NCBI GenBank assembly: GCA_965279375.1
Contig: OZ257156.1
Location: 3,232,001 to 3,296,000 of the forward strand
Length of the DNA stretch: 64,000 nt
Direction of reading: 5' to 3'
Source of the DNA: Gemmatimonas sp.
GTDB lineage: Bacteria; Gemmatimonadota; Gemmatimonadetes; Gemmatimonadales; Gemmatimonadaceae
Position 1 is the first letter of the stretch; each line of letters begins with the position of its first letter. Positions 1-64,000 of the stretch are shown here, one piece after another. Under the pieces are notes generated by a model. That model was given only the letters and a program-made list of their open reading frames with translations, was not told where the DNA came from and did no database searches. The translations under genes were made by a program, and so were the position numbers.

Positions 1-850
1 CGTTGCGGACGATGCGCGTATTGACCGCATCGGAGAACACCCAGCGCGGCAGCGCCTTCGTCACATCCTCGGCGAGATGGGGTGTGTTGGACATACCGCC
101 GCCGAGCACGATGATGTCCGGGTCGAGCAGGTTGATGACCGAGGCGAGTGCACGGGCAAGACGATCGTGATAGCGCGTGAGCGTTTCGACGGCTTGCGCG
201 TCACCCGCTGCGGCGAGTGCGTTGATCTCGCGGGCCGGCAGCATCTGCCCCGCGCGTTCGGCGTAGTCGCGCTGGAAGCCCGGGCCGGACAGCCATGACT
301 CGATGCACCCCGACTTGCCGCAATAGCAGGACGGGCCGGGACGCTCATCGTCCTGCGGCCACGGCAGCGGGTTGTGGCCCCACTCGCCGGCGATGAGGTT
401 GGCGCCCACGAGGCATTCGCCATTCACGACGATGCCACCGCCCACGCCTGTGCCCAGAATGACGCCGAAGACCACCGGCGCGCCGACGGCGCCGCCATCA
501 CCGGCTTCGGAGAGGGCGAAGCAGTTGGCGTCGTTGGCGAGGCGGACCTGTCGGGTGAGTCGTTCCTCGAGGTCGAGGCCGAGCGGCTGCCCGATGAGCC
601 AGACGGAGTTGGCGTTCTTGACGAGCCCCGTCTCGGGGACGACCGCGCCAGGAATGCCCACGCCGACCGTCGCCGATCCGGGCGACACGTGTGCGGCGTG
701 CTCCAGTTCGTCCACGAGCGTGGCGATGGCGTGGACTGTCTCTTTGTACGAGCGCGGGGTGGGGACACGGAGCCGGGCGAGTGCTTCGCCGGATCTGGCG
801 AGAGCGATGCCCTCGATTTTGGTGCCGCCGAGATCGATACCGATACGCAT
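1..850 (-). CDS. mak: ROK family sugar kinase (manno/fructokinase Mak-like), 3' end runs off the window
   Basis: Not in the ORF track; translated by hand from ATG at 850: MRIGIDLGGTKIE...LANDANCFALSEA...GVILGTGVGGG...AGEWGHNPLPW...CYCGKSGCIE. These are ROK signatures with the Zn-binding Cys motif. Confidence 0.9.
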   Translation of the reverse strand, partial: MRIGIDLGGTKIEGIALARSGEALARLRVPTPRSYKETVHAIATLVDELEHAAHVSPGSATVGVGIPGAVVPETGLVKNANSVWLIGQPLGLDLEERLTRQVRLANDANCFALSEAGDGGAVGAPVVFGVILGTGVGGGIVVNGECLVGANLIAGEWGHNPLPWPQDDERPGPSCYCGKSGCIESWLSGPGFQRDYAERAGQMLPAREINALAAAGDAQAVETLTRYHDRLARALASVINLLDPDIIVLGGGMSNTPHLAEDVTKALPRWVFSDAVNTRIVRN

Positions 851-985
851 GATGAGGGCCAGAGTGGCGCGGTGCCGCGCCCGAGGCAAGGGGCGCGGGT
901 ACGGCAGGAGTTCTGCCTGTGCGGCAGCGCCGTCTGGAAGTAGTTTGGCCGCATGCATGCTGAATGGGTTCTGAAGCGTTCCGCG

Positions 986-2578
986 ATGGTCCGGCCAGTA
1001 CAACGCGCGGTGCGTGCGACCGCTGCTGCGGTCCTGCTTTCATCCTCGTTGGCGCTCGCGGCTTGCGGTGGCGGCGGCGACACGCCGACCGCGCCCGTAA
1101 CGCCGCCGCCGGTCGTACCTCCCACGCCGCCCGCACCGGTCACGGTCCCGGCGCTGACGCGCGAATTCCGCGGGTTGTGGATCGCGACGGTGGCGAACAT
1201 CGACTGGCCGTCGAGCTCCGGGCTCTCCATCGCCGCGCAGCAAGCGGAGCTGGTTGCGATTCTCAACCTGGCCCGTGCCACGGGGCTCAATGCCGTCGTA
1301 CTGCAGGTCCGCGCGAATGGCGATGCCTTGTACCAGTCCACACTGGAACCGTGGGCGCGCTCGCTGACAGGCACGCAAGGCACCAACCCGGGGTGGGATC
1401 CACTCTCATTTGCGGTGTCGCAAGCGCATGCGCGCGGTCTCGAACTGCACGCGTGGTTCAATCCGTTTCGCGCGGGCAACCTGAGCGACACGCTGCGCAT
1501 GGACGCGATGCACTTCGCCAAGCGGCGGCCGGATCTCGCGCGGGCGTACTGCTCGCAGCTGTGGTTCGATCCCGGCGAAACGGCCGTGCACGATCAGGCG
1601 ATTGCAGTCGTGCAGGACGTCGTGCGCCGCTACGCGGTCGATGCCGTACATCTGGACGATTTCTTCTATCCGTATCCTGAAACGCGTTGTCCGTCACTGC
1701 AATTTCCCGACAGCGCCGGATTCGCGCGCTATCGCACGGCGGGGGGATCGCTCGCGCGTGACGATTGGCGACGCGACAACGTGAATCGCTTTGTCGAGCG
1801 ACTGTATGGGGCCGTGCGCGCCGAATCACGAACGGTGCGGGTGGGCATCAGTCCATTCGGTATCTGGCGGCCTGGCAATCCGGCCGGGATCACCGGTCTC
1901 GACGCATACGGCTCGATCTACGCCGACTCTCGGCAGTGGCTGCAGCGCGGCTGGGTGGACTACTTCGCGCCGCAGCTCTACTGGTCGATCGCGTCGACGG
2001 GACAGAGTTTTCCAGCGTTGCTGGACTGGTGGTCACAGCAGAACACGCTGCGCCGGCACCTGTGGCCCGGACTAGCCGCATATCGTGTCGCCGACGGCAC
2101 CTCCAGTTCCTTCGGAGCCGGAGAGATCAACTCGCAGGTGCTCCTGGCTCGCGGACGGAGCGGCGCTGCGGGTGGCCCCACGGGAACGGTGTTGTACAAC
2201 ACGACGTCGTTGCGGCTGAACCGCGACGGGTTGGCCACGTTGCTCACGGGCGGCGCGTATGCTGCGGCGGCGCTGGTTCCGGCTTCCACGTGGCTGGATG
2301 CGACGGTGCCGTCGGCGCCGTCGCTGACGGTTGCAGCGGTGTCCGGACAGGGGACGATTTGGCGAGTGAACATCGCGGGAGATGGTGGCAAACCGTTGTC
2401 ATGGTGGGCGGTTCGCTGGCGCAACGGCAATAATTGGTCGATGCGCGTGGTGAGCGCCGATGAGCGAACGGTGGACGTACCGAACACGGCTGGTGGCGTG
2501 GGGACCGATGCCATCGCGGTGCACGCGGTGGATCGCGCGGGCAACGCAAGCGACGCGGCGGTGTGGCGCGCGCCGTAG
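986..2578 (+). CDS. GHL10/DUF187 glycoside hydrolase-like lipoprotein (YddW/DigH-like)
   Basis: Lipobox LAAC, Pro-rich linker, then REFRGLWIATVANIDWP, LHAWFNPFR, HLDDFFYPYP and GWVDYFAPQLYW. ATG 986 chosen over 953. Confidence 0.85.
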   Translation: MVRPVQRAVRATAAAVLLSSSLALAACGGGGDTPTAPVTPPPVVPPTPPAPVTVPALTREFRGLWIATVANIDWPSSSGLSIAAQQAELVAILNLARATGLNAVVLQVRANGDALYQSTLEPWARSLTGTQGTNPGWDPLSFAVSQAHARGLELHAWFNPFRAGNLSDTLRMDAMHFAKRRPDLARAYCSQLWFDPGETAVHDQAIAVVQDVVRRYAVDAVHLDDFFYPYPETRCPSLQFPDSAGFARYRTAGGSLARDDWRRDNVNRFVERLYGAVRAESRTVRVGISPFGIWRPGNPAGITGLDAYGSIYADSRQWLQRGWVDYFAPQLYWSIASTGQSFPALLDWWSQQNTLRRHLWPGLAAYRVADGTSSSFGAGEINSQVLLARGRSGAAGGPTGTVLYNTTSLRLNRDGLATLLTGGAYAAAALVPASTWLDATVPSAPSLTVAAVSGQGTIWRVNIAGDGGKPLSWWAVRWRNGNNWSMRVVSADERTVDVPNTAGGVGTDAIAVHAVDRAGNASDAAVWRAP

Positions 2579-2728
2579 CCCACGGGTCATGCGGTTGATG
2601 GGATTTGCTACATGTGGCAGCGCCACGGCGAGTTGTGCTCGCGGCGGCGGCGCTGCTGGTTCCGGAGGTGACGTGCCGCGACGCAGTGGCGTGTCTTGCG
2701 CTGGTATCTCACGCTTCACGTCGCTCTG

Positions 2729-5401
2729 ATGCTGTCTTCTCCTCGCGTGCGTTGGTACTCCGCAAGCATTCTCACCGCCGTTGTCGGCGCGGTGATCACG
2801 GTGGTCGTGTACCGAAGGACGGGGGTGGGCTACCCGTTCATCGCCGGCTGGACGATGCTGCTCGTGCTGCTGGGCGGCGCGGGGCCGTCGTTGGTGGCGG
2901 GGTGGGGCACGATGGCTTTGGCGTGCCTGATCAATCAGGGCCCGTCCATCTTCGTCTCCACGCGCGCGGACCTCGTACGCGCCGGTGCGAGCACAATCAT
3001 GATTGCGGGCGCGTCCTTTTTGGCGGAGTTGTGGCGGCGTAGTCGCATGGCGGCGGAGGAGCGAGAGGCGCGCGTGCGCGAGGGTGCATCGTCGCTGCAG
3101 GAGTTGCTGGACGGCCTGACGGATGGCGTGCTGCTCACTGACGCCGAGTTCCGGGCGACGTACGCCAACGCGCAGTTGCTCGAGATTCTGGGCATGTCGC
3201 GCGACCAGCTTATTGGTCGTTCGTGGGAGCAATTGCGCTCGATGGCCGACATCAACGGCGCACCGCTGGAGCTCTCGTCGCTCGCAGAGCGTGAGTCGGT
3301 GCTGGTGGAACGCGTCGTGCACCGCCTGGATGGCAGTTCGACGATCGTCGAGGCGTCGATACGCATGCTCCCCGGCGGACGTGTGTTGGCCTCCGTGCGC
3401 GACATCAGCGAGCGGCGACGGGCGCAGGAGCGGCAGCAGGCCGAGCGCAATCTTCTGGACGGCATTCTCGCGACGAGTGTGGCGGGCGTGCTGGTGGTGG
3501 ATCTCGACGGTGAGATCACGTTCGCCAATCGTCGCGCCGAAGAGGTGCTGGAACTCACCCGCACGGAACACGGCACGCAGCGATACGCGAAGCCCGAGTG
3601 GGAAACCGCCAGTCTTGATGGCACGCCCTGGACCACCGAGCAACGGCCGTCGTCGCGCGTGAAGGCCACGAATGCGCCTGTGTTCGACGTGCGTCACGCG
3701 ATCGACTTTCCCGACGGACGGCGACTCGTGCTCTCAGTGAATGCCGCGCCGCTCAACGCGGAGGATGGCAGCATTCGCGCGATCGTCGTGGTCGTCTCCG
3801 ACATCACCGAGGCAATCACGGCCGCGCAGGCGATTCAGGAGCGCGATGCGCAGCTCGCGCGCATCACGGAAGCGATTCCGGGAATGGTGTACCAGTACTG
3901 GCTCGACAGCAGCGGCTATGAGCGCTTTCTCTATGCGAGTCGTTACTCGATGACGCTGCTGGAGCAGCCACCTGAAGCGATCGTCGCCGATGCGTCGTTG
4001 GGCTGGTCGTTGATGCACCCCGAAGATGTGCCTGAGGTGCGGAGAACGGTCGCGATTTCGTTCAGCACTCTCGAGCCGTGGATGCACGAGTTCCGCATGC
4101 GCGATCCCAGATCGCCGGAGCACTGGCGCTGGATTTCCGCACGCGCGATCCCGGAGCGAGTCGAAGGCATGGATGCCGTCGTCTGGGCGGGGATCATGCT
4201 CGACGTGACGGAGCGCAAGCAGCTCGAGGACGAACTGCGACAGGCGCAGAAGATGGAGAGCGTGGGCCGGCTCGCGGGCGGAATCGCGCACGATTTCAAC
4301 AATCTGCTCACCGCAATTCTCGGTCACGCCGAGTTGCTGGCGCTCGATGCACCGTCAACCGGTGACTTCGCCGAAAGCATCGAGCAGATCCGCGCCGCGG
4401 CCGAGTCAGGAAGTGCGCTCACTCGGCAGTTGTTGGGCTTTGCGCGCAAACAGGTCGTCGCGCCGCAGCTCGTCGAGGTGAATGCGAGTGTGCGCCGACT
4501 TCCGTCGCTCATGCGCCGGTTGCTGAGCGACAACGTCGCGATCGACGTGACGCTCGATGAGGCGGTCGGGCACGTGCGCATCGATCCAGCGCAACTCGAT
4601 CAGGTGCTGATGAATCTGGCCGTGAACTCGATGGACGCGATGCCGTCGGGAGGTCAGCTCCAACTTACGACGTCGCGCATCGATGCGTCCGCCCGCACCG
4701 GCGAGCTTGCCGCCGCAGCGCCGGGTTCGCTCGTTCAGATTCTGGTGACGGACAGTGGACACGGCATGAGCGACGATGTGCGCCGGCGCGCGTTCGAACC
4801 GTTCTTCACCACCAAGGCGCAAGGCAAGGGCACCGGACTGGGCCTGGCGACCAGCTACGGCATCATCTCCCAAGCCGGCGGCGTCATTCTCATCGACAGC
4901 ACCGTCGGACGCGGTACGACCGTTCGCCTCTGTTTGCCCGAGGCGATGGATCCGGTTCCGCCTGCGCCCAGCGAGGCGATGCCGCTCGGGCGTGCAGCAC
5001 TCGGTGGCTCGGCGCACGAAGGTCGCGAGACCGTCCTCGTTGTTGACGACGACGAGCGCGTGCGCCAGATCACTGCAGAGTCGCTGCGCCGGTTCGGGTA
5101 CGTTGTGCTCACGGCGGAGAGTGGCGCGGCGGCGATAGATCTGTCGCGTGGCGAACCGGGGCGCATCGACCTGCTGGTGACCGATGTGGTAATGCCGGGC
5201 ATGAGCGGTCGTGAACTCGCTGACGTGCTGCAGCGAGAGCGACCGGCGATTCGCGTACTGTTCGTCTCAGGCTACACTGGAGGCGCCATCGAGCATCATG
5301 GCGTGATCGAGGCTGGGCTCTCGTTCTTGCAGAAGCCATATGATCGGGCCGAGCTGGCGAGGCATGTGCGCGCGCTGCTCGACGCGGCATCGCCGCTGTA
5401 A
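2729..5401 (+). CDS. Hybrid sensor histidine kinase/receiver with N-terminal TM helices and three PAS domains
   Basis: H-box AHDFNNLL, N-box [23 protein letters not shown], and a C-terminal receiver (VDDD...TDVVMP...QKP). Start uncertain (2696 TTG or 2729 ATG). Confidence 0.9.
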
Positions 5402-5455
5402 CTCGCGTTCGTACGACGATTCCGTTTCAGCGTTACCCACTTCTTCGAGGTGTGC

Positions 5456-7342
5456 ATGCGACTGATGACAACGTGGTGCGTCGGCTTGCTGGCGCTCGCG
5501 GCGAGTGTGCCGCGCGTGGTAGACGCTCAAGTCCCTGCGGGAACATCCGCGACTGCCGCAGCCACGCGCTACTCGCCGGCGGACTACGTGCAGAGCTCGC
5601 ACGATATCTCAATGCGCGACGGCGTGACGCTGCATCTGGAAGTATTTGCGCCGCGGTCGATCGCGGAGCCACTGCCGTTCCTGCTGCAGCGCACGCCGTA
5701 CGGCGTTGGCGCAGCGGGGCTGCGATTGGCTGGGAGCTACAAGGAGTTGGCGGAGGATGGCTACATCTTCGTCTTTGCTGACATCCGAGGTCGCTACAAG
5801 TCGAACGGAACGTTCGTGATGCAGCGGCCGCCACGTCCGCTCGATGGCCCACAGACGGCGATCGACGAGAGCACCGACACGTACGACACCATTGCGTGGC
5901 TCGTCTCCAATATGCCGAGCAACAATGGGCGCGTTGGCATGCTGGGCGTGTCGTACGACGGTTGGACCGCCGCGATGGGCATGCTCGATCCGCATCCGGC
6001 ACTCAAGGCGGTGAGCCCGCAGGCGTCACCGGCGGACATGTTCATCGGCGACGACTTTCATCACAACGGGGCGTTCCGTCTGAGCTACGGCTTCGAGTAC
6101 GCGTTCCTGACCGAGGCGAGCAAGGAGAATTCGAACTTCACGTTCGATTCGTTCGATACGTACGAGTGGTATCTCAAGCTGGGGCCGTTGTCGAACGTGC
6201 AGTCGCGCTATCTGAAGGACAAGAAGCTCCCCACCTGGACTGACTTCGCGGAGCATCCCAACTACGACGCGTTCTGGCAGCGACAGGCGATGAAGCCGTA
6301 TCTCAAGCGCGTGACGATGCCGACGCTGAACGTGGCAGGGTGGTGGGATCAGGAAGACTTCTACGGCCCGGTCACCATCTATCGCGAGTTGGAGAAGCGC
6401 GACACACGCGGCGAGAACGCGCTGGTCGTTGGTCCGTGGTGGCACGGTGGATGGAGCAGCGGTCCCGGACAGAAGATCGGCGCCATCGATTTCAAGTCAG
6501 CGACGGGCGAGTACTACCGGCAGAAGATTCAGGCGCCGTTCTTCGCGCACTATCTCAAGGACGTTGGTCGCTACACGCCACCTGAAGCGACGGTGTTCGA
6601 GTCGGGGAGCAACACGTGGCGCACGTTCACCGCGTGGCCACCCAAGGAGGCGGTCACTCGATCGCTGTACTTCCGAGCGGACGGGCGACTGTCGTTCGAT
6701 GCGCCGACGGCCGCCGACGCCAATGGCGTGGATCGCTTCGTGAGCGATCCTGCGAAACCCGTTCCGTATCGCAAGCGGCCCATCGAGCCGACGTACAACC
6801 CGCAAGGTTCGGGGTGGCGGACGTGGCTGATGGAAGATCAGCGCTTCGTACAGAACCGCCCCGACGTACTGAGTTGGGAAACGGAGCCGCTCAAGGAAGA
6901 CGTGGTGGTCGCGGGTGACATCACGGCGCGACTGTTCGCCAGCACGACGGGACAGGACGCCGATTGGGTGGTGAAGCTGATCGATGTCTACCCGGAAGAC
7001 ATGCGCCCCGACTGGCAGCTGAGCGGCTACGAACTGATGGTGGCCAACGATGTGTTCCGCGGTCGCTTCCACAAGTCGTTCGAGCGCCCGGAACCGCTCG
7101 TGCCCAATCGTGTGACGCCCTTCACGGTGGATCTGCATACCCAGAGCTACCGGTTCCTCAAGGGGCACAAGATCATGGTGCAGGTGCAGAGCACTTGGTT
7201 TCCGCTCATCGATCGCAATCCGCAGACGTGGGTGCCCAACATCTTCCGCGCGAGTGCCAGCGACTACAGGGCGCAAACGCATTCCGTATGGCGCACACCG
7301 ACCAATGCCTCGCGCGTGGACATTCAGACCGTTGCACGATGA
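5456..7342 (+). CDS. CocE/NonD family hydrolase (alpha-amino acid ester hydrolase / X-Pro dipeptidyl peptidase S15-like), secreted
   Basis: Signal peptide, RTPY, nucleophile motif GVSYDG, WDQED, GPWWHG and a PepX_C-like C-terminus. GAGG SD before ATG 5456. Confidence 0.9.
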   Translation: MRLMTTWCVGLLALAASVPRVVDAQVPAGTSATAAATRYSPADYVQSSHDISMRDGVTLHLEVFAPRSIAEPLPFLLQRTPYGVGAAGLRLAGSYKELAEDGYIFVFADIRGRYKSNGTFVMQRPPRPLDGPQTAIDESTDTYDTIAWLVSNMPSNNGRVGMLGVSYDGWTAAMGMLDPHPALKAVSPQASPADMFIGDDFHHNGAFRLSYGFEYAFLTEASKENSNFTFDSFDTYEWYLKLGPLSNVQSRYLKDKKLPTWTDFAEHPNYDAFWQRQAMKPYLKRVTMPTLNVAGWWDQEDFYGPVTIYRELEKRDTRGENALVVGPWWHGGWSSGPGQKIGAIDFKSATGEYYRQKIQAPFFAHYLKDVGRYTPPEATVFESGSNTWRTFTAWPPKEAVTRSLYFRADGRLSFDAPTAADANGVDRFVSDPAKPVPYRKRPIEPTYNPQGSGWRTWLMEDQRFVQNRPDVLSWETEPLKEDVVVAGDITARLFASTTGQDADWVVKLIDVYPEDMRPDWQLSGYELMVANDVFRGRFHKSFERPEPLVPNRVTPFTVDLHTQSYRFLKGHKIMVQVQSTWFPLIDRNPQTWVPNIFRASASDYRAQTHSVWRTPTNASRVDIQTVAR

Positions 7343-7369
7343 GCACGCGCATTCGCTGAGGGCGATCGC

Positions 7370-9313
7370 GTGAGCACAGCCGTTGCGCTGGCGCTAATCG
7401 CGTGCGTGCTGCAGATCGCCACAGCAGTCGTGGTGTTCGTCATAGCGCGCGCGCCCGACTGGCAACGCGCGCGATTGTTCGGGTTCATCGCGCTCACTGC
7501 GGCCATTTACAGCGGCGTTGACATCTGGGCGGTGTCAGAGCCACTACCCATCGAGGCACTCGATTGGGTGGTGCGCATCAATCTCACCACAGCCGGTTTG
7601 CACGCGTCTGCGTGGCTGCTCTACACGTTCGCAGACGCGAGTGGGTCGTGGCGCAGTCTCAGTCCGCGCGTTCAGCGGCTGGCGCTCGGCAATATTGTGC
7701 TCACGGCTGTGCTCGGACTGTCGGGGCTGGCCATCGATCGCACTGCCGATGTGCGAATGACCATTCCGTCGCTCGGCGTGGACTACTCGATCCCGACGCT
7801 GACAACCGTCGGCGCGATCACCACGATTCTCGTCTTCTCCACGCTGCTCGTTTCGATCGCCGAATGGGTGCGACGCGCCATTCGTGGCGAGCCAGGCGCA
7901 GTGGGATTGTCGATCGGGTTCTCGCTGTTTCTGCTGTGTGCGCTGGAAGAAGCGCTGGTGAGCTCCGGCGCGTTGCACTTCCTCTTTCTCAGCGACCTCG
8001 GCTACATCTTCACCGCCGTGCCGGTGTTCGTGCAGCTCGTGCGTCGCTTCACCGACGATGCGCGGCGCGTGGCGGCATTGTCGCTACGACTTGCCGACGA
8101 GGTGCAGGCGCGTACGCAGGAGCGCGACCAGGCGCGGGATGCGCTGCTGCAACAGGAGCGTCTGGCGGCACTCGGTCGGTTTGCGGCAGGGGTTGGGCAC
8201 GAGGTGAACAACCCGCTGCAGTTCCTCATGCTCAGCCTCGAGGAGTTGCGCAACTCGATCAGCGTTGAAGAACGACAGCGCCTCGCGTTGCCACTGTCGA
8301 ACGCCGCTGAAGGGGCGTCGCGCATCAGGCGCGTGGTGGACGGCCTGCGTACGTACGCGATGCCGTCGAGCGATCGGTTCGTGGCAGTGGACATCAATCA
8401 AGTCGTACGCACCGCCATGCGAGTGGCGAGCGCGCAGCTCCAGCGTGTGGAGCGGGTCATCGCCGATCTTGGCACTGTACCGCCGGTACTCGGCGACGAA
8501 GGGCAGTTGGTGCAGCTGCTCATCAATCCGGTGGTGAACGCGGCGCAAGCGCTGGGTTCGTCGCGTGCGGGCGGTGCAACGCTTGCCGTGCCCGCAGAGA
8601 TTCGGGTGACCACACGACGTACGGAGAGTGGCGAGGTCGAGGTGATCATCGCAGACAACGGTCCGGGGTTCGCTGCATCGGTGTTGCCGCGCTTGGGAGA
8701 GCCGTACGTCACGACTCGCGCGAGCGATGGCGGTACGGGGCTCGGCGTGTTCGTCACTCGCGGACTGGTGCAGTCGCACGGCGGACGTATAGCGATGCAG
8801 AACGCGGAGACGGGTGGCGCGGTGGTGCGGATCGTCCTGCCGGCGAGCGACGAGGCGCAGGTGGTGAGTGCGACTGACAGCGCATCGTCCTCGGGCGCAT
8901 TCGTGATTCCGCAGACTTCGCGGCGCCGCGTATTGCTTGTCGATGACGAACCGCAAGTGTTGCGCGTGCTCTCGCGCGGGCTGGCCGGCGCAGGTTACGA
9001 GGTGCTGTGCGCGTCGGGTGCGGTGGAGGCGCTCACGTTGCTCGACTCGGAGCCGGTGGATGTCATCGTCTCCGACCTGATGATGCCGAACGTCTCCGGA
9101 ATAGAGCTGGCCGCGCGCGTGGCCGCGTCGCATCCCGCGCTGTCGCCACGGCTGTTGTTGATGACAGGAGGCGTAGTCTCGGAAGACGCCGCGGAGATCG
9201 CGCACGTGCCCGCCGATCGTGTCTTGCACAAGCCGATCGCGATCGCGTCGCTGGTGCGACGGCTTCAGTCGTTGGACGCGGCCTCACAGCACGACGCGAT
9301 TACTGCGCCGTAG
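7370..9313 (+). CDS. Hybrid histidine kinase with ~7-TM N-terminal sensor and C-terminal receiver
   Basis: About 7 hydrophobic segments, H-box HEVNNPL, DNGPG, GTGLG, and receiver VDDEP...SDLMMP...HKP. Confidence 0.88.
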   Translation: MSTAVALALIACVLQIATAVVVFVIARAPDWQRARLFGFIALTAAIYSGVDIWAVSEPLPIEALDWVVRINLTTAGLHASAWLLYTFADASGSWRSLSPRVQRLALGNIVLTAVLGLSGLAIDRTADVRMTIPSLGVDYSIPTLTTVGAITTILVFSTLLVSIAEWVRRAIRGEPGAVGLSIGFSLFLLCALEEALVSSGALHFLFLSDLGYIFTAVPVFVQLVRRFTDDARRVAALSLRLADEVQARTQERDQARDALLQQERLAALGRFAAGVGHEVNNPLQFLMLSLEELRNSISVEERQRLALPLSNAAEGASRIRRVVDGLRTYAMPSSDRFVAVDINQVVRTAMRVASAQLQRVERVIADLGTVPPVLGDEGQLVQLLINPVVNAAQALGSSRAGGATLAVPAEIRVTTRRTESGEVEVIIADNGPGFAASVLPRLGEPYVTTRASDGGTGLGVFVTRGLVQSHGGRIAMQNAETGGAVVRIVLPASDEAQVVSATDSASSSGAFVIPQTSRRRVLLVDDEPQVLRVLSRGLAGAGYEVLCASGAVEALTLLDSEPVDVIVSDLMMPNVSGIELAARVAASHPALSPRLLLMTGGVVSEDAAEIAHVPADRVLHKPIAIASLVRRLQSLDAASQHDAITAP

Positions 9314-9319
9314 GGCGCG

Positions 9320-12115
9320 TCACCGCTTGAGCTTTGCCCGCAGTTCGTCGAAGAAGTGCTGCACCACCACGAGTGTTGGCGTCCCTGCCATGTCTTCCCA
9401 CTTGTTGTCTTGCACCATGAGGAATCGCCGATCGTCCGGACTGATCGCAAACGTACCCCCAAGCGGTGATCCCGCGCGGATTCTCTCGGGTATCGCGAAC
9501 AGGGCACGCGGTGGTTCAGCCGAAAAGGGCGGACCGGGATTGATGCGCACCATCTGCATCTTTCCGTTGGCGACGTAGAACAACTCGCGCCCGTTACGCG
9601 CCCAGAGCGGTGCACTGCCACCGCCGCTCGAGACTTGCCACTTGCCGCCGTTCACATCCGGAAATGGGCGCACGAACACCTCGTTTGTGCCCTGCTCGTT
9701 CGACACATAGGCGATCCAGCGGGAATCGGGCGACACCGCCGCCCCCGTCGCCTCGGATCCCGTCGCCACAAGTCTACGTGCCGCGCTGTCCGCTCCCGGG
9801 CGCGCCACGAGAATTTCTGTCGACGTCGAAGGCCGGGTCGACCCGGTCGCGCCGAGTACGAGCCACCGGCTGTCCGGACTCCGGAACGCGTCGCTCGGAA
9901 CATCCTTGTCCCAAACGAGCGCAGGTTCGCTCGTGCCGTCCGCCACCTGCTCCCACACATGGAACGGGTTCACGTTCGAGACCGCATCGGTTGCGAGTGG
10001 CCGGTCAGAGAGAAACGTGACGGCACGCCCGTCTGGTGTCCACGCTGGCGAGCGATCCGCACCGGCGTGCTGCGTGAGCCTCGTCGCAGGACCCGCCGGC
10101 AACTGCTTGATCCATATATCCGTGCCAAGATCAGTGAGCAGCGTGAGCGCAATGCGCCGTCCATCGGGCGACAGTGCGAGTCCCCACTCCACCTCCTCTA
10201 ACCCGCGGTAGCCGCCGCCCGTATTCACCTGCCACGTGGAGTCCACCGGCTCGACGCTCCCAGTTCGGTCCACCCAAACGACAGTCGCATTGGGCACGGG
10301 GCCCGGCGCAAATTCCGAGCGTCCCAGCAGGTAGTACGCGGTCCCTTCGTGCGAGATCACGAAGCCCGGCGCCTGAATCCCGTCCAGCACTGCCACGGGT
10401 TTGCCGGTCGTCGCAAGCGCAGCGTTATCCCAGGGCGCGGCCATGAGCGTGCCACCGCTCGTCAGGTACAGCACGTGTCCTGTGGGAACGTGCCACGCTC
10501 CGATGGCATCCTCGAAGAGCGCGCGGATGGTATCCCGTCCCGCGTCATACACATACACTCGACTCGGCCGACAGCTGACCGGTCCGACGCACTCCGTGCG
10601 ATGCGCGGTGAAGAGCACACCACGCGAGGCAGGAAGCGGTGATGGTAACCACGGGAACCGCCCCTCAAGCATCTCGCGTGACACGATCACTTTCGAGGTG
10701 GCCTCTCCGGACCGAAGGCGCTTGAGCGTGCGCGTTGTCGCGTCGTAATAGACAATCGAACCGTCTTCGAGCCACGCGCCGCGGTTGTAGGTGGAGTCGA
10801 CGGAGTCCTCGAGCTTGAGGGATGCACCGCCCGTGCTCGGGATTCGGCGCAGTTGCCCGCTGGCGATGAATCCGATCCATGCACCATCGGGAGAGAAGAA
10901 CGGTCCCGAGCCTCCTTCCGTGCCGGCGAGCGGCCGCGCCACGACTTCGTCGCGACGCTTGATGTACAGTTGGCCGGGCCCCGTGAGCGGTCTGCGGAAG
11001 ACCAAGGACGATCCATCGGGTGAGATCGCCGCCTCGACTCCGAATGTGATTCCGTCGAGGGCACCGGGCGCGCCGAGCGATGTCGGATAGCGCGCGACAG
11101 ACGTCGTTTCACTTGTGCGAGTCGAATCGTTGGTGGCCAGCACGAAGCCCAGCGCCGAAAGGCTCAGCACCGTCACGGCTAGCAAGGCGGGCAGCGCGAA
11201 CCGTCGAGATGCCAGAGCATTGCCGCCGACAGTAGCCGTCGTCGCCAGGGGCGACGTGAACGCCGGATTGTGAAGCGCGTCGGCAAAGGCCTTTGCGCTC
11301 TCGAAGCGGTCTGCCGGGAATTTCTCCAACGACGTTGCGACGGCTGCCGCGACGTTGGGCGGGACGGCCTTGCGAAGCTCTCTGACCGGACGGGCCACAT
11401 CCGACACGATCTTCAGAATGATCGCCTGCGCCGATGGGCCTGTATGCGGAGGTTCACCCGTCAGCAATTCATATAGCACGGAGCCGAGCGAGTAGATGTC
11501 CGAGCGATTGCTGATGTGCTTGTCGGCGGTCGCTTGCTCAGGAGACATGTAGTGCGGCGTTCCCAGCGACAAGCCCGTCTCGGTCATGCGGCCACCGGCC
11601 GCCGCGCTCACCGCCAGAGCAATACCGAAGTCCGCCACGAACGCGCGACCTTCTCGAAGGAGAATGTTCTCGGGCTTGATATCCCGGTGAATGACACCCT
11701 GCTCATGTGCGTGCTGCAAAGCGTCCGCGACATCGGTGGCAATCCTCACCGCCTCGTCGACGCTCATCTGCTGCTCGCGATCGAGCTTCGCCCTGAGCGT
11801 TTCACCTTCGATGTACGGCATGACGTAGTACAGGAGCCCAGTGCCACCGCCGTGCACCGCTGCCGTACTGCCACTGTCGTACAACGGCAGAATGTGCGGG
11901 TGCTGGAGTCGAGCGGTGGTCTTGATCTCCTGCAGGAACCGGTCGGCGCCGAGCACGACCCCGAGCTCGGGGCGCAGCACCTTCAGCGCGACGTTTCGGT
12001 CATGCTTCACATCGTGCGCGAGGTAGACGGTCGCCATGCCGCCTTCGCCGAGTTGACGCTCGATGCGGTAACGGTCGGCGAGGGCAGCGGAGAGCAGCTC
12101 GCGGATTTCATCCAT
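9320..12115 (-). CDS. Hanks-type Ser/Thr protein kinase with TM helix and TolB/PD40-like beta-propeller
   Basis: GEGGMATVY, ALK, HRDIKPEN, DFG and YMSPE; a TM segment; repeated SPDG-type propeller blades. Confidence 0.92.
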   Translation of the reverse strand: MDEIRELLSAALADRYRIERQLGEGGMATVYLAHDVKHDRNVALKVLRPELGVVLGADRFLQEIKTTARLQHPHILPLYDSGSTAAVHGGGTGLLYYVMPYIEGETLRAKLDREQQMSVDEAVRIATDVADALQHAHEQGVIHRDIKPENILLREGRAFVADFGIALAVSAAAGGRMTETGLSLGTPHYMSPEQATADKHISNRSDIYSLGSVLYELLTGEPPHTGPSAQAIILKIVSDVARPVRELRKAVPPNVAAAVATSLEKFPADRFESAKAFADALHNPAFTSPLATTATVGGNALASRRFALPALLAVTVLSLSALGFVLATNDSTRTSETTSVARYPTSLGAPGALDGITFGVEAAISPDGSSLVFRRPLTGPGQLYIKRRDEVVARPLAGTEGGSGPFFSPDGAWIGFIASGQLRRIPSTGGASLKLEDSVDSTYNRGAWLEDGSIVYYDATTRTLKRLRSGEATSKVIVSREMLEGRFPWLPSPLPASRGVLFTAHRTECVGPVSCRPSRVYVYDAGRDTIRALFEDAIGAWHVPTGHVLYLTSGGTLMAAPWDNAALATTGKPVAVLDGIQAPGFVISHEGTAYYLLGRSEFAPGPVPNATVVWVDRTGSVEPVDSTWQVNTGGGYRGLEEVEWGLALSPDGRRIALTLLTDLGTDIWIKQLPAGPATRLTQHAGADRSPAWTPDGRAVTFLSDRPLATDAVSNVNPFHVWEQVADGTSEPALVWDKDVPSDAFRSPDSRWLVLGATGSTRPSTSTEILVARPGADSAARRLVATGSEATGAAVSPDSRWIAYVSNEQGTNEVFVRPFPDVNGGKWQVSSGGGSAPLWARNGRELFYVANGKMQMVRINPGPPFSAEPPRALFAIPERIRAGSPLGGTFAISPDDRRFLMVQDNKWEDMAGTPTLVVVQHFFDELRAKLKR

Positions 12116-12202
12116 GCGCGTCGCCTAGCGGATGTGAAATGAGGCTTCGGAAGTCGCGTTTCGGTCCAATGCGCGCTGCATCTCGCGCTGCAACTCGCGC
12201 TG

Positions 12203-13501
12203 CTAGTCGTCCGCCATTGTCTGCGCATGCCGCGTTTCCGGCATCGTCACGTATACGGCAAGCGAGGCAACGATGCACGCGGTGACGTACCAGTAGAACC
12301 ACGACTCGTGGCCCATGTTCTTGAACCAGAGCGCGAGATACTCTGCCGTGCCACCAAAGACCGAGACCGCGATCGCGTACGGAAAGGCGACGCCGAGTGC
12401 GCGGATGTTGGCGGGGAAGAGTTCGGCCTTGACCACCGCGTTGATCGCGGTGTAGCCGCTGATCACGAGGAGTGCGAGCGTGAGCAGGAGCATTGCGCTG
12501 GTGACCGTCGCGACGTGCGACAGCGAGGAGAGCAGGGGGAGCGTTCCCAGCGAGCCGATGACGCCAAAGGCGGTGAGTACCGGTCGACGGCCGATTCGAT
12601 CGGAGATGGCGCCGACGATCGGCTGGGCGCACATGAAGATCGCGAGTGAACCAGCGGACGCGAGGGTTGCGTCGTTCTTGCTGAGTCCCGCGGTGTTGAC
12701 GAGGAACTTCTGCGCGTACGTGGTGAATGTGTAGAACGCGACGGTGCCACCGGCGGTGAGTCCGACGACTGTTGCAACGCTTCGCGGATGTGCGAGGAGT
12801 CCTCGCAGCGTCGAGGCAGGAGTCACGGACGTGGCGGGGCTGGAGACGCGCTGGAATGCGGCGGTCTCTTCCAGTCCACGTCGGAGCGAAATCGCGACCA
12901 GCGCGCACGCGGCGCCGATGATGAAGGGGATGCGCCATCCCCACGATTCGAGCTGCGGTGTATCGAGGACGCGCTGCAGCACGAGGAGCACACCGAGTGC
13001 GAGCAATTGTCCCATGATCAGTGTGACGTACTGGAAGCTGGACCAGAATCCACGATGCTTCTGCCCCGCCATTTCGCTGAGATACGTCGCGCTGGCACCA
13101 TACTCCCCACCGACGCTGACGCCCTGCATCATGCGCGCCACCACGAGCAGGACTGGCGCGGCCACACCGATCGACGCGTACGACGGGGTGATGGCGATGA
13201 GCAGTGAGCCGGCGCACATCAGCAGCACCGACGCGGTGAGAGCCGTGCGTCGGCCGTGACGATCAGCGTACCGCCCCATGAGCCAGCCACCGACGGGGCG
13301 CATGAGAAATCCAACCGCGAAGACTGCGGCCGCGTTGAGCAGCTGCGCCGTCTGGCTGGCCGGCGGGAAGAACGATTTGGCGAAATAGAGCGAGAAGGCG
13401 GAGTAGACGTACCAGTCGTACCACTCGACGAGGTTGCCGACCGACCCGCCGATGATGGACCGGAGTCGATGGGATGCAGACGGCGGTGTCGCAGTGGCCA
13501 T
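12203..13501 (-). CDS. MFS metabolite:H+ symporter, alpha-ketoglutarate permease KgtP-like
   Basis: GNLVEWYDWYVY, GFLMRPVGG, ADRHGRR, QGVSVGGEYG and KAELFP. Start trimmed to ATG 13501 (MATATPP). Confidence 0.88.
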   Translation of the reverse strand: MATATPPSASHRLRSIIGGSVGNLVEWYDWYVYSAFSLYFAKSFFPPASQTAQLLNAAAVFAVGFLMRPVGGWLMGRYADRHGRRTALTASVLLMCAGSLLIAITPSYASIGVAAPVLLVVARMMQGVSVGGEYGASATYLSEMAGQKHRGFWSSFQYVTLIMGQLLALGVLLVLQRVLDTPQLESWGWRIPFIIGAACALVAISLRRGLEETAAFQRVSSPATSVTPASTLRGLLAHPRSVATVVGLTAGGTVAFYTFTTYAQKFLVNTAGLSKNDATLASAGSLAIFMCAQPIVGAISDRIGRRPVLTAFGVIGSLGTLPLLSSLSHVATVTSAMLLLTLALLVISGYTAINAVVKAELFPANIRALGVAFPYAIAVSVFGGTAEYLALWFKNMGHESWFYWYVTACIVASLAVYVTMPETRHAQTMADD

Positions 13502-13622
13502 GTCGATGATGGAGGTGGGACGCGCGGTAACTGCCGTGGCGCTGGTTGCAACGCTAGCATTCACATCTGCTTCACGTCGTGGCGATGCCTGCCACGCACA
13601 TCCCCCCGGAGAACTCCCGCTG

Positions 13623-14099
13623 GTGCTTCGTTTTATCGCGGCGTTCAAGTTCAGTCAAGCAATTACACTGATCGGCGTGGCGCTGGCCGCGTTTCAGCTC
13701 CTGCGTCCAGAAATCGCGAGGCTGGTGCAGAACTGGGTCGACACGTTGCCGATCGCGAGCGAGCAGACGGCCGTCGAGCATTTCGTCGGGTGGACGATGG
13801 GACTCGCGCCGCACCAGGTGATGGGGATCGGCTTTGGCGCGCTGCTGTACGCGCTGCTCTTCCTGGTCGAAGGGATCGGGCTCTGGCGGAAGAAGGCGTG
13901 GGCGGAGTGGCTGACCGTGATTGCCACAGGACTCCCGATCCCGTTGGAGATCTGGGAGGTGACGCGCCACGTCTCGCCGCTCGGCGTCGCCGCCCTCGTG
14001 GCCAACGTGGCGGTGGTTTGGCTGCTCATGCGACATCTCCGCCAGAAGCAAGCGCGAAAGCCGGCGGAGGCGCACACCGGTACGGCTCAGGTCCGATAG
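13623..14099 (+). CDS. DUF2127-like small membrane protein
   Basis: LRFIAAFK at the N-terminus; YALLFLVEGIGLW...WAEWLTV...IPLEIWE. GTG 13623 with GGAG upstream preferred, because the longer ORF overlaps the divergent MFS gene. Confidence 0.75.
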   Translation: MLRFIAAFKFSQAITLIGVALAAFQLLRPEIARLVQNWVDTLPIASEQTAVEHFVGWTMGLAPHQVMGIGFGALLYALLFLVEGIGLWRKKAWAEWLTVIATGLPIPLEIWEVTRHVSPLGVAALVANVAVVWLLMRHLRQKQARKPAEAHTGTAQVR

Positions 14100-15358
14100 C
14101 GCGCGATCATTCGTTGCAGTCGGTGTACCGCTTCGGTCACGGCCGTCTCCGTTGGCCCAAAGGAGAATCGGAGATACTGGCGGAATCGTGAGGTGTGATC
14201 GGCGCGACGCTTGCCGGGATTGATGTCGAAGAAGATGCCCGGGACCGTGATGACGTGTTCCGCCAGCGCGGCCTCGAAGAATGCTTCGCCATCGTTGAGC
14301 GGCGCGGGGAGCGACGACACACTGGCCCACACGTAGAAGCCTCCTTCCGGCTCTTGCTCCACGGTCAGTCCGGCCGCGCGCAGTCCGTCAGACAGAATGC
14401 GACGCTTGCGCAAGAACGCGTCGTGAATGGACACGACTTCCTGACGCGCGCGTTCCGGGTCGAGCAGCGCTGCGGCCGCCTCCTGCAACGGACGGTTACC
14501 ACCGCCGTCGAGAAAGCTGCCCGCGCTGGTGACGGCCTCGATCATAGACGCGGGGCCAACAATCCAGCTCAGCCGCCAGCCGGGGCAGCGCCAACCCTTG
14601 GTGAGTCCGTCGAGAATGACAACGGGATCGCTGTTCACGTCGTCAACATGCGCTGCCGCCGAGACGGTCACGTTGGCCTGCAGGTCCTGGCGCCAGATGT
14701 AGTGCGAGTAGAACTCGTCGAGGATGAGCGAGCAACGCAGGTCGCGCGCTTCACGCACCCAGCCCGCCAGCGCACTGCCTTCGAGCAAACGCCCCGTCGG
14801 ATTGGACGGATTGGAGAGCAGGAGCGCGCCGAGTCCTCGTCCGGTCACTTCGCGGCGCAGCTCCGCCGTGGAGAGGGCATAGCCCGAGCCCGGTTCAAGG
14901 AGAATGGGAATGGCGGAGAAGGTGCCGAAGATCTCGAGCAGCTCTTCGTACGCGGTATAGTCGGGGAGGACGTGGCCGAGGTTGATGTTGCCCAGCGAGG
15001 CGACGACACGAGTCAGTGACGCGCGACCACCGCCACAGATGCACACGTTCTCTGGACCGTACTGCGACTCGCGTCCTTGCCGGTACCGCGCGTTGTAGAG
15101 ATTCGCGACGGCGCGACGGAGCGCGTCGATGCCACCGACGGGTGCATACTCGTAGTCGTCAGCGTTGATGTGCACGTCCGCCGGCCGCGCGGGGCCCCCG
15201 GGGAGCGGTCCCGTCTCCGGTTGCCCTTGCCCGAGATTGCACCATGCCTGCCCGTCGGAGCCGTAGCCAAGTTCTTTGGCGCGGTCCATGACGTAGATGA
15301 CGCCCGTGCGTGGCACGGAACGAAACGCGGGAACGGCCGGACGATCCAATTCAGACAT
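14087..15358 (-). CDS. PLP-dependent class I/II aminotransferase
   Basis: NLGQGQPE, SNPSNPTG, LDEFYSHY, the PLP-lysine motif GLTKGWRCPGWR, and LRFSF. Confidence 0.9.
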   Translation of the reverse strand: MSELDRPAVPAFRSVPRTGVIYVMDRAKELGYGSDGQAWCNLGQGQPETGPLPGGPARPADVHINADDYEYAPVGGIDALRRAVANLYNARYRQGRESQYGPENVCICGGGRASLTRVVASLGNINLGHVLPDYTAYEELLEIFGTFSAIPILLEPGSGYALSTAELRREVTGRGLGALLLSNPSNPTGRLLEGSALAGWVREARDLRCSLILDEFYSHYIWRQDLQANVTVSAAAHVDDVNSDPVVILDGLTKGWRCPGWRLSWIVGPASMIEAVTSAGSFLDGGGNRPLQEAAAALLDPERARQEVVSIHDAFLRKRRILSDGLRAAGLTVEQEPEGGFYVWASVSSLPAPLNDGEAFFEAALAEHVITVPGIFFDINPGKRRADHTSRFRQYLRFSFGPTETAVTEAVHRLQRMIARYRT

Positions 15359-15391
15359 GATGTGCGGACAAGAAGTTCAAGCGGAGAGCAG

Positions 15392-16501
15392 TCAGGGAAC
15401 GATGAGTGCCTTGACGACGTCGCGGTTGGCGACGGCGGCCAACGCCTCGTTGGCCTGCGATAACGAGTAGCGCGCGGAGACGGCCTCGAGCCAAGGCAGT
15501 GCAGCGCCCTGATGCGCGAGCAGCTGCAACGCGCGATGGAAGTGCGAGTAGTCGCATCCCCAGCAGCCGCGGATCTCGGCGTGTTTGCGATTGATCTGGA
15601 GATGCGGATTGATGCTGATGTCGCCGCCGTTGGTATACTGGCCCGCGACGACGACCACCCCGCCGTCACGCACCATCTCGAGCGATTGCGACACCGCGTC
15701 AGGCGCGCCGGCCACCTCAATGACGACATCCACACCGCGTCCGCCATTGGCCGCGCGCACCGCATCGGCGCGTTCGGCAGGCGGCAGATCGAGCGGCACG
15801 ACATGCGTCGCACCCATGCGCTTGGCGAAGTCGAGTCGCGCGTTCGGCGCGCCCACGGCGATGACGGGATACGCACCGGACAGTGAGGCGAGGGCAATCG
15901 CGGCTTGCCCAACCGGTCCGACGCCCAACACGGCCACCGAGCTGCCCAGGCGCACGCCTCCACGTTCTACGGCGTGCATCGCCGTCACGAGCCCGCAGCC
16001 CCCCGCGATGAAGCGCGCCGGATCGACGCCATCGGGGATGCGCAGGATCTTCACGCCGGGCTTCATCCAGATGTGGTCTGCCCACCCGCCCAGCGGCCCA
16101 TCATTCACACCATACGTGATGCCGTAGACCTTGCGATGCGGGCATCGCGTGGACTGGCGCGTGACCAGACATTCGTAACACGCGCCGCACGTCTCATGCA
16201 CATCGAGAAAGGTGACCAGATCCCCTTCGCGAAACGGCACGCCGTCGATGTCGCGCACCGTGCCGTGGATGGCCGTCAGGTGTCCGACTGATACGTGTCC
16301 GGGCACGATGGGGTAGGGCACGCCCGACAATCGCCCGTGATGCAGATGCACGTCCGTTCCGCACACCTCCGAATACAGCGTGCGCAGCATCGCGCTGCCG
16401 GGCGTCAGCGTCGGCCACGGCAGCTCTTCCACGACGATGGGCGCGTGTGGTGCGCGCATGACCGCGGCACGCACTACAGATGCGGAGCTTGCGGCCGTCA
16501 T
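15392..16501 (-). CDS. Zn-dependent medium-chain alcohol dehydrogenase (MDR)
   Basis: CGTDVH, structural-Zn CGACYEC...C, Rossmann GVGPVG; GHV in place of the canonical GHE. Confidence 0.88.
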   Translation of the reverse strand: MTAASSASVVRAAVMRAPHAPIVVEELPWPTLTPGSAMLRTLYSEVCGTDVHLHHGRLSGVPYPIVPGHVSVGHLTAIHGTVRDIDGVPFREGDLVTFLDVHETCGACYECLVTRQSTRCPHRKVYGITYGVNDGPLGGWADHIWMKPGVKILRIPDGVDPARFIAGGCGLVTAMHAVERGGVRLGSSVAVLGVGPVGQAAIALASLSGAYPVIAVGAPNARLDFAKRMGATHVVPLDLPPAERADAVRAANGGRGVDVVIEVAGAPDAVSQSLEMVRDGGVVVVAGQYTNGGDISINPHLQINRKHAEIRGCWGCDYSHFHRALQLLAHQGAALPWLEAVSARYSLSQANEALAAVANRDVVKALIVP

Positions 16502-17133
16502 GACGTCTCCGGGTGATGCGAGACCGAGACGCTGCTCAGGAGCGCGCGGCCAGTGATGCGAACGATCGACACAGGTTGTCCGAGGGCGGGGACTTGATTG
16601 GGAAGGCGCTCGCCGCGCGGCGCACGCAGATACTCGACCGAGCCCAGAACGGCCCGCGCAGAGTTCTCGACGACGACGTGCGACGGGAGCAGGATTTCGA
16701 CGTTGCCGAACGTCGCGTGAATCGAAATTTCGGTCACGCCGTCGGCGAAGTCCGCATCGCGCAGGTCCAGCTCGACGTTGCCCAAGCGCGCGGTGATCTC
16801 GAGCAGCGGAGGTACCGCGGTAAAGCCGGCACGTTCGACGTTGCTGAGAAAGGAGCTGATCTTGAGGCTGTTCGTGGTGCTCGAGTCGCTGCCGCTCCGA
16901 CCGACGCCGCGCGCATCCGACGCCATGGCCGGCAGATCGCGGGTGAGCAGCGCCAGGTCGTCTCGGGTGGAGGCGCGGTACACCGCATCGAGCCGCTGCT
17001 CGAACTCGTCCATCGGCAGCACATCGCGTGCGTACGCATCGGAGAGATGGGCGATCGCACGCTCCCGCTCATCGCCCGCGAGTCGCAGAGCTGGTGAGAG
17101 ACTGGGCTTGTCGCCGCGCGGATCAGCAGCCAT
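16498..17133 (-). CDS. DUF1707 domain protein with C-terminal LiaF/DUF2154-like (toastrack) beta domain
   Basis: LRLAGDERERAIAHLSDAYA...EFEQRLDAV...DLP (DUF1707), then GNVELDLRDA...GNVEILLP repeats. 4-nt overlap with the ADH start. Confidence 0.8.
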   Translation of the reverse strand: MAADPRGDKPSLSPALRLAGDERERAIAHLSDAYARDVLPMDEFEQRLDAVYRASTRDDLALLTRDLPAMASDARGVGRSGSDSSTTNSLKISSFLSNVERAGFTAVPPLLEITARLGNVELDLRDADFADGVTEISIHATFGNVEILLPSHVVVENSARAVLGSVEYLRAPRGERLPNQVPALGQPVSIVRITGRALLSSVSVSHHPETS

Positions 17134-17264
17134 GACCGGGGTATGAGGGCACATTGCAAAGTACCGCTCGCCACCGCCGCTCGACAGCGTTGCTCGACCA
17201 TACACCAGCGAACGCACGGCCTACTATTCGGGACCGATCGTCGCGCCTTCCTCTCCCCTCGCAT

Positions 17265-18083
17265 ATGCGCATCGACACTCGACGCTCGCTCGCCACAGGC
17301 CTGACTGCTGCATTCCTGGTGCTCACGGGCAGCGGTACCGTCCTCGCGCAGAGTGCAAGCGGGGGCGTGCGGCACTATCGAATCGACAGCAAGACCGAGC
17401 AGCTGGTGGATGCCGCGGCGATCGGCGCCGGAAAGCAGCAGGCGCTACTCGATCGGTCCGCGTTTCTCCGCGTGACGCTGGCCGATTCGGGAGCCGCGTC
17501 GACCATGCGCGTCGTCATCGATTCGCTTGTGGAGCGCGGCCCCAATTTGCCGCCGGGCATCGCGGCCACGGTGGACAGCGCCCGAGGCAAGGTCTTCACG
17601 GCGGCGCTCGACAAGGCCGGAAGCGTGACCCAACTCGCATATCCGAGTGCCGGCGGCACGTTGGCCACGGCGCTGGGCGGGCAGCTTGAGGTGTTCCTGC
17701 CGACCCTCAAGGCTGGCTTCGCGACGGGTGATACATGGACCATTCGCAGCGAACGGCCACAGACGATCACCAATGGACGCCTGACGGTGAAGCGCAGCAC
17801 GTCGTATACCGCCAAGGGTGAAGCGCTTCGGAATGGGGCCCCCGCACGGCGGCTCGACTTCACCTTCACGACGTCGGTGACCGGGACGCAGCAGCTCGGT
17901 GCGGCCTCCGCGCAGGTGGAGGGGACGTCCGTGGGCACTGGCACCGCGTTCGTTTCGCGCGCGGGCGTGTACCTCGGAGGCACGCGCACGGAAAAGGTCG
18001 AGCGCAGATTGCAACTCGATGGAGCGCCCGCGCCGGTGGTGGTGACCGCACAGAGCACCACCTCCATCACGCTGGTCAAGTAG
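17265..18083 (+). CDS. Secreted hypothetical beta-rich protein
   Basis: Signal peptide (TRRSL...VLAQ), alternating beta-strand pattern, coding-like codon use. Confidence 0.7.
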   Translation: MRIDTRRSLATGLTAAFLVLTGSGTVLAQSASGGVRHYRIDSKTEQLVDAAAIGAGKQQALLDRSAFLRVTLADSGAASTMRVVIDSLVERGPNLPPGIAATVDSARGKVFTAALDKAGSVTQLAYPSAGGTLATALGGQLEVFLPTLKAGFATGDTWTIRSERPQTITNGRLTVKRSTSYTAKGEALRNGAPARRLDFTFTTSVTGTQQLGAASAQVEGTSVGTGTAFVSRAGVYLGGTRTEKVERRLQLDGAPAPVVVTAQSTTSITLVK

Positions 18084-18148
18084 TGCCGCAGGTGCCCGCG
18101 CGAATGCGCTGAGCCCGCCGCGATCAAATTGAGTTGTGCCGGGGAGAA

Positions 18149-18172
18149 ATCCGGCGTGCGGTGAGCGTCGTA
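18149..18172 (+). promoter_or_regulatory. Possible ECF sigma promoter (ATCC-N16-CGTA) upstream of the DUF4331 operon
   Basis: aaATCC at 18149-52, 16-nt spacer, CGTA at 18169-72. Resembles SigK/RpoT-type ECF promoters as I recall them; speculative. Confidence 0.25.
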
Positions 18173-18271
18173 GCTGGGGTGTTCGACCAAGCTCGGTTGA
18201 TCTGGGCCCGTCAATTGCGATAGGCGGGTGCGACCGAGTTCACGATACGTCCCCGTTCACCGGAGTCATCC

Positions 18272-18994
18272 ATGCCCCGTTCGTTTGTCACCAGGCGCCT
18301 GCTGCGCAATGCCGCATTTGTCGTCGCCAGCGTTACCGCGCTCACCGTCGCGCAGCGCGTCTACGCGTCCGATCACCAGGACACGCCCGAAGTCGAGCTG
18401 AATCCGCGTACGGACATCAACGATGTCTATGCGTTCCCGGGCTCCAGCGCCGATCGCATCGCGCTCGTACTGACGACGTCGAGCCCCATCGCGGGCACGT
18501 CGGCGTCGTTCGACCCGAATCTTCTGTATCAGCTGAAGATCGACAACACGGGCGACGCCGTCGAAGATCGCGTCATTCAGATCACCTTCGACGACGGTGT
18601 GGGTTCCGCGCAGAAGTACACCGTGCGCGGCCCGGTCGTACCCTCGATGACCGGCACCAAGACGGCGCTCGTCACGACGGGCGATGTGGTCACGGGCAAT
18701 GTCGGTAGCACGGCAGGTTCCGCCACCGCCACGCAGGTGTTCGCCGGGTTGCGCGCCGATCCGTTCGTGATCGATCTCGAACAGTTCTTCAACATCATCC
18801 CGGACCGTCGCCCGTCCACCGGGCCGCTCTCCGTACAGAATGGTGCGCCCGCCGGAGCGTTCCGCACGCCTGGCGTGGACTTCCTGAAGCCGTTCAATGC
18901 GCTCGCGATCGTCATCGAACTTCCCAAGGCGCTGCTGCAGTCCGCCACCGCTGCTGACGCGAAGTTCGGCGTCTGGGGCACGATCAGCCGCTAG
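18272..18994 (+). CDS. DUF4331 family protein, N-terminal half, exported
   Basis: Signal with TRRLL, then SDHQDTP...RTDINDVYAF, YQLKIDNTGDAVED, VFAGLRADPF, NALAIVIELP; ends with GVWGTISR. Confidence 0.85.
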   Translation: MPRSFVTRRLLRNAAFVVASVTALTVAQRVYASDHQDTPEVELNPRTDINDVYAFPGSSADRIALVLTTSSPIAGTSASFDPNLLYQLKIDNTGDAVEDRVIQITFDDGVGSAQKYTVRGPVVPSMTGTKTALVTTGDVVTGNVGSTAGSATATQVFAGLRADPFVIDLEQFFNIIPDRRPSTGPLSVQNGAPAGAFRTPGVDFLKPFNALAIVIELPKALLQSATAADAKFGVWGTISR

Positions 18995-19071
18995 TTCGTC
19001 GCTGAGTCGCGCCGCATCACCGCAACTGCGCTGCATCTACTACGCCCTTTCACATACTCGGAGCTCTATCC

Positions 19072-19632
19072 ATGCGACAGCTGTTCTCGCCGCGCGCGTT
19101 CGCGCTGGCCCTCGCGATTCCCGTCCTGGCGGCTTGCTCGGACGACAACAACGACGGCGGCGGCATCACCACGCCCACGACGCCCGTCCGCACCTACACG
19201 CAGGTCGAGCGACTCGGCAATCCGCTCGTCAGCGAAGTGTTCTTCATGAAGCGCGATCACGGCCTGCACAACAGCACCGCACCGGCCACCGATGTCGCCA
19301 ATGATTTTGGTGGCAAGATCAAGGCGTTCACGAACGCGTTCAACCGTGGTCCTGCCATCGCCAACACGCTCGCGGCGGTGCTCGTCCCCGACATGTTGAT
19401 GGTCTACCCCAATCGCGCGGCGAACACCTCTGGTTGGTTGAGCTGGGCGCTCGCCAATGGCTACGGCGGACGCAATCTGCAGGATGACGTCGTCGACGCC
19501 GGCCTCACCGCCATCTTTGGCAAGCTGCTCGATCCGACGGCGACCGCGTTGGCTGGACTCACGTCGGACAACATCAGTACGTCGACGCGCACGTACCTGA
19601 CGACCTTCCCGTACCTGGAAGCGGCACGCTGA
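19072..19632 (+). CDS. DUF4331 family lipoprotein, C-terminal half
   Basis: Lipobox LAAC, then QVERLGNPLVSE, PDML, GGRNLQDDVVD and FPYL. Confidence 0.82.
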   Translation: MRQLFSPRAFALALAIPVLAACSDDNNDGGGITTPTTPVRTYTQVERLGNPLVSEVFFMKRDHGLHNSTAPATDVANDFGGKIKAFTNAFNRGPAIANTLAAVLVPDMLMVYPNRAANTSGWLSWALANGYGGRNLQDDVVDAGLTAIFGKLLDPTATALAGLTSDNISTSTRTYLTTFPYLEAAR

Positions 19633-20876
19633 TGTCGATACGGACGATGCGTCGGCTGGTACTCGTTGCCATCGCTGCGGCACTTGGCGGTCTGGCCATC
19701 GTCCGTACGTCAGACCTCACGCCGGCCGCGACAAGGCAAACCACGAAAATCGCGGCGGTACAGCACGAACCCGGATTCTCCGAACGCGATATGCGCGACG
19801 AGCAGATTCGGGTGTGGCATCAGGCCCTCGATGCCGACCCAACGAGCGCGATTGCGTTGGGTCAGCTCGCAGCCTTGCATCTGCAGCGTGCCCGCGAAGG
19901 CGGCACGTGGGATGACTACGTACAGGCCGAGTCATTCGCGCGTCGCTCGCTCGGCAAACGGACACAACGCAATGCGGCGACCGCCTCGACGCTGGTCTCT
20001 GTGTTGCTGGCGCAGCATCGCTTCACGGAAGCGCGCGATGTGGCGGCCGAACTGGTGGAGCGCGAGCCCGACATCCCGCAGTATCGCGCCACGCTCGGCG
20101 AAGTCGCCATGGAGCTTGGTGACGACGCGACGGCCGAGCGGATGTTTCGCTCGGTGTGGCGGGAGCGCCATCTGTTGACGATCGCGCCGCGCGTTGCGCG
20201 TTGGCTCGAACTCACCAATCATGTTCGCGAGGCGCGGCAGCTACTGATTGCGGCGCGCAACGACGCCGTATCGCGACGCGACGTGGCCAAGGAAACGCAG
20301 GCCTGGTTCGAGATGCGCGTCGGCGACCTGGAGCTGCGCGACGGGCATCTGCGCGCAGCCGAGACGGCGTTCCGCGCGGGGCTGGCCATCGAGCCGGATG
20401 ATCCGCGACTTCTTGCGGCAATGGCGCGACTGGCCGACGCGAAGGGCAACGCGGCTGATGTCGCATCGTGGGGAGAACGCGCCATCGGATTGCAGCTCGA
20501 TCCAGCAACGCTCGGCCTCGTAGGCGATGCGTACGCCGCGCAGGGCGATAGTGCACGGGCGGCGGAATACTTCCAGTCTCTCGAAGTCGCGGTCAGCATG
20601 CAGCCGGGAGCGTATCATCGCGCGTGGAGCCTGTACCTGCTCGAGCACGGCCTCCGTGTGGACGACGTGCTGCGCAAGGCGCAGGACGAACTGGTGCAAC
20701 GCAAGGACATCTACGGCTACGACATTCTGGCGCTCGCGCTCTACAAGTCCGGGCGACAGGCGGAGGCACAAGAGGCGATGCGGCAAGCGCTGCGACTGAA
20801 CACGCCCGATCCGCTGTTGCGCCGTCATGCGCAGCTGATCAACGCGCCGTTGATCGCCTCGGCCGTGGTGCGCTGA
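19632..20876 (+). CDS. Tetratricopeptide repeat protein with N-terminal membrane/signal segment
   Basis: Ala/Leu-rich helical repeats (e.g. AETAFRAGLAIEPDD, ALALYKSGRQAEA). TGATG coupling to the upstream gene. Confidence 0.82.
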   Translation: MSIRTMRRLVLVAIAAALGGLAIVRTSDLTPAATRQTTKIAAVQHEPGFSERDMRDEQIRVWHQALDADPTSAIALGQLAALHLQRAREGGTWDDYVQAESFARRSLGKRTQRNAATASTLVSVLLAQHRFTEARDVAAELVEREPDIPQYRATLGEVAMELGDDATAERMFRSVWRERHLLTIAPRVARWLELTNHVREARQLLIAARNDAVSRRDVAKETQAWFEMRVGDLELRDGHLRAAETAFRAGLAIEPDDPRLLAAMARLADAKGNAADVASWGERAIGLQLDPATLGLVGDAYAAQGDSARAAEYFQSLEVAVSMQPGAYHRAWSLYLLEHGLRVDDVLRKAQDELVQRKDIYGYDILALALYKSGRQAEAQEAMRQALRLNTPDPLLRRHAQLINAPLIASAVVR

Positions 20877-20878
20877 AC

Positions 20879-21484
20879 ATGTCGGAACTCTGGGCATTCG
20901 CGCAGCTGGGATTCGGACACATCGTCGCGTGGGATGCGGCGGATCACATTCTGTTCCTGCTGGTTCTGGCGGCTATCTACCGCGGCCGCGATTGGCGCGC
21001 GGCGCTGGCGGTGATCAGCGCGTTCACTGTTGGTCATTCGCTGACGCTCGCGCTCGCGGTCACCGATACGCTCGTGCTCCCTTCCCGCATCGTCGAATTT
21101 CTGATTCCCGTGACGATCGTCGCGACGGGCGTTGAGAATCTGTGGCTGCGCGAACGAGCCGCTGCGGGAACGTCAGCGAGACATCGGCCAATCTTCGCCG
21201 GCCTGTTCGGCCTTGTGCATGGCGCTGGCTTTGCGGGCTACCTCAAGAGTCTCTTCGTGGCGCAGCTCGCGCTCCCGTTGCTTGGCTTCAACCTTGGCAT
21301 CGAGGTGGGGCAGTTGGTCGTGCTCGCCGCCGCTGCGGTCGTATTCCTCACCGGCGATCGACTGTTGCGCGTACTGTTCGCGCCGCGGACCGCCTCGAGT
21401 GCGTTTCAGTGGCGACTGATGTGTGTGTCCGCCGTCATCACCGTGATCGCGAGCGGGTGGGCGTGGGAGCGCTTTCCGCGATGA
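20879..21484 (+). CDS. HupE/UreJ-family membrane protein
   Basis: GFGHI...DHILF, FTVGHSLTL, VEFLIP, FGLVHGAGFA and FNLGIEVGQ. Confidence 0.88.
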   Translation: MSELWAFAQLGFGHIVAWDAADHILFLLVLAAIYRGRDWRAALAVISAFTVGHSLTLALAVTDTLVLPSRIVEFLIPVTIVATGVENLWLRERAAAGTSARHRPIFAGLFGLVHGAGFAGYLKSLFVAQLALPLLGFNLGIEVGQLVVLAAAAVVFLTGDRLLRVLFAPRTASSAFQWRLMCVSAVITVIASGWAWERFPR

Positions 21485-21990
21485 GCACGAACGTGTGGCG
21501 GCGGTGGGGAGTGGTCGCGGCCTCGATGGCAATGCTGGTTGCCTCGCCACGACTGGCGCACGCGCACGCGATCCATACCACGATGACTGTGGTGACCGCC
21601 GATGCCGGAGGGGTCACGCTGCGCATTCGATCGTTCGCGGATGACTTCTCCGGCGCCGTTGCTCGGTATGCCGGCCGGTCGGCTCCTCGCGATTCGTCCG
21701 TGCTGGAGGCCGAAGTGCTGCGCTATGTGCGAGCGCAGTTCACTGCGGCGTCGTCAAGCGGCACTGCACTGCAACTCAGCTCCTGTGGCATCACACGCGC
21801 CAAGGAGCTGTACTGGGTGTGTGTGCGCATTGACGGTGCGCGATCGCTGGCCGGCCTGCTGCTGCGCAACCGCATGCTGACCGAATGGCACGCCGATCAG
21901 GTGAACATCGTGCAGGTTGAAGGCCCCAAATCCCGACGAACGATGCTCTTCACGAAGAACAGTGCTCCCGCCGCTATCGGCGCGGCATGA
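21481..21990 (+). CDS. DUF6702-like exported protein
   Basis: Signal peptide ending AHA followed by HAIHTT, IRSFADDF and NRMLTEWHADQVNIV. ATGA overlap with the HupE gene. Confidence 0.7.
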   Translation: MSTNVWRRWGVVAASMAMLVASPRLAHAHAIHTTMTVVTADAGGVTLRIRSFADDFSGAVARYAGRSAPRDSSVLEAEVLRYVRAQFTAASSSGTALQLSSCGITRAKELYWVCVRIDGARSLAGLLLRNRMLTEWHADQVNIVQVEGPKSRRTMLFTKNSAPAAIGAA

Positions 21991-23056
21991 GCACGGTGTA
22001 GTCGAAGTCGAGCACGACCGCAGGATCGTACGCGCCGTTCGCGTCCTGGTACGGAAAGTCTGCACAGGCGCGATCCTTCGTCGCGACGGTGCGCAGGCGC
22101 ATCGCACCTATGTCCGATCGCCCGGGCAGCGCGTCCTTCGACAACACCTCCGTCCACGCATAGATGGTGTCGCCCGCGAAACAGGGCGCCACGTGCCGCC
22201 CTCCGTTGATGGCCGCGATCGTCTGCGCGTTCGCCAAGCCGTTGAACGACAGCGCACGTGCGAGGCTGATGATGTGGCCACCGTACACGATCCGTCGCCC
22301 GAAGCGTCCCTCGCGTTCCACGTGCGAGTTGAAGTGCACCTTGGCCGTGTTCTGGTAGAGCCGAGCCGCGAGCATGTGCTCCGCCTCCTCGATTGTCATA
22401 CCGTCCACATGATCGATGTGCTCGCCGACGGCGTAGTCGTCCCAGAGAAACGGACTGCCGGCCATGGTCGTGTCGTAGCGCCCCGGTGCGACGGCGTACG
22501 GCACGTGCAGCGTTGCAGTTGCCACAGATTCAGACAACTCGGGGACGACTGGCGTCGGGGCCGCTGCCGACACAGCGCGCTTGCGCACCATGGCCCAGCG
22601 CGTGTACTCGACCACCATCGCACCATGCTGATTGGTTCCCACCGAGCGCACGTACACGACGCCGGTCTTTCCGTCCTTGTTCTCCTTTACGCCCAGCACG
22701 GTGGACGTGGTCGTCACCGTGTCGCCCGGATACAGCGGCTCACCAAACCGACCGTCGGCGTAACCCAGATTGGCGATGGCGTTGAGCGATACGTCAGGCA
22801 CGGTCTTGCCAAAGACCAGGTGAAACGCGAGCAGACTATCCACCGGCGCGGTGGGCAAGCCAAGCGATTGCGCGAACGGCGCTGACGAGTTGATCGCGAA
22901 GCGCCCGCCGAAGAGCGCTGTGTAGAGCGCGACCTCGCCGGTCGTAACCGTGCGCGGCGTGGCGTGCTGAATGACTTGTCCGAGAAAGAAGTTCTCGAAG
23001 AAGTTGCCAGCACGCGTCTTACCGGTGAGTCCGGTGTCGACCGGCGTCGCGTTCAT
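21974..23056 (-). CDS. mch: Mesaconyl-C1-CoA hydratase (beta-methylmalyl-CoA dehydratase), double MaoC/hotdog fold
   Basis: GNFFENF...HATPRT, FHLVFGKTVPDVSLNAIANLGY, YQNTAKVHFN and VYGGHIISLARALSFNGL. Confidence 0.92.
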   Translation of the reverse strand: MNATPVDTGLTGKTRAGNFFENFFLGQVIQHATPRTVTTGEVALYTALFGGRFAINSSAPFAQSLGLPTAPVDSLLAFHLVFGKTVPDVSLNAIANLGYADGRFGEPLYPGDTVTTTSTVLGVKENKDGKTGVVYVRSVGTNQHGAMVVEYTRWAMVRKRAVSAAAPTPVVPELSESVATATLHVPYAVAPGRYDTTMAGSPFLWDDYAVGEHIDHVDGMTIEEAEHMLAARLYQNTAKVHFNSHVEREGRFGRRIVYGGHIISLARALSFNGLANAQTIAAINGGRHVAPCFAGDTIYAWTEVLSKDALPGRSDIGAMRLRTVATKDRACADFPYQDANGAYDPAVVLDFDYTVLMPRR

Positions 23057-23060
23057 CGGT

Positions 23061-24104
23061 TCAGAACCCATAGGCTGCAGCGAGCTCCGGATCCTTTCGT
23101 GCGACGAGCTCTGCGAGGTCCACGATCACCTTCGCCTGCTTCCACGTCGCGTCGTCCTGCATCTTCCCGTCGATAGTGGCCACACCGCTGCCCGACGGAA
23201 TCGCCTCGATCACGCGCTTGGCGAACAGCACTTCCTTCACATCCGGACTGAAGACACGACGCGCGATGGCGATTTGATTGGGAGCGAGTGACCACGCGCC
23301 GCTGCATCCCATGATGAATGCGTTGCGGAACTGTGCCTCGCATCCCGCTTCGTCCTTGAGATCGCCAAACGGACCGTAGAACGCACGGATACCGTGTGAC
23401 ACGCAAGCGTCCACCATGCGCGCGACGGTGTAGTGCCACAGATCCTGCTGCACGAACGTTCGCGCCGCGCCATCGTCGGTTGGATCACCCAGCACGCCGT
23501 AGAATGGATGCCCGCCGCCGACTCGCGTTGTCTTCATGCCGCGCGATGCCGCAAGATCCGCCGGCCCGAGGCTCATGCCATGCATACGCGGACTCGCGCC
23601 CGCGATCTGCTCGACGTTCTTGACCCCTTCGGCGGTCTCCAGAAGCGCATGCAGCAGGATGGGGCGCTTCACCTGATAGCGCGCCTCCAGCAACGCGAGA
23701 TACTGATCGACAAAGTGGATGTCCCACGGTCCCTCCACCTTGGGAATCATGAACACGTCCACCTTGTTGCCGGCTTCGCGCACGATGTCGTGCAGATCGT
23801 CGAGGAACCACGGGCTGTTGAGACAGTTCACTCGCACCCAGAGTGCGGTGTCGCCAAAGTCATTGTCGCGCGCAACGCTGATGAACCCCTGTCGCGCCGC
23901 TTCCTTGTCGTCGATGGGGATAGCGTCTTCCAGATTGCCGCAGAGGACATCGGTCTGCTTGGCCATCTCGGGCACACGGGCGCGGATCTTCTCGATGTGC
24001 GGCGGAAAGAAGTGAATCATCCGCTCGGGGCGCACCGGGAGTTCGCGCAACGGCACAGGTGCACCGATGGCGAGCGGCTTGTAGAAATTCACAGGGAGCT
24101 TCAT
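23061..24104 (-). CDS. mcl: (S)-malyl-CoA/beta-methylmalyl-CoA/(S)-citramalyl-CoA lyase, Chloroflexus type
   Basis: [11 protein letters not shown]...[47 protein letters not shown] and [11 protein letters not shown] match the C. aurantiacus MMC lyase as recalled. Confidence 0.93.
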
Positions 24105-24140
24105 ACCGGTTACCAGTTTCGGGTTACGGGTGGCGAGTAG

Positions 24141-25361
24141 TTAGGAGACGGGCCCCGACACCACATGCGCGTCGTGGAGTGCGCCAACGGCGGCGGCGCT
24201 GAGGCCGAGCACGTCGAGCAGGATCTCGTCGGTGTGTTGGCCGAGTCGTGGAGCGCTGGCTGCGGGGAGTCGGTCGGAGGCGCTGAAGTGCAGGGGAGTG
24301 CCGGGAGTCAGATAGTGGCCGGTATCCGGATGCGTCACGTCAGCAAACAGCGGGTTGTCTGTTGAGAGATCGAGATCTTCCAACAGCGCTTCGCGCACCG
24401 TCCGATACGGGCCCCATGTCACGCGATGTGCGTCCAGCGTCGTGCGCACATCGGTCAGCGGGCGTGCGGCAAACCACGGTTCGAGCAGCGCGGCGATCTG
24501 TTCGCGTGCCAGGAACCGGTTGCCCTCGGTCGCGAGATCGAGCCCCAGCGACTCGCCGAGCGCGCGCACATCCTCGGCGATGCCCGTTGCCTTCACCAGT
24601 GTGCTCCACTGCAGCTCCGTGAGTCCGACGACCATCACGCGCGCACCGTCCGCCGTGGTGAAATCGCGTCCGAAGGCACCGTACAGGTAGTTGCCGTAAC
24701 GCGGCCGATCCTCATCGTTGACGGACACTTCCGCGATCATCCCCAGATTGCCGAGCATCGCCAGCCCGACATCCTTGAGTGCGAGCGTCACGAGCTGCCC
24801 CTCACGCGTACGCGAGCGATGGCGTTCGGCTGCGAGAATCGCCACCGCGATCATGTTCCCCGTGATGGCGTCCCACGCCGGAAATACATGGTTAACCGGA
24901 TCGGACGCGTCGGGTGCGCCTGTCAGGGCGGGGAAGCCGAGCGCAGGATTGACGGTATAGTCCACCTCGGATCCGCCGTCCCGGCGGCCGAGGAGGTTGA
25001 CCATGATCAGATCGTCGCGCTGGGCGCGCAGGCGTTCGTAGTCGAGCCAGCCGCGCGCGGGGAAGTTGGTGCTGAAGATGCCGGCGTCCGCACCCGGTGC
25101 GCAGATCAGTTGCGTGAGCAATTCCTGGCCGCGCGGGTTTCGCAAATCCACCGCAATCGATCGCTTGCCCTTGTTGAGCCCATCCCAGAACAGGCTATGG
25201 CCCGTCGACTGTGAGACGGGCCAGCGTCGATAGTCGAGGCCACCGCCAATCTGATCGAAGCGGATCACATCAGCGCCAAGCTGGGCCAGCGTCATGCCAC
25301 CCAGCGGCGCCGCGACGAACGCGGACCCTTCGACGATGCGCATGCCGCGCAACACGCCCAT
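24141..25361 (-). CDS. mct: Mesaconyl-CoA C1-C4 CoA transferase (2-methylfumaryl-CoA isomerase), family III
   Basis: EGSAFVAAPLGGMTLAQLGADVIRFD, GRRDGGSEVDYTVNP, NHVFPAWD and GNYLYGAFGRDF are diagnostic of Mct. Confidence 0.93.
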   Translation of the reverse strand: MGVLRGMRIVEGSAFVAAPLGGMTLAQLGADVIRFDQIGGGLDYRRWPVSQSTGHSLFWDGLNKGKRSIAVDLRNPRGQELLTQLICAPGADAGIFSTNFPARGWLDYERLRAQRDDLIMVNLLGRRDGGSEVDYTVNPALGFPALTGAPDASDPVNHVFPAWDAITGNMIAVAILAAERHRSRTREGQLVTLALKDVGLAMLGNLGMIAEVSVNDEDRPRYGNYLYGAFGRDFTTADGARVMVVGLTELQWSTLVKATGIAEDVRALGESLGLDLATEGNRFLAREQIAALLEPWFAARPLTDVRTTLDAHRVTWGPYRTVREALLEDLDLSTDNPLFADVTHPDTGHYLTPGTPLHFSASDRLPAASAPRLGQHTDEILLDVLGLSAAAVGALHDAHVVSGPVS

Positions 25362-26587
25362 CAGATGACCCGCTTCTGCCGCAGCGTTGCGATCTCCGAA
25401 TCGCTCAGTTCCAGCAATTCTCGCAGCACTTCGTCGGTGTGTTGCCCAAGCGTGGGGCCTAGGCTGCGGATGCTCCCGGGCGTCTCTGACAGCAGCGGTA
25501 CAGGTGACGGCACGATGATGGACTCACCGGTCGAGGGTTCGTCCACCGCCACAAGATTGCGGCGCGCGTGAAACTGACGATCGCCAAAGATGTCCGCGAT
25601 GTTGTTGAGCGGTCCTGCCGGCGTATCGGTGGCGTAGCAGCGCTCGAGCACCTCTTCTCTCGTAAGCGAGCCGCACCAGTCGCGGACGATCTCGTTCACG
25701 TCGTGGCGGTGATGCAACCGCGTCTTCTGCTCGCCGTATGTACTCGACGAGGCAAGCTCGGGGCGGCCCATCGCCAGTGCCAGTCGCATGAACAGCTTGT
25801 CGGTGGCGCACGAAATGGCCACCCACTTGCCGTCCTTGGTGGCAAAGTGTCCGTGAGGACAGGCGAAGTCGTTGTGCGACGAGCCCAGTCGCTCGCGCAC
25901 GATGCCGTACATCGCAAAGGCGGGTGCCAGCTCCTCGGTGGCGCGGAATACCGATTCATACAGTGCCGCGTCCACGTACTGCCCTTCGCCCGTCGCCTCG
26001 CGATGACGTAGCGCCATCAGCACGCCGAGGCAGCCATAGAGCCCGGTCATGTAGTCGCCGAGCGTCGTGGAGCCCGGGGTCACGGGAGTGCCCTTGGGCA
26101 TACCGGCGAGGTATGCGATGCCGCCGACGGCATGCGCGACACGCGCGAATCCAGGTCGGTCGCTGTAGGGGCCCGTTTGTCCGTAGCCCGTGACCCGCAG
26201 CATGATCAGTCCCGGATTGATCTCGTGCAGCACATCCCACCCCAGGCCCCACTTCTCGAGCGTGCCGGTGCGGAAGTTCTCGCAGAGGATGTCGGTCTTG
26301 GCGACAAGCTGCTTGAACACCTCGACGCCTTCGGGCCGGCGCAGATCGAGCGTGACGGAGCGCTTGTTGCGCCCTTCGCTCATCCACGTGAGCGTATCGC
26401 CGCGCTTGGAGGGGGTGCCGAAGCGACGCAGGGCATCGCCGCCGACCGGATGCTCCACCTTGAGCACGTCCGCGCCGAACTCGCCGAGAATGGTGGCGCA
26501 GTACGGCGCCGCGATCACGGTCGCAATATCCATCACGCGGATGCCGTCCAGCGGCAACGTGCTGTTCGCTTGCTTCGTGGAGGTCAT
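25361..26587 (-). CDS. smtB: Succinyl-CoA:(S)-malate CoA-transferase subunit B
   Basis: Family III CoA-transferase with [41 protein letters not shown] and ISCATDKLF, as recalled for Chloroflexus SmtB. Confidence 0.88.
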
Positions 26588-26658
26588 GGCTGCGTCGAAA
26601 TCCGCTGAGCGTGAGGCATTCGTCGGTTAACCGTTCGTTGGTCGGCCGCAGGACCGGA

Positions 26659-27909
26659 CTAGATGATCTTGTGTTGCCGCAGGCGCTGAATCTCGGCCGC
26701 CGATATGCCGAGCAGCTCGCGCATGACCTCCACCGTGGCATCACCGAGCGTCGGTCCCAGACTGTCGATGCGCCCGGGCGTCGCCGAGAGCGTTGGCACG
26801 ACGCCTGGCACCACGACATCTCCGATGCCCGGTTCATCGAAGCGCGCGAGGTTGCCGCGGGCGATGAAGTGTTCGTCCTCGAAGATGTCGGCGATGCTGT
26901 TGACCTTCCCCACCGGCACTTCCTCGGCCAGACACTTCGTCAGCACCTCGTCGCGCAGTTGACTCCCCACCCACTCGATCACGAGCTGATTGACGACATC
27001 GCGCGCCGCCAGCCGCTTGCGCTGATCGCCGTACAATCCGGACGACGCGAGCTGCGGTTGCTCCATCGCCACCGAGAGTCGCTCGAACATCTTGTCGGTC
27101 GTGCAGGCGATCGCGATCCACTTGTCGTCTTTCGTGCGGAAGTGCCCGTGCGGACAGGCCACGAAGCTCCCCGATCCTTCGCGCTCGCGAATCCGTCCAT
27201 CCACGCCGTAGGCAGCCGCGATCTCTTCCAACACGCGAAAAACGGCCTCGTAGATGCCAACGTCGATGATCTGCCCCTTGCCGGTCCGTTCCTTGTGGCG
27301 CAGCGCGATCATGATGCCGATCGCCCCGTACAGACTGGCGATGTAGTCGCCGAGGGGCACGGTGCCCGGAAGTACGGGCGTTTCACCCGGAAAGCCCGCG
27401 AGATAGTTCAAGCCACCGAACGCCTGCGCGATGTGCGCAAACCCGGAGCGACGGCGATACGGACCTGTCTGTCCGTAGCCGGATACCCGCAGCATCACGA
27501 GACCCGGGTTTGCGGCGCTGAGTTCCTTCCAGCCGAGTCCCCACTCTTCCATCGTGCCCGGACGGAAGTTCTCGATCAGCACATCCGATTTGGCCACCAG
27601 CTTGAGAAAGAGCTGCACGCCTTCCGGTTGTCGCAGATCGACCGTGACGGACTTCTTGTTGCGCGCCTCACTCAGCCAGTTGAGCGTCGCGTCGGGGCGC
27701 TTGGTCGGCGTGCCGAAGCGCCGCATCGGATCACCCGCGATCGGGTGTTCGACCTTGTACACCTCGGCGCCGAACTCTCCGAGCATCGATGCGGCGTAAG
27801 GGCCGGCGAGAAAGTTGCCGACGTCCAGCACTCGCACGCCGGTGAGCGGGCGTACCGTCTGGCCCTGCTCGGCCGCTGGTGCCGCCTCCGCGTCATTGGC
27901 TCGAGTCAT
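26659..27909 (-). CDS. smtA: Succinyl-CoA:(S)-malate CoA-transferase subunit A
   Basis: Paralogous family III transferase (GNFLAGPYAAS, GFAHIAQAFGG, AGFPGETPVLPGTVPLGDY) directly upstream of smtB. Start trimmed to ATG 27909. Confidence 0.86.
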   Translation of the reverse strand: MTRANDAEAAPAAEQGQTVRPLTGVRVLDVGNFLAGPYAASMLGEFGAEVYKVEHPIAGDPMRRFGTPTKRPDATLNWLSEARNKKSVTVDLRQPEGVQLFLKLVAKSDVLIENFRPGTMEEWGLGWKELSAANPGLVMLRVSGYGQTGPYRRRSGFAHIAQAFGGLNYLAGFPGETPVLPGTVPLGDYIASLYGAIGIMIALRHKERTGKGQIIDVGIYEAVFRVLEEIAAAYGVDGRIREREGSGSFVACPHGHFRTKDDKWIAIACTTDKMFERLSVAMEQPQLASSGLYGDQRKRLAARDVVNQLVIEWVGSQLRDEVLTKCLAEEVPVGKVNSIADIFEDEHFIARGNLARFDEPGIGDVVVPGVVPTLSATPGRIDSLGPTLGDATVEVMRELLGISAAEIQRLRQHKII

Positions 27910-28056
27910 CGCGTGCACTCCCACGAAAGCCTGAAGTTCGGCAGCGCCGATACGGGATCGGGCCGCCGCGAGTATTTTCCACTGAATCACTACCGTCACG
28001 CTGCGCTGCTGCAACTTTGTGCAGCTCTTGAGCGCGCTTCCCGCCTTCGCCCTGTC

Positions 28057-28905
28057 ATGACAGAACCTGTGGTGGAGTATCGCGACTGGATAGGGCGCAT
28101 GGAAAGTCTTCACGATCCGCTCTGTCCAACGCAAGCAGCGGCTGCCGCTGCGACATTCGATGAGCCGGACACGCCCGTCGGCGTTGGTGATCCGCTGCCC
28201 CCACTGTGGCACTGGTTCTACTTTCTGCCTCGCGCGATGCAGCAGACGCTGAACGGCGATGGCCACCCCGCGCGTGGGGAATTCATGCCACCGGTACCGT
28301 ATCCGCGGCGCATGTTCGCTGGCGCGCGCCTCACGGTGCATCGCCCTCTTCTCATTGGGCATGGCGCGCAGCGAGAGGGCGTCATTCGTGATGTCGTGCT
28401 CAAGTCGGGTCGGACAGGAGCGCTCGCCTTTGTCACGGTGGGCTATCGCATCGTGCAGGACGGCGTGCTCTGTATCGAGGAGGAGCAGGACATCGTGTAT
28501 CGGGAGCCGGGTGTTCCGGTGGTGGCGCCGAATGTCACCGCGTTGCCGCCCCTCGCCCCCGGGGTATGGTCACGCATGGTTTCGCCGGACTCACGTCTGC
28601 TCTTTCGGTTTTCGGCGCTAACGTTCAACGCGCACCGAATTCACTACGATCGCGCGTACGCGATGGAGCAGGAGGGGTACCCGGGACTCGTCGTGCACGG
28701 GCCGCTGACCGCCATGCTGATGGTGGGTCTTGTGCGCCAACACTCGCCGCGGTCGGTTCGCGGCTTCACCTTTCGCGGCTTGGCTCCTCTCTTCGACCTC
28801 TCCCCGTTTCGGATTTCCGCCCGCCCGGTCTCGGATGACGTGCACTGTCTGGCGGAAGGCCCGGACGGAAAGCCGGCGCTCGAAGCCACCGTTCAGCTGC
28901 AGTAG
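28057..28905 (+). CDS. meh: Mesaconyl-C4-CoA hydratase (HTD2-like double hotdog)
   Basis: DWIGR, LPPLWHWFYF, DGHP.RG.FMPP, RRMFAG, LFRFSALTFNAHRIHYD and GLVVHGPL. The real start is ATG 28057, not 26611. Confidence 0.88.
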   Translation: MTEPVVEYRDWIGRMESLHDPLCPTQAAAAAATFDEPDTPVGVGDPLPPLWHWFYFLPRAMQQTLNGDGHPARGEFMPPVPYPRRMFAGARLTVHRPLLIGHGAQREGVIRDVVLKSGRTGALAFVTVGYRIVQDGVLCIEEEQDIVYREPGVPVVAPNVTALPPLAPGVWSRMVSPDSRLLFRFSALTFNAHRIHYDRAYAMEQEGYPGLVVHGPLTAMLMVGLVRQHSPRSVRGFTFRGLAPLFDLSPFRISARPVSDDVHCLAEGPDGKPALEATVQLQ

Positions 28906-29015
28906 CCCGTTCCGTTAGCTCGTGACTGCGAGGCGCGGCGTACGACGCCGTACGCCGTCTCGTGAATGTCGCGCGGCGTCACGTCTGTCGTCGTCCGTTG
29001 CCGCTCTCGATATCC

Positions 29016-32000
29016 ATGGATCAGTACCGCGTCCTGCAATTCGCGCCGGAAGGATTTCTCGTCCTCGACGCCGAGTGTCGCATCCGATTCGGCAACGCGG
29101 CGGCCGAACAACTCTGTGCCGCACGCGGAACGGAGTGGATGGGCGCGCTGCTCTGGCAGGCGCTTCCGGTCGGATCGCCGGAGTTGCTCGAAGCGTCGGT
29201 CCGTCGCGCGGCCGCCGAGCAAAACAGCGTGGAGTTTGTCGGCCGACACGAGGCGTCGGGCGACGAGTTCCGGGTGACGATCTTCCGCGCGGAGGACTGC
29301 CTCGTCGTGTCGCTGCTCGATCTCGAGGCGCTGCAGTCGACCGAGCGTGCGCTGCTGGCTCGAGAGGCGCAGCTGGAACGCGTACTTGTTGCGACAGGCG
29401 CGGCGGCATTCGACCTCGATCTCGTCACCGGCGAGACGTATCTCAACGCGCACTTCGGGGAGCTCTTTGGCTACCGCGAAGGAGAGGCTCCAACTGACTG
29501 GCCGTCGTACGCGTCGCACTTCGACGCGGACGATCTCCGTGCTGCAGAAGCCGCCGCGCATCAGGCGCTGCTCAGCGGCACATCGTACACCGTCGACTGC
29601 CACATCACGCGTGCGGACGGACGATCGGCGTGGGTGCGACTCCGTGGCGATGTGATGCCCAACGAAGAGGGACGTGCCATTCGGAGCTCGGGCACGGTGA
29701 TCGACATTACCGCCGAGCGCGAACGGGCGACGGCGTTGCAGGAGAGCCAGCGTCAACTCAGCGCGGCGCAGCGGTTGGCGGGGGTGGGCAGTTGGTCGTG
29801 GGACATTCGAACCGGCGCGGTCGCGTGGTCCGATGAGATGTTCCGCATCCTTGGCTATGATGTCGCCTCGGTGGCTGCGTCGTTCGAGCTGGTAACCGCA
29901 CTGGCAGTCGACGATACGCGGCGCGAGGAGTTCATGGCGCGCGTGCAGCGCTCCCTCGAGGGAGAGTCCGGATACGACTTCGAGATGCCGATGCGGCGTC
30001 CGGACGGACAGATCCGGCTGCTGCACACCCGAGGCGAGGTGGAGCGCGATGGGAGTGGCGCGCCCATTCGCATGACTGGCACGGCCGAAGACGTGACCGA
30101 TCGACGCGCGGCCGTCATGGCGCTTCGCCGCTCGGAGGAGGAGCTCTTCCGCGCGCAACGCATGGCGCGCATTGGCAGCTTCGTGCGCTCAGTGGAGACG
30201 GGATCGCTGTGGTGGTCGCCGATGACACGCACGATTCTCGAGATCGGCGACGACGAGGTCCCCACCCTCGAACTCGCGCTGACGCGCGTGCCGGCGGAGG
30301 CGGCGGATCGCTACCGACAGTTGGCGAAGCGCGCCGCGGAGACTGGTTTGCCTTACGAGATGGAGTCCGAGGCGGTGGTACCCAGCGGACGGCGGCTCGT
30401 GCTCCGATTGTCCGGCGAAGTGGATCGCGACGCGGAAGGACGCACGATCTCCATCCACGGCCTGCTCGCGGACATCACGGAGCAGCGCGAACAGGAGCGC
30501 GCTCTGCGCGAGAGCGAGGTGCGCTTTCGCACCGTCTGGGAGGCCTCGCCGATCGGCATTCGCCTGACCGACGCGCAAGGCAAGACGTTGTACGTGAATC
30601 CGCGTGCGTTGCAGATGTTTGCCTGCACCGAAGGGGAGTTTCTCGCGGAGCGCTGGCGTGATCATCTGCATCCGGACGACCGTGAACGCGTGGCGCTGGA
30701 AGGGCGTGACGCGGTACAGCGGGAGCGCGACAAGCGGGTGGAGTACCGTGTGATGCGGCCAGATGGACGGACCATCTACGTGCGGGCGACCATCGCCGCC
30801 GTGCGGGCACCGGACGGTCGTTTTGCGGGTCACGTTGGCGCACTCGAAGATCTCACCGAAGAAGTCGAGGCGCGGCGCGAGAAGGAGATGCTGGAGCAGC
30901 AGATGCACCAGGCGCAGAAGCTCGAGTCGCTCGGCGTGCTGGCCGGTGGGATTGCGCACGACTTCAACAACCTGCTCGTGGGTGTGCTGACGAATGCGAG
31001 CATGGCGCTGATGGACCTCTCGCCGGACGCCCCAGCGTACGAGACCGTGCGCGATATCGAACGCGCCGCCCAGCGCGCCGCCGACCTCACGCGGCAGCTG
31101 CTCGCGTATTCGGGCAAAGGACGATTCATCATCGAGCCGTTGTCGCTCTCCGAGTTGGCCGTCGAGATGACGCAGCTCTTGCGCACGGTCGTCTCCAAGC
31201 GTGCCACACTGCAGCTCGACCTGCACCACGAACTGCCACTCGTGCGGGGCGACGCCACGCAGCTGCGGCAAGTGGTGATGAACCTCATCACGAACGCCTC
31301 GGACAGCCTCGGCGAGTCCGACGGTGAGATCACGCTGCGCACGACACGCCAAGTGCTGCAGCACGGTATCCCCGACGCAATCAGCTTCGGCGGTCCGCTC
31401 GCCCCGGGTGAGTACGTGGTGCTGGAAGTCGCCGATACAGGCGTCGGTATGGAGCCCGCGACGATCCAGCGGATCTTCGATCCGTTCTTCACGACCAAGT
31501 TCACCGGGCGCGGCCTTGGCCTCGCGGCGACGCTTGGCATCGTGCGCGGTCACGACGGCGCAATCGGTGTGCGCAGTCGTCCGGGGATAGGCACCAGCAT
31601 GTCGCTCTACTTTCCCGTGTCCAACGGCGTGCGGCGCGAGGCTGCAGCCGGCCTCGCTGCTCCGCTCTCCGGTCACGGCGCGATTCTGGTTGTGGACGAC
31701 GACGATGGCGTGCGTGCAGTCGCTCGCGCACTCTTGCAGCGACAGGGGTTCGGTGTCATTCTCGCGGCGAACGGTCAGGAGGCGGTCGCACAGTTCGCGG
31801 CGCATCGGGCGGAAATCCGCGCGGTGCTGCTGGACCTGACCATGCCGGTGATGGGTGGCGAAGAGGCACTGCGGCGACTCCGAGAGGCGGACCCGACGGT
31901 GCGCGTCGTCCTGATGTCGGGCTATAGTGATGTGGACGTGGAGGGCACCTTTGCCAGTGCCGGCCTGTCCGGGTTCCTGCAGAAGCCGTTTCGCGCCGAT

Positions 32001-32042
32001 GATGTGTACCGCACGCTCACACTGGCGCTCGCGGACTCCTAG
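29016..32042 (+). CDS. Cytoplasmic multi-PAS hybrid histidine kinase/receiver
   Basis: About five PAS/PAC repeats, [32 protein letters not shown] and a C-terminal receiver. No TM segment. Confidence 0.9.
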   Translation: MDQYRVLQFAPEGFLVLDAECRIRFGNAAAEQLCAARGTEWMGALLWQALPVGSPELLEASVRRAAAEQNSVEFVGRHEASGDEFRVTIFRAEDCLVVSLLDLEALQSTERALLAREAQLERVLVATGAAAFDLDLVTGETYLNAHFGELFGYREGEAPTDWPSYASHFDADDLRAAEAAAHQALLSGTSYTVDCHITRADGRSAWVRLRGDVMPNEEGRAIRSSGTVIDITAERERATALQESQRQLSAAQRLAGVGSWSWDIRTGAVAWSDEMFRILGYDVASVAASFELVTALAVDDTRREEFMARVQRSLEGESGYDFEMPMRRPDGQIRLLHTRGEVERDGSGAPIRMTGTAEDVTDRRAAVMALRRSEEELFRAQRMARIGSFVRSVETGSLWWSPMTRTILEIGDDEVPTLELALTRVPAEAADRYRQLAKRAAETGLPYEMESEAVVPSGRRLVLRLSGEVDRDAEGRTISIHGLLADITEQREQERALRESEVRFRTVWEASPIGIRLTDAQGKTLYVNPRALQMFACTEGEFLAERWRDHLHPDDRERVALEGRDAVQRERDKRVEYRVMRPDGRTIYVRATIAAVRAPDGRFAGHVGALEDLTEEVEARREKEMLEQQMHQAQKLESLGVLAGGIAHDFNNLLVGVLTNASMALMDLSPDAPAYETVRDIERAAQRAADLTRQLLAYSGKGRFIIEPLSLSELAVEMTQLLRTVVSKRATLQLDLHHELPLVRGDATQLRQVVMNLITNASDSLGESDGEITLRTTRQVLQHGIPDAISFGGPLAPGEYVVLEVADTGVGMEPATIQRIFDPFFTTKFTGRGLGLAATLGIVRGHDGAIGVRSRPGIGTSMSLYFPVSNGVRREAAAGLAAPLSGHGAILVVDDDDGVRAVARALLQRQGFGVILAANGQEAVAQFAAHRAEIRAVLLDLTMPVMGGEEALRRLREADPTVRVVLMSGYSDVDVEGTFASAGLSGFLQKPFRADDVYRTLTLALADS

Positions 32043-32062
32043 CACCGTTTTCAGGATTGCGC

Positions 32063-36694
<4,632 letters not shown>

Positions 36695-37199
36695 ACCTGA
36701 GGGCGACGCCGTTGTTGCAATAGCGCAGGCCGGTGGGCTTGGGGCCGTCGCGGAAGACGTGCCCCTGATGTCCGTCGCAGCGGCTGCAATGATATTCCGT
36801 GCGCGGCAGAATCAACTTGTAGTCGCGCTTGGTGCCCACGGCCTTGGGGATCGTGTCGAAGAAGCTGGGCCACCCGGTGCCACTGTCGAACTTCTGCGTG
36901 CTATTGAACAGTGGCTGGTGGCACGCGGCACAGACATAGGTGCCGGCGCGCTTCTCCCGGTCGAGCGGGCTCGTCCCGGCGCGCTCGGTGCCATGTTCGA
37001 ACAGAACGGTGTACGCCTCGGGTGTTACCAATGCCTGCCATTCGGCGGTCGTCTTCGTCAGCGTTGCCACGTGCATTCCTCGGGGAAACTGGTCGACTGA
37101 TCGAACCGTAGAATCGGCGACGGCAGTGCCGTACCCTCGGTTCACTATCTTTACCCGTGCCTCACCATCCAGGTTCTTCCGACCAACACTGGAGCTTTT

Positions 37200-38588
37200 G
37201 TGCCCATCCCTCTGCCACCACGGAATCTGTTGCGACTCGCCTCCGGCTGCGCGCTCGGCTGCATTGCCGCGCTGCTCAGCGGCGCAGCGACAACCGCTCG
37301 CGCGCAGTCGCCGGCCCCGCTGGCTATCGACAGCTACACCCTGCCCAACGGCCTCAAGGTCATCCTCGCGGAGGACCACTCGGCGCAAGTCGTCACCGTG
37401 AACGTGTGGTACAACGTCGGATCACGCAATGAACGTTCCGGCCGCACGGGCTTCGCGCACCTGTTCGAGCACATGATGTTCCAGGGGTCCGCCAACGTGA
37501 AGAAGGGCGATCACATGGCGCTGGTACAGCAGGCGGGCGGCCAGATGAACGGCTCCACCGCCGACGACCGGACGAACTACTTCCAGACGCTCCCGTCCAA
37601 CCGGCTCAATCTGGGGCTCTGGCTCGAAGCCGACCGCATGCGGTCGCTCGCGATCACGCAGGAGAACTTCGAGAACCAGCGCGAGACGGTGAAGGAAGAG
37701 CGCCGCCTGCGCATCGACAATCAGCCGTACACGGGCGCGTTCCTCTCCTCGCTCACCAGCGGCTTCGATCCCAAGTCCTGCTTTGCCTACGCGCACGAGA
37801 CCATCGGCTCGATGGATGATCTCAATGCGGCCAAGCTGGAAGACGTGCAGGCGTTCTTCAACATGTACTACATCCCCAACAACGCCACGTTGGTGGTCAC
37901 CGGCGATTTCCAGCCCGCCGAGACCAAGCAGCTGATCAACACGTATTTCGCGGCGATTCCACGCGCGGCAGATCCGCCGGCCGTTGCCTGCGACCAGCCG
38001 TTTAACGTGGGACAGCAGCGGCGAAGCGTGACGGACACCAAGGCCAATCTCCCGGCCGTGCTGCTGCTCTATCGCATGCCGGATTACAAGAACGCCGACA
38101 CGCCCGCGCTTGAATTCCTGAGCACCATTCTCGGCGGCGGCGAAAGCTCGCGCCTCAATCGCGCCGTCGTGCGCGACGCCAAGGCCGCGCTCGCCGTGCA
38201 GACGCTAGCCGGACTCGGCGCTCGCCGTGGTCCCAATGTGTTCGGGGCACTCGGCATCGCCAACCAGGGCGTGTCGCCAGACTCCATCGAGGCGCTGCTG
38301 GTCAAGCAGATCGCCGAGGTGGTAGCGAACGGCGTGACCGAAGCGGAGTTGGCGAAGGCCAAGAATGCGTATCGCGCGGGTCGGATCAGCGAACTGCAGA
38401 CGTCGATGGGACGCGCCGAGGCGATCCACACCGCCGACATGTTCATGGGCGATCCGAAGGCGGTGAATGCCGACCTCGAACGACACATGGCCGTGACCGT
38501 TGATGACATCAAGCGGGCCGCCGCGAAGTACCTGCGCCCGGACAACAGCGTGATCACGCTGATCAAGCCCGAGGGGAAGACGCCGTGA
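37200..38588 (+). CDS. M16B zinc peptidase, catalytic subunit, exported
   Basis: Signal peptide, TLPNGL, inverzincin motif HLFEH, NGST and LEADRM. Confidence 0.92.
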   Translation: MPIPLPPRNLLRLASGCALGCIAALLSGAATTARAQSPAPLAIDSYTLPNGLKVILAEDHSAQVVTVNVWYNVGSRNERSGRTGFAHLFEHMMFQGSANVKKGDHMALVQQAGGQMNGSTADDRTNYFQTLPSNRLNLGLWLEADRMRSLAITQENFENQRETVKEERRLRIDNQPYTGAFLSSLTSGFDPKSCFAYAHETIGSMDDLNAAKLEDVQAFFNMYYIPNNATLVVTGDFQPAETKQLINTYFAAIPRAADPPAVACDQPFNVGQQRRSVTDTKANLPAVLLLYRMPDYKNADTPALEFLSTILGGGESSRLNRAVVRDAKAALAVQTLAGLGARRGPNVFGALGIANQGVSPDSIEALLVKQIAEVVANGVTEAELAKAKNAYRAGRISELQTSMGRAEAIHTADMFMGDPKAVNADLERHMAVTVDDIKRAAAKYLRPDNSVITLIKPEGKTP

Positions 38589-40684
38589 GCGCGACCAACA
38601 GCATGACCCGTGCGCTGGCCTTGTCGGCCACGCTGACGTTCGCCGCGACCGCGACCCCGGTCGTCGCGCAGACCTATCCCACCTCGCCGCCGGCGCCCGC
38701 GCCGGTCAAACCGGCCGCGCTGCCACCGTTCCAGGAAGCACTGCTTCCCAACGGCGTGCGGCTCGTGCTCGTGGAGAATCACAAGAACCCGGTGGTGGCG
38801 TTCCGCCTGGCCATCCCTGCCGGTGGCAACTATGACGCGGCGGACAAGGCCGGCACTGCGTCCATCGTGGCGACGTTGCTGACCAAGGGCGCGGGGACGC
38901 GTTCTGCGGACGAGATCTCTGCGGCGATCGAAAGCGCGGGAGGTTCACTCAGCGCGTTCACGGACGACGATTTCCTGAGTGTCTCGGGAAGTGTGCTCTC
39001 CAACGCGGCGCCGCTGGCGTTCGAACTACTGGGCGATGCCGTCGCGCGTCCGACATTCAGCGAGAAGGAGTTCGAGCTGGCCCGCACGCAAGCGTTGTCC
39101 GGCCTGCAACTCGAGTTGACGAATCCGTCGGCGTTGGCCTCGCGTTTTCTCGCGGCGGGCCTGTACGGCAAGCATCCATACGGGCGCAGCTCAACGGCCA
39201 AGAGCGTGCGCGCCATCTCGCGCGCCGACCTGTTGGCGTTTCAGGCGGCGAGACTCAAGCCGCGCGGCGCGGTGCTGGTGGTTGCCGGCGACATCACGAT
39301 GCCGACGCTCAAGGCGCTGACCACCAAGGGGTTTGGTACGTGGAGCGGCGCTTCTGCCGTCGCGCCTACGTGGCCGGCGCCGCCGCAGCGCGCCGGCACG
39401 GAGATCGTGCTGGTGCACCGCCCGGGCAGCGTGCAGTCCAACCTGCTGGTTGGCAATCTCGCCATGACGCCGACCGATCCGCTTCGACTGGCCGCACTCG
39501 TGGCCAATCGTGTGCTCGGCGGTGACAGCGACTCGCGGCTGTTCGTCGTGTTGCGCGAGAAGAAGAGCTGGACGTATGGCGCATACTCGAGCCTCTCGCG
39601 GCCGCGTGGCATCGGACGCTTTGAAGCCAACGCCGAAGTCCGGACCGAAGTGACCGATTCTGCACTCGTCGAGCTGCTCGCACAGCTCAAGCGCATCAAC
39701 ACTGAGTCGATTCCGACCGCCGAACTCGAGCCGGCCAAGAACGCGCTCGTCGGTGTCTTCCCGCTGACCATCGAGACGCCGCAGCAACTGGCCGAGCGTG
39801 TCGCGTCGGTCAAGCTGTATGGATTGGCGCCGGACTATCTGCAGACGTACCGCACCAAGGTGGGCGCGGTCACGGCGGCGCAGGCACTGCAGGCGGCGCA
39901 GCGTGCGATCCAACCGCAGAAGGCGTTGGTTGTGGTGGTGGGCGACGGTACGAAGGTGTACGAGAAGCTCCGCAAGATTGCGCCGGTCAAGATCATCAGT
40001 GTCGAAGGCGATCCGATGACGCCGGCAGACTTCACGCCGCGTGCGATGGGACTGGCGCTCGACTTCTCCAAGCTCTCCGCGCGTCGCGATTCATTCGTGG
40101 TGTCGGTGCAGGGAAATGCGGCGGGATCGTCGGTGTATGCGCTCGAGTCACGCGCGGGCGGTTGGACGATACGCGAGAACACGAGCATCATGGGCGGCAT
40201 GATGAAGCAGACGACCCAGCTCGACACCGACGCCTCCATGGCGCCCGCGTCGCTCGCGCAGACGATGACGATGCAGGGGCAGGCGATGAAGACCGAGGTG
40301 ACGTTTGCCGGTGGACGCGCCAAGGGTAGCGCGACGACGCCTGGGCAGACCGGGCCGCAGACCAAGGCCATCGATACCGAACTTCCGGCCGGCACCATCG
40401 ACAGCGACGCATTGCAGATGGTGCTGCCGCTGTTCCGTTGGGCGGCCGACGCCAAGTTCACGCTCAATCTGTTCAGCCCCGGCAAGGGCACTGTCGAGCC
40501 GGTCACGCTTACAGTCGTCGGCAGTGAATCGGTGAAGGTGCCCGCGGGCACGTTCGAGACGTGGAAGGTTGAGCAGAAGGGTGGCGAATCCTCGGTCACG
40601 CTCTACATCTCGAAGGATGCGGCGCATCGCCTGGTCAAGATTGCGCCGGTCGGACAGCCGATCGAGCTCCTGTTGGCGAAGTGA
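38585..40684 (+). CDS. M16B peptidase non-catalytic subunit with extra C-terminal beta domain
   Basis: M16 fold lacking HXXEH, with SRLFVVLREKKSWTY (R/Y motif) and a ~200 aa extension ending VKVPAGTFETWKVE (DUF3108-like). GTGA overlap. Confidence 0.85.
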   Translation: MSATNSMTRALALSATLTFAATATPVVAQTYPTSPPAPAPVKPAALPPFQEALLPNGVRLVLVENHKNPVVAFRLAIPAGGNYDAADKAGTASIVATLLTKGAGTRSADEISAAIESAGGSLSAFTDDDFLSVSGSVLSNAAPLAFELLGDAVARPTFSEKEFELARTQALSGLQLELTNPSALASRFLAAGLYGKHPYGRSSTAKSVRAISRADLLAFQAARLKPRGAVLVVAGDITMPTLKALTTKGFGTWSGASAVAPTWPAPPQRAGTEIVLVHRPGSVQSNLLVGNLAMTPTDPLRLAALVANRVLGGDSDSRLFVVLREKKSWTYGAYSSLSRPRGIGRFEANAEVRTEVTDSALVELLAQLKRINTESIPTAELEPAKNALVGVFPLTIETPQQLAERVASVKLYGLAPDYLQTYRTKVGAVTAAQALQAAQRAIQPQKALVVVVGDGTKVYEKLRKIAPVKIISVEGDPMTPADFTPRAMGLALDFSKLSARRDSFVVSVQGNAAGSSVYALESRAGGWTIRENTSIMGGMMKQTTQLDTDASMAPASLAQTMTMQGQAMKTEVTFAGGRAKGSATTPGQTGPQTKAIDTELPAGTIDSDALQMVLPLFRWAADAKFTLNLFSPGKGTVEPVTLTVVGSESVKVPAGTFETWKVEQKGGESSVTLYISKDAAHRLVKIAPVGQPIELLLAK

Positions 40685-41922
40685 GCGCCCCCGGGGGCAA
40701 CGACGCGTCATTCGGCTTTCGCACGTCGCACGACGATGGCACAGCTCGACTCGGATTCTTCACGACGCCCCACGGCGTCGTGAAGACGCCCGCGTTCATG
40801 CCGGTCGCTACGCACGGCACGATCAAAGGCCTCTCGATGGACGAGGTGCGCGCCGCCGGTGGGCAGATGATGCTGTCCAACGCGTATCACCTGTATCTCC
40901 GTCCGGGTGACATGATGGTGCGCGCATTGGGCGGGCTGCACGCGTTCGCGCGATGGTCCGGTCCGATGCTCACCGACTCGGGGGGCTTTCAGGTGTTCTC
41001 GCTCTCCAAGCTGCGCACGGTCAAGGAATCGGGCGTGGAGTTTCGCAGTCATCTGGATGGCTCGTTGCACCAGTACACGCCGGAAAGCGTGATGCGTATC
41101 GAGCGCAATCTCGGCGCTGACGTGATCATGCAGCTCGATGAACTCATCGCCGGCGGTGCAGAGTTGTCTGCGTCGCGCTCCGCGATGGAGCGCAGCCTCC
41201 GCTGGCTCGAACGCTGTCGGGTGGAGTTCGATCGCATCTCGCGTGATGGTCGTGAGTCCGCGCCCGCGTTCGAGGTAACGCCGGGTGCCCCGCCGCTCGC
41301 GACCTTCGACGCGACCACCGATCTCATTCCGCCGCCGCAAGCGCTCTTTCCGATCGTTCAGGGTGGCACGCACCCCGAGCTTCGCCGCGCGTCGCTGCGC
41401 GGTATTCTCGAAACGGGTGATTGGGTTGGTGTGGCGGTGGGCGGGCTCTCCGTGGGCGAGTCCAAGCCGGACATGTACGCGATGCTCGACGTGTGCGAAC
41501 CGCTGCTGCCGCGACACAAACCGCGCTATCTGATGGGCGTCGGCTTTCCCGACGATCTGGTGGAAGGGATGCGGCGCGGCATCGATCTATTTGATTGCGT
41601 AGTCCCGACGCGCATGGGGCGGCACGGCACGGCGTTCACTCCCGATGGCACCGTGCAGGTGCGGCAGAGCCGGTTTCGCACCGATCGACGGCCGTTGGTG
41701 GAGGGCTGTGGCTGTCCGTGCTGCACGCACTACGACCGCGCGTATCTGCGACATCTCTTCGTGAGCGAGGAGATGTTGGGATTGCGCCTGCTGGCCTTGC
41801 ATAACGTCGCGTTTCTTCTGGACGTGACTCGGCATGGGCGCGAGGCGCTCACGGCGGGAACGTTCGCCTCGTGGAGCGAGGCATGGCTCGCGCGCTATCG
41901 CGCGAAGGGGAAGGACGAATGA
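40681..41922 (+). CDS. tgt: tRNA-guanine(34) transglycosylase
   Basis: TPAFMPV, NAYHL, TDSGGFQVFSL, IVQGG, GGLSVGE, RYLMGVG, FDCVVPTR and Zn motif CGCPCC...H. Confidence 0.95.
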   Translation: MSAPGGNDASFGFRTSHDDGTARLGFFTTPHGVVKTPAFMPVATHGTIKGLSMDEVRAAGGQMMLSNAYHLYLRPGDMMVRALGGLHAFARWSGPMLTDSGGFQVFSLSKLRTVKESGVEFRSHLDGSLHQYTPESVMRIERNLGADVIMQLDELIAGGAELSASRSAMERSLRWLERCRVEFDRISRDGRESAPAFEVTPGAPPLATFDATTDLIPPPQALFPIVQGGTHPELRRASLRGILETGDWVGVAVGGLSVGESKPDMYAMLDVCEPLLPRHKPRYLMGVGFPDDLVEGMRRGIDLFDCVVPTRMGRHGTAFTPDGTVQVRQSRFRTDRRPLVEGCGCPCCTHYDRAYLRHLFVSEEMLGLRLLALHNVAFLLDVTRHGREALTAGTFASWSEAWLARYRAKGKDE

Positions 41923-42932
41923 GCGCACCGATCGATCCGGTCCGTTGGGGCGTGTTGGGAGCGGCCAACATCGCGCGTCGTCGCGTCATTCCGGCGTTGC
42001 AGCGAGCGGCAAACTCCACCGTGCTCGCTGTGGCGTCTCGCAATCTCGATACCGCCACTCAATTCGCCGACGACATGGACGTGCCGCGCCCCTACGGCTC
42101 GTACGATGCGTTGCTGGCCGATCCCGATATCGATGCGGTCTACATTCCGCTGCCCAACCATCTGCACGTTCCGTGGGCGGTGCGCGCGGCGGAGGCCGGC
42201 AAGCATGTGCTCTGCGAAAAGCCGATTGCGCTAACCGCAAATGAGGCCCGCACGCTGCTGGCTGTGCGTGAACGCACCGGCGTGCAGATCTGCGAAGCGT
42301 TCATGGTGCGATCGCATCCGCGGTGGCATGCGGTCAAGGCACTGGTCGACGAGGGGCGGATCGGCACGCTGGAAACCATCAGCGCGCACTTCAGCTACGC
42401 GCGCAAGACGGCGGAGAACATTCGCAGCAAGCCCCAGTGGGGCGGCGGCGCACTGATGGATATCGGCTGCTATCCCGTCTTCATGTCGCGATGGATGTAC
42501 GGTGCGGAGCCGACATCGGTCATGGCGATGATGGATCGTGATGCCGAGACCGGCGTGGACAAGCTCGTGAGCGCCATGCTGCGCTTCCCGACGGGCACGG
42601 CGCAGTTCACCGTGGGCGGGCAGCTGGTGCTGCATCAGCAGTTGCAGCTGTTCGGCACGGCCGGCGTGATCAACGTGGAGGTGCCCTTCAATCCTCCCGA
42701 GGAAACGCCGACGTGTGTCGTGGTGGACGACGGACGCGACCTGGCCGGGAGCGGCGCGGAGCGTATCGACTTTCCCGCCGTGAACCAATTCGTGGAGCAG
42801 GCCGAGTCGATGGCCGCGGCCATCCGTGGTACCGGCGCCGCTCCCGTCTCGCTGGAGAACTCGATCGGCAATATGGCCGTGCTCGACGCGCTCGTACGCT
42901 CGGCGGCTTCCGGACGCTGGGAGCAGCCGTAG
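41919..42932 (+). CDS. Gfo/Idh/MocA family oxidoreductase
   Basis: WGVLGAANIA, DAVYIPLPNHLH, HVLCEKP and GGGALMDIGCY. ATGA overlap with tgt. Confidence 0.92.
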   Translation: MSAPIDPVRWGVLGAANIARRRVIPALQRAANSTVLAVASRNLDTATQFADDMDVPRPYGSYDALLADPDIDAVYIPLPNHLHVPWAVRAAEAGKHVLCEKPIALTANEARTLLAVRERTGVQICEAFMVRSHPRWHAVKALVDEGRIGTLETISAHFSYARKTAENIRSKPQWGGGALMDIGCYPVFMSRWMYGAEPTSVMAMMDRDAETGVDKLVSAMLRFPTGTAQFTVGGQLVLHQQLQLFGTAGVINVEVPFNPPEETPTCVVVDDGRDLAGSGAERIDFPAVNQFVEQAESMAAAIRGTGAAPVSLENSIGNMAVLDALVRSAASGRWEQP

Positions 42933-43058
42933 CGCCAGGCTCCGTCCGGAGCGCCCAACATTGTGACAATGCGTTGGCATGGGAAGTGACGAGACTCGAA
43001 GTACCCTCGGAATTGGCCGAGGGTGCCGATCGCAGCCTCTCGTCGCTGAGGTACCTCC

Positions 43059-43616
43059 ATGCCGAAGAGTTCGTGGTGCGCGTGCGCTTCGGTCGTGCTC
43101 GCGTGTGCGCTGCCCGCACACGTGCACGCGCAGCAGCGAGCGCTCACGACGACCGCGCTGGCTCCTCTCGAGTTGTCGTCCGTTGCGCCGAGCACGCGTG
43201 AGCTGACGTCGGCGCTGGTTCTCGAACTGCGGCGCGTGTGGCACGCGGTGGAGGCTCCGGCACTTCCGCGGTGGGGGCGAGCCGTCCGAGCCGTGGAGCG
43301 ACTCGTCGGTCTGCCGTGGCGAGGTGCAACGCCGATCGTGCTGCTGGTGCCGGACGGAGGGCAGGGCTTCGCTTGCGACGGTGGGGAATGCGCCGGACGC
43401 TTCGAGGCGACACGCCTTGTGACGACAAATGCGGAGCGCGCCGACACCGTCGTGGTTGGCGTGATTCTCCTCGCGGAGTCCGCCATGATGCGAGAGGACG
43501 TCTGGGAGCACGAACTGACACACGCGCTCCTCGCGCAACACAGCCTGATCGAGGCGAGTACGCGGCACGATCCCCGCTACTTCCCGCGCGCGCGGAGCGC
43601 AATCGCGATTCGGTGA
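43059..43616 (+). CDS. Small exported hypothetical protein with HEXXH motif
   Basis: GAGGT SD, signal peptide ending VHA-Q, and WEHELTH...HDPRYF. Confidence 0.6.
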   Translation: MPKSSWCACASVVLACALPAHVHAQQRALTTTALAPLELSSVAPSTRELTSALVLELRRVWHAVEAPALPRWGRAVRAVERLVGLPWRGATPIVLLVPDGGQGFACDGGECAGRFEATRLVTTNAERADTVVVGVILLAESAMMREDVWEHELTHALLAQHSLIEASTRHDPRYFPRARSAIAIR

Positions 43617-43790
43617 GCGACGCACGCTGAAGGCGACGTCGTAGCCCCGATGCGGCGGGGGTCGGCGTGAGGCTCAGGCGCCCAGCCTCCCTCCGCAGGT
43701 CGTCGCGTGGCGTCCGCCCCTGCTGGCGACTCGGCGGCCGAACGGCCACATTCGACGCGACTGCCTCTCGTCGCCACCTCCGTCGAGCTC

Positions 43791-46085
43791 ATGCCAATGC
43801 GACTCCTTTCCCGATCAGCAGGCACCGCGTTTGCGCTCGCCGCGCTGCTTCCGCCGAGTTCCGCTCGCCTCGTTGCACAAGGCAGTCCGTCCAACCCCGC
43901 GCCGAACGGGACGCGTCGCGTCGAGAACACCTTCGTTCCCGAGGATGCGCTGAATGTCGTCACACTCACGATCGGGGACCTGACGAACGACGGACGATTC
44001 GCGGCTGCGACCTCTTCGGTGCGGCGCGACGCGTTTGGTCAGGATTTCCGGCGCGATGGCGATCCCACCTACGTGCGCGGCGCACTGACGCGTGTGCTGC
44101 TCATCGACACCAAGACCGGTGCAACTACGCCGATCTTCCGTGACATGAAGAGCGTGCGCGGCATGCAGTGGTCGCCTGATGGCGCCACGCTCGCCATGCT
44201 GGTGTTCAACGGCGATGTCTACGAGCCGGTGCTGTGGACGCGAGCGACCGGCAAGAGCGTCACACTCAAAATGCCAGCGGGTCGATACGTCGCGGAGAAC
44301 AGCGATGCACGATGGTCGCCCGATGGCAAGCAGCTGGTGCTCAGCGTGCACACGCTCGAGTGGCGCAAGCGCGTCCGCGACACCTTTGCAACGATGACTG
44401 GTGTGACACCGGTTTTTGTTCAGAACAGCAAGGATCCGTTCCTTGCGTGGGACGCCATCCGTCGCGAAGGCAATGTCCGTTCGCTCGTGATGCTTGACGT
44501 CGCAACCGGGCGAGTGCGCGATCTCGTACCGGAACAGTCGCTCGTGAACTACACACTCGCCGAGGATGGCAGTGCGGTCACGTTTGCGAAGGACATCGTC
44601 AGCAAGACGGACTACGAATCGCTGGGCGCACCGGAAACATCGCTGCGCACGCGCGACGCCAACGGTGTCGAACGCGTATTGCATGCGACGACCAAGGGCA
44701 TGCAAATCCAGTGGGCGGACGATGGCAGGCGCTATGCGTTCTCCAGCAACGGTCGCGTGTACCTCGCCTCCATCGGAGACACGACAAAGAAGCTGATCGC
44801 CGGCGCACCGGAAGCGCGTCGTGGCGAAACGCCTGATACCTCAAAGGCGGCGCGCGACAAGGCTGCGGCCGAGCGCTTCACCGTCGTGCGATTCAGTCCG
44901 ACCGGTGATGCAGTGCTTGTGTCCAACCGCGAAGGGCTCTGGCTCGCGGACGCAAGCACCGGCGCGCGCGAGAAGGTGGTCGCCTCGAGCGATTCGAGCG
45001 AGATGCTCCCGCGCGTGACGTTCGCCGCGTGGAGTGCCGATGGGCAGCATCTGTTCCTGACCTCGGCCTCTCGCCAGCGGTGGGAGCGCGCCATCCTTCG
45101 CTATGATCGTCCCACCAAGCAGCTCAAGGAGTTGGTCAAGGACGCGCGTTCCTTCTCGCAGTTTCGTCTTTCAAGAGACGGAAAGACGGTGCTGCTCAAT
45201 ATTGCGAATGGAAACCGTCCTCCCGACCTGTACGCATCCAATACCGACTTGAGCGATCTCCATCGCGTCGTCGAAACCAATCCGCAGCTGGCCACACGAA
45301 AGATCGGGCCGACAGAACTCGTCACCTTTCTGAACGCCGATGGTCACGCGAAGAAGATGGTCGTCTACTACCCGGCCGACTTCGACAAGACCAAGACGTA
45401 TCCCACGGTCTTCGAGATCTATGAAGACTTCTTCGACGACAACTTCGACATTCGCGCCAACGTGCTCACCGGCGCGGGTTATGTCGTCGTGCATCCGTCA
45501 GTCGACTTCGACATCGGATACCCTGGTGAGGCTTGGGCCAAGGGCGTCACGTCGGCTGCGAACAAGCTGATCGAGATGGGCGTCGCCGACTCCACTCGAC
45601 TCGGCGTGCAGGGACAAAGCTACGGTGGATACGCCACGAATCTGCTGATCACCCAAACGAATCGCTTCAAGGCGGCGGTCAACATCAGCGGCAAGGTGGA
45701 CATGATCAGCTTCTACACCGACAGTCCGCGCCTCGGCGTGCGCAACGTGAACGCCGCCGAGAAGACGCAGGATCGCCTCGGTGCCTCGATGTGGGCGCAG
45801 CCGCAGAAGTACGTGGCGCATTCGGCGGTGATGTTTGCCGATCGTATCACGACACCGCTCATGCTGGTCACCGGCGAACAGGACTCGAACGTGCCCGCCA
45901 TCAACACGCGCGAGATGTACTACGCGCTGCGTCGGCTGGGGAGGGAAGTGATCTGGGTGAACTACGCCAACGGCGGACACGGTGGTGGGACCGCAACGGC
46001 CGCCGACTTCGTGGATATGCAGAAACGTATCGTGGAGTTCTACGATGCACGGCTCAAAGCGAAGGGGAGAATCGGCGCCAACTAG
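43791..46085 (+). CDS. S9 family (prolyl oligopeptidase/acylaminoacyl peptidase) exported peptidase
   Basis: Signal peptide, beta-propeller WSPDG repeats, and catalytic triad GQSYGG / EQDSNV / GGHGG. Confidence 0.9.
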   Translation: MPMRLLSRSAGTAFALAALLPPSSARLVAQGSPSNPAPNGTRRVENTFVPEDALNVVTLTIGDLTNDGRFAAATSSVRRDAFGQDFRRDGDPTYVRGALTRVLLIDTKTGATTPIFRDMKSVRGMQWSPDGATLAMLVFNGDVYEPVLWTRATGKSVTLKMPAGRYVAENSDARWSPDGKQLVLSVHTLEWRKRVRDTFATMTGVTPVFVQNSKDPFLAWDAIRREGNVRSLVMLDVATGRVRDLVPEQSLVNYTLAEDGSAVTFAKDIVSKTDYESLGAPETSLRTRDANGVERVLHATTKGMQIQWADDGRRYAFSSNGRVYLASIGDTTKKLIAGAPEARRGETPDTSKAARDKAAAERFTVVRFSPTGDAVLVSNREGLWLADASTGAREKVVASSDSSEMLPRVTFAAWSADGQHLFLTSASRQRWERAILRYDRPTKQLKELVKDARSFSQFRLSRDGKTVLLNIANGNRPPDLYASNTDLSDLHRVVETNPQLATRKIGPTELVTFLNADGHAKKMVVYYPADFDKTKTYPTVFEIYEDFFDDNFDIRANVLTGAGYVVVHPSVDFDIGYPGEAWAKGVTSAANKLIEMGVADSTRLGVQGQSYGGYATNLLITQTNRFKAAVNISGKVDMISFYTDSPRLGVRNVNAAEKTQDRLGASMWAQPQKYVAHSAVMFADRITTPLMLVTGEQDSNVPAINTREMYYALRRLGREVIWVNYANGGHGGGTATAADFVDMQKRIVEFYDARLKAKGRIGAN

Positions 46086-46102
46086 GTCGCCGTGCCAATT
46101 GC

Positions 46103-46131
46103 TTGACATGTTCTCCAAAAACAGTTGAAAT
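46103..46131 (+). promoter_or_regulatory. Possible sigma70 promoter for esterase-susC-susD
   Basis: Perfect TTGACA at 46103-08, 17-nt spacer, weak -10 TGAAAT at 46126-31, in a locally AT-rich patch. Confidence 0.35.
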
Positions 46132-46264
46132 AGGGATGTCGGTCGTGGGCGCGTGGTTGATTGCCGCGCTCGGTCGTACCGTCGGTCGCATGGTCAGTTT
46201 GTCTGACGCGGCGACACCATGACCAGACGCTGGCCATCTCCCTCTTCTTCCAGTGGTGGGGCTC

Positions 46265-47962
46265 ATGCTGCGTCGTCGTCGGTCTCTTGTGAGCAGCGTG
46301 CTCACGGTCGTGTCGTGTGCGAGTGCGGTCGTGCTGCAACCGCGACCTGCATCCGCGCAGGTGGCCTCTACCTCCGCGTCGGTCACGCCAACGCCACCCG
46401 GATGGCCGAGCGGTCGCGCCGGCGTGCGCTTCGCGGTGCGTGTGCCGGGGAGCGTGCGCGCAGAGCCGACAACCGGCCGCGTCTTCGTGGTGCTCTCGCG
46501 GACGAATCAGACTGAGCCGCGCCTGCAGATCGGCCGCATCGGCACGCCGTTCTTCGGCCACGATGTCGAGCGTGTCGCGCCCGGCGCTGAGATGGTGGTG
46601 AGCGGTACCGATCTGGGCCATCCGGTCTGGGATCTCGCAGATATCCCCGCCGGCGAGTACTGGGTGCAGGCGGTCGTGAACGTGTATTCAGAGTTCAAGC
46701 GCGCCGACGGCAAGGTCGTCTGGATGCACGACGACCAGTGGGAAGGGCAACAGTGGAATCGCTCGCCGGGGAACCTGTACTCGGTGCCGACCAAGCTCAC
46801 GATCGATCCCATGAAGCGCGCGACAATCGCGCTCGTTGCCGATCAGAAGATTCCGCCGATTGCGCTGCCGGCCAACACGACGTTTGTGGAGCGCTTTCGG
46901 CTGCAGTCGCCGATGCTCACCAAATTTTGGGGGCGGCCGATCTACGTTGGCGCGACTGTGCTGCTGCCACGCGACTACAAGACCTCGACGCTCAACTATC
47001 CCGTGTTGTACGAACAGGGGCATTTCTCCACGGGCGCGCCGCTGCGCTTCGAGGAAACCAATGAAGTTGGCAAGGAGTGGGTGAAGGACGATTTCCCGCG
47101 CATGCTCGCCGTCACCTTTCAGCATCCCACGCCCTACTTCGACGATTCGTACGCCGTCAATTCCGTGAACAACGGACCGTACGGCGATGTGGTCATGCAG
47201 GAGCTGATCCCCGAGATCGAGAAGCGCTATCGCACGATCCAGCAGCCATGGGCGCGCTGGCTGCACGGCGGCTCCACCGGCGGATGGGAAGCGCTCGCGT
47301 TGCAGATTCAGCAGCCCGACTTCTTTGGCGGTACGTGGGCGTACTGCCCCGATCCAGTCACGTTCACCGACGTGGAGGGGATCAACATCTACAAGGATCA
47401 GAACGCATTCTACAAGCAGATCACCGAGTTCCATCGCACGCCGACGATCAACTCGCGCGAGATCAATGGCGAAGTGCGCCAGACGTCGCAGCAGCGCAAT
47501 TGGATGGAGTTGGTGAACGGCACGCGTGGTCGCTCGGGGCATCAGCTCGACATCTGGTCGGCCACCTTCGGACCGCTCGGCGATGATGGCTACTTCAAGC
47601 CCGTCTTCGACAAGCGCACGGGCCGAATTGACGCCAGCGTCGCCGCGTACTGGAAGGAGCACTACGACCTGCTCTACTACCTCCAGCAACACTGGAGCAC
47701 CGTCGGTCCCAAACTCGTAGACAAGCTCCATATCTATGTGGGCGACGCCGACACGTACTTTCTTGATCGCGCCACGCGTGAGCTCGAAGCGTGGATGAAA
47801 ACCACCCAGGCACCGCACTACGAGGGCTACTTCCTGTACGGCGATCAGAAGCCGCACTGCTGGTCCGGTCCAGTCTCCACACCGCAACGGCTGAAGGAGA
47901 TGGCGATGCATGGCATGCGACACATGCCCGCCGGGACGACGACTCCGTGGTGGCGTTACTGA
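46265..47962 (+). CDS. Exported alpha/beta-hydrolase (Fes/putative esterase family)
   Basis: Signal peptide, YPVLYEQGH, DDSYAVNSVNNGPYGD, nucleophile elbow GGSTGG, GDAD and a C-terminal His. Confidence 0.8.
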   Translation: MLRRRRSLVSSVLTVVSCASAVVLQPRPASAQVASTSASVTPTPPGWPSGRAGVRFAVRVPGSVRAEPTTGRVFVVLSRTNQTEPRLQIGRIGTPFFGHDVERVAPGAEMVVSGTDLGHPVWDLADIPAGEYWVQAVVNVYSEFKRADGKVVWMHDDQWEGQQWNRSPGNLYSVPTKLTIDPMKRATIALVADQKIPPIALPANTTFVERFRLQSPMLTKFWGRPIYVGATVLLPRDYKTSTLNYPVLYEQGHFSTGAPLRFEETNEVGKEWVKDDFPRMLAVTFQHPTPYFDDSYAVNSVNNGPYGDVVMQELIPEIEKRYRTIQQPWARWLHGGSTGGWEALALQIQQPDFFGGTWAYCPDPVTFTDVEGINIYKDQNAFYKQITEFHRTPTINSREINGEVRQTSQQRNWMELVNGTRGRSGHQLDIWSATFGPLGDDGYFKPVFDKRTGRIDASVAAYWKEHYDLLYYLQQHWSTVGPKLVDKLHIYVGDADTYFLDRATRELEAWMKTTQAPHYEGYFLYGDQKPHCWSGPVSTPQRLKEMAMHGMRHMPAGTTTPWWRY

Positions 47963-48009
47963 TCGGTCCATCGAATACAAGGCTCCCCACCTTTACGGAC
48001 AGAGAACGA

Positions 48010-50991
48010 ATGCGAAAGACATGGTTCGCACTGTGTGCCGTGCTATGGCTGACCGCCACGGCGACGGCCACGAGCGCGCGCGCGCAAGGAAGCCTCCGGT
48101 TGTTGACCGGCTCGGTAGTCGAAGAGGGCTCGAACGCCCCGATTCCGTCGGCGCAGATTCAGGTGCGCGGCTCGACCGCGGGCGCACTCACGCAGGAGGA
48201 CGGCAACTTCTCCATTCGCGTGGCGTCCGGTGACGTCGTGCTCTCGATCAAGCGCATCGGCTATCGCCCGATCGATCTGACGGTGCCCGCCTCACAGAGC
48301 AGCGTGAAGATCGTCATGCGCAAAGACGCGCTCAAGCTCGATCAGGTGGTCGTGACCGGCCAGGCGACGGGCATCTCGCGACGCAATCTGCCCAACTCCG
48401 TGGCGAGCGTCAGTGCCGAGCAACTCGCCAAGGTCTCATCCGCGGCGATCGATCAGGCGCTGCAGGGCAAGGTGGCCGGCGCGCAGATCTCGACCAGCAC
48501 GGGCGCGCCCGGCGGCGGCAACCGCGTGCGCATTCGCGGCATCTCGTCCATCCTCGGCAATGCGCAACCGCTCTACGTCATCGACGGCGTGATCGTCAGC
48601 GACGTATCGATCGGCAACGGCACCAACAAGCTGACGCGCGCGGCCGGTACTGCCATCTCTGCGGTCACGCAGGAAGCGCCGGTCAATCGCATCGCCGACT
48701 TGAATCCGAACGACATCGAGTCGGTCGAAATCCTCAAGGGCTCCGCGGCTGCGGCCATCTACGGCTCTAAGGCGTCGGGCGGTGTCATCCTGATCACCAC
48801 CAAGCGCGGTCAGGCCGGTCGCCCCAAGTACAACTTCCGCACAGGGCTCGGCGGCAACTCGCTCGCGTATCGCAACGGGTCGCGGAAATTCAATTCACTC
48901 GCCGACGCCACGCTCGCCTTCGGACCGCGCGCCTCGGAGTTCTACGATGCCAATCGCTTCATCGACTACGAGAGCCTGGCGTACGAGAACAAGCCGGTGA
49001 ACAGCGAGAACACGCTGTCGGTGAGCGGCGGAACACAGGACACGCGTTACTTCATCTCGGGTACGTCGCGCCAGGAGCAGGGTATCGTGCGCAACTCGTA
49101 CGCCAAGAAGACGGGCGTGCGCATCAACCTCGATCAGAAGCTCTCGAGCACACTCGACTTGCAGGTGGGCGCGGAAGTGTTGCGCACGCTGAGCGACCGC
49201 GGCCTGTTCGGCAACGACAACGCCGGCAACTCGGTGGCCTACACGCTGACCAAGGTGCCCAGCTTCCTCGATCTGCGTCGCAACGCCGACGGATCATGGC
49301 CGGTGAATCCGTTCTACAACTCCAATCCGTTGCAGACGATCGACCTGGTCAAGAACCAGGAAGGCGTGTGGCGCTCCATCACGACGGCGCGGTTGACGTG
49401 GAATGCGTTCTCCAACAACAAGCATGACATCAAGTTCGTCGGCTACGGCGGTACCGACGTGCTCGCGCAGCACAATGAAGTGTACGCGCCGCCCGAGTTG
49501 CAGTTCGAGCCGCTGGACGGCCTGCCCGGTACGACCGTCGTCTCCGACGGCAACAACACGCAGGGCAACATGAACCTGAACGTCGTGCACGTGTGGCGGC
49601 CGCGCGAAACGATCAGCGCGACGACACAGTTCGGCACGCAGTACGAGCGTCGCAAGTTCAACTCCAGCCGCAGCTCTGGGCAGGGCCTGCTTGGTGGACT
49701 GCAGGTCGTGACGTCGGGCACAGTGCGTGATATCGACGAGAGCCGAGTGCTGACGGAAGACTTTGGTCTCTTCGGGCAGACGGAAATCTTGTGGCGTGAA
49801 CGTCTGCTGCTGACGGCCGGTGCCCGTGCCGATCGCAGCTCCAACAACGGTGACCCGGGCGCGTTCTATCTCTTCCCCAAGGGTTCGGCGTCGTATCGCA
49901 TGCCCGCGTTGATGCCGGGAAAGGTGGACGAGCTCAAGCTGCGCCTCGCGTACGGCGAGACGGGTAACCAGCCGTTGTACGGACAGAAGTTCACCTCGCT
50001 CGATCTCTCCAACATCGGTGGCTTGGGAGCGTTCCGCGTCGGTACCGGTCGTGGTGCCTCGAGCATCCGCCCGGAACGTCAGCGCGAAATCGAAGCAGGC
50101 TTCGACGCCACGATTCTTGGCAATCGCGGCACCATCGACTTCACCGGCTTCCAGCGCAACATCAGCGACCTGCTGATCACGCGCACGCTGCCGCCGACCA
50201 GCGGCTATTCCTCGGAAGTTTCCAACGGCGCATCGATGCGCGTCTGGGGTCTCGAGACGTCCGTGTCGCTCTTCCCGGTGCAGAAGTCCAATTTCTCGTG
50301 GAATACGCGAGTGAACTGGGGCATGAACCGCAGCAAGATCACCGATCTGCCTGTGCCCGCGTTCCTGCTCGGCACCTTCCAGGTAGGTGCCGTACGCATC
50401 GAAGAAGGGAAATCGGCCACGCAGCTCATCGGTAACGACACGTTGCCGCAGTCGCCGCGTCAGCTGTATCCCAACGGCGTGCTCATGGGCGATGGCAATC
50501 CGAAGTGGAACGGCGGATGGAGCAACGAAGTCCGCATGGGCCGCTTCTCCGCCTTCGCGCTGATCGACCGCCAGCAGGGCGGCATGCTCGCCAACGGCAC
50601 GTGGCGTCACTACGACCTCGGCCAGAACTCGCGCGACTTCGATGCGCCGGGTCCTGTCGCGGGACAGAGCCTCGGCAACTTCCGCCGCAACACGTATCTC
50701 GTCGTGACGCGCATCTACTACCAGGATGCGAGCTACACGAAGCTGCGTGAAGTGACGGTCGGATACGATGTACCGCCGGCCCTCGTCCAGAAGATCTGGG
50801 GACGTGCGCAGAGCGCCAAGATCCAGCTCTCGGGTCGCAACCTGTATTGGTGGACCAAGTTCCGTGGCGGCGATCCGGAAGCGTCGAACTTCGGTGCTGG
50901 CAACGTGCCCGACGCCATTCAGCGCAATCGCGAAATTGCGGCCTATCCGGCCAGCAAGAGCTTCTGGCTCAACTTCAACGTGGAGTTCTGA
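48010..50991 (+). CDS. SusC/RagA-type TonB-dependent outer membrane transporter
   Basis: Signal peptide, carboxypeptidase-regulatory-like N-domain, LDQVVVTG, plug PLYVIDGV, LNPNDIESVEILKGSAAAAIYG...GVILITTK, and C-terminal Phe. Confidence 0.93.
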   Translation: MRKTWFALCAVLWLTATATATSARAQGSLRLLTGSVVEEGSNAPIPSAQIQVRGSTAGALTQEDGNFSIRVASGDVVLSIKRIGYRPIDLTVPASQSSVKIVMRKDALKLDQVVVTGQATGISRRNLPNSVASVSAEQLAKVSSAAIDQALQGKVAGAQISTSTGAPGGGNRVRIRGISSILGNAQPLYVIDGVIVSDVSIGNGTNKLTRAAGTAISAVTQEAPVNRIADLNPNDIESVEILKGSAAAAIYGSKASGGVILITTKRGQAGRPKYNFRTGLGGNSLAYRNGSRKFNSLADATLAFGPRASEFYDANRFIDYESLAYENKPVNSENTLSVSGGTQDTRYFISGTSRQEQGIVRNSYAKKTGVRINLDQKLSSTLDLQVGAEVLRTLSDRGLFGNDNAGNSVAYTLTKVPSFLDLRRNADGSWPVNPFYNSNPLQTIDLVKNQEGVWRSITTARLTWNAFSNNKHDIKFVGYGGTDVLAQHNEVYAPPELQFEPLDGLPGTTVVSDGNNTQGNMNLNVVHVWRPRETISATTQFGTQYERRKFNSSRSSGQGLLGGLQVVTSGTVRDIDESRVLTEDFGLFGQTEILWRERLLLTAGARADRSSNNGDPGAFYLFPKGSASYRMPALMPGKVDELKLRLAYGETGNQPLYGQKFTSLDLSNIGGLGAFRVGTGRGASSIRPERQREIEAGFDATILGNRGTIDFTGFQRNISDLLITRTLPPTSGYSSEVSNGASMRVWGLETSVSLFPVQKSNFSWNTRVNWGMNRSKITDLPVPAFLLGTFQVGAVRIEEGKSATQLIGNDTLPQSPRQLYPNGVLMGDGNPKWNGGWSNEVRMGRFSAFALIDRQQGGMLANGTWRHYDLGQNSRDFDAPGPVAGQSLGNFRRNTYLVVTRIYYQDASYTKLREVTVGYDVPPALVQKIWGRAQSAKIQLSGRNLYWWTKFRGGDPEASNFGAGNVPDAIQRNREIAAYPASKSFWLNFNVEF

Positions 50992-50994
50992 CCC

Positions 50995-52398
50995 ATGACG
51001 ACACTCCACACCTCCGCTCGCGTGAGCACACGTCGCAAGGCCGCAGTGCTCGCGCTGCTCGGCGTATCGGCGCTCTTCGCCGCTTGCGGCGAGATCACGG
51101 TACCCAACTACAACTCGCCCAACGTCGACGGCCTGCTCGAAAAGCCGGACGCGGCAAGCATCAACACCACCGTCGTCGGTCTGCTCGTCGGATCGCGCGC
51201 CACGGTTGGCGGCTACGCGCAAACACTCGGCATCTTCGGGCGTGAGATGTACAACCTCGATCAAGCCGAGCCGCGCAATTTCCTGTCGCTGCTCGTGGAA
51301 CCGCTCACGCCGGGCGGCTTTGGCGTCGATGTGGGCTGGTCGGGCACGTACCGACAGATCCTCACCGCGCAGACGATTCTCGACATCGTCGACAAGGCCT
51401 CGGATCTCACCACGCCACAGAAGGAAGGCGTGAAGGGATTCACCAAGACGATGATGGCGCAAGCGTACATCGATCAGCTGCGTGTGCGCGACACCTTCGG
51501 CATCGTCCTGGCGGTGGACCCAACCGCAAAGACGCTCGGCGATTTCGTCACGCGTGATGCGGGGTATGCCAAGGCTGCCTCGCTGCTCGACGAGGCGAAA
51601 ACGCACCTCGGCGCTGCGGGTACCACGTTCTCGTTCTCGCTCACCAGCGGACACGCCGGCTTCAATACACCGGCCACGTTTCTGCGTGTGAACCGTGGAC
51701 TCAAGGCACGCCTGGAGACGTATCGCGGGCAGTGGAACGACGCGCTCACCGCACTCGGTGAGTCGTTCATCAACACGGCGTCGCCGACGGCCGCATCGCT
51801 GGCGACGGGGGTGAATCACGTCTACACCACCGCCTCGGGTGATGCGACGAATCCCATGTTCGATGCCTCACCGCGAGCACTGGTCGCCCACCCGTCGTTC
51901 CTCGCCGATGCGCAGCGCCGCGCCGATGGATCTGCGGATTTGCGCACGTCAAAGGTGGCCACCAGCACAATCACGCTCACCAGTCAGGGCGTGAGTTCCA
52001 ACACGCGGCTCAACCTCGCGGCCACCAACGTGGCCTCGATCTCGTTCCTCCGGAACGAAGAGCTGATCCTCATGCGTGCGGAAGCCAACATCGGCTTGGG
52101 CAATCGCGCGGCGGCGATCGCGGATCTGAACATCATCCGCACCGTCTCCGGCGGTCTCGCACCGCTGGCCGCCGACTTCGCCGGCAACCTGGTGGACGAG
52201 CTGCTGTACAACCGTCGCTACTCGCTCTTTGGCGAATACGGGCACCGTTGGGTAGATTCGCGACGGTACAACCGGTTGGCCTCGCTGCCCAAGTTCGCGG
52301 CGACGCATCGGATCTATCCCATTGTCCCGATCCCGGCCGACGAGTGCAACCAGCGCACGCCGGCTCCGAAGGGATGCGTGCAGGTCAGCGGACAGTAG
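50995..52398 (+). CDS. SusD/RagB-type surface lipoprotein
   Basis: Lipobox FAAC, LRNEELILMRAEA, DLNIIR, RRYSLFGEYGHRWVDSRR and PIPADE; lies 3 nt after susC. Confidence 0.92.
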   Translation: MTTLHTSARVSTRRKAAVLALLGVSALFAACGEITVPNYNSPNVDGLLEKPDAASINTTVVGLLVGSRATVGGYAQTLGIFGREMYNLDQAEPRNFLSLLVEPLTPGGFGVDVGWSGTYRQILTAQTILDIVDKASDLTTPQKEGVKGFTKTMMAQAYIDQLRVRDTFGIVLAVDPTAKTLGDFVTRDAGYAKAASLLDEAKTHLGAAGTTFSFSLTSGHAGFNTPATFLRVNRGLKARLETYRGQWNDALTALGESFINTASPTAASLATGVNHVYTTASGDATNPMFDASPRALVAHPSFLADAQRRADGSADLRTSKVATSTITLTSQGVSSNTRLNLAATNVASISFLRNEELILMRAEANIGLGNRAAAIADLNIIRTVSGGLAPLAADFAGNLVDELLYNRRYSLFGEYGHRWVDSRRYNRLASLPKFAATHRIYPIVPIPADECNQRTPAPKGCVQVSGQ

Positions 52399-52427
52399 TC
52401 CTGGCGTAGCGTAGTATCTGCATCGCG

Positions 52428-52469
52428 AACGGCGCGGGCTTCTTCTCGAAGCCCGCGCCGTTTGTGTTT
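52428..52469 (+). terminator. Rho-independent terminator after susD
   Basis: 15-bp perfect stem AACGGCGCGGGCTTC / GAAGCCCGCGCCGTT with a 5-nt loop, followed by TGTGTTT. Confidence 0.8.
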
Positions 52470-52678
52470 GCGTGAGTGCAACCGGCGAACGCAAGCTCGC
52501 GGTGTCGTTCGACGCAGAGGGCACACCTTCAGCCGGGAACGGAACAGCCCGCTGCATCGCTCAGACCACACCCGTGGCCGCTCGTCAGGAGAGATCGCCC
52601 ATGAAGTCAGGGCAATCCCGATGTGCACGTGTGATTGCGCAGTGCATCCTGACTGCACCCTCATCAAGGAGTGCCGCC

Positions 52679-53599
52679 ATGTCTGCATCAACTTCGCGCG
52701 AGTACATCGCCACGTCGCGGTATGAGGGGACGAGCACCAACGCCCCGATCCTGATTGCGTCGGACGCCTCGCCCGATTCGGACGCCGCGTTTCCCATGGC
52801 GATGCAGCTGACGACCTCTACCCACGCGCCGGTTGAGGTGTTGAGTGTGCTGCGCCCGTTTTCGATGCCGATGTACGTGGTCGATGCCACGCCGGTGCCG
52901 GCCGAAACGGAGGAGGCGATTCGCTTCGGCAGGGAAGGGGAGCTCCACTCGCAGATCGAGCGCCTCGTGGCGCCGGAGTTGAGATGGCCAGTCAACGTCG
53001 TGACGGGAGATCCGATCGAGGCGATTGTTGGTCACGCTGAGCGCATTCACGCGCAAGTCATCGTCACCGGACGAGGCCGACACGGCGCCATCGAGCGGTT
53101 GCTCGGCGGTGAGTCCATCATGCGCATGCTGCAGGTGGGGAATACGCCGGTGCTCGCCGTCGAGGACGGTCAAGAGTGGTTGCCGCGACGCGTGGCCATC
53201 GCGACCGATTTCAGCGAGCAGAGCGCGCGCGCGGCAAAGCTGGCATGCTCGCTCGTTGCGCCGGACGCGACCGTCATGCTCGTGCACGTTGCGCCGCCGT
53301 TCGATGCGGTCGATTCGGCACTGCACGAGCGAGCCGACGAGTACAAACGTCACGCCGAGCGGGAGTTCGCACGGATCCGCGCAGAACTTCCCGTGCGCGA
53401 ACAGAGCGTGCGCGAGATCCTGTTGGCCGGCAATCCATCGGACGTGTTGCTCGCGCTGCTGGACATGCACGCCATCGAACTGGTGGCACTGGCCACGCAT
53501 GGATACGGATTCGTGCGTCGCATGCTGCTGGGCAGCGTAGCGGCCGCCATGATTCGCCGCGCGCCCTGCTCGGTGCTGTGCGTGCCGGGACACCGATAG
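52679..53599 (+). CDS. Universal stress protein, tandem USP domains
   Basis: PILIASD...IVTG...LLGG...PVLAV and VAIATDFS...LATHG...LLGSVA...APCSVLCVP. AAGGAG SD. Confidence 0.9.
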   Translation: MSASTSREYIATSRYEGTSTNAPILIASDASPDSDAAFPMAMQLTTSTHAPVEVLSVLRPFSMPMYVVDATPVPAETEEAIRFGREGELHSQIERLVAPELRWPVNVVTGDPIEAIVGHAERIHAQVIVTGRGRHGAIERLLGGESIMRMLQVGNTPVLAVEDGQEWLPRRVAIATDFSEQSARAAKLACSLVAPDATVMLVHVAPPFDAVDSALHERADEYKRHAEREFARIRAELPVREQSVREILLAGNPSDVLLALLDMHAIELVALATHGYGFVRRMLLGSVAAAMIRRAPCSVLCVPGHR

Positions 53600-53806
53600 T
53601 CGGACTCTGTGGGCCGGCGCATGGCCGAGCCCGCCATCGGAGACGTTGCGCCACGCCCCAGCTCGCTCTGTCACGACATCGTTGCGAAATTGCGTGATGT
53701 GGACGGCGGCGTCCGGGCTACCTTAGGGCGAGTCCTGTCCAGTCGACTGCCGCGCAGCTCGCGCTGCGGTCTCGTTGTACGGTTCCATTCCCTCCCGATC
53801 CCATCC

Positions 53807-56800
53807 ATGCGTATTCGTTCGAAAGCAGCAGTCTTCCTCGCAGCGGCGGCGCTGTTCGCGGCCTGCTCCGATCGGGGCCCGGTGGTCCCGAGTGCGGCGC
53901 TGATGCCGCAACTGCAGATCAATGCCTCGCCCACGGGCGTTCGAATCAGCGAGATCCACTACGACAATGCGGGCGCGGATGTCGGCGAAGGCGTGGAGAT
54001 TTCGGGGCCTGCGGGAACGGATCTGACGGGCTGGAAAGTGGTGTCGTACAACGGCAATGGTGGGGCGGCGTACGACACGAAGACGCTGAGCGGTTTGATT
54101 CCCGCGACGCCGGGCTGTGGCGTTCGCGGCGTGGTGACGGTCGCGGTGGCCGGGCTGCAGAATGGCGCGCCGGACGGTGTAGCGCTGATCGACGCAAGCA
54201 ATGCGGTGGTCGAGTTCCTCTCGTATGAGGGAACGTTCACGGCGGTCGGTGGCGCCGCCAACGGCATCGTGTCCACGGACATCGGGGTGGTCGAAGTCGG
54301 CACCGAAGCGGCCGGACTCTCGCTGCAGCGAGGCGGGGCGTCCGGTGGCTGGACCGGTCCCGTCGCCGCCACGTTGGGCACCTGCAACGACAACGGTGCG
54401 CAGCCGGTCGTTGACCACATCAACGTTGCGCCTGTTGCGCCGAGCATTCAGGTGGGCGCCACGCAGCAGTTCACGGCGACCGCATTCGACGCAAGCAATC
54501 AGCCGATCCCGGGCGTCACGTTCACCTGGTCGAGCGGCACGCCGGCCACGGCGACGATCAGCTCGACCGGCCTGGCGACGGGTGCTGCGGTCGGCACATC
54601 GGTCATCACCGCGACGTCCGGCAGTGTCTCTGGGACGTCAACGCTCACCGTGACCGCCGCGCAGCAAGTCGTGGTGGACCGCGTCGTCGTGTCGCCCGTT
54701 GATCCGTCGATCGTGCTTGGCGCGACCGTGCAGTTTTCGGCGCGTGCCTTCGACGCGGCGAACGTGGACGTCAGCGGCAGCGTGGCATTCGTGTGGAGCA
54801 GCGGCACTGCCGCGACGGCGAGCGTGTCGGCGGCCGGTCTCGCAACGGGACTCGCGGCGGGCAGCTCGGTGATCAGCGCAACCGCCGGGGGCAAGACTGG
54901 TACGTCGACGCTGACGGTCACCGTGCCGAATCTTCCGCCGACCCGCTTCACCGAGATTCACTACGACAACGCCGGCACCGACGTCAACGAACGCATCGAG
55001 ATTGAAGGTCCGGCCGGCACGGATCTGACCGGTTGGAGCGTCATCCTGTACAACGGCAACGGTGGCGCGTCGTACGACACGTTCTCGCTCACCGGCACGA
55101 TCCCTGCCACCTGCGGCGCACGCGGTGTGGTGGTCGTGAGCTATCTGCAGGACGGCATTCAGAACGGAAAGGCGACCAACGGCACCGGTCAGTCCGACGG
55201 TTTCGCGCTTGTGAACGGCGCGGGTCAGGTGGTCGAGTTCCTTTCCTACGAAGGCACCCTCGTTGCCACCTCGGGGCCGGCAAACGGCACGACGTCGGTC
55301 GATATCGGTGTGCTCGAAGACGGCGTGCCCCTCGCGCAGTCGCTGCATCGCAATGCTGGTGGCATTTGGCAGAGCGCATCGTTGGCTGACTTCGGCGCGT
55401 GCAACAGCGGTGGCGGCACGCCGCTGTCCAACAACAGTGTGTCGTTCACCGGACGGCTCACCACCGACCAGTTCCTCCCAGTCGGCTTCCAGGACCAGCT
55501 GTTCGCCAACGTGCGCGATGCGAGCGGCACGGCGGTGTCGACCACGATCACCTGGTCGTCGCTGACGCCGTCGGTGGCCAGCATCGATGCAACGACCGGC
55601 GTGATGACGTCTCTCGCGGCAGGATCGGCGCGCTTCCGTGCGACGGGCGCTGACGGCTCACAGGGTGACTATGTCCTGCCGATGGATGTCGCGACGCCGA
55701 GCGCGCTGGTGTACGCCGGTAACACGGCCTTCGGTGAACCAACGGATGCTGATCCCAGCGACGACTTCCTGATTCGCCGTCGCGAGTTCACCAGCTCGTA
55801 CAGCCGCATTCGCAACACGCCCAACTACGTGGCCTATCAGTTTGACGCCACGCACGTGGGCGCAGGCGCCGATCGCTGCGACTGCTTCACCTTCGATCCG
55901 ACGCTTCCGTCGAGCTTCCCGCGCTACACCACGGCGGACTACACGGGGGCAGGAGCGTTTGCGGGCTTCGGCATCGACCGCGGCCACCTCGCGCGCTCCT
56001 TCGATCTGACCGCCGGCACGCTCGACAATGCGTCGTCATTCCTCTTCTCCAACATCATCCCGCAAGCGGCCAGTGTGAATCAGGGCCCGTGGGCGAAGTT
56101 CGAGAACTTCCTCGGCAACGAGGCGACGGCGAACAACAGAGAGGTGTACATCATCGCTGGTGTGGCGGGCAAGCTTGCCGGCCCCAATGGCACCGTGAAG
56201 GGACTCGGTCTCATCACCGTGCCCGCTTACGTGTGGAAGGTGGCCGTCATTCTTCCGCGCGATCAGGGGCTCGCCGACGTGGTCAACGGCACCGAGCCGA
56301 CCGTGGTGGCGGTGGTCATGCCCAATGACCCGAGCGTGAGCATCAGCTCCGACTGGCCGCCCTTCCAGGTCACCGTCGATTCGGTTGAAGCATTGAGCGG
56401 CTACAATGTGCTCGCGCTCCTGCCGGACTTCATCGAGACGCAGCTGGAGAAGGGCAATCGCTTCCCCACCGCGCGCTCGGGCGGAGCGTACACGGGCGTG
56501 GAAGGCACGGCGCTCGCGTTCAATGGCGCCACCTCCACCGATCCCGATGCTGGCGATGTCCTGACGTATGCCTGGAGCTTTGGCGACGGCACCGTGGGCA
56601 CGGGCGCCACGCCGACGAAGAGCTACGTCAACAACGGTGTCTACACCGTGACGCTGACCGTCACCGATCAGGGCGGCGCGTCGAGCACGAGCACGACGAC
56701 GGCAACGATCTCCAACGCCGCGCCGGTGGTCACGCTTACGCCTGCCGCATCGTGGAAGGCTGGCATCGCGTCGAGCATCGGTGTGAAATTCTCCGATCTG

Positions 56801-57007
56801 AACTCCAAGGACTCGCCGTTCATCGTGCGCATCAATTGGGGTGACGGAACGGCGCTCACGCAGTTTGCGTCGACGGTCGTTCCCGTCACACCATTCGCTC
56901 GACCGCACGTGTACGCGTCGGCCGGCAGCTACACGGTCACGGTCACCGTCACTGATCGCGATGGCGGTGTCGGTACGCAGACGCTCTCCGTCACGGTGCA
57001 GCCGTGA
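53807..57007 (+). CDS. Multidomain surface lipoprotein nuclease: LTD-Big2-Big2-LTD-Big2-(DNA/RNA non-specific endonuclease)-PKD-PKD
   Basis: Lipobox FAAC; two SEIHYDNAG/TEIHYDNAG lamin-tail-like domains; Ig-like TWSS repeats; NucA-type DRGH...NIIPQ...NQGPWAKFE; PKD motifs WSFGDG and WGDG. Confidence 0.88.
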   Translation: MRIRSKAAVFLAAAALFAACSDRGPVVPSAALMPQLQINASPTGVRISEIHYDNAGADVGEGVEISGPAGTDLTGWKVVSYNGNGGAAYDTKTLSGLIPATPGCGVRGVVTVAVAGLQNGAPDGVALIDASNAVVEFLSYEGTFTAVGGAANGIVSTDIGVVEVGTEAAGLSLQRGGASGGWTGPVAATLGTCNDNGAQPVVDHINVAPVAPSIQVGATQQFTATAFDASNQPIPGVTFTWSSGTPATATISSTGLATGAAVGTSVITATSGSVSGTSTLTVTAAQQVVVDRVVVSPVDPSIVLGATVQFSARAFDAANVDVSGSVAFVWSSGTAATASVSAAGLATGLAAGSSVISATAGGKTGTSTLTVTVPNLPPTRFTEIHYDNAGTDVNERIEIEGPAGTDLTGWSVILYNGNGGASYDTFSLTGTIPATCGARGVVVVSYLQDGIQNGKATNGTGQSDGFALVNGAGQVVEFLSYEGTLVATSGPANGTTSVDIGVLEDGVPLAQSLHRNAGGIWQSASLADFGACNSGGGTPLSNNSVSFTGRLTTDQFLPVGFQDQLFANVRDASGTAVSTTITWSSLTPSVASIDATTGVMTSLAAGSARFRATGADGSQGDYVLPMDVATPSALVYAGNTAFGEPTDADPSDDFLIRRREFTSSYSRIRNTPNYVAYQFDATHVGAGADRCDCFTFDPTLPSSFPRYTTADYTGAGAFAGFGIDRGHLARSFDLTAGTLDNASSFLFSNIIPQAASVNQGPWAKFENFLGNEATANNREVYIIAGVAGKLAGPNGTVKGLGLITVPAYVWKVAVILPRDQGLADVVNGTEPTVVAVVMPNDPSVSISSDWPPFQVTVDSVEALSGYNVLALLPDFIETQLEKGNRFPTARSGGAYTGVEGTALAFNGATSTDPDAGDVLTYAWSFGDGTVGTGATPTKSYVNNGVYTVTLTVTDQGGASSTSTTTATISNAAPVVTLTPAASWKAGIASSIGVKFSDLNSKDSPFIVRINWGDGTALTQFASTVVPVTPFARPHVYASAGSYTVTVTVTDRDGGVGTQTLSVTVQP
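53930..55410 (+). repeat. Internal duplication of the LTD domain (about 53930-54390 and 54930-55410) and of the Ig-like domains
   Basis: DNA-level similarity, e.g. gagatccactacgacaatgcgggc vs gagattcactacgacaacgccggc, and gtggtcgagttcctctcgtatgaggg vs gtggtcgagttcctttcctacgaagg. Confidence 0.8.
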
Positions 57008-57033
57008 CGTTCTCACTCTCTTTTTCCGCACTC

Positions 57034-57780
57034 ATGACCCGGTCCCTGCTTCGCCGCGCGCGTCTCGCACTGAGCATCTCGCTGCTCACCGCCTCGCCGT
57101 TCGCGCTCGAGGCCCAGAGCACGACGATTGCGCTGCCCAATCCGGCGCCCGTTGGCCCGAGCCCCTACTTCCTCTCCGGACCGTTCGGCAAGCCGTCTGC
57201 CTCCTTCCCGGCCTCGTTGGCCGTGGGGCAGACATTCACCGTGCCGCTCGGCTACAGCTTCCTCCAGTCGTTCAGCTTCTGGCTGGCGGAGGATCCGGGG
57301 CTCACCACCAACGGCTCGGCACTGCAGTTCCGTGGCTACGTGGCTGAGTGGGACGGCACGAAGGCGGGGAACGTGCTTTTCAGCAGTGGTGTGATGAGCG
57401 GACAGAACTGCCTGAGTGTTCAGCAGGCGTGCAGCTTCACTGCGCCCAACGTCGCGGTGAACGGCGGTCAGCAGTACGTCGCGTTCCTCAGCTCGGTGGA
57501 GTTCTTCACGCAGATCGCCTCGCCCGATGCGAGCCTCGCGATCAACACGGTGTTCGACGCGGCGTTCGCCTACAGCGGTGGTGCGTTCGTCTCCACCAAC
57601 GCGGGTTCGTCGCTCGCCGATCTGTCGACCATGGATTGGGAGAACACCGGTACGCCGGAGTACCAGACGCAGTTCGCTGCCAATTTCACGACCAACGTCG
57701 TGCCGGAGCCGTCATCGTTCCTGCTGATCATCGCAGGCGGCGCGGGCGTGTGGATGCTTTCGCGACGTCGCCGCGCCTGA
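57034..57780 (+). CDS. PEP-CTERM sorting-domain surface protein
   Basis: Signal peptide; C-terminal VPEPSS + TM helix + RRRRA. Confidence 0.9.
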   Translation: MTRSLLRRARLALSISLLTASPFALEAQSTTIALPNPAPVGPSPYFLSGPFGKPSASFPASLAVGQTFTVPLGYSFLQSFSFWLAEDPGLTTNGSALQFRGYVAEWDGTKAGNVLFSSGVMSGQNCLSVQQACSFTAPNVAVNGGQQYVAFLSSVEFFTQIASPDASLAINTVFDAAFAYSGGAFVSTNAGSSLADLSTMDWENTGTPEYQTQFAANFTTNVVPEPSSFLLIIAGGAGVWMLSRRRRA

Positions 57781-57846
57781 TGCACGCGTTGTAGCGTAGC
57801 GCTGCCGAGCTCGCGCTCGGCACGCGGTCGAGTCACACATTGCCAG

Positions 57847-57879
57847 CACGCCCCGCCGGGACTCCCGCGGGGCGTGTTT
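57847..57879. terminator. Hairpin terminator between convergent genes
   Basis: CACGCCCCGC(C)GGG-ACT-CCCGCGGGGCGTG followed by TTT. Confidence 0.6.
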
Positions 57880-57892
57880 GCGTCTGCACCCC

Positions 57893-58462
57893 CTACGGCG
57901 TGTCGGATCTGGGAAGCATCAGATCGCGCAGGAAGAACGCCGCCAGTTCCGCGCGTCCCTGCAGCCCTGCCTTCCGATACACCTCGACGGCGTGCTGCCG
58001 CACCGTCCGCTCGGAGCGCTGCAACTGCGCCGCTGCCTGCTTGTGCCCTTCGCCCTTGAGCAGCAGCAGCGCCACCTCACGCTCGGCGCGCGTGAGGTTC
58101 CATTCGCTGAATTGCCGGTCGATCGCCGTGGCAAATCCGGCGAGCGCCTGTTCGGCGCTGGAACGCCAGCGATCGCGTTCCATCCGGCGCTGCTCCAGCG
58201 CCTCGTTCGTCGCCGCCAGTGAGGTGCGCGCCTCGCCAAGTGCGGCGGCCGTGCGCCGCCAGCCGCGAAAGAGAATCACGGCGAACGCGAGACTGACCAG
58301 CACCAGCGTCATCTCGAACGCCACGTGGATCGAGAAGAGGCTCTCCGGCCCGTCGAGCACGATGTCGATCGTGCCGCCCACCACGACCAGCACCAGAAAG
58401 CCCGCGAGCAGCAGCGGCAGCGGCCCGTCGAGCACCGCCGCGTCGTCGTTTCCTGTCGACAT
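57893..58462 (-). CDS. Membrane-anchored LuxR-type HTH regulator
   Basis: Two TM helices, a coiled coil, then WNLTRAEREVALLLLKG...SERTVRQHAVEVYRKAG. GAGGA SD before ATG 58462. Confidence 0.88.
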   Translation of the reverse strand: MSTGNDDAAVLDGPLPLLLAGFLVLVVVGGTIDIVLDGPESLFSIHVAFEMTLVLVSLAFAVILFRGWRRTAAALGEARTSLAATNEALEQRRMERDRWRSSAEQALAGFATAIDRQFSEWNLTRAEREVALLLLKGEGHKQAAAQLQRSERTVRQHAVEVYRKAGLQGRAELAAFFLRDLMLPRSDTP

Positions 58463-58675
58463 ATCCGTATCCTCTTGCGCCATCGTCAGTTGGCTAGGGC
58501 CGCGTGGCAACGGACGACTGCCTGGATCTCGACTGGCACGAACACTTGTCTCCCCCTGATCGCGACATCTGTCGGATACGACGTGGACCACAGCGCGCCG
58601 ATGTTGCTAGTGAGGCCGCACAGCATGGGGCGTTAGACGCCAGCGCCGGTCGAATCATATCACACGGAGCCAACG

Positions 58676-59206
58676 ATGTCCTTCCTGCCATCACCCCTGC
58701 ATCCGGCAATTGTGCACCTGCCTATCGCACTTGCCGTACTCGTCCCGCTGTTCGCGATCGGTGCGGTTCTCGCCATCAAGCGCGGCGCGCCGTCGCAGAA
58801 GACGTGGGCGATTCCGTTTGCGCTGATCGCCCTCTTGCTCGTTAGCGGTTGGGCGTCGTTGCAAACCGGCAAGCGCGACGAAGACCGCGCCGAACGTGTA
58901 CTCGGAGAAGCGCCGATCGAAAGCCATGAGGAGGCGGCCGAGGGCTTTCTGGTCGCCACGGGCGTTGTGTTGCTGCTCGCGGGGGCTGGCTTCGCGCGTG
59001 GACAAGTCGGCACTGCCGCGCGCGGCGTTGCTGTCGTAGGCACCATCGCCCTGATGGGGGCGGGATACAACGTTGGGCACACGGGCGGCGCGCTCGTCTA
59101 TCGCAATGGCTCCGCGATGGCCTTTGTCGGCGGTGGCGATGGTGGCGCAGCCGCGGCCACGGCCGATGCCGGCGGCGATGATGATGATGATGACGACGAC
59201 CGGTAG
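58676..59206 (+). CDS. DUF2231-like membrane protein with poly-Asp tail
   Basis: LHPAIVHLPIAL, HEEAA and GHTGGALVY; four TM segments. Confidence 0.78.
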   Translation: MSFLPSPLHPAIVHLPIALAVLVPLFAIGAVLAIKRGAPSQKTWAIPFALIALLLVSGWASLQTGKRDEDRAERVLGEAPIESHEEAAEGFLVATGVVLLLAGAGFARGQVGTAARGVAVVGTIALMGAGYNVGHTGGALVYRNGSAMAFVGGGDGGAAAATADAGGDDDDDDDDR

Positions 59207-61911
59207 GGCCACACGAGCTTGAGCACTTCCAGCAGGACCAGCGGGATGGCTCCCAAGGCCAGCAACAGCGCGCCGTCGGAAAATGGCAGCGGCGTTGTCT
59301 TGAGCACACGACCGAACGACACGCTGTGCTGGCTGAGGAACTGCACGCCGATCGAGAGTACCACGACAGCCAACAGGGCAGGGTTGATCAGGGGGCGAAT
59401 GCGCCAGAGCGGCTTCTGCGCACTGCGCGCCCCGAACGCGCGGAGCAGCTCGCCGAATACCAGCACAGCGAACGCCGCCGATCGCGCGTACGCGAGATCG
59501 CCGCGCTGCAACGCGACGATGAACACCGTGAGCGCCACTCCCGCCGTCAGCATGCCGGTGATCACCATTGTTGGCACGAAGCGGCCGGAGGTGATGCGTT
59601 CTGCGCGTCGGCGCGGCGCGCGTGACATGACGTCGTCATCGATGGCATCCGTGGCGAGACAGAACGCCGGGATGCCATCGGTCACGAGGTTGATCCATAG
59701 CAGATGAATGGGCAAGAGCGGCGCGGGCATGCCGATCAGCACGCAGGCGAGCATGAGCGTCAGCTCGCCGGTGTTGCCCGCGAGCAGATACTGCAGCGTC
59801 TTGCGGATATTGTCGTAGATCCCGCGCCCCTCTTCGACGGCCAGCACGATGGTCGCGAAGTTGTCGTCGGTGATGATCATGTCCGCGGCCTGCTTGGTCA
59901 CCTCCGTACCGGCCCGGCCCATCGCGATGCCGATGTCGGCGCCCTTGAGCGCAGGCGCGTCGTTCACGCCGTCGCCGGTCATCGCCACAACCGCGTCGCT
60001 CCCCTTGAGCGCGCGCACGATACGCAGCTTGTGCTCGGCGGAGACGCGCGCAAACACCGACGTGGTGAGCACCGTCGCGCGAAGCGCGTCGTCTGTGAGT
60101 GCGTCCAGTTGCGTACCGCTCACCGGATCGCCGTGCGTCTTCACGCCAAGCTCGCGCGCGATGGCCGCCGCCGTTTCGGCGTGATCGCCGGTGATCATCA
60201 CCACGCGAATGCCCGCCCGATGGCACGTGGCGATGGCGGCCTTGGCCTCGGCGCGAGGTGGATCGTACATCCCGACCAGCCCAACGAACACCAACTCTCG
60301 TTCTATCTCGTCTGCACTCAACGCGTCGGCCATCGACTCGCTGACATCGCGGTATGCTCCGGCGAGCACTCGCAGCGCAGAGGACGCCATCTTGGCCACC
60401 TGCGCCAGCACGTGCTTGTGATCGTGCGCGGTGATCGGCCGCACTCCGTCGGCAGCTCGAATGTGGGTGCAGCGTTCCAACAGTACGCCGGGCGCTCCTT
60501 TCACCAATGCGCGGCACCCGTCGTTGCCGTGCGCACGAATGCTGCTGCTGCGTTTGCGCTCGGAGTCGAAGGGATGCACCCGCCGCTCCGGCATCGCCTC
60601 GTCGAGCGCAGCACGCGTGACGCCCGCTTTCACGCCGGCCGCGAGCAGCGCCCCCTCGGTCGGATCGCCGACCGTGCTCCATACGCCATCCACTTCAGCA
60701 AGGCGCGCGCTGTTGCAACCGACGAGAATCGTCAGCAGCTCACGCAGGGGCTCGCTCTGCTCGGTGGATGCGGCACTCGCCGTGGCGATGGCGTCGTGGC
60801 GTTCGACCGCTCCTGCCGGACCGTAGCCCTCCCCCGTCACGGAGAACTGTTCTCCAGACACGCGCAGCTCGCGCACGGTCATCTCGCCCACGGTAAGCGT
60901 GCCGGTCTTGTCGGTGCAGATCACGCTGGTTGAACCAAGCGTTTCCACTGCGGCCAGCTTCCTAACCAACGCGCGCTGACGCGCCATGCGCATTGCGCCA
61001 AGTGAGAGCGAAACGGTTACCACAGCCGGCAGCCCCTCAGGTACCGCCGCCACCGCCAGGCTCACCGACGTCATCACGAGCTCCAGCCATGGCGTGCCGC
61101 GCATGACACCCAGCAGCAGCAGCAGGACGACCACGCCCAATGCACCCCACACCAGCACGCGCGCAAAGGCGTTGAGCTTTTGCTGGAAGGGCGTATCCCG
61201 ATCTGCACCGGCCGACTGCAACAGTCCTGCAATGCGGCCGAGTTCCGTCTCCATGGCAACGGATACCACGACGGCCTCGCCGGCACCCGCTGCCACGCTG
61301 GTCCCGAGAAACACCATGTTGTCGCGATCGCCGATGCCGAGCGTGGCGTCGGGGAGCGTCTCTGCCTGCTTCGTGGTCGGGGCCGACTCGCCGGTCAGCG
61401 CGGCCTCCACGCACGTGAGCGAGGACACGCTCAGCAGGCGTGCATCCGCCGCGATCAGATCGCCCGCCTCGAGGTGCAGCACGTCGCCCACGACGATGTC
61501 CATCGCGGCGACCACGATGGTCGCCCCATCGCGACGCACGGTGGCTCGCGGCGCCGTCAGCTCCTGCAGGGCGGCGATGGACCGTTCCGCGCTGAATTCC
61601 TGATAAAAGCCGATGGCGGCATTGAGCAGCACGATGGCGGCAATGGCGGCTGCATCCACGCGTTCGCCGAGCGCGAGCGACAGAGCCCCCGCTCCGATCA
61701 GGATCCAGATGATCAGACCGGAGAACTGCGCGGCCAGAATGCGCAGCGGGTGCACCCGGGGGCCAGCGGCCAGCACGTTTGGACCGTTGTCGGCCAGGCG
61801 GCTCGCCGATTCCGCGGTGGTGAGCCCATCCGGCGACGAACCGAGGCTGGCGAGAACCTGGGCGGTGTCCTGGTCGTGCCAGAGGTGTGGAGCGGAGGCG
61901 GCTGTGGTCAT
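59098..61911 (-). CDS. P-type ATPase, type IIA-like (Ca2+/cation transporting)
   Basis: TGES, VPEGLP, phosphorylation motif DKTGT, KGAP, DPPR, MITGD, TGDGVNDAPAL and WINLVTDG. Start trimmed to ATG 61911. Confidence 0.93.
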   Translation of the reverse strand: MTTAASAPHLWHDQDTAQVLASLGSSPDGLTTAESASRLADNGPNVLAAGPRVHPLRILAAQFSGLIIWILIGAGALSLALGERVDAAAIAAIVLLNAAIGFYQEFSAERSIAALQELTAPRATVRRDGATIVVAAMDIVVGDVLHLEAGDLIAADARLLSVSSLTCVEAALTGESAPTTKQAETLPDATLGIGDRDNMVFLGTSVAAGAGEAVVVSVAMETELGRIAGLLQSAGADRDTPFQQKLNAFARVLVWGALGVVVLLLLLGVMRGTPWLELVMTSVSLAVAAVPEGLPAVVTVSLSLGAMRMARQRALVRKLAAVETLGSTSVICTDKTGTLTVGEMTVRELRVSGEQFSVTGEGYGPAGAVERHDAIATASAASTEQSEPLRELLTILVGCNSARLAEVDGVWSTVGDPTEGALLAAGVKAGVTRAALDEAMPERRVHPFDSERKRSSSIRAHGNDGCRALVKGAPGVLLERCTHIRAADGVRPITAHDHKHVLAQVAKMASSALRVLAGAYRDVSESMADALSADEIERELVFVGLVGMYDPPRAEAKAAIATCHRAGIRVVMITGDHAETAAAIARELGVKTHGDPVSGTQLDALTDDALRATVLTTSVFARVSAEHKLRIVRALKGSDAVVAMTGDGVNDAPALKGADIGIAMGRAGTEVTKQAADMIITDDNFATIVLAVEEGRGIYDNIRKTLQYLLAGNTGELTLMLACVLIGMPAPLLPIHLLWINLVTDGIPAFCLATDAIDDDVMSRAPRRRAERITSGRFVPTMVITGMLTAGVALTVFIVALQRGDLAYARSAAFAVLVFGELLRAFGARSAQKPLWRIRPLINPALLAVVVLSIGVQFLSQHSVSFGRVLKTTPLPFSDGALLLALGAIPLVLLEVLKLVWPYRSSSSSSSSPPASAVAAAAPPSPPPTKAIAEPLR
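59177..59200 (+). repeat. (GAT)5(GAC)3 trinucleotide tract
   Basis: Encodes D8 on the + strand and a Ser run on the - strand. Confidence 0.9.
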
Positions 61912-62067
61912 GCCCGTCTGTTCGCGAGGACCGTGCCGAACGCCGACACTTTCGTGGCGGATTGTCGTACGGTGGCTCACCCCATAACATCATCGCGCGT
62001 CCCGCCCAGTCCGGAGCGGGGCGCGTTCTCGCAATCGGCGCCCCGGTGCGCCACCCGGAGATCGGTC

Positions 62068-63096
62068 ATGTCACTCGGCGACTTCCTGCGCAAGCAGTTC
62101 ATCGACGTCATTCAATGGACCGAGTCGGGTCCTGGCGTGCTCATGCACCGCTTCCCGATGCGGGACATGGAGATCCAGAGCGGCGGCAAGCTGACGGTCC
62201 GCGAGTCGCAGATGGCGCTCTTCGTGAACGAGGGCGTGGCGGCCGACGTCTTTGGCCCCGGACTGCACACGCTGATCACGAGCAACCTGCCGCTGCTCAC
62301 CAATCTCCAGAATTGGGACAAGGCCTTCGAGTCGCCCTTCAAGAGCGACGTGTACTTCTTCTCCACGCGCGTCCAGACCGGACAGCGCTGGGGGACGCAG
62401 CAGCCGATCACGATTCGCGACAAGGAGTTCGGCGCGGTGCGGCTGCGCGCCTTCGGCATGTACAGCTTCCGTATCTCCAACCCGAGCGTCTTTCACGCAA
62501 ACGTTGGTGCAACGGACGCCGAGTACACCGTTGAGCAGATCGACGCGCAGCTTCGCAACAGTGTCATTTCGGGCTTCACCTCCGCGTTCGCGAATTCGCA
62601 GGTGCCCTTTCTCGACATGGCGGCCAATCAGGCGGAGCTGGCCAAGCAGATCGCCGCGTCGGTATCGCCGTCGTTCGAACAGCTCGGGCTGCGCCTCGAG
62701 TCCTTGGTGGTCGAGAACCTCTCGCTGCCAGACGAGTTGCAGAAGCGTCTCGATGAACGCATCAGCATGAACATGATCGGCGACTTGCGAGCCTATACGC
62801 AGTATCAGGCGGCGCAGTCGATTCCGATCGCGGCAGCGAACGAAGGCGGCATCGCTGGACTCGGTGCTGGGTTAGGTGCGGGGATGGGCATTGGCGGTGC
62901 GATGGCCGACGCAATGCGTGCGGGCTCGGCGCCGGCGACACCTGCCGTGCAACCTGCGGCGCCCGGCGAGCCGGTCGCTGTCGGCGGACCCGCGCCCACG
63001 GCGAGCGGCGCGACGAAGTTCTGCATGCACTGCGGCAAGGTGATGCCGGCGCCTGCCAAGTTCTGCCCGGCGTGCGGGCAAGCGCAGCTCGAGTGA
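62068..63096 (+). CDS. SPFH/band-7 domain protein (YdjI-like) with C-terminal zinc ribbon
   Basis: FIDVIQW, LTVRESQ.ALFVNEG, FESPFKSDVYFF, WGT, GAVRLRAFG and CMHC...CPAC. GGAG SD before ATG 62068. Confidence 0.88.
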   Translation: MSLGDFLRKQFIDVIQWTESGPGVLMHRFPMRDMEIQSGGKLTVRESQMALFVNEGVAADVFGPGLHTLITSNLPLLTNLQNWDKAFESPFKSDVYFFSTRVQTGQRWGTQQPITIRDKEFGAVRLRAFGMYSFRISNPSVFHANVGATDAEYTVEQIDAQLRNSVISGFTSAFANSQVPFLDMAANQAELAKQIAASVSPSFEQLGLRLESLVVENLSLPDELQKRLDERISMNMIGDLRAYTQYQAAQSIPIAAANEGGIAGLGAGLGAGMGIGGAMADAMRAGSAPATPAVQPAAPGEPVAVGGPAPTASGATKFCMHCGKVMPAPAKFCPACGQAQLE

Positions 63097-63512
63097 ACGC
63101 ACAGGGCTCTGAATGGGTCGTAGAGGCGTTCGGCTGCGACCCGGCACGTTTGCGCGATCTCGAAGCGATGCAGGCGTTGTTTGCGAGCGCGGTGCGTGAG
63201 CTCTCGCTGCATCCTGTTGCGGACGGCGTTTGGCACCGATTCCCCGGTGCCGGCGGCGTGACTGGACTGTTGCCGCTCGCCGAGTCGCACCTGACGGTGC
63301 ACACCTTTCCCGAGCACGGCTCGTGCTGTCTCAACCTCTTTTGCTGCACTCCGCGTGCGCGCTGGAATTGGGAGGAGCAGTTGGCGACGCAGCTGGGTGC
63401 GACGGAGGTGCTGGTTCGCGTGCTCGATCGGATCTACGCTCCGACCGGTGCATCGAGCATTGCCGCGGCGACGGGAGCCGATGTCGTCGCGGTCGGTAGC
63501 AACGCGTCATGA
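63093..63512 (+). CDS. speD: S-adenosylmethionine decarboxylase proenzyme family protein
   Basis: GVTGLLPLAESHLTVHTFPE, with the E-S pyruvoyl self-cleavage site, and NLFCC. GTGA overlap with the SPFH gene. Confidence 0.85.
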   Translation: MNAQGSEWVVEAFGCDPARLRDLEAMQALFASAVRELSLHPVADGVWHRFPGAGGVTGLLPLAESHLTVHTFPEHGSCCLNLFCCTPRARWNWEEQLATQLGATEVLVRVLDRIYAPTGASSIAAATGADVVAVGSNAS

Positions 63513-64000
63513 CCGCACCCGCTGCACGTAGCACGTCCTGCCCAAACTGTGGAGCGCCGGTGGTGTTTCGCTGGGCGCAGGCCGTGCAAACCACTTGCGC
63601 CTACTGCAAGGCGGTACTGGTGCGTCGCGATCTCGATCTCGAGCGCGTCGGGCTGCAGGCGGAATTCCCGCAGACTGGCTCGCCGATCCAGCTCGGCAGC
63701 GAAGGGAAGTGGCGCGGCCAGTCGTTCGTGGTGGTCGGACGCATCGCGTACGAGTGGGCGCGCGGTCGCTGGAACGAATGGCACTGCCGGCTCGGTAACG
63801 GCAGCAGTGCGTGGCTTTCCGATGCACAGCTCGAGTACGCGATGACGATTGCGTTCGACCCCGACATGCCGCTTCCTGATCCGTCGCGCGTGCAGCTCGG
63901 CGAGCTGCTCTCGTGGGGGGGAGTCACCTACGAGGTCGCATCCGTGAACTCGGCGTCGTACGTGGGCACCGAAGGAGAATTGCCGTTCTCGTCCTTCACC
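63509..64000 (+). CDS. DUF4178 family protein with N-terminal Zn ribbon, truncated by window edge
   Basis: Not in the ORF track. ATG 63509 gives MTAPAARSTSCPNCGAP...CAYC...SPIQLGSEG...VVGRIAYEW..GRWNEW...AWLSDAQ...EGELPF. ATGA overlap with speD. Confidence 0.82.
   Translation, partial: MTAPAARSTSCPNCGAPVVFRWAQAVQTTCAYCKAVLVRRDLDLERVGLQAEFPQTGSPIQLGSEGKWRGQSFVVVGRIAYEWARGRWNEWHCRLGNGSSAWLSDAQLEYAMTIAFDPDMPLPDPSRVQLGELLSWGGVTYEVASVNSASYVGTEGELPFSSFT

Follow-up and report, generated by a model that had tools for sequence, protein, structure and literature searches.

A complete 3-hydroxypropionate bi-cycle gene set and a Calvin-cycle operon in the genome of a phototrophic Gemmatimonas

Results

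The stretch of Gemmatimonas sp. DNA analyzed here (64,000 nucleotides; contig OZ257156.1, positions 3,232,001 to 3,296,000), referred to as the window, contains a six-gene module with the following features, given in window positions.

21974-23056, minus strand: mch, mesaconyl-C1-CoA hydratase / beta-methylmalyl-CoA dehydratase, 360 aa, double MaoC (PF01575, PF19315)
23061-24104, minus strand: mcl, trifunctional malyl-/beta-methylmalyl-/citramalyl-CoA lyase of the Chloroflexus type, 347 aa (PDB 6kin/4l7z and residues)
24141-25361, minus strand: mct, 406 aa (TIGR04253, PDB 7xkg/8apq and tree)
25361-26587, minus strand: smtB, succinyl-CoA:(S)-malate CoA-transferase subunit B, 408 aa (PF02515)
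26659-27909, minus strand: smtA, succinyl-CoA:(S)-malate CoA-transferase subunit A, 416 aa, family III CoA-transferase (PF02515)
27910-28056, no strand: divergent smtA/meh intergenic region, 147 bp, in which both promoters are presumed to lie
28057-28905, plus strand: meh, mesaconyl-C4-CoA hydratase, 282 aa, divergent from smtA (synteny and identity to Viridilinea)

All six open reading frames are free of stops, with the bounds first given for them, and each gene is present in a single copy in the genome. The smtB gene and the start of mct overlap by one base, and an alternative ATG of mch lies at 23071. The start codons of meh and smtA are 147 bp apart, and no sigma-70-like site was found in this intergenic region. 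SmtA and SmtB are paralogs (58% identity), and their naming as A and B presumably follows gene order. SmtA, SmtB and Meh, for which there is no dedicated profile model or structure, were assigned solely by identity (81%, 80% and 60%, respectively) and synteny with the same-order genes of Ca. Viridilinea (Chloroflexales; L006). Mct matched PDB entries 7xkg/8apq at 649/642 bits (next family, 88), matched TIGR04253 over its full length at 687 bits, slightly below the cut-off of 725, and clustered with the Viridilinea Mct in the tree (SH-aLRT 98). The PDB matches of Mch were 4e3e (583 bits) and 8hgn (470 bits), and the top match of Meh was the itaconyl-CoA hydratase 8khg (225 bits).

The best PDB matches of Mcl were 6kin/4l7z (664/658 bits), while the Rhodobacter-type 4l9y and the entry 5ugr scored 196/187 bits. 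Its residues N57, E59, D60, R91, E156, D183 and D317 include the Asn that is diagnostic of the clade and the complete catalytic set. They match the positions described for the Chloroflexus cluster in the available part of PMC3832036 (Asn58 rather than Asp, Glu60, Asp61, Arg92, Glu157, Asp184 and Asp318) and therefore indicate a Chloroflexus-type Mcl. The protein shares 81-84% identity with six proteins named from Chloroflexales and 39-41% with Ruegeria Mcls. The gene order and orientation of the module are repeated in relatives and are thus not due to chance; in the genome G268, pcs-mcr directly adjoins it. At the sequence level, the original prediction of an intact smtA-smtB-mct-mcl-mch operon with a divergent meh and a Chloroflexus-type Mcl is confirmed.

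The host assembly is one contig, 99.95% complete with 0.95% contamination, and belongs to the genus Gemmatimonas, so that the suspected Gemmatimonadota origin held and an origin from Chloroflexales did not. Autotrophy had been made dependent on mcr and pcs, and both were found, in a pcs-mcr operon at C1:3950229-3959473. Mcr (1262 aa) matched PDB 8hi4 at 1215 bits across residues 33-1262, and its two NAD(P)-binding motifs and two YxxxK motifs are those of a bifunctional full-length malonyl-CoA reductase. Pcs (1819 aa) matched 6eqo at 2496 bits across residues 23-1811 and has ligase, hydratase and reductase regions. The reference expectations were about 1220 aa with two SDR domains for Mcr and about 1820 aa for a trifunctional Pcs. 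The other genes proposed for the search were also present: accB, accC and accD above the profile cut-off and accA by motif only; a pcc-type cluster, whose carboxyltransferase fell below the mmdA cut-off and was assigned from context; the N- and C-terminal subunits of Mcm with MeaB, and Epi above cut-off; and a photosynthesis gene cluster with pufL, pufM, pufC and acsF above cut-off. SdhAB, Mdh and a class I fumarase were found as well, and GlcD-, GlcE- and GlcF-like genes lie side by side, with scores below cut-off. Neither isocitrate lyase nor malate synthase was found in the genome, while positive controls were detected. By tblastn, no E. coli-type PFOR was found in the genome and no crotonyl-CoA carboxylase/reductase either (the Pcs reductase region retrieved itself and one 24% match). 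The ethylmalonyl-CoA pathway was rejected, as this reductase was missing and Mcl was not of the Rhodobacter type. With enzyme roles assigned by orthology, the genome is predicted to encode a complete bicarbonate-fixing 3-hydroxypropionate (3-HP) bi-cycle at gene level, and the six genes are part of it.

The best PDB match of the hydrogenase was 7uus (884 bits), which we take to be the Huc hydrogenase and from which we label the Gemmatimonas enzyme Huc-type. An FccB-like flavoprotein is encoded, and the neighboring gene has no family match, so its cytochrome partner is only putative. A SoxC-like sulfite dehydrogenase scored above cut-off, while no soxB above cut-off was present in the genome. 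These three enzymes indicate that inorganic donors are available in this genome. PntAB is encoded, and acsF together with a cbb3/aa3-type oxidase (by motif) indicates an oxic lifestyle.

The genome also contains an intact cbbM-cbbF-cbbP operon. CbbM matched PDB 5c2c, 'Form II RubisCO', at 887 bits, and its active site is intact (E48, N111, K166, K168, K191, D193, E194, H287, R288, K329 and S368, presumably R. rubrum positions). Phosphoribulokinase (NF011997, 502 versus a cut-off of 362) and FBPase/SBPase (NF006779, 509 versus 349) were recovered, and CbbF probably has SBPase activity. Tkt was above cut-off, Pgk was found by tblastn, Gap, Tpi, Rpe and RpiB by motif only, and a divergent class II Fba at C1:3051350-3052768 was above the PF01116 cut-off. 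The predicted Calvin enzyme set is thereby full at gene level, besides the complete 3-HP bi-cycle. The cbb locus lies more than 2.6 Mb from the 3-HP loci; its genes have a GC3 of 0.80, like host genes, and their order is kept in five relatives. In the tree, CbbM grouped with Gemmatimonadaceae (SH-aLRT 100) and, inside that clade, with members of its own genus (92), separate from Proteobacteria, and it is 86% identical to an Accumulibacter-named form II RuBisCO. A Calvin-cycle operon beside the 3-HP pathway in a phototrophic genome is a more unusual fact than the module itself.

In a sample of 301 Gemmatimonadaceae genomes (33 mcr carriers, 268 non-carriers), pufM was present in 29 of the 33 carriers and 25 of the 268 non-carriers, counts that overstate the association since the sampled genomes are related and not independent. 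Within the genus, 17 of 19 mcr carriers had pufM. The 3-HP pathway thus appears linked to phototrophy in the family. It appears unlinked to H2 use, going by the hydrogenase counts: an NiFe hydrogenase occurred in 11 of 43 mcr-positive and 8 of 28 chosen mcr-negative genomes. Malate synthase was rarer with mcr (5/43 carriers versus 10/28 non-carriers). In the genus, 13 genomes had mcr and mcl, six mcr alone and six mcl alone, a segregation expected for assimilatory modules, although these half-carriers are draft MAGs (65-99% complete) whose absences may be assembly gaps. Every mct carrier of the family sample (29/29) had mcr, which fits a closed cycle and two modules equally well. An intact Calvin set among the 33 carriers was found in this genome only; the other 32 lacked form I/II RuBisCO, and cbbM was missing from the four closest mcr relatives. 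In one further genome of the genus (G311), a cbbM fragment accompanies mcr, pcs, smtB, mct, mcl and mch.

Discussion

We consider that the organism probably uses these genes mainly to co-assimilate bicarbonate with acetate, glycolate and propionate, powered by light. The chemistry of the bi-cycle steps is established; expression, flux direction and physiology in this organism are what we infer from its genes. Acetyl-CoA and HCO3- would be converted by ACC to malonyl-CoA, by Mcr (2 NADPH) to 3-HP and by Pcs (NADPH and ATP) to propionyl-CoA. Pcc, Epi and Mcm would then produce succinyl-CoA, and Smt, Sdh and fumarase malate or malyl-CoA, a branch that may stand in for the missing glyoxylate shunt on acetate or propionate. 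Alternatively, Mcl could condense propionyl-CoA with glyoxylate that stems from malyl-CoA or, through GlcDEF, from glycolate; the product would then be turned by Mch, Mct, Meh and Mcl into pyruvate and acetyl-CoA with no CO2 lost. ATP would come from cyclic photophosphorylation. NADPH would be drawn mainly from organic substrates, by way of the oxidative pentose phosphate pathway and PntAB, and H2 or sulfide may add to it. The operon cbbM-cbbF-cbbP, which was inherited separately, would take up further CO2 and electrons, probably at low O2. Glycine cleavage and the beta-hydroxyaspartate cycle might be other exits for glyoxylate; these exits, the inorganic donors available in this genome and the constant company of mct and mcr in the family sample speak against the co-assimilation reading.

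Facultative photolithoautotrophy, in which net growth on CO2 is supported by the Calvin cycle, by the closed bi-cycle (pyruvate from 3 HCO3-) or by both, is unlikely, though it accounts for both pathways being full at gene level. H2 (Huc-type hydrogenase) or sulfide (FccB-like protein) would be the donor, and NADPH would be generated by reverse electron flow and the encoded PntAB. According to the available part of PMC7784904, carbon-fixing species with group 2a hydrogenases grow better on H2, but the same portion reports no growth benefit from H2 in G. aurantiaca. Furthermore, an NiFe hydrogenase was not detected in 32 of the 43 mcr carriers, the sulfide route has neither a soxB above cut-off nor more than a putative cytochrome partner, and autotrophy has no physiological confirmation in the phylum Gemmatimonadota according to PMC11316326. 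We think it distinctly unlikely that the organism, whose group is held to consist of aerobic photoheterotrophs, is a facultative photoautotroph running a form II RuBisCO Calvin cycle and the closed 3-HP route on light with H2 or sulfide, in which the Mcl-Mch-Mct-Meh loop is also a natural carbon-positive photorespiration bypass.

That the loop, with ACC, Mcr and Pcs, is such a bypass in this genome is, taken by itself, improbable. The 2-phosphoglycolate of the O2-prone form II RuBisCO would pass through a phosphatase and GlcDEF to glyoxylate and on to pyruvate, with one additional HCO3- fixed. The cbb operon with all catalytic residues, glcDEF, the indicated oxic lifestyle, the missing malate synthase and the position of the best E. 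coli Gcl match (38%) at the start of an ilv/leu operon are consistent with this route, as is the gene content of G311. However, the cbbM of G311 lies on a 4.3-kb contig of a 350-contig MAG, and no phosphoglycolate phosphatase scored above cut-off (best HAD, 107 versus 180 bits). The module is also far older and more widespread than its pairing with RuBisCO, as the family sample and the closest relatives indicate, and the loci lie far apart.

Catabolism of C5 dicarboxylates (itaconate, mesaconate and citramalate to pyruvate and acetyl-CoA), as in the Ict/Ich/Ccl route, is very improbable. Itaconyl-CoA hydratases are the sole PDB matches of Meh, and Mch and Mcl weakly match the RipB/Ich and RipC/Ccl models, but these scores (108 versus 340 and 130 versus 375 bits) are far under cut-off. 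To our knowledge, itaconate degradation does not require Mct or Mch. The constant company of mct and mcr in the family and the adjoining pcs-mcr of G268 also argue against it. Lastly, an assembly chimera with cbb genes from a co-occurring proteobacterium is largely refuted: the sequence occurs in four runs, all on mixed communities and from a single study, and the assembly may itself derive from these runs, but it is one contig of low contamination, cbbM, cbbF, most of cbbP and upstream flanking genes recur with zero differences on an 8,313-bp contig whose depth tracks neighboring contigs in 4/4 runs (19/14/17, 54/49/50, 8/8/6 and 30/25/29), and the CbbM tree and GC3 point to the host.

Aerobic anoxygenic phototrophs are treated as incapable of CO2 fixation, and the pairing of Calvin and 3-HP pathways is rare in a group so regarded. 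In the available part of PMC8547001, freshwater phototrophic Gemmatimonadota were declared to lack carbon-fixation genes after a RuBisCO-centered search. Full-length Mcr in 29 of the 54 pufM-bearing family genomes, 27 of them also with Mct, suggests that light-driven bicarbonate co-assimilation may be common and overlooked. Bi-cycle function outside Chloroflexota looks testable in culture: one protein that bears the name of the cultured species Gemmatimonas groenlandica is a full-length Mcr orthologue (77%), while the main text of the species description nowhere contains 'hydroxypropion'. If both routes run, they would show how O2 or substrate divides two fixation pathways and whether nature already has the CO2-fixing photorespiration bypass sought for crops; if the bypass reading is true, this genome would hold a natural counterpart of a bypass so far only engineered.

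All 13 enzymes of the 3-HP bi-cycle of Chloroflexus aurantiacus and Roseiflexus are also present in this Gemmatimonas. The smtA-smtB-mct-mcl-mch order with divergent meh, described for Chloroflexus and Roseiflexus in the supplement of PMC9802188 and partly seen in Viridilinea, is common to both groups, as are a group 2a hydrogenase and a type II reaction center. Unlike Chloroflexales, the host belongs to Gemmatimonadaceae and has a mesophilic-type photosynthesis cluster including acsF and a Calvin-cycle operon; glyoxylate-shunt enzymes were not found, and autotrophy is only putative.

The module is not new to Gemmatimonadota, a point on which the original prediction had asked for caution. Two Gemmatimonadaceae MAGs, 3300015204_6 and 3300015196_3, have all the bi-cycle genes in this operon order (Garritano et al. 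2022, PMC9802188), and a 2026 preprint again reported them in freshwater Gemmatimonadota. These soil MAGs are 87-90% complete with no second fixation pathway listed, and the supplement gives their (bacterio)chlorophyll synthesis pathways at 85-100%, while the main text ties them to inorganic donors, not light. PMC9802188 lists 23 MAGs with two fixation pathways, and in none of them are Calvin and 3-HP pathways combined. Family, pathway and operon are thus shared, and the present genome differs in its single, nearly complete contig and in cbbM-cbbF-cbbP. The additions made here to a pathway previously known in the family are the phototrophy link and the Calvin pairing.

A module of the smt/mct/mcl/mch/meh type is also common to Gemmatimonas and Ca. 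Accumulibacter, Ca. Thiosymbion, Ca. Competibacter and Kentron. In the first three, the set is presumably also partial. The available part of 10.1101/540435 proposes co-assimilation for such modules outside Chloroflexota and reports Kentron to be without mcr and pcs; unlike in Kentron, both are present in Gemmatimonas, where they close the cycle. Wastewater Gemmatimonadota MAGs with form II RuBisCO were reported by Mujakic et al. 2023 (PMC10581226), the main text of which does not contain 'hydroxypropion' and does not describe coexistence of the two pathways. Those MAGs share form II RuBisCO and the phylum with this Gemmatimonas. A synthetic CO2-fixing 3-HP photorespiratory bypass was reportedly engineered into a cyanobacterium by Shih et al. 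in 2014. Differing from it in that the RuBisCO is of form II, the bypass function putative and the set natural, the Gemmatimonas genome holds the same ACC, Mcr, Pcs, Mcl, Mch, Mct and Meh next to RuBisCO and glycolate dehydrogenase.

Results

Host genome and the six-gene module

The host genome (G000) is one contig (C1) of 5,309,734 bp, with 99.95% completeness and 0.95% contamination. It belongs to the Gemmatimonadaceae, and its genus is most likely Gemmatimonas. The Gemmatimonadota host proposed in the original prediction was thus correct and Chloroflexales was excluded; four genomes that a genome search places in its genus are named as Gemmatimonadales, Gemmatimonadaceae or Gemmatimonas. 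The module of the Chloroflexus-type 3-hydroxypropionate (3-HP) bi-cycle comprises these genes:

window 26659-27909, minus strand: smtA, 81% identity to the Ca. Viridilinea (Chloroflexales) gene in the same gene order
window 25361-26587, minus strand: smtB, 80% identity to the Ca. Viridilinea gene in the same gene order
window 24141-25361, minus strand: mct, matching solved mesaconyl-CoA transferases and, slightly below its cut-off, TIGR04253
window 23061-24104, minus strand: mcl, matching PDB 6kin and 4l7z, with conserved residues
window 21974-23056, minus strand: mch, matching PDB 4e3e
window 28057-28905, plus strand, divergent: meh, 60% identity to the Ca. Viridilinea gene in the same gene order

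The five co-oriented genes and the divergent one are intact, as first described: none has an internal stop, and each occurs once in G000. The spacings from smtA through smtB, mct and mcl to mch (71, -1, 36 and 4 bp) are typical of an operon. Module GC is 0.62-0.66, and its GC3 of 0.73-0.81 is close to that of the host's own genes, rpoB and gap among them (0.82-0.84). No site was found in a promoter and terminator scan that sought sigma-70-like sites and included the smtA-meh intergenic region.

Mcl scored 664 bits to PDB 6kin and 658 bits to 4l7z, versus 196 bits to the Rhodobacter enzyme 4l9y. The accessible part of PMC3832036 identifies 4L7Z as the C. aurantiacus enzyme, gives the catalytic and Mg-binding residues, and describes Asn58 as fully conserved across the Chloroflexus cluster and as Asp in the Rhodobacter enzyme. 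The host Mcl retains every one of those residues as well as the cluster Asn, in agreement with its initial reading as a Chloroflexus rather than a Rhodobacter type. Mct reached 642-649 bits to solved mesaconyl-CoA transferases and 687 bits on TIGR04253, slightly below the cut-off of 725, and Mch matched PDB 4e3e at 583 bits. Among solved structures, itaconyl-CoA hydratases are the sole relatives of Meh. The putative SmtA, SmtB and Meh were assigned from their identities to the Viridilinea proteins (81%, 80% and 60%).

On the plus strand, 56 bp past meh, begins a gene for a multi-PAS hybrid histidine kinase/receiver (window 28962-32042), a possible regulator. It is followed by a glutamate synthase large subunit scoring above cut-off (window 32057-36694, plus strand); by eye, the ORF listing holds no evident small-subunit gene immediately downstream. 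Convergent with mch lies a plus-strand cluster (window 18272-21990) of two DUF4331 genes, a TPR protein, HupE/UreJ_2 and DUF6702.

Remaining bi-cycle enzymes and energy metabolism

The further bi-cycle genes that the original prediction proposed to look for were found elsewhere in the genome. An overlapping pair at C1:3950229-3959473 encodes Pcs (1819 aa; 2496 bits to PDB 6eqo) and Mcr (1262 aa; 1215 bits to PDB 8hi4), both matching over their whole length. The host also carries accB, accC and accD, a second cluster of biotin carboxylase, carboxyltransferase and carrier genes interpreted as Pcc, a split Mcm with MeaB, Epi, SdhAB, Mdh and a class I fumarase. The 13 bi-cycle enzymes are therefore predicted to be complete, with accA located by motif only. 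Isocitrate lyase and malate synthase were not found in G000 (controls positive), nor were E. coli-type PFOR and Ccr by tblastn.

A photosynthesis cluster lies at about C1:3.083-3.131 Mb, with pufL, pufM, pufC and acsF above cut-off. G000 further has glcDEF-like genes, PntAB, a SoxC-like sulfite dehydrogenase and a NiFe hydrogenase whose nearest PDB entry is 7uus and which we take to be group 2a Huc. The minus strand encodes an FccB-like flavoprotein (flavocytochrome c sulfide dehydrogenase; locus L205:6164-7462; C1:2026160-2027461), in which each of the three FCSD-related Pfam regions is present; the gene upstream of it had no family match, and no soxB scored above cut-off in the genome (control positive). 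The motif-only absences of CoxL, SQR, malic enzyme, bchE and hemN are weak, and we make no claim from them, because RuBisCO and PRK motifs missed real genes.

Calvin-cycle gene set

The genes cbbM-cbbF-cbbP lie at C1:608549-612022. CbbM is a form II RuBisCO (887 bits to PDB 5c2c) with intact active-site residues, and the class 1 FBPase (CbbF) and phosphoribulokinase (CbbP) both scored above cut-offs. Transketolase, a divergent class II aldolase and Pgk are encoded elsewhere in G000, and Gap, Tpi, Rpe and RpiB were located by motif. Blank searches had raised the suspicion that FBP aldolase was missing and the Calvin cycle incomplete; the gene then came to light through the divergent class II aldolase of a relative, which removed this suspicion (locus L198:1351-2769, plus strand; C1:3051350-3052768). 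The aldolase of this genus is long (about 470 aa), scores just 47-64 bits on PF01116, and was seen in 64 of 87 genus genomes in a first look that missed the host's own gene. Annotation pipelines may thus label glycolysis or the Calvin cycle incomplete in such genomes.

The cbb operon is native to the host, as indicated by three lines of evidence. Its gene order is common to five relatives (G368, G136, G253, G188 and G270). A quick LG+G4 tree of 22 rows placed CbbM within Gemmatimonadaceae (SH-aLRT 100) and, inside that group, beside three genomes of the host genus (92). One study supplied four public runs in which an 8,313-bp contig that matches the assembly exactly carries the operon, with depth tracking the flanking contigs; these runs are mixed communities, possibly the source of the assembly, and give linkage, not independent support. 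No RNA data set was listed as holding the sequence, which speaks neither for nor against expression.

No cbbR was found by motif, and a 170-aa protein divergently upstream of cbbM (locus L132:15936-16448, minus strand; C1:607935-608447) is therefore a candidate cbb-associated factor. It has no Pfam or NCBIfam match, and occupies the same position in G311, G368, G136, G188 and G270 with 58-65% conservation. A transaldolase ORF (locus L186:6330-7073, plus strand; C1:3046329-3047072) is 247 aa long with its C-terminus apparently out of frame, possibly owing to a frameshift or an assembly error. Three huge neighbouring plus-strand ORFs (2534, 2617 and 1181 aa between stops) occupy C1:562907-581747; by eye, the start of the first resembles an SpvB/toxin-complex-B-type protein.

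Distribution and descent

Among 301 evenly drawn family genomes of at least 85% completeness, mcr occurred in 33 (7 of 64 genera), mct in 29, all within those 33, and pufM in 54. Kin genomes are not independent in these co-occurrence counts, in which pufM accompanied 29 of the 33 mcr carriers versus 25 of the 268 other genomes; the four mcr carriers lacking pufM are drafts of 85-94% completeness. RuBisCO-family matches appeared in 31 genomes; by score, 13 of these were classed as form I/II (E of 1e-90 or below). The host was the sole mcr carrier among these 13; eight other mcr carriers had RuBisCO-like scores only.

In the whole genus (87 genomes), mcr was found in 19, mcl in 19, both in 13, pufM in 57 and cbbM in 4. 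Six genomes had mcr without mcl (G347, with mcr in two pieces, G349, G360, G314, G353 and G354) and six had mcl without mcr (G315, G351, whose mcl match has one TAG, G358, G312, G348 and G357); some of these half-carriers are 94-99% complete. The only other genus genome combining cbbM with mcr, pcs, smtB, mct, mcl and mch was G311 (92% complete, 350 contigs). Its cbbM covers residues 1-314 and is ended by a contig edge, and pufM was not found in it. None of the four closest Mcr relatives (85-90%) carries cbbM. NiFe hydrogenase occurred in 11 of 43 mcr-positive and 8 of 28 mcr-negative genomes selected for comparison, and malate synthase in 5 and 10 of them, respectively; 25 of the mcr-negative genomes were pufM-positive ones from the family sample.

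The six-gene order is kept in most fetched loci. In L127 (G103) and L128 (G041), meh faces mct directly, smtAB being absent between them, and G268 has pcs-mcr immediately next to the module. The pairing of pcs with mcr is known from fetched loci only. A protein from cultured Gemmatimonas groenlandica (P0271) matched Mcr at 77% over 1230 residues.

In a quick Mct tree of 73 rows, one of them Chloroflexales, the 33 Gemmatimonadaceae sequences formed one clade (SH-aLRT 89) that joined Viridilinea, one Rubrivivax and one gammaproteobacterium (98). The clade mostly tracks genera and, together with the distribution, this indicates that the family has long had the module and has retained it patchily. 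A quick Mcl tree nested Chloroflexales in Gemmatimonadaceae, which would suggest a Gemmatimonadota origin. This nesting was rejected as unsupported: a monophyletic Gemmatimonadaceae is not rejected by AU tests (p 0.55 and 0.53), the tree has very long outgroup branches, and its Chloroflexales rows had been chosen as best query matches. A search of 72,556 plasmid records returned neither an Mcr match nor an Mcl of at least 60% identity; a crude motif scan found no integrase or transposase in the vicinity of the module or of the cbb locus.

Discussion

By established chemistry, this enzyme set would allow acetate or propionate and HCO3- to be converted to C4 acids without the glyoxylate shunt, and glyoxylate, together with HCO3- and 3 NADPH, to yield pyruvate without losing CO2. 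As a closed cycle it would give pyruvate from 3 HCO3-. We consider that its general role is probably light-powered co-assimilation, because mcr is linked to pufM and not to hydrogenase, malate synthase is scarce among its carriers, and the two halves occur separately in 12 genus genomes. Facultative autotrophy in G000 itself, to which the H2 and sulfur oxidation enzymes of this genome would be suited, seems unlikely. Photorespiratory salvage as an added role in G000 would fit its O2-prone form II RuBisCO and glcDEF, but is more doubtful still; the module is clearly older than its pairing with RuBisCO. Co-assimilation and these two roles are not mutually exclusive.

The module itself is not new to Gemmatimonadota, a possibility that the original prediction had allowed for: the available text of PMC9802188 reports two Gemmatimonadaceae MAGs with all bi-cycle genes and the same operon order. 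The 23 two-pathway MAGs of that study are all Sulfolobaceae with HP/HB plus DC/HB. The available portion of a preprint (10.64898/2026.09.02.748891) describes 3-HPB markers in freshwater Gemmatimonadota and states no enrichment for photoautotrophy, a statement that our pufM counts qualify. Form II RuBisCO was reported from wastewater MAGs in PMC10581226; hydroxypropionate is absent from the main text of that paper and from those of PMC8547001, PMC7844134 and PMC9426454. The accessible part of PMC13702023 describes three proteobacterial AAP MAGs in which 3-HP is complete at KEGG level, as well as an Acetobacterales MAG with rbcL, in wording that is ambiguous as to whether this MAG has both. In the literature searched, which mostly does not extend to subscription journals, we saw no description of a single Gemmatimonadota genome that combines a complete Calvin cycle with a complete bi-cycle of the Chloroflexus type. 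Our results extend these reports: G000 is a closed genome that also has a photosynthesis cluster, the bi-cycle is linked to phototrophy across the family, a named cultured species has Mcr, and in G000 the bi-cycle coexists, as a rare combination, with an intact Calvin-cycle gene set.
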